The notes under the pieces were generated by a model that saw only the letters and a program-made list of their open reading frames with translations, was not told the origin of the DNA and searched no databases. 6,229 nucleotides of DNA from a virus: IMG/VR virus record IMGVR_UViG_3300029709_000126, positions 1 to 6,229 of that record; one strand, written 5' to 3'. A program made the position numbers and the translations under genes. Positions 1 to 6,229 of this stretch are shown here, piece by piece. How positions within the stretch are numbered: the stretch's first letter is position 1; each line of letters begins with the position of its first letter.

Positions 1-77
1 TTTTTAACGTCCGCTGGTACTATTGCGCGCAAGCCTGCAAGGCTTACAGCGAGTAGGCTCCGCCGTAGCGAGCGTAC
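1..77. repeat. Terminal redundancy, copy 1 of 2. It is identical to 6153-6229 and most likely a k=77 assembly overlap marking a circular genome of 6,152 bp.
   Basis: Direct comparison shows 1-77 equals 6153-6229 base for base. An exact 77-nt overlap is characteristic of circular contigs from de Bruijn assemblers at k=77. Confidence 0.9.
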
Positions 78-160
78 AAACAGGAGCGAAGCGACCAAGG
101 AAAGGACGCAGGACTTTCCTCCTTAAACACCCCGAGCGAAGCGAGCTTATTTTCTCGCTA
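11..160. promoter_or_regulatory. GC-rich structured island in the main intergenic region. It carries three hairpins (31-45 aagcct-gca-aggctt; 98-120 aggaaag-[9 nt]-ctttcct; 140-159 agcgag-[8 nt]-ctcgct) and six copies of the pentamer 'agcga'. Candidate replication origin or single-strand initiation signal.
   Basis: I count about 57% GC over 11-160 (85 of 150) in a visibly AT-rich genome. The stems were verified by base pairing. The region lies between the Rep stop and the promoter of the first gene. Confidence 0.45.
84..144. repeat. 11-bp direct repeat 'gagcgaagcga' at 84-94 and 134-144, 50 bp apart (iteron-like).
   Basis: Exact match found by inspection. Each copy is itself a tandem of 'agcga'. 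Two further 'agcgag' copies lie at 48-53 and 67-72. Confidence 0.6.
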
Positions 161-189
161 ATTCTGACTTTCAGCAGCCCCAAGAGGTT

Positions 190-211
190 AAAAAACCCAC
201 TCTTGCGTGGA
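190..211 (-). terminator. Weak intrinsic terminator candidate downstream of the Rep gene.
   Basis: On the minus strand the sequence is 'uccacgcaagaguggg' followed by 'uuuuuu'. This is a 5-bp stem including one U.G pair (211-207 with 200-196), a 6-nt loop, then a U6 run at 195-190. It starts 31 nt after the VP4 stop. Confidence 0.3.
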
Positions 212-241
212 TACGCAATAGGTGTGGTGTTAAAACCTTCC

Positions 242-1342
242 TTACGTTCCAACACTTGACAATAACATTTCGTGCTTCTCTAATATATATGTTTTGTTTC
301 GTTCCCAACTTTCGTAAATCTCTTTATTCCAATCGTTTTCTTCCATAGAAAATTCGGCCTGTGACGGTAACTTTGTTAGAATTTTCGTGCTGAGTTTCTC
401 AGCTAATTTTTTGGCTTCTGCGATAGCTTTGCGTTGTTTTTCTTCCTTCCTGCGTTCTTTCATTGCATTCCACGCTATTGGGTCGTCACCCATCACATTA
501 CGTCCATATTCCTGCCAATATCTTCTTAAATTGTCTATTGTTTTCCAATCGTCGGCTTTGACCTTTTCTCCAAATATCCATAATAGTCCTCTGTTTAGGT
601 TGTTTATCCACATTCTCTCTCGTTCCTCGTCGGTGAATATTTTGTTCTTGTAATATTTGGGCATGGCCATTTTGGTACCGTTTCGGAAGGTATAAGTGGC
701 TACGTCGATTCGTTTGTAGTTTTGTTTTTGCCAGAGGTAATCTAGCCTGTTCATGTATCCTGCACCGATTCCTGCGCTGGCTAATACGACTTGTTTGAAT
801 GTAGGGTGTTTGATGTCTACTTTTAACATGTATTTTGTTATGTAATTGACGCTTCTGCTGTTGCAATATTGACCTATAAAGGAAAATCCGTATTTCCAGT
901 GCTTTTTTATCAGCTCTGCGCTTTTTTGTCCGAAGAATATTCCGTGCAGGTGAATTCTGTCCCCATCTTCTCCTAGCTCTGTGACGCACCAATGTCTTAT
1001 GCTTTTTCCTGTGTCTTTTCTCGCCCTTTCTAGGAATAATCTTAGTCCTTTTGTTGCTATTTCGTTTGGGTTTAATTCCCAGTTTAAGTTGGTTTGTTCT
1101 TCCAGTTCTTTTATTCCTTCTGGCGATATGGTTAGCGTGACAAAGTATCCGAAGTTCAACTTTATTTCTTCTTCCAGTCGCACTCTCCATTCTCGTTGTT
1201 TTTCTTTACGGCATTCAATGCAGCAACCACACTTTACTGGAATGTAGTATAACCTCCTGTCTTTACAGACAGGAGGCTTGCCTTTGTTCTTTTTGTTAGG
1301 TTTGTATTTAGGGTTTCTAATGAATTTAGGATATAAACACAT
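242..1342 (-). CDS. Replication initiation protein (rolling-circle HUH endonuclease; Microviridae VP4 / gene A-like), 366 aa.
   Basis: ATG at 1342-1340. RCR motif I is 'FVTLTI', motif II (HUH) is 'RIHLHGIFFG', and motif III with two catalytic Tyr is 'NYITKYMLK' (Y-x-x-K-Y, as in the phiX174 A protein). The N-terminus carries a Cys cluster 'KCGCCIEC', a zinc-finger-like feature common in microvirus Reps. It is separated from the upstream VP2 stop by one nucleotide (TAA-t-ATG). Confidence 0.93.
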   Translation of the reverse strand: MCLYPKFIRNPKYKPNKKNKGKPPVCKDRRLYYIPVKCGCCIECRKEKQREWRVRLEEEIKLNFGYFVTLTISPEGIKELEEQTNLNWELNPNEIATKGLRLFLERARKDTGKSIRHWCVTELGEDGDRIHLHGIFFGQKSAELIKKHWKYGFSFIGQYCNSRSVNYITKYMLKVDIKHPTFKQVVLASAGIGAGYMNRLDYLWQKQNYKRIDVATYTFRNGTKMAMPKYYKNKIFTDEERERMWINNLNRGLLWIFGEKVKADDWKTIDNLRRYWQEYGRNVMGDDPIAWNAMKERRKEEKQRKAIAEAKKLAEKLSTKILTKLPSQAEFSMEENDWNKEIYESWERNKTYILEKHEMLLSSVGT

Positions 1343-1343
1343 A

Positions 1344-2480
1344 TTAGTATGATTCTGTATATGATTCCGTCGTGATTTGTCCTCCTTTATTTTTTGTTGA
1401 GACTGTTTTCGTTTGCGACTTCTTTCCTCGAAGTTTGATAAACATTTCGGCTATATTTTCTCCGAATTGTAAACCAATTTGAAGTCTTTCGTTGAATGTT
1501 TGCTCTTCCCATCGTTCAATCATTCCTTCTACTTGCTTACGGTATGTTTCTTTGTCCCAATCGTATTTATCGGCTAGTGCGTTTAATTCTTTTGCTGAGG
1601 CTTTTAATTGTTCAATCTGTGCGTCTCCTACTTCTACGTCTTTGTAGGTTTTGGCAATTGACGCTATTAATTGGGCATTCATATAATAAGCTGCGTCTAC
1701 CCTGTCTTCTAAGGTTCTCTTGTCGTATTCATATCCGAGTTTCTCTCTTTGGAATTCCCAGTATACCTTATGAGCCATTTCGCTGTAATAAGTCGCAACG
1801 GCGAATGCTTCGCTAATTTGAGCTCTTGATGAGGCTTCTTTGCTTTCGTTAAGCCTTTGTATGGTCTCTTCTGTACTTTTTTTTGCTTTTGCAAGTTCTT
1901 CCTCTGCTTCTTTTAGTTTTTTGCTGGCGATAAGCTCATCGATTTTGGCGCTCATTTCTTCAATCCGCTTTTCTGCTTCCCTGATATCCACACCTCCAAT
2001 CTTTTTCGCTTCTTCCTCTGCCTTTTTCGCTTGCGCTTCCGCCAAAGCTATCTGTGCGTCATTCATTCTTCTTTGTTGTTCAATCTGTTGTGTTTGTAGA
2101 GCCATGGCGACAGGATTACCTTGTGGTTGTTCTGGACTTGTCTGGTGTGCTCCTCCGCTGGCTCCCATGCCGCCCGCTCCGCTTTGTCCGTACATTAATC
2201 CTATGTTTAACCCTGCATCTTTTAAGTGCTGTACTTGGTTTTCTGCATTTGTGTAATCCCAGTAATCTTTGGCATATTGTTGTGATTTTGCTGCCGCTCC
2301 TTGCTGGTATTGGTTTTGCAGAGCCATGATGTATCTGTTGTATTTTGCTTGCTCATCCATGGCTTTTCTTGGTGACCAGCTTAATCCCAATATTTGGCTT
2401 ATTCCTCCTGTTAAGAGTCCTGTTAGGCCGCTGGCTCCTGAGCTGGCTAATCCTGATATAAATGATTCTTTGAATCCCAT
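1344..2480 (-). CDS. DNA pilot / minor capsid protein (Microviridae VP2 / gene H-like), 378 aa.
   Basis: ATG at 2480-2478. The N-terminus is Gly/Ser/Ala-rich and hydrophobic ('GLASSGASGLTGLLTGGISQILGL'). A second Gly-rich stretch ('GQSGAGGMGASGG') follows. There is a long E/K/A-rich predicted coiled coil ('AEAQAKKAEEEAKK...EELAKAKK'). The size and position between the capsid gene and Rep match microvirus pilot proteins, which form an alpha-helical DNA-translocating tube. Confidence 0.8.
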   Translation of the reverse strand: MGFKESFISGLASSGASGLTGLLTGGISQILGLSWSPRKAMDEQAKYNRYIMALQNQYQQGAAAKSQQYAKDYWDYTNAENQVQHLKDAGLNIGLMYGQSGAGGMGASGGAHQTSPEQPQGNPVAMALQTQQIEQQRRMNDAQIALAEAQAKKAEEEAKKIGGVDIREAEKRIEEMSAKIDELIASKKLKEAEEELAKAKKSTEETIQRLNESKEASSRAQISEAFAVATYYSEMAHKVYWEFQREKLGYEYDKRTLEDRVDAAYYMNAQLIASIAKTYKDVEVGDAQIEQLKASAKELNALADKYDWDKETYRKQVEGMIERWEEQTFNERLQIGLQFGENIAEMFIKLRGKKSQTKTVSTKNKGGQITTESYTESY

Positions 2481-2503
2481 ATTTGGTTTGTTTTAATTTT
2501 TCG

Positions 2504-2523
2504 CCCTTGTAATTTTACAAGGG
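2504..2523. promoter_or_regulatory. Perfect inverted repeat 'cccttgtaa tt ttacaaggg' (9-bp arms) in the leader of VP2, 23 nt upstream of its ATG.
   Basis: Counted directly: 2504-2512 is the exact reverse complement of 2515-2523. It has no flanking U-tract on the coding strand, so it is not a classic terminator. It could be an operator, an RNA stability stem, or an ssDNA structural element. Confidence 0.5.
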
Positions 2524-2570
2524 TTATACATATTACTAGATAATATATGCTACATGCGTACCATTTTGTG

Positions 2571-2607
2571 AAAAATGGAGGGAGAAGAGGTTAAACCTCT
2601 ATCTCCC
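2571..2607 (-). terminator. Intrinsic terminator-like or attenuator hairpin with a U-tract, between the 111-aa gene and VP2.
   Basis: On the minus strand, 'gggaga' (2607-2602) pairs with 'ucuccc' (2585-2580) and 'agagguu' pairs with 'aaccucu' (2600-2586 region). This gives a stem of about 12 bp with a 1-nt bulge and a 3-nt loop, followed by 'uccauuuuuca' (U5 at 2575-2571). It begins 19 nt after the 111-aa gene stop. Confidence 0.4.
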
Positions 2608-2626
2608 AGCCTTTTAGATGTGCGGT

Positions 2627-2962
2627 TTATCCCGCCGATTCCTGCTGCGAAGAATTGTCTCCTATTTCTTTCGAATCGAGGGCATTTTGTTCTTGTTGTT
2701 CAATTTTCCCGTAGTTTTTTGATTTTGCGAGATTTGCCTGGTTTACCGCCTCCATAGCTTGTTGTGCAATATCCCATCGGTCAGTTCTGATGTTGTAAGC
2801 TGGTAATACTCCGTCCTCTCTGTTTGTATAAATGATTGGTGCTCCATCTGTGATAGGTTCATTGTTCTCGGTAATTCTACGTACTTTGTTTTCAATACTT
2901 TCTCCTTCTTGAAATTCATAATTTGTTTTTGGAGGTCTTGAATATAACTTTGGTTTAATCAT
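2627..2962 (-). CDS. Hypothetical small protein (111 aa) between the major capsid and pilot genes. It has a basic N-terminus and an acidic Gln/Ser-rich C-terminal tail. A minor structural or scaffold role is possible.
   Basis: ATG at 2962-2960, 11 nt after the VP1 stop, with a TAA stop at 2629-2627. It is on the same strand and in the same operon, and is followed 19 nt later by a terminator-like hairpin. I recognise no family from the sequence alone. Confidence 0.6.
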   Translation of the reverse strand: MIKPKLYSRPPKTNYEFQEGESIENKVRRITENNEPITDGAPIIYTNREDGVLPAYNIRTDRWDIAQQAMEAVNQANLAKSKNYGKIEQQEQNALDSKEIGDNSSQQESAG

Positions 2963-2973
2963 AATTATAAGTT

Positions 2974-5055
2974 TTAAATATTAGGAATAACTTTTGCTGA
3001 CATGACACGTCTGGGTTTTATGTTAAATGCTATTTGTATCCAAAAATTTTGGGCAGTTATGTCTGTATCAGCGAAGATATTGTTGTAGAGATGTGGAAAT
3101 ACGTATGTTGTGTAGGTATTTATATCTCCAAATATTCTATTTAAGCACATCCAGCCTTCATTTTCGATGAGTGCGAAATTCCCATACGTTTTGTTTACAT
3201 TCGTCATGTATTCAATCCATGCAGGTTGTTTACCGATTGACTTATTTGACATTTCGAGAGATGTATTTGCGTTTAAGCTTCGGTACAATCTGTCTTGAAA
3301 GCCTATACCGTCAAGTTGTGGTTTATGCAAATCGTCTAGTGTCAATAAATAATTGTCCCATTCGTTACCTTGAAAATAATCTACTCGTGGAGTAATGGAG
3401 GTAATACAGAATATATAGCCTGGTTCGTCTGCCTTGAATATAATATTTCCTCCTTTGTGATTGGTCGCTAAACCTCTACCCGCTAACGTACCTAATGGTT
3501 GGTCTTCGGTTCCGCTGTTGTTTACAACTTCTTGGAATTCTATTTCAAGGGAGCTACCTCCGAGGTAAATAGGTGTTTCAATATGGTTTAAACCTCCGCT
3601 AGTATATACGGTTTGAATCCATGCGTTATAACTTCCATCGCTTACTGCAATTCTGTTAAGCATAGTATATACTTTTTTTGCAAGATTTAAGGTATCGAGT
3701 GTAAAGCTTCCTCCCGAAGTATCGATAGCTGTTATTGCATTAATTCCTGTTTCTCCATCAATCCATTCGGTATTAACCCAGTTTGTATTGATATCACTTT
3801 GATAGGTTTTAAGAGCAAGGCCTACCAATGGTTGTGAACAACTTGGTGCTATACCATTTTTTGTTTGTGTAGGTTTAAAGATGTCAACTATGAATCGCTC
3901 TTGTGCTATATATTGAGTTTTCCCTGCTGCGAGTATATTTTCTCTCATATCGTCGATTTCACTCAACTTGTAGCTATTATATCTCGCTTCTACGCTTGTG
4001 GCGAGAGAAGGCTTGTTTACATAAAAATATGTTTTAAAAGTTCTTTCGGTTGGGAGGAATGTAGTTGCGTTAATTTTATAATACTCTACACCTTCGACGG
4101 CGTTGCTTACGAATTCTGTAATGTTTGTTATAACTTCTTTTTCTGTGAGATTGTTTATAGTCCCATATATTTGGATTGCTACTTGACCTCCTACGCCTCC
4201 GCCAGTTTCAACTAGCCAACCAGTTTGCATGTTTATGTTTACTTCTATTTGTCCTGAGTCCTTATCTTGGGTGTATGGCTTTATAGCTAATACCCAAATT
4301 TGGTAGTCTGTGTTTTTTTTAGGATAATCACCTGTAGAGTCTATTAAGTTTGGTATACCCGTAGCGACAATAGACCATGAGCTCTTTTTATCGCTGCTAT
4401 TTGCAAGAGTTATGCTCATTTGTCCTTCGTCGAGAGTGCTTGCTATTTGTTTGTATAAATAATAGGTATTTCCGGATATTACATAAAAATTTTCTTCTTG
4501 TTTGTTTGCATAATAATTTTTAAAGATGTCGTAATACATCATTAGTTTAATGCAGTTGAAAGTTTTATTTCTTGAACCATAAGGCTCTAAGGTTGAGAGA
4601 GCTCTTACCCCTGTATATGCAACTAGTGAGCTTGGATTAACTTCATTGAGTAGAGAGTCGTTACTTCCTTCCATTTTAGTCTTATCGGTATATAGGCTAT
4701 AAGATATTGGAAATATAGGAAATTTTACCTGTTTCATATTTAAACCTATATTTAATGCATTGTTATGCAACATAGCATTATACAGTCTGATAGGACAGAA
4801 GAAGAAGTCGTTTTGCTGTTTAAAGCTTCCGAATAGAGGTCCAATGGTTGGGTGTGTTAGAGTGTGACACTTAGTTTCGATAGGGAAGGTATCCCCTGGT
4901 AATATTAAATGATATAATGTAGGAATTAGAGTTCCTACGGCTGCTGATGTTCGGCAGACACTGCTAAGGTCGTGTGTACTACGGTTATAATTATTCAACC
5001 GTGTCATCATTTTTTTACCCCCGCCGAGGGTGTTTTTTCCAATACTTACTTTCAT
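2974..5055 (-). CDS. Major capsid protein (Microviridae VP1 / gene F-like), 693 aa.
   Basis: The N-terminal region 'NRSTHDLSSVCRTSAAVGTLIPTLYHLILPGDTF' matches the conserved microvirus capsid motif (R-N-R-x-x-DLS ... G-x-L-I/V-P ... LPGDTF). The large size with insertions is typical of gut (Alpavirinae-like) capsids. Its start overlaps the stop of the preceding 83-aa gene (ATGA at 5055-5052). An alternative start at the internal 'MMTRL' cannot be excluded. Confidence 0.95.
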   Translation of the reverse strand: MKVSIGKNTLGGGKKMMTRLNNYNRSTHDLSSVCRTSAAVGTLIPTLYHLILPGDTFPIETKCHTLTHPTIGPLFGSFKQQNDFFFCPIRLYNAMLHNNALNIGLNMKQVKFPIFPISYSLYTDKTKMEGSNDSLLNEVNPSSLVAYTGVRALSTLEPYGSRNKTFNCIKLMMYYDIFKNYYANKQEENFYVISGNTYYLYKQIASTLDEGQMSITLANSSDKKSSWSIVATGIPNLIDSTGDYPKKNTDYQIWVLAIKPYTQDKDSGQIEVNINMQTGWLVETGGGVGGQVAIQIYGTINNLTEKEVITNITEFVSNAVEGVEYYKINATTFLPTERTFKTYFYVNKPSLATSVEARYNSYKLSEIDDMRENILAAGKTQYIAQERFIVDIFKPTQTKNGIAPSCSQPLVGLALKTYQSDINTNWVNTEWIDGETGINAITAIDTSGGSFTLDTLNLAKKVYTMLNRIAVSDGSYNAWIQTVYTSGGLNHIETPIYLGGSSLEIEFQEVVNNSGTEDQPLGTLAGRGLATNHKGGNIIFKADEPGYIFCITSITPRVDYFQGNEWDNYLLTLDDLHKPQLDGIGFQDRLYRSLNANTSLEMSNKSIGKQPAWIEYMTNVNKTYGNFALIENEGWMCLNRIFGDINTYTTYVFPHLYNNIFADTDITAQNFWIQIAFNIKPRRVMSAKVIPNI

Positions 5056-5303
5056 TGTTGTTGTTGTTTATAAAGGTTATTGAGTTTTTGGCACATTGCT
5101 CCGATGATGGATAAGTCTAGGTTGGTGAGACTGAAATTTTCTTCAAGGTATTGTTCTGCCTCTTCTTGACTGTCAAATAAGAGTGGTGACACTACATATT
5201 CTCCCACTATGAAGGTGAATTTATCCTCTTCGCCTATTTTGACGGCTCTCACTTTGACAACATCTTGTCTTGTTGCCCAATCTAATGCTTCTTGTTGTTC
5301 CAT
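5052..5303 (-). CDS. Hypothetical acidic protein (83 aa, about 15 D/E against 7 K/R), translationally coupled to the capsid gene. Candidate scaffolding or assembly protein.
   Basis: ATG at 5303-5301, 2 nt after the 92-aa ORF stop (TAA-tt-ATG). Its TGA stop overlaps the VP1 ATG (ATGA). The predicted alpha/beta pattern is helix 'EQQEALDWATRQ', strand 'VVKVRAVKI', strand 'FTFIVGEYVV', then acidic helix 'DSQEEAEQYLEEN'. Confidence 0.6.
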   Translation of the reverse strand: MEQQEALDWATRQDVVKVRAVKIGEEDKFTFIVGEYVVSPLLFDSQEEAEQYLEENFSLTNLDLSIIGAMCQKLNNLYKQQQQ

Positions 5304-5305
5304 AA

Positions 5306-5584
5306 TTAAATGTTTTTGATTGCTTCAATTTTTGTTAATATAATTCTGCTTTTGCGTAATTCGTCTTCGAGCCGTTCTGCTTCTTTGAATAGACAGCAAT
5401 TCATGACGATTCTGAATCCTTTTAAGAGATTCCCTGTGTCGTAGTCAAAACCTTCCCACATAAGGCAATATGCACCTTCGCTGAATGCTTCGAAAGGTAT
5501 CTTGGCGGATTTAACCCATTCTTTTTTACGGAATTTCCCGTATTTCGTAATCGATGGTATCATTGTGATGTGAAATTGAATCAT
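5306..5584 (-). CDS. Hypothetical protein (92 aa).
   Basis: ATG at 5584-5582. It lies in the operon, on the same strand, in a tight gene array, and overlaps the preceding 72-aa ORF by 59 nt out of frame. No recognisable motifs. An alternative start at Met8 is possible. Confidence 0.5.
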   Translation of the reverse strand: MIQFHITMIPSITKYGKFRKKEWVKSAKIPFEAFSEGAYCLMWEGFDYDTGNLLKGFRIVMNCCLFKEAERLEDELRKSRIILTKIEAIKNI

Positions 5585-5744
5585 TTTTACATTTGTTGTT
5601 TACATTTACGGTATTTCCAGATATTCGCCAGGTGCTGCCGCAACTTTCTATTATATAGGATATTGCCAATAATATGGCGGCACCTATAATACTTGCTACT
5701 GTTTTCCAGTTTTCCTTTAAGAATTGCTTGATTTCTTCTTTCAT
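5526..5744 (-). CDS. Small single-pass membrane protein (72 aa). Candidate lysis (amurin or holin-like) or other membrane-targeted protein.
   Basis: ATG at 5744-5742, one nucleotide after the stop of the first gene (TAG-a-ATG). The protein has a charged N-terminus 'MKEEIKQFLKENWK', then a roughly 20-residue hydrophobic helix 'TVASIIGAAILLAISYII', then a polar C-terminal tail rich in N/S/K/H/D. Confidence 0.5.
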   Translation of the reverse strand: MKEEIKQFLKENWKTVASIIGAAILLAISYIIESCGSTWRISGNTVNVNNKCKNDSISHHNDTIDYEIREIP

Positions 5745-5745
5745 T

Positions 5746-6063
5746 CTAATAAATTTTATAGATTTGAAAATATAAAGTTTCTTTAAATAAATTCCTTATG
5801 GTTGCTACTATTACTCTAATTTCCTTTTTTGAGTAGCCTGTTATTGTTTCGGGAACATTGTATCTGTGTTTCCCTAATAAATCGGCTACCCACAAATGTC
5901 GTGAATTGCTGTGTGTAATGGTTTTAATTATTTTAAAATTATCATAAATATCTTGATAATAATGACATCTTCTGCTGGCTTCTTCTTCGGTTTTTCCGCT
6001 TATGAGAGCTATGTACTTTTCATCTTTATTGAACAAAATGTGTGATACTTTTTTTCTTTCCAT
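5746..6063 (-). CDS. Hypothetical protein, first gene of the operon (105 aa from ATG 6063). The longest ORF version starts at ATG 6132 (128 aa).
   Basis: A Bacteroides-type promoter (TTTG 6120-6117 and TAtcTTTG 6096-6089) lies inside the 6132-start version and 25 nt upstream of the 6063 ATG (MERKKVSHILF...), so I prefer the shorter start. The predicted alpha/beta pattern is 'VSHILF', 'YIALISG', helix 'TEEEASRRCHYYQDIYDNFKIIK', 'HLWVADLLG'. No known family recognised. The TAG stop is at 5748-5746. Confidence 0.6.
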   Translation of the reverse strand: MERKKVSHILFNKDEKYIALISGKTEEEASRRCHYYQDIYDNFKIIKTITHSNSRHLWVADLLGKHRYNVPETITGYSKKEIRVIVATIRNLFKETLYFQIYKIY

Positions 6064-6088
6064 AATCTTGTGTTTTTTTGTTACAATA

Positions 6089-6120
6089 CAAAGATAATAC
6101 AGAAAGTCCCCTTTTCCAAA
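6089..6120 (-). promoter_or_regulatory. Bacteroidetes sigma-A-type promoter: -33 TTTG (6120-6117), 20-nt spacer, -7 TAtcTTTG (6096-6089).
   Basis: On the minus strand the sequence reads 'TTTGgaaaaggggactttctgtatTAtcTTTG', which matches the Bacteroides consensus (TTTG, 19-21 nt, TAnnTTTG). It is the only TAnnTTTG on the coding strand that has a correctly spaced TTTG. It sits in the only sizeable non-coding gap upstream of the gene array. No gene in the genome has a Shine-Dalgarno sequence. Confidence 0.5.
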
Positions 6121-6152
6121 TAAATATCCCATTTTAACATATGTAATTAACG

Positions 6153-6229
6153 TTTTTAACGTCCGCTGGTACTATTGCGCGCAAGCCTGCAAGGCTTACA
6201 GCGAGTAGGCTCCGCCGTAGCGAGCGTAC
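6153..6229. repeat. Terminal redundancy, copy 2 of 2 (duplicate of 1-77).
   Basis: Exact 77/77 identity with the window start. The sequence after 6152 simply re-enters the genome at position 1. Confidence 0.9.

Follow-up and report, generated by a model that had tools for sequence, protein, structure and literature searches.

What is the role of the GC-rich, hairpin-forming island next to the Rep gene in this gut microvirus genome? The window we analyzed, a stretch of 6,229 nt, covers positions 1–6,229 of the IMG/VR record IMGVR_UViG_3300029709_000126. Positions 1–77 are identical to positions 6153–6229, hence the sequence is a circular genome of 6,152 nt, which belongs to a Bacteroidales microvirus. 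An earlier note had described the island from the sequence alone and proposed that it is a complementary-strand origin or single-strand initiation site, a set of Rep-binding iterons of the rolling-circle origin, or a gene for a very basic J/VP5-like protein. Our results show that the island is not a gene but a conserved, non-coding cluster of DNA hairpins that is exchanged between unrelated gut microviruses. Most likely it starts second-strand DNA synthesis, although this function is inferred from sequence alone.

The island described in the note does exist. The GC content of positions 11–160 is 0.567, compared to 0.380 for the genome (standard deviation 0.054 for 150-nt windows). The only other stretch with at least 50% GC (2015–2106) lies inside the pilot gene, which leaves the island as the only non-coding GC-rich block. 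The 11-mer GAGCGAAGCGA occurs exactly twice and AGCGA six times. All of the hairpins are present, including a terminator-like hairpin followed by a T6 tract, whose fold is highly non-random (z = -5.3 as DNA and -4.3 as RNA). For hairpin H2 the value is z = -2.8. Both open reading frames, one on each strand, also exist as described. Because the genome is circular, the true non-coding interval is about 330 nt long (Table 1).

Table 1. Positions of the island, its parts and its neighborhood in the window.
Feature	Position	Strand	Description
Non-coding interval	6064–6152 plus 1–241		About 330 nt
Whole exchangeable cassette	19–244	+	Boundaries defined by comparison with an unrelated microvirus lineage; minus strand reads GTA/AGGrAGGTTTTAACACC ... 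GCGCGCAATAGT; its first bases supply the Rep stop codon (242–244)
Conserved end block	19–30	+	ACTATTGCGCGC (minus strand GCGCGCAATAGT); conserved in both lineages, and as TATTGCCCG in the diverged copies
Hairpin H2	31–45	+	AAGCCT-GCA-AGGCTT; loop GCA on the plus strand, TGC on the minus strand
Conserved sequence block	46–77	+	ACAGCGAG...GAGCGTAC; contains the central hairpin H3 (53–77), which is replaced by TTGC-GAA-GCAA in one copy (L158)
GCGAAGC mini-hairpin unit 2	86–92	+	Inside the 11-mer at 84–94; optional in the family
Hairpin H1	98–120	+	GGAAAG...CTTTCC base with a variable apex
Conserved linker	121–133	+	CCTTAAACACCCC (minus strand GGGGTGTTTAAGG); TGTwTAAGG is invariant in the family and retained in the diverged Rep94-type copies
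GCGAAGC mini-hairpin unit 1	136–142	+	Inside the 11-mer at 134–144; replaced by GCCC-GAA-GGGC in another copy (L160b), which keeps the GAA loop with a different stem
AGCGA copies	48, 67, 85, 90, 135, 140		
Terminator-type hairpin	186–238	-	Long imperfect hairpin with T6 (190–195) at its 3' foot, directly after the Rep stop codon; also part of the cassette's left arm
Optional insert	9–18	+	About 12 nt between the cassette end and the AT-rich block; present or absent among relatives
AT-rich block	6131–6160	-	GTTAAAAACGTTAATTACATATGTTAAAAT; three GTTAAA repeats, GTTAAA invariant; outside the exchangeable cassette and specific to the window's family
Bacteroidetes-type promoter	6089–6120	-	TTTG-N20-TATCTTTG
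83-aa ORF	4–255	-	GTG start
78-aa ORF	23–259	+	Opposite strand

The note's interpretation is partly supported. It had named conservation of stems with compensatory changes, as opposed to conservation of a reading frame, as the criterion for a structural element, and the structural reading passes this test. In H2, 98.8% of cells are paired, four of six pairs change on both sides, and none of 500 shuffles reaches the observed covariation. Six stem variants occur in the surveyed set, and a seventh (ACACCT/AGGTGT) is found in diverged copies. H1 occurs in 37 distinct versions, all of which fold as hairpins, with many compensated stems. In contrast, a further helix, H4, proposed by RNAalifold, shows no compensatory change and eight breaks, and the minimum-free-energy fold prefers H3. 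Hence, we treat this stretch as a conserved sequence block. In the set of relatives selected through Rep, the conserved blocks show 85% pairwise identity compared to 55% at four-fold sites of Rep. The core of the island is present in 25 of 25 relatives selected in this way.

Three points of the note need correction. First, the "iterons" are GCGAAGC mini-hairpin units rather than Rep-binding repeats. Their copy number varies among relatives (0, 1 or 2 copies in 8, 54 and 24 distinct islands), and the same cassette serves phages whose Reps are only 24% identical. Second, the hairpin with the U6 tract, which the note had counted against coding, is a real feature: positions 212–195 plus T6 are the only terminator-like site on the coding strand. 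The full element is present in about 12 relatives of the window's family and in the close copies of the second lineage described below. Third, the strand on which the structure appears to be selected is the plus strand of the window, which is not the coding strand.

How widely is the cassette distributed? Searches of GenBank phages returned no DNA match in either the near or the distant mode. In the metagenome scan all 76 hits are on microvirus genomes, two of which are prophages inside host contigs. The same approximately 225 nt (window 12/19–242, 80–82% identity) are the only DNA that the window shares with a second microvirus lineage. The genomes of this lineage (Rep94-type) carry a Rep that is 24% identical to that of the window, and include Barnesiella prophages integrated at dif. 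Scans of IMG/VR with sub-modules of the cassette revealed no new contexts. When we looked for filled and empty sites, the IMG/VR scan gave only one distant Rep94 relative, but protein-based sampling showed diverged cassettes rather than empty sites. These older, diverged copies sit in the same slot and orientation. One further match (L069) is a chance match in a high-GC phage.

In the second lineage the cassette is inverted relative to the genes. However, the base composition at synonymous sites is inverted too. The window's genes are A-rich (A 0.49, T 0.21), whereas those of L103, a Rep94-type genome, are T-rich (T 0.61, A 0.13), like those of phiX174 (T 0.59, A 0.085). In host genes A and T are about equal. 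Relative to the T-rich, C-poor strand, which resembles single-stranded DNA, the cassette therefore has the same orientation in both lineages. The loops point to the same strand: 16 of 20 H1 triloops are T-N-C on the minus strand, which is G-N-A on the plus strand, and the H2 loop and both GCGAAGC units also have this form on the plus strand. Only G-N-A triloops are reported to form ultra-stable DNA mini-hairpins, which bind SSB poorly and are found at the primase start sites of the complementary-strand origins of G4, St-1 and alpha3, and in RSF1010 ssiA (PMC13037366). Which strand is packaged is inferred from composition only. Comparing minimum free energies of the two strands gave no consistent preference. 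Polarized substitutions were saturated in the wide set and showed only a trend in close relatives (G>A 0.100 vs. C>T 0.055 per site, p = 0.067).

We consider it somewhat more likely than not that the cassette is a complementary-strand origin (a single-strand initiation signal, SSO/ssi-like). In this view, the hairpins and the GCGAAGC/G-N-A mini-hairpins would stay folded and poorly coated by SSB on the packaged single strand, and the host priming machinery (primase, or a primosome or RNA polymerase) would start second-strand synthesis there. Our analysis demonstrates that the region is non-coding, that H1 and H2 are maintained by compensatory change, that specific sequence blocks are under constraint, that the cassette is exchanged among microviruses, and that its orientation is fixed relative to the T-rich strand. 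That it primes DNA synthesis, also on SSB-coated DNA, and which host factor recognizes it, are inferences, made without functional data and without known priming signals in Bacteroidales. Recognition by the host rather than by Rep is suggested by the association with Reps that are 24% identical, and by the fact that H2 type does not track the Rep tree. No nick site or viral-strand origin could be located in our searches to anchor the replication map.

The first hairpin of the cassette additionally reads as the intrinsic terminator of the single operon on the coding strand, with termination activity predicted from sequence. The cassette as a whole fills the gap between this terminator and the single promoter, which is the only match on the coding strand (0.24 expected per genome over both strands) and is conserved in the family alignment.

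The closest known systems are the primase-dependent complementary-strand origins of G4, St-1 and alpha3, which have three hairpins and a mini-hairpin in Hairpin I. Like these, the island is a cluster of about three hairpins in a non-coding spacer of a microvirus, with G-N-A or GNNA mini-hairpin motifs (GCGAAAGC in G4, GCGAAGC twice here) on the strand inferred to be single-stranded and conserved linkers between the hairpins. It differs in having no sequence similarity beyond the motif, a Bacteroidales host, and the form of an exchangeable cassette with only inferred activity. The phiX174 n' (PriA) primosome assembly site is also a hairpin region in an intergenic spacer (F-G) of the packaged strand (PMC9865509). 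This spacer carries on the viral strand the 9-mer AGCGAAGCG, which it shares with the island; PriA recognition has no defined consensus, and only this short motif is shared. Single-strand origins of rolling-circle plasmids (ssoA, ssoU and others) are structured, non-coding and host-dependent, orientation-specific relative to the displaced strand, and found as interchangeable cassettes on replicons with unrelated Rep proteins. Here, one cassette occurs with two unrelated Reps in a fixed orientation relative to the T-rich strand, but on a phage rather than a plasmid and without an RS_B or CS-6 consensus on the relevant strand. Finally, intergenic hairpins adjacent to Rep, with invariant loops and compensatory stem changes, have been described in reekeekee- and roodoodooviruses, tentatively assigned to negative-strand initiation and proposed as primosome sites (PMC9865509). 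These are different clades and sequences, and neither cassette exchange nor a strand-composition argument was reported there.

One could also argue that the window's whole clade packages the strand complementary to its genes, which would make it a "negative-sense" microvirus lineage. The clade comprises about 100 close and 29 of 31 distant relatives examined, including Phocaeicola, Dysgonomonas and Bacteroides prophages of the Alpavirinae type. At synonymous sites these genomes are the mirror image of phiX174, phiHBP1 and the Rep94-type phages (A-rich vs. T-rich coding strand; A/(A+G) 0.83 with T/(T+C) 0.46), and the shared cassette with its mini-hairpins sits on the T-rich strand in both lineages. 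The cassette would then be a portable complementary-strand origin whose orientation tracks the packaged strand rather than the genes. This possibility is tentative, and we consider it slightly less likely than not. It would, however, contradict the long-held assumption that all Microviridae package the coding strand, an assumption that the orientation and the mirrored composition make testable. If the assumption fails for this abundant gut clade, then genome orientation in databases, ssDNA-virome quantification and models of microvirus mutation would all need revisiting. Independently of this, the cassette provides a defined candidate of about 225 nt, with clear sub-elements, for second-strand initiation outside the phiX174/G4 group, a step for which no mechanism is known there or in Bacteroidales hosts. 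Its exchange between phages with unrelated Reps shows that non-coding, putative replication modules move between microviruses, as SSO cassettes do between plasmids.

The strongest alternative, albeit an unlikely one, is that the region is only a transcription terminator or insulator, which stops or attenuates transcription and protects mRNA 3' ends without any role in replication. The cassette abuts a stop codon in both lineages, and hairpin clusters can terminate transcription (PMC8355165). Distant relatives have other hairpin clusters in this slot or, in distant Rep94-type relatives, only a plain terminator, so part of the cassette could serve termination. It is unlikely that termination is the whole explanation, for the following reasons. 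First, the sequence blocks between the hairpins are under strong constraint, which termination does not require. Second, the terminator accounts for only about 50 of the approximately 225 nt, and most of the cassette lies downstream of it. Third, in the second lineage the T-tract hairpin faces the wrong way. Fourth, in the window's family the G-N-A loop bias is on the non-transcribed-sense strand.

It is doubtful that the region is the viral-strand origin, with Rep nicking in or next to the invariant loop of H2 and CGCT-type repeats as iterons. A covarying stem with an invariant loop and adjacent short repeats does resemble the origins of CRESS-DNA viruses and RCR plasmids. There is also a recombination breakpoint between the conserved block and H2, and the neighboring AT-rich block in relatives (GATGTTAATAAC) resembles the phiX174 origin sequence GATATTAATAAC. 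However, specificity is not coupled to a cognate Rep: the cassette occurs with unrelated Reps, H2 type is close to random on the Rep tree, and the repeats can be absent. The island also contains no CTTGATA-type (CAACTTG/ATA-like) nick motif, and none is positionally conserved on either strand. CTTGATA is absent from the coding strand of the window, and its single copy (5952, plus strand) lies inside a gene. In relatives it is scattered on that strand, and in some Rep94-type genomes it is mutated to CTCGATA. The second lineage has its own deeply conserved phiX-like AACTYGATAT element elsewhere.

Even less likely is a selfish or neutral recombination cassette that spreads by gene conversion between co-infecting microviruses without a function for the phage. 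Island variants do form a mosaic relative to the Rep tree, the cassette is shared between unrelated lineages, and occasional recombination between distant microviruses has been reported (PMC9239249). However, the universal presence of the core among the Rep-selected relatives, the purifying constraint on its blocks and the compensated stems argue against this reading, as does its absence outside microviruses in the metagenome scan. An IS200/IS605-type PATE or MITE is rejected as well, since the end hairpins are unlike each other, there are no terminal inverted repeats or target-site duplications, and there are no host copies in the metagenome scan beyond the two prophages.

A dif-like attP site for XerC/XerD-mediated integration or multimer resolution is very improbable. 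Distant relatives do integrate at dif through a site in the same Rep-to-first-gene spacer, as reported for Alpavirinae proviruses (PMC3091885), and the Phocaeicola prophage L045 is flanked by a 19-nt GC hairpin repeat that resembles H2. However, the similarity between the L045 host flank and the island is marginal (score 33 compared to a shuffle maximum of 35). There is no 11-6-11 site: the AT-rich block has a 9/11 XerD-like arm, but no XerC arm or spacer matching the Bacteroidales dif sites that we reconstructed. No integrated member of this lineage was found among the best 120 of 1,313 Rep homologues, and long contigs are chimeric concatemers. In L094, which carries the cassette at 3655–3871, the dif-type attP (junction repeats at 2148 and 8411) is physically separate from it. 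Searches for tRNAs (ARAGORN) and Rfam families found nothing in the island, even at E ≤ 10 for Rfam, nor at the L045 attB.

The basic J/VP5-like protein is refuted, because tblastn similarity is split across frames in most of the 25 relatives (one relative, L005, is colinear with the open and basic ORF), indels of 4, 6, 16 and 19 nt occur, the opposite-strand ORF scores equally well, a terminator lies inside the ORF, and neither ORF has a PHROG match or a Pfam match above threshold (one weak zf_Tbcl hit, E = 0.017, 15.5 bits against a cut-off of 24).

The neighboring AT-rich block, outside the exchangeable cassette, shows 84% pairwise identity, compared to 55% at four-fold sites.

The genome is complete and circular, with an exact terminal overlap that makes the sequence a circularly permuted unit of 6,152 nt. 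All convincing genes lie on the minus strand: Rep (PF23343, phrog_942), a pilot protein, a 111-aa ORF, an F-type major capsid protein of 693 aa and several small ORFs. On the coding strand there is exactly one Bacteroidetes-type promoter, TTTG-N20-TATCTTTG, with 0.24 expected per genome over both strands, and exactly one terminator-like site, a hairpin followed by T6. The promoter is conserved across the family. It lies inside a 128-aa ORF that is probably over-extended: the real start is probably the conserved ATG at 6063, because the gene is called at 105 aa on other contigs. Hence, the real non-coding interval is longer than the island itself and continues across the ends of the sequence as presented. 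A second non-coding spacer of 146 nt, between the 111-aa ORF and the pilot gene, contains hairpins, for example CCCTTGTAAAATTACAAGGG and GGGAGATAGAGGTTTAACCTCTTCTCCC, followed by a T-rich run on the coding strand. It may be an internal attenuator.

Positions of the features discussed, in the 6,229-nt sequence unless another locus is named
Feature	Position	Strand	Remark
Terminal overlap	1-77 and 6153-6229		exact, 77 nt
Non-coding interval	6064-6152 plus 1-241
GC-rich island	11-160		GC 0.567, against 0.380 genome-wide
Hairpin H2	31-45
Central hairpin	53-77
Hairpin H1	98-120
Terminator-like element	186-238		z = -5.3 as DNA, -4.3 as RNA
Terminator-like site	212-195	-	hairpin followed by T6
Apex of the terminator hairpin	203-218	-	TTGCGT-ATCC-ACGCAA
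DNA shared with the second phage lineage	12/19-242		80-82% identity
Rep stop codon	242-244	-	supplied by the left end of the cassette
Rep	242-1342	-
Pilot protein	1344-2480	-
Other stretch with at least 50% GC	2015-2106		coding
Second non-coding spacer	2481-2626		146 nt
Major capsid protein	2974-5055	-	693 aa
128-aa ORF	5746-6132	-	probable start at 6063
Match to the phiX174 origin core	5946-5962	+	inside the first gene
Promoter	6120-6089	-
L094 (prophage), flanking repeats	2148-2167 and 8411-8430		20 nt
L094, AACTYGATAT element	~3520-3545	coding
L094, cassette	3655-3871		inverted relative to the genes
L045 (prophage), flanking repeats	3041-3059 and 9113-9131		19 nt, palindromic

The earlier note had described a GC-rich island with hairpins and repeats in an AT-rich genome, and this observation is confirmed in every detail. 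GAGCGAAGCGA occurs twice and AGCGA six times, the hairpins are present, and the terminator-like element folds far better than shuffled sequences. Only one other stretch of the genome reaches 50% GC, and it is coding. The note's interpretation is partly supported: of its two alternatives, an origin or initiation site and a small basic gene, the gene is refuted and the origin or single-strand initiation (ssi) reading is the best explanation.

The island is not a gene. A Rep-based scan of IMG/VR returned 25 close relatives (Rep 79–88% identical) and 19 distant ones. The core of the island is conserved as DNA in all 25 close relatives, but the alignment has indels of 4, 6, 16 and 19 nt. In most relatives, tblastn similarity to the proposed 83-aa ORF jumps between frames, and the 78-aa ORF on the opposite strand scores just as well. 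Neither ORF matches a protein family above threshold.

Read in the sense of the genes, the interval starts with the Rep stop codon, followed by a long imperfect hairpin with T6 (called T here), a weak small hairpin, AGCTCGCTTCGCTCGGGGTGTTTAAGG, hairpin H1, an optional GGTCGCTTCGCTCC, the block GTACGCTC...TCGCTGT, which contains a central hairpin, hairpin H2 (AAGCCT-TGC-AGGCTT), GCGCGCAATAGT, an optional 12-nt insert, an AT-rich block with three GTTAAA repeats and finally the promoter. The apex of the terminator hairpin reads GTATCCACG (GTATTCACG in relatives). This is a 7/9 match to the DnaA-box consensus TTWTNCACA, and the variable base falls at the degenerate position.

For H2, six stem variants occur among the distinct sequences of both groups, 98.8% of cells are paired, 4 of 6 pairs change on both sides, 0 of 500 shuffles reach the observed covariation and the slid controls collapse. 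H1 exists in 37 distinct versions, all of which fold, with many compensated stems. A further helix proposed by RNAalifold (H4) shows no compensatory change and eight breaks, and we treat that region as a conserved sequence block with a central hairpin. In the set of relatives selected through Rep, which is unbiased with respect to the island, the block is 85% identical between pairs and the AT-rich block 84% identical, whereas four-fold sites of the adjacent Rep gene are 55% identical. Hence, constraint goes beyond hairpin formation. The repeat that had been read as an iteron, TCGCTTCGCTC, occurs in 0, 1 or 2 copies in 8, 54 and 24 distinct islands, respectively.

The island is also an exchangeable cassette. 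We scanned metagenomes with a pattern that fixes only the conserved block and the invariant parts of H2. This returned 76 loci, all from human gut, two of which lie on long contigs. One of these, L094, is a true prophage flanked by SmpB, a THUMP-like methyltransferase and a TPR gene, and these flanking proteins are exact matches to Barnesiella intestinihominis proteins. The Rep of L094 is 24% and its capsid protein 26% identical to those of our genome. Nevertheless, about 215 nt nearly identical to the island sit internally in L094, between a small hydrophobic ORF and Rep, inverted relative to the genes. The same arrangement occurs in free genomes (L103, L147, L139 and L066/L068). The cassette is the only DNA shared between the two phage types.

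Relatives of this second lineage (Rep94-type) that were selected through the protein carry older, diverged copies in the same slot and orientation. These copies have new H1 and H2 stems (for example ACACCT-GCA-AGGTGT), a replaced central hairpin (TTGC-GAA-GCAA) and GCCC-GAA-GGGC in place of GCGAAGC. More distant relatives of the second lineage have only a plain terminator in that slot. Within the family of our genome, H2 type is almost random on the Rep tree (33 changes in tree order, against a random mean of 40.8), and all H2 types combine with all variants of the adjacent block. The island is therefore a recombination mosaic. Relatives that carry the left arm of the cassette have shorter Reps (363–366 aa) than most others (367–382 aa), which suggests that acquiring the arm replaced the C-terminal tail of Rep.

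The hairpin loops are strongly biased with respect to strand. Of 20 H1 triloops, 16 are T-N-C in gene sense, which is G-N-A on the plus strand. On that strand the H2 loop is GCA and the two supposed iterons are GCGAAGC. Kimoto and Hirao (PMC13037366) report that only G-N-A triloops form the extraordinarily stable DNA mini-hairpins (GCGAAGC has a Tm of 76 C). They also report that such motifs sit at the primase start sites of the G4, St-1 and alpha3 complementary-strand origins, in ssiA of RSF1010 and in N4 single-stranded promoters, and that they bind SSB poorly. The phiX174 F-G spacer, which holds the n' primosome site, carries AGCGAAGCG on the viral strand.

The inversion of the cassette between the two lineages can be resolved by base composition at synonymous sites. 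The coding strand of the clade of our genome is strongly A-rich (A up to 0.73 across our genome and loci L001-L056 and L076-L151), the mirror image of phiX174, phiHBP1 and the Rep94-type microviruses. The pattern is lineage-wide: about 100 close and 29 of 31 distant relatives are A-rich, whereas 14 of 15 Rep94-type loci are T-rich. Host genes flanking the prophages have A roughly equal to T, whereas prophages in those same chromosomes are skewed in opposite directions.

Base composition at synonymous sites of the coding strand
Genome or group	A at four-fold sites	T at four-fold sites	T/(T+C) at NNY	A/(A+G) at NNR
This genome	0.49	0.21	0.46	0.83
L103 (Rep94-type)	0.13	0.61	0.80	0.64
phiX174	0.085	0.59	0.67	0.42
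phiHBP1 (cultured B. fragilis microvirus)	0.13	0.65	0.77	0.52

The thymine excess of ssDNA phages is attributed to C-to-T pressure on the single-stranded genome (PMC3278643). On that logic, the strand of this clade that spends time single-stranded would be the non-coding strand, that is, the plus strand. The cassette would then have the same orientation relative to that strand in both lineages, with its G-N-A loops on it. A direct test was weak: polarised substitutions among close relatives gave G>A 0.100 against C>T 0.055 per third-position site (p = 0.067), and the wider set was saturated. Roux et al. note that complementary-strand genes are essentially unreported in Microviridae (PMC3394797), and our literature search found no report of this composition reversal.

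The best-supported reading, in which we have moderate confidence, is that the island is a complementary-strand origin cassette (ssi/SSO-like) on the packaged strand, recognised by host machinery. Its first hairpin would double as the operon terminator in our genome. Our analysis shows that the cassette is non-coding, that its structure is under selection and its sequence under constraint, that it is exchanged between lineages and that its orientation relative to the T-rich strand is the same in both lineages. That it primes DNA synthesis, which host factor is involved, which strand is packaged and that transcription terminates at the first hairpin are all inferences. Comparable conserved hairpins next to Rep have been tentatively assigned this role in other clades (PMC9865509), and exchangeable SSO cassettes occur on rolling-circle plasmids. 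One could also argue, more tentatively, that this abundant gut clade packages the strand antisense to its genes. We consider this possible, but slightly less likely than not.

Among the alternatives, the one that survives best, although it is unlikely, is that the island is only a cluster of terminators. It is also unlikely that the island is a Rep-specific, viral-strand origin, because the cassette serves phages with unrelated Reps. On the plus strand, ATCTTGATAATAATGAC matches the phiX174 origin core AACTTGATATTAATAAC at 14 of 17 positions, on the non-coding strand and inside the first gene. It is not positionally conserved in relatives, so it is probably a chance match. All Rep94-type genomes share a deeply conserved AACTYGATAT...GCnnAACTGACA...CGATTTGCC element on the coding strand just upstream of Rep, for example in L094, L158, L160-L164, L066/L068 and L139. 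It resembles the phiX174 viral-strand origin (CAACTTGATATTAATAAC) and is a candidate nick site for that lineage. A recombination cassette without any function is less likely still.

We also considered integration, and set it aside as very unlikely. Krupovic and Forterre proposed dif-like attP sites and Xer-mediated integration for Bacteroidetes microvirus proviruses (PMC3091885). A genome scan indeed found integrated relatives with Reps 37–66% identical to that of our genome. Their att repeats reconstruct host sites that read as 11-6-11 dif sites, and attP lies in the spacer between Rep and the first gene. However, a Phocaeicola prophage, L045 (Rep 65% identical), is instead flanked by a perfect 19-nt palindromic GC-rich repeat, GTATTCGCGCCGAATACAG. 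This hairpin resembles H2, but homology of the L045 flanks to the island is marginal. The island itself has no full XerC-spacer-XerD site. Our genome's own lineage is never seen integrated: its exact Rep occurs only on contigs of 6.3 kb or less, and among the 120 best of 1,313 Rep homologues the longest contigs are mostly about 6.1 kb. The longer ones that were inspected (L073, and the long IMG/VR contigs) are concatemers. Contigs longer than one genome unit (L005, L008, L011, L013, L022, L073, L097 and L141) are concatemers whose repeated ends are only 77–97% identical, meaning that they are chimeric assemblies of co-occurring strains, which could be mistaken for larger genomes or prophages. 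The weakest alternative, a gene in the island, is refuted by the broken reading frame.

In the second lineage, L094 is integrated at a textbook dif site, ATTTGTCCTATAA-TTTGTA-TTATGTTAAAT. Rep94-type prophages of Barnesiellaceae (Barnesiella intestinihominis and Coprobacter secundus; L094 and L158-L161) are all inserted at one locus, between TPR/gyrA and THUMP-methyltransferase/SmpB. The XerD arm of this dif site, TTATGTTAAAT, equals that of E. coli, and L160 holds two prophages in tandem. Some contigs encoding the exact Rep of our genome (L060-L062) have a different upstream gene that ends about 72 nt before Rep, instead of the pilot gene abutting it, which indicates recombinant backbones.

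Follow-up and report, generated by a model that had tools for sequence, protein, structure and literature searches.

A conserved 72-residue gene of gut microviruses codes for a probable tiny lipoprotein and is a candidate lysis gene

The 72-aa ORF analysed here is a genuine and strongly conserved gene of gut microviruses, and it is the best current candidate for the gene by which these viruses may lyse their hosts. Judged from its sequence, the product is probably a tiny lipoprotein or a membrane-anchored periplasmic peptide. Lysis is the best-supported role that we can propose for it, with about an even chance of being the correct one. In the mammalian gut, microviruses rank among the most abundant phages. 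For microviruses outside the phiX group, the lysis gene is unknown (PMC7062461, PMC3394797).

The stretch of DNA under study (the window, 6,229 nt) is a complete circular genome with a terminal repeat of 77 nt and a unit length of 6152 nt. All of its genes are on the minus strand, which corrects the first reading. The ORF is found at 5526-5744 (stop codon included), as claimed, and codes for MKEEIKQFLKENWKTVASIIGAAILLAISYIIESCGSTWRISGNTVNVNNKCKNDSISHHNDTIDYEIREIP. It sits among small genes upstream of the capsid gene. Its ATG (5744-5742) is separated by a single base (5745) from the TAG of the preceding gene (5748-5746), so that the described TAG-a-ATG coupling is present. The preceding ORF (128 aa, 5746-6132, minus strand) may have its true start at ATG 6063; comparison of the reading frames with those of relatives identifies it as a variable slot, the occupants of which are mostly non-homologous. 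At the other end, a 92-aa gene (5306-5584, minus strand) starts inside the 72-aa ORF and covers its 3' end, and the predicted out-of-frame overlap of 59 nt is found at 5526-5584. The 92-aa gene is conserved in relatives (mean identity 83%), and its product has no hydrophobic segment. A Bacteroides-type promoter-like motif, TTTG-N20-TATCTTTG, lies at the head of the small-gene cluster (6089-6120, minus strand). The general form TTTG-N20-TAnnTTTG has two matches in the genome versus 0.24 expected, and the motif is also kept in the relatives L004, L014, L024 and L027. Shine-Dalgarno sequences were not found in the genome. This absence, together with the motif, makes Bacteroidales the most likely hosts; chromosomal relatives of the protein point to the same order (see below).

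The first 16 IMG/VR relatives to be retrieved were searched for stop codons, and the ORF is open in each of them. The exceptions among them are an early stop at codon 70 in one and a replacement of Cys52 by Gly in another. There are 548 close homologues, encoded on microvirus contigs of ~6 kb. In frame, codons 1-52 have a dN/dS (Nei-Gojobori method) of 0.069, whereas the other two sense frames give 0.93 and 1.02. The small membrane-targeted protein postulated by the original prediction is thus real. For codons 53-72, dN/dS is 3.7 in the gene's own frame versus 0.073 in that of the 92-aa gene. Within the overlap, selection tracks the frame of the downstream gene. The polar tail that had been noted is therefore present but evolves mainly under the frame of its neighbour. 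The ORF is a core gene in a clade of ~6.15-kb circular gut microviruses, in which no decayed copies were seen. It holds the same place in relatives, one or two genes upstream of VP1.

The protein has several distinct parts, all encoded on the minus strand. Codons 1-14 (MKEEIKQFLKENWK, 5703-5744) specify a conserved amphipathic N-terminus (n-region), which is predicted to be cytoplasmic. Because dN/dS is 0.011 while pS is 0.70, the constraint on these codons acts on the protein. Residues E4, F8, L9, E11, N12, W13 and K14 are invariant in the close family, and AF2 predicts a helix for residues 2-11 (pLDDT about 80-89). An n-region of 14 residues under this degree of constraint is unusual for a mere signal peptide, a point against the export reading preferred here. 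Codons 15-32 (TVASIIGAAILLAISYII, 5649-5702) specify a hydrophobic segment, either the h-region of a signal peptide or a TM helix. As predicted, it is the only such segment of the protein, with 19-residue Kyte-Doolittle windows up to 2.0 (residues 14-34), while those of the other coding-strand products are never >1.2. A second AF2 helix (residues 13-36) spans it. Codons 15-34 are the least constrained part of the protein (dN/dS 0.26), and in the relatives L021, L023 and L029, the segment is swapped for the unrelated ISLLLILILIVII, with both flanks retained. Codons 33-35 (E-S-C, 5640-5648) form a lipobox-like junction, of which Cys35 is invariant in the wider family. The most conserved peptide, codons 35-52 (CGSTWRISGNTVNVNNKC, 5589-5642), is predicted to be periplasmic and has a dN/dS of 0.022. 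Its conserved core is GSTWRISGNTVNVNNKC. Here, C35, G36, S37, W39, G43, N44, T45, V46, V48 and C52 are invariant in the close family, and CGSTW is retained in distant homologues. The tail (codons 53-72, 5529-5588) is overlapped by the start of the 92-aa gene over 5529-5584 and keeps a conserved N-D-S motif (N54/D55 here, D-S-T in distant relatives). The confident AF2 helices are solely within residues 2-36, and pLDDT is <50 for the rest; that residues 36-72 obtain no confident fold counts against the preferred reading.

Bacterial lipoprotein signals are described by a PROSITE PS51257-type rule: a K or R among residues 1-7, then a hydrophobic run without charges and then a lipobox, [LVI]-[ASTVIGCQ...]-[GAS]-Cys, whose Cys occupies position 15-35. 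In the window protein, K2 and K6 are present, and residues 15-32 are devoid of D, E, R and K. Its lipobox (I-E-S-C35) fits at -1 and -3, while Glu at -2 is barred by the strict pattern and Cys35 is at the upper limit. In 322 relatives, the Cys is preceded at -1 by S, G or A without exception; position -3 is almost always hydrophobic, and -2 is occupied by E, G, Q, I or N. The strict pattern is passed by 109 of these 322 proteins and a relaxed version (E/N allowed at -2, C/Y at -3/-4) by 318. Distant members carry canonical lipoboxes (LSAC, IIGC, LGGC, LQAC and VQSC), and among 17 diverse family members, no column other than the Cys after the hydrophobic segment is invariant. Because the segment is swapped in relatives while the [S/G/A]-Cys35 junction is invariant, the assumed TM helix behaves like an export signal. 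The original prediction was correct about the hydrophobic segment but had overlooked the lipoprotein signature. It is this combination of an export-signal-like segment with an invariant Cys junction that suggests a lipoprotein or anchored periplasmic peptide. A second Cys is present in 198 of the 322 relatives. A disulfide-closed beta-hairpin (C35-C52) was considered as the defining feature and rejected because the second Cys is missing in many members. A lipidated Cys could not form a disulfide pair.

The gene had been likened to phiX174 E. Gene E lies entirely within gene D, and a specific TM helix is the active part of its product. With E, a single-gene lysis protein that inhibits MraY (PMC3394797), the 72-aa protein shares that it is a small membrane protein from a microvirus without an endolysin and that its gene arrangement is compact and overlapping. 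An E-like protein would use an uncleaved TM helix to block a step of peptidoglycan synthesis (MraY or MurJ) within the bilayer, which would suit a small single-helix protein in which G21, A22, L25 and L26 of the hydrophobic segment are invariant in the close family. However, the helix is replaceable and weakly constrained, while the strongest constraint is on the two soluble flanks, and an invariant lipobox-like Cys follows. Rather than lying within another gene, the 72-aa gene overlaps its neighbour only at the 3' end. The Pfam scan gave no match to a phiX-type lysis-protein family. In our assessment, it is very improbable that the protein is an E-like TM inhibitor.

The original prediction that the genome lacks a recognisable endolysin or holin is borne out, as Pfam, PHROG and NCBIfam gave no hydrolase or holin. 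Besides the N-terminus of the pilot protein, the 72-aa protein is the only small membrane-targeted product of the genome. Its PHROG match to a holin (E 0.04) is non-significant and composition-level and was rejected; no other match in the PHROG lysis category was obtained. Pfam scans of the window protein and of the 17 family members (E up to 1) did not detect Lysis_col. One family member has a weak Rz-like PHROG match (E 0.006), and the genome codes for no second membrane protein that could be an i-spanin partner. In PADLOC-DB, the window protein has no match, and the matches of two other family members are at chance level.

At 90% identity, the wider family falls into thousands of clusters, which were found solely on microvirus-sized contigs or records. 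The matches examined are unnamed or hypothetical, save a few automatic mislabels. Neither megablast with the whole genome nor tblastn with the 72-aa protein gave a match among GenBank phages, and the nearest capsid has 57.5% identity. No prophage copies were found among 185,579 representative genomes; two matches in that set (an Acidimicrobiia MAG and Lysinibacillus) are spurious and indicate no host. A 23-kb contig with a family member was rejected as a prophage, as it is a concatemer. A 491-aa repeat protein with SWTIGG-TV-V motifs shows merely local resemblance. A weak PHROG match to an outer-membrane protein, a Pfam Transgly_assoc match and the JGI label 'FliL' attached to relatives are composition-level as well.

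Of 90 sources, 58 have the long form of the family, among them all loci that were retrieved via VP1 at 54% identity or more. Its subtype is independent of VP1 type (88% versus 60% identity groups) and of VP2 type. In the sampled genomes, the long form and an M15 peptidase are mutually exclusive (a statistic uncorrected for phylogeny). Against the preferred reading, 31 related microvirus loci have neither the long form nor M15 nor, where checked, smalltalk (see below), which means that lysis is achievable by another route. The B. fragilis microvirus isolate phiHBP1 was considered as a close system, but its relationship is distant, and it relies on an M15 peptidase.

The N-terminal module of the wider family is homologous to the Bacteroidetes "smalltalk"/DUF6486 miniproteins (PF20096; NF033879). 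Profiles were built for the close family (A2), the broadened window family (A8), the long microvirus forms (A5) and bacterial smalltalk (A7). In hhalign, A5 aligns to A7 with a probability of 97.4% (E 1.4e-11) and A8 to A5 with 87% (E 3.8e-6). Alignments to A7 are weak for A2 (8%) and A8 (47%), contrary to the preferred reading. The long relatives L042 and L036 match DUF6486/smalltalk models directly (E 7.5e-15 and 1.2e-13), and L031 bridges the two groups. The window protein itself (full length or residues 1-35) has no match to these models at E up to 5, and the closest N-terminus of the CGS(A/T)W type reaches E 0.037, below the cut-off. Because of the missing DUF6486 match and the weak profile scores, the link between the window protein and smalltalk runs via intermediates. 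Both start with a short K/E-rich stretch with Trp (KETWKT in smalltalk, KENWKT in the window protein), followed by about 20 hydrophobic residues and then by a small residue and Cys. Bacterial smalltalk proteins have, however, only 30-46 aa and end 1-17 residues past the Cys, whereas the window protein continues with a conserved peptide of 17 residues and the tail. The HU-HIG neighbours of smalltalk are a Bacteroidetes-specific clade (PMC5499826), and the annotation of B. thetaiotaomicron includes a smalltalk protein (PMC10434189), both of which also argue for Bacteroidales as hosts. Plasmids gave no match in tblastn with the smalltalk-like N-terminus, and nothing relevant was found in the literature on microvirus lipoproteins or lipoboxes or on the function of DUF6486 or smalltalk.

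Some of the chromosomal miniproteins adjoin genes for peptidoglycan hydrolases. Bacterial smalltalk loci were located by a hand-made degenerate DNA pattern. Among the 59 loci with enough downstream sequence, the smalltalk gene is directly followed by an Amidase_2 gene in four and by a degenerate amidase-like gene in nine. At five loci, a Peptidase_M15_3 gene is found two genes upstream. Judged by eye, the linked hydrolases lack an N-terminal hydrophobic signal segment in the sequences shown. The preferred reading is not helped by the fact that most bacterial loci have only the HU-HIG neighbour and no hydrolase, nor by two hydrolase-linked loci that were examined, which are beside polysaccharide-synthesis genes and not in prophages. 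In three of eight sampled M15 microviruses, an unannotated DUF6486-like ORF of 26-29 aa is near the peptidase (E 3.3e-10, 7e-5 and 8.7e-4). These short ORFs have no Cys, so that the Cys appears dispensable for the role of the module near M15, again a point against the preferred reading. Together, the exclusivity of M15 and the long form and the homology to a module that adjoins peptidoglycan-hydrolase genes favour a lysis-related role.

This hydrolase link could also be explained by a holin-like trigger alone. The N-terminal membrane peptide, cleaved or not, would depolarise or permeabilise the inner membrane, resident signal-less host hydrolases (e.g., the smalltalk-linked Amidase_2) would then reach the wall, and the periplasmic tail would be regulatory. 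The conserved cytoplasmic N-terminus fits, as does the occurrence of smalltalk-like ORFs beside Amidase_2 or M15 genes without a hydrophobic N-terminal signal in bacteria and microviruses. The periplasmic peptide is, however, as conserved as the N-terminus, which is too much for a dispensable tail, and the holin match in PHROG is non-significant. The window genome has no endolysin to which a holin gene could be adjacent; adjacency to a hydrolase is seen solely for the short homologous ORFs, in M15 microviruses and at some bacterial loci. Moreover, the sampled Bacteroides tailed phages carry unrelated holins, multi-TMD proteins in B124-14 and BO1 and, by annotation, in cr4_1, which also speaks against the preferred reading. 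In four Bacteroides tailed-phage regions scanned, no smalltalk-like ORF was found beside an M15 endolysin. We consider a holin-like trigger unlikely as the full explanation; it is a sub-variant of the exported-lipopeptide model described next.

In the model that we prefer, an exported lipopeptide brings about lysis. The 72-aa protein would be inserted N-in/C-out via Sec, with the 14-residue amphipathic N-terminus remaining in the cytoplasm; the exact sequence of the hydrophobic segment (18-20 residues) would be unimportant. Cys35 would probably be diacylglycerol-modified and the precursor probably cleaved by signal peptidase II, resulting in a periplasmic lipopeptide of ~38 residues and a smalltalk-related membrane peptide of 34 residues. 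The product may act on a conserved component of the host envelope, leading to lysis and release late in infection. It would thus do the job of the M15 endolysin in other gut microviruses. As a whole, this mechanism falls just short of an even chance.

The most substantial competitor is a lipoprotein for superinfection exclusion or progeny protection, which would block a receptor from the periplasm or prevent DNA entry. T5 Llp, which acts on FhuA, the Cor proteins and Ltp of phage TP-J34 are models for this, and the 72-aa protein has the same general build, with a small lipoprotein signature. The Bacteroidetes surface-export rule concerns acidic residues after the lipoprotein Cys; none are present here, so that the product would remain in the periplasm. 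Persistence of gut microviruses with their hosts fits this role, and gokushovirus DNA carried in E. coli confers superinfection immunity (PMC7062461). Against exclusion, this is a core gene of its clade with extreme conservation and without decayed copies, while the variable slot is the adjacent 128-aa ORF. The VP1 and VP2 types should track receptor and entry, yet the subtype of the gene is linked to neither. The lack of prophage copies and of a PADLOC match does not fit either, and exclusion would account neither for the fact that M15 endolysin genes never co-occur in the sample nor for the homologous module beside cell-wall hydrolases. We consider this role rather improbable. A non-lytic envelope role, such as the anchoring of replication or assembly at the membrane or the remodelling of the outer membrane or of vesicles, is very improbable. 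It would suit a core gene among the small genes upstream of the capsid gene, but 31 related genomes lack the gene entirely, the only gene that co-varies with it is the physically overlapping 92-aa gene, and the hydrolase link would be left unexplained.

The present analysis turns a single ORF into a defined, very large protein family with clear anatomy and testable sites (C35, the N-terminal helix and the GSTW...NNKC peptide), and chromosomal smalltalk miniproteins of Bacteroidetes, some adjoining cell-wall hydrolase genes, are its unexpected relatives. If lysis is indeed the role, this would provide a new protein-antibiotic lead against Bacteroidales and would suggest a function for a miniprotein family that is common in the human microbiome.

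Several known systems resemble parts of this arrangement. T7 gp17.5 is a single-TMD holin that works with a signal-less endolysin, the Amidase_2 lysozyme gp3.5. The homologous short module directly beside Amidase_2 or M15 genes without a signal segment recalls this pair; unlike T7, the window genome has no endolysin, and the protein has no significant holin-family match. T5 Llp, Cor and the o-spanin Rz1 are, like the predicted product, small phage-encoded periplasmic lipoproteins. However, no sequence similarity to them was found, and the window protein is core and unlinked to capsid type; compared to Rz1, it lacks an i-spanin partner and is not proline-rich. The colicin lysis or bacteriocin-release lipoproteins (Lysis_col) cause release or quasi-lysis alone and act via outer-membrane phospholipase A, a route that is not known to apply here. 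They share with the 72-aa protein a very small precursor, a lipoprotein signal (predicted here) and a polar mature part of ~30-38 residues; they differ by the host phylum and the missing Lysis_col match. It is tempting to speculate that one gene provides two lysis effectors, with signal peptidase II splitting the precursor into a 34-residue minimal holin and a 38-residue lipopeptide that activates or replaces a wall hydrolase, for example, by unleashing the host's own smalltalk-linked amidase. This variant is improbable; if true, single-gene lysis in ssDNA phages would gain a new class, and smalltalk miniproteins would be membrane gatekeepers for signal-less peptidoglycan hydrolases. In colicin lysis proteins, a stable signal peptide adds to the killing, and they may serve as a model for such a two-product precursor.

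The window is a complete circular microvirus genome (unit 6152 nt, circularly permuted) with an exact direct terminal repeat of 77 nt (bases 1-77 equal 6153-6229). Every gene is on the minus strand. ORF calling yields a 128-aa ORF (5746-6132), the 72-aa ORF under study (5526-5744), a 92-aa ORF (5306-5584), an 83-aa ORF directly upstream of VP1 (5052-5303) and a 111-aa ORF between VP1 and the pilot protein. The major capsid protein VP1 is encoded at 2974-5055 (PHROG 514, E 1e-47; Pfam Phage_F), and PHROG/Pfam scans assigned the DNA pilot protein (1344-2480) and the replication initiator (242-1342). The gene order of the window, with an unassigned ORF 3' of VP1, then VP2 and VP4, is consistent with the Alpavirinae layout of Roux et al. 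(PMC3394797). Hosts of Alpavirinae are mostly Bacteroides and Prevotella (PMC9239249). A DNA-level search of GenBank phages with the window genome returned no similar entry; the closest GenBank capsid is that of Dulem virus 224 from lemur faeces (57.5% identity). Counterparts of the 83-aa protein are recognisable in all sampled clades, even those devoid of the lipoprotein-like gene (a subset of loci L047-L092, e.g. L054 784-1179 and L089 1741-2016). Its C-terminus is a mildly hydrophobic W-x-L-I...I-V motif.

No Shine-Dalgarno sequence precedes any window gene, the leaders being A/T-rich throughout. Upstream of the small-gene cluster, at 6120-6089 (minus strand), is a TTTG-N20-TATCTTTG motif which we take to fit the Bacteroides promoter consensus. 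The genome has two matches, with 0.24 expected from shuffles. The motif (TTTG-N19-21-TAnnTTTG) is also retained in related loci (L003 3414-3445, L007 2586-2617, L011 5095-5126, L024 5495-5526 and L027 5244-5275), and several relatives have a second copy some 62 nt ahead of their counterpart of the 72-aa gene. Both the absent Shine-Dalgarno sequence and the promoter-like motif fit a Bacteroidetes host. The motif is located within the annotated 5' end of the 128-aa ORF, so that the real start of this ORF may be the ATG at 6063 (MERKKVS...).

The original prediction described the 72-aa ORF as a candidate single-gene lysis factor with one transmembrane helix, arranged like phiX174 E within D. Its structural description holds: the ORF is present, is coupled to the upstream ORF (TAG-a-ATG), overlaps the next gene out of frame by 59 nt and has a single hydrophobic segment, the only membrane-grade stretch among the coding-strand products. 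A protein search (E <= 0.01) revealed 548 homologues; the best 120 of these show 81-94% identity, are nearly all 72 aa long and are in almost every case encoded on contigs of up to about 6.4 kb. The ORF proved to be intact in 16 IMG/VR genomes. Across these, dN/dS for codons 1-52 is 0.069 in frame versus about 1 in either alternative sense frame. For the first 14 residues it is 0.011 with saturated synonymous change, and thus the constraint acts on the protein. The hydrophobic segment is more relaxed (0.26), and residues 35-52 have a value of 0.022. In the 59-nt overlap, dN/dS flips to 3.7 in the 72-aa frame and 0.073 in that of the 92-aa gene, so the tail of the 72-aa protein is shaped largely by the neighbouring gene. 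The tail retains an N-D-S motif, with a D-S-T counterpart in distant relatives. Judged from the homologues and these substitution patterns, the 72-aa ORF is a real gene.

Distant homologues were obtained by an exhaustive profile search, from Dulem virus 224 (ORF 5320-5619) and from microviruses fetched via their capsid genes. All are built alike. A short N-terminus, in most cases containing Trp, leads into a hydrophobic run; next come a small residue, the Cys and a polar peptide in which N, S, T and K abound. When 17 diverse members are aligned, the Cys is the sole invariant column. The preceding residue is S, G or A in all 322 retrieved proteins, and positions -3 and -4 are almost always hydrophobic. 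Distant members have canonical lipoboxes (L-S-A-C, I-I-G-C, L-G-G-C, L-Q-A-C, V-Q-S-C). The window box, I-E-S-C35, deviates only by Glu at -2, which is one base change from the Gly of close relatives. A disulfide-closed hairpin was rejected as the defining feature because the second cysteine (C52) is absent from many relatives and a lipid-modified Cys cannot form a disulfide.

In three related loci (L021, L023 and L029), an unrelated hydrophobic sequence, ISLLLILILIVIISCQGC, takes the place of the entire segment, while the N-terminus MKEKIKQFIKENW and the post-Cys peptide CGSSWKITGNTVNVNNKC are kept. As read from these alignments, such a swap with retained flanks is the evolutionary mode of export signals. 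The analogy with phiX174 E is therefore not borne out: in E, the helix is the active part, whereas in the 72-aa protein it is replaceable and the flanks are conserved, which disfavours lysis by an E-like helix. AF2 places confident helices at residues 2-11 and 13-36 and predicts nothing ordered beyond them. We consider it likely that the protein is inserted N-in/C-out as a lipoprotein precursor; the alternative is an uncleaved signal-anchor. A lipoprotein would be subject to the Bacteroidetes surface-export rule, which relies on acidic residues after the Cys. The 72-aa protein has none, which would leave its peptide facing the periplasm. The conservation of the cytoplasmic N-terminus exceeds a simple signal-peptide role and suggests an N-terminal membrane peptide with a function of its own. 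A literature search revealed no description of microvirus lipoproteins.

The long form, with N-terminus, hydrophobic run, Cys and polar peptide, is encoded one or two genes upstream of VP1 in 58 of 90 sources (the window included, two spurious alternative-frame hits in phiHBP1 left out). Every VP1-fetched locus with at least 54% identity has it. Two overlapping profiles matched 3810 and 2627 clusters (90% identity); all matches listed are on microvirus-sized contigs or concatemers of such, and are unnamed or hypothetical except for a few automatic FliL labels. GenBank carriers are microviruses of lemurs, rodents, tortoises, rats, chickens and humans, with the gene unannotated or hypothetical. 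The finding thus exceeds a lone ORF: the 72-aa protein is, on our reading of the sequences, a real core, exported and probably lipid-anchored peptide of a very large, undescribed microvirus family. Contig L093 (JGI Ga0074315_1001455, 23,483 nt) consists of ~6-kb microvirus genome units joined head to tail, so that one set of eight genes recurs more than three times; this concatemer probably arose during amplification or assembly and is probably no prophage. Cluster representatives P0121 (frameshift after residue 55) and P0123 (running into sequence translating as ...IGRAHV, presumably Illumina adapter read-through) are artefacts.

The subtype of the 72-aa gene is independent of capsid type, as genomes with 60% and 88% VP1 identity share 85-94% copies, while some with 88% VP1 bear a 38-54% variant. 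It is independent of pilot-protein type, too. In contrast, the adjacent 128-aa slot is variable, with a non-homologous gene in most relatives. That a core gene of such high conservation varies independently of the receptor-binding proteins suggests an essential step and a host target that is itself conserved. Superinfection exclusion, the main rival to a lysis function, is weakened by this core status, by the independence from capsid and pilot types and by the lack of prophage copies in a search of 185,579 representative genomes.

The N-terminal 29-31 residues of the homologues from L042 and L036 match Pfam DUF6486 (E 7.5e-15) and the NCBIfam "smalltalk protein" (E 1.2e-13), a name annotated in B. 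thetaiotaomicron (PMC10434189). A degenerate DNA pattern from these two sequences retrieved at least 120 metagenome stretches, of which 80 (L098-L177, e.g. L155, L113, L135, L160, L162 and L139) were analysed; at positions fixed by the pattern, conservation is built in. Microvirus contigs account for three of the 80. The other 77, on contigs of ~1 kb to 255 kb, code for proteins of 30-46 aa, for example MKKETWKTIIQVIVSILTAALTALGTTSCMGHGPIAF, with matches to the full DUF6486 model (E 2.5e-15). In profile comparisons, the long microvirus forms score 97.4% against bacterial smalltalk (E 1.4e-11), and the broadened window family 87% against the long forms (E 3.8e-6); directly against smalltalk, the broadened and close window families reach 47% and 8%. 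These comparisons indicate a real link of the wider family to smalltalk. That of the window protein is probable and runs via intermediates such as L031, because the protein itself does not reach the threshold of the DUF6486/smalltalk model.

In these Bacteroidetes chromosomes, smalltalk directly follows an HU-HIG gene (PF18291) at no fewer than 43 loci. This clade is confined to Bacteroidetes and was reported in 2017 to have almost no conserved operon partners (PMC5499826). Among 59 loci with sufficient downstream sequence, smalltalk is directly followed by Amidase_2 (PF01510, T7-lysozyme-type) in four and by a degenerate amidase-like gene in nine. An amidase is directly upstream in one further locus, and a Peptidase_M15_3 gene is two genes upstream in five, some of these loci also having the amidase or amidase-like gene downstream. 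Most bacterial smalltalk loci lack a hydrolase. The linked hydrolases with sequences shown start, by eye, without a hydrophobic signal segment. Two hydrolase-linked islands inspected are chromosomal, adjoin polysaccharide-synthesis genes and are not prophages. The literature searched contains no description of smalltalk function.

The B. fragilis microvirus phiHBP1 encodes an M15 peptidase (PMC13064476) with homologues annotated as endolysin in Bacteroides tailed phages and further homologues in about 130 GenBank microviruses. The peptidase is absent from all 58 long-form sources, and the long form is absent from all nine M15 microviruses examined (Fisher p ~1e-10, relatedness not corrected for). 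Of eight M15 genomes sampled, three encode near the peptidase an unannotated DUF6486-like ORF of 26-29 aa that lacks the Cys: L223 (OR148991.1) at 3707-3796 (E 3.3e-10), L221 (PP511383.1) at about 4863-4940 (E 7e-5) and L220 (PQ006733.1) at 6040-6126 (E 8.7e-4), the last overlapping the peptidase stop codon. Possibly, ORF and peptidase form a minimal holin-endolysin pair. The sample thus has two arrangements: either a hydrolase, which in these three genomes has a minimal smalltalk-like peptide of the membrane close by, or no hydrolase and a smalltalk-like module that continues into Cys and a conserved periplasmic peptide. This pattern is what one would expect of alternative lysis modules. Neither arrangement occurs in 31 related loci, so another lysis route must exist.

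Lysis is the best-supported function of the 72-aa protein, at about even odds. Most likely, the periplasmic peptide, the membrane peptide or both would act on a conserved target in the envelope. Superinfection exclusion, further weakened by the hydrolase links of the homologous module, seems unlikely.

The Bacteroides tailed phages sampled have unrelated multi-TMD holins, and four tailed-phage regions scanned contain no smalltalk-like ORF. In Bacteroides phage B124-14 (L226), ORF013c (4476-4892) is located downstream of holin, M15 endolysin and spanin-like genes. Its lipoprotein signal runs into an acidic stretch (LTSC-GDDSD), and it resembles a surface-exported lipoprotein or a candidate o-spanin.
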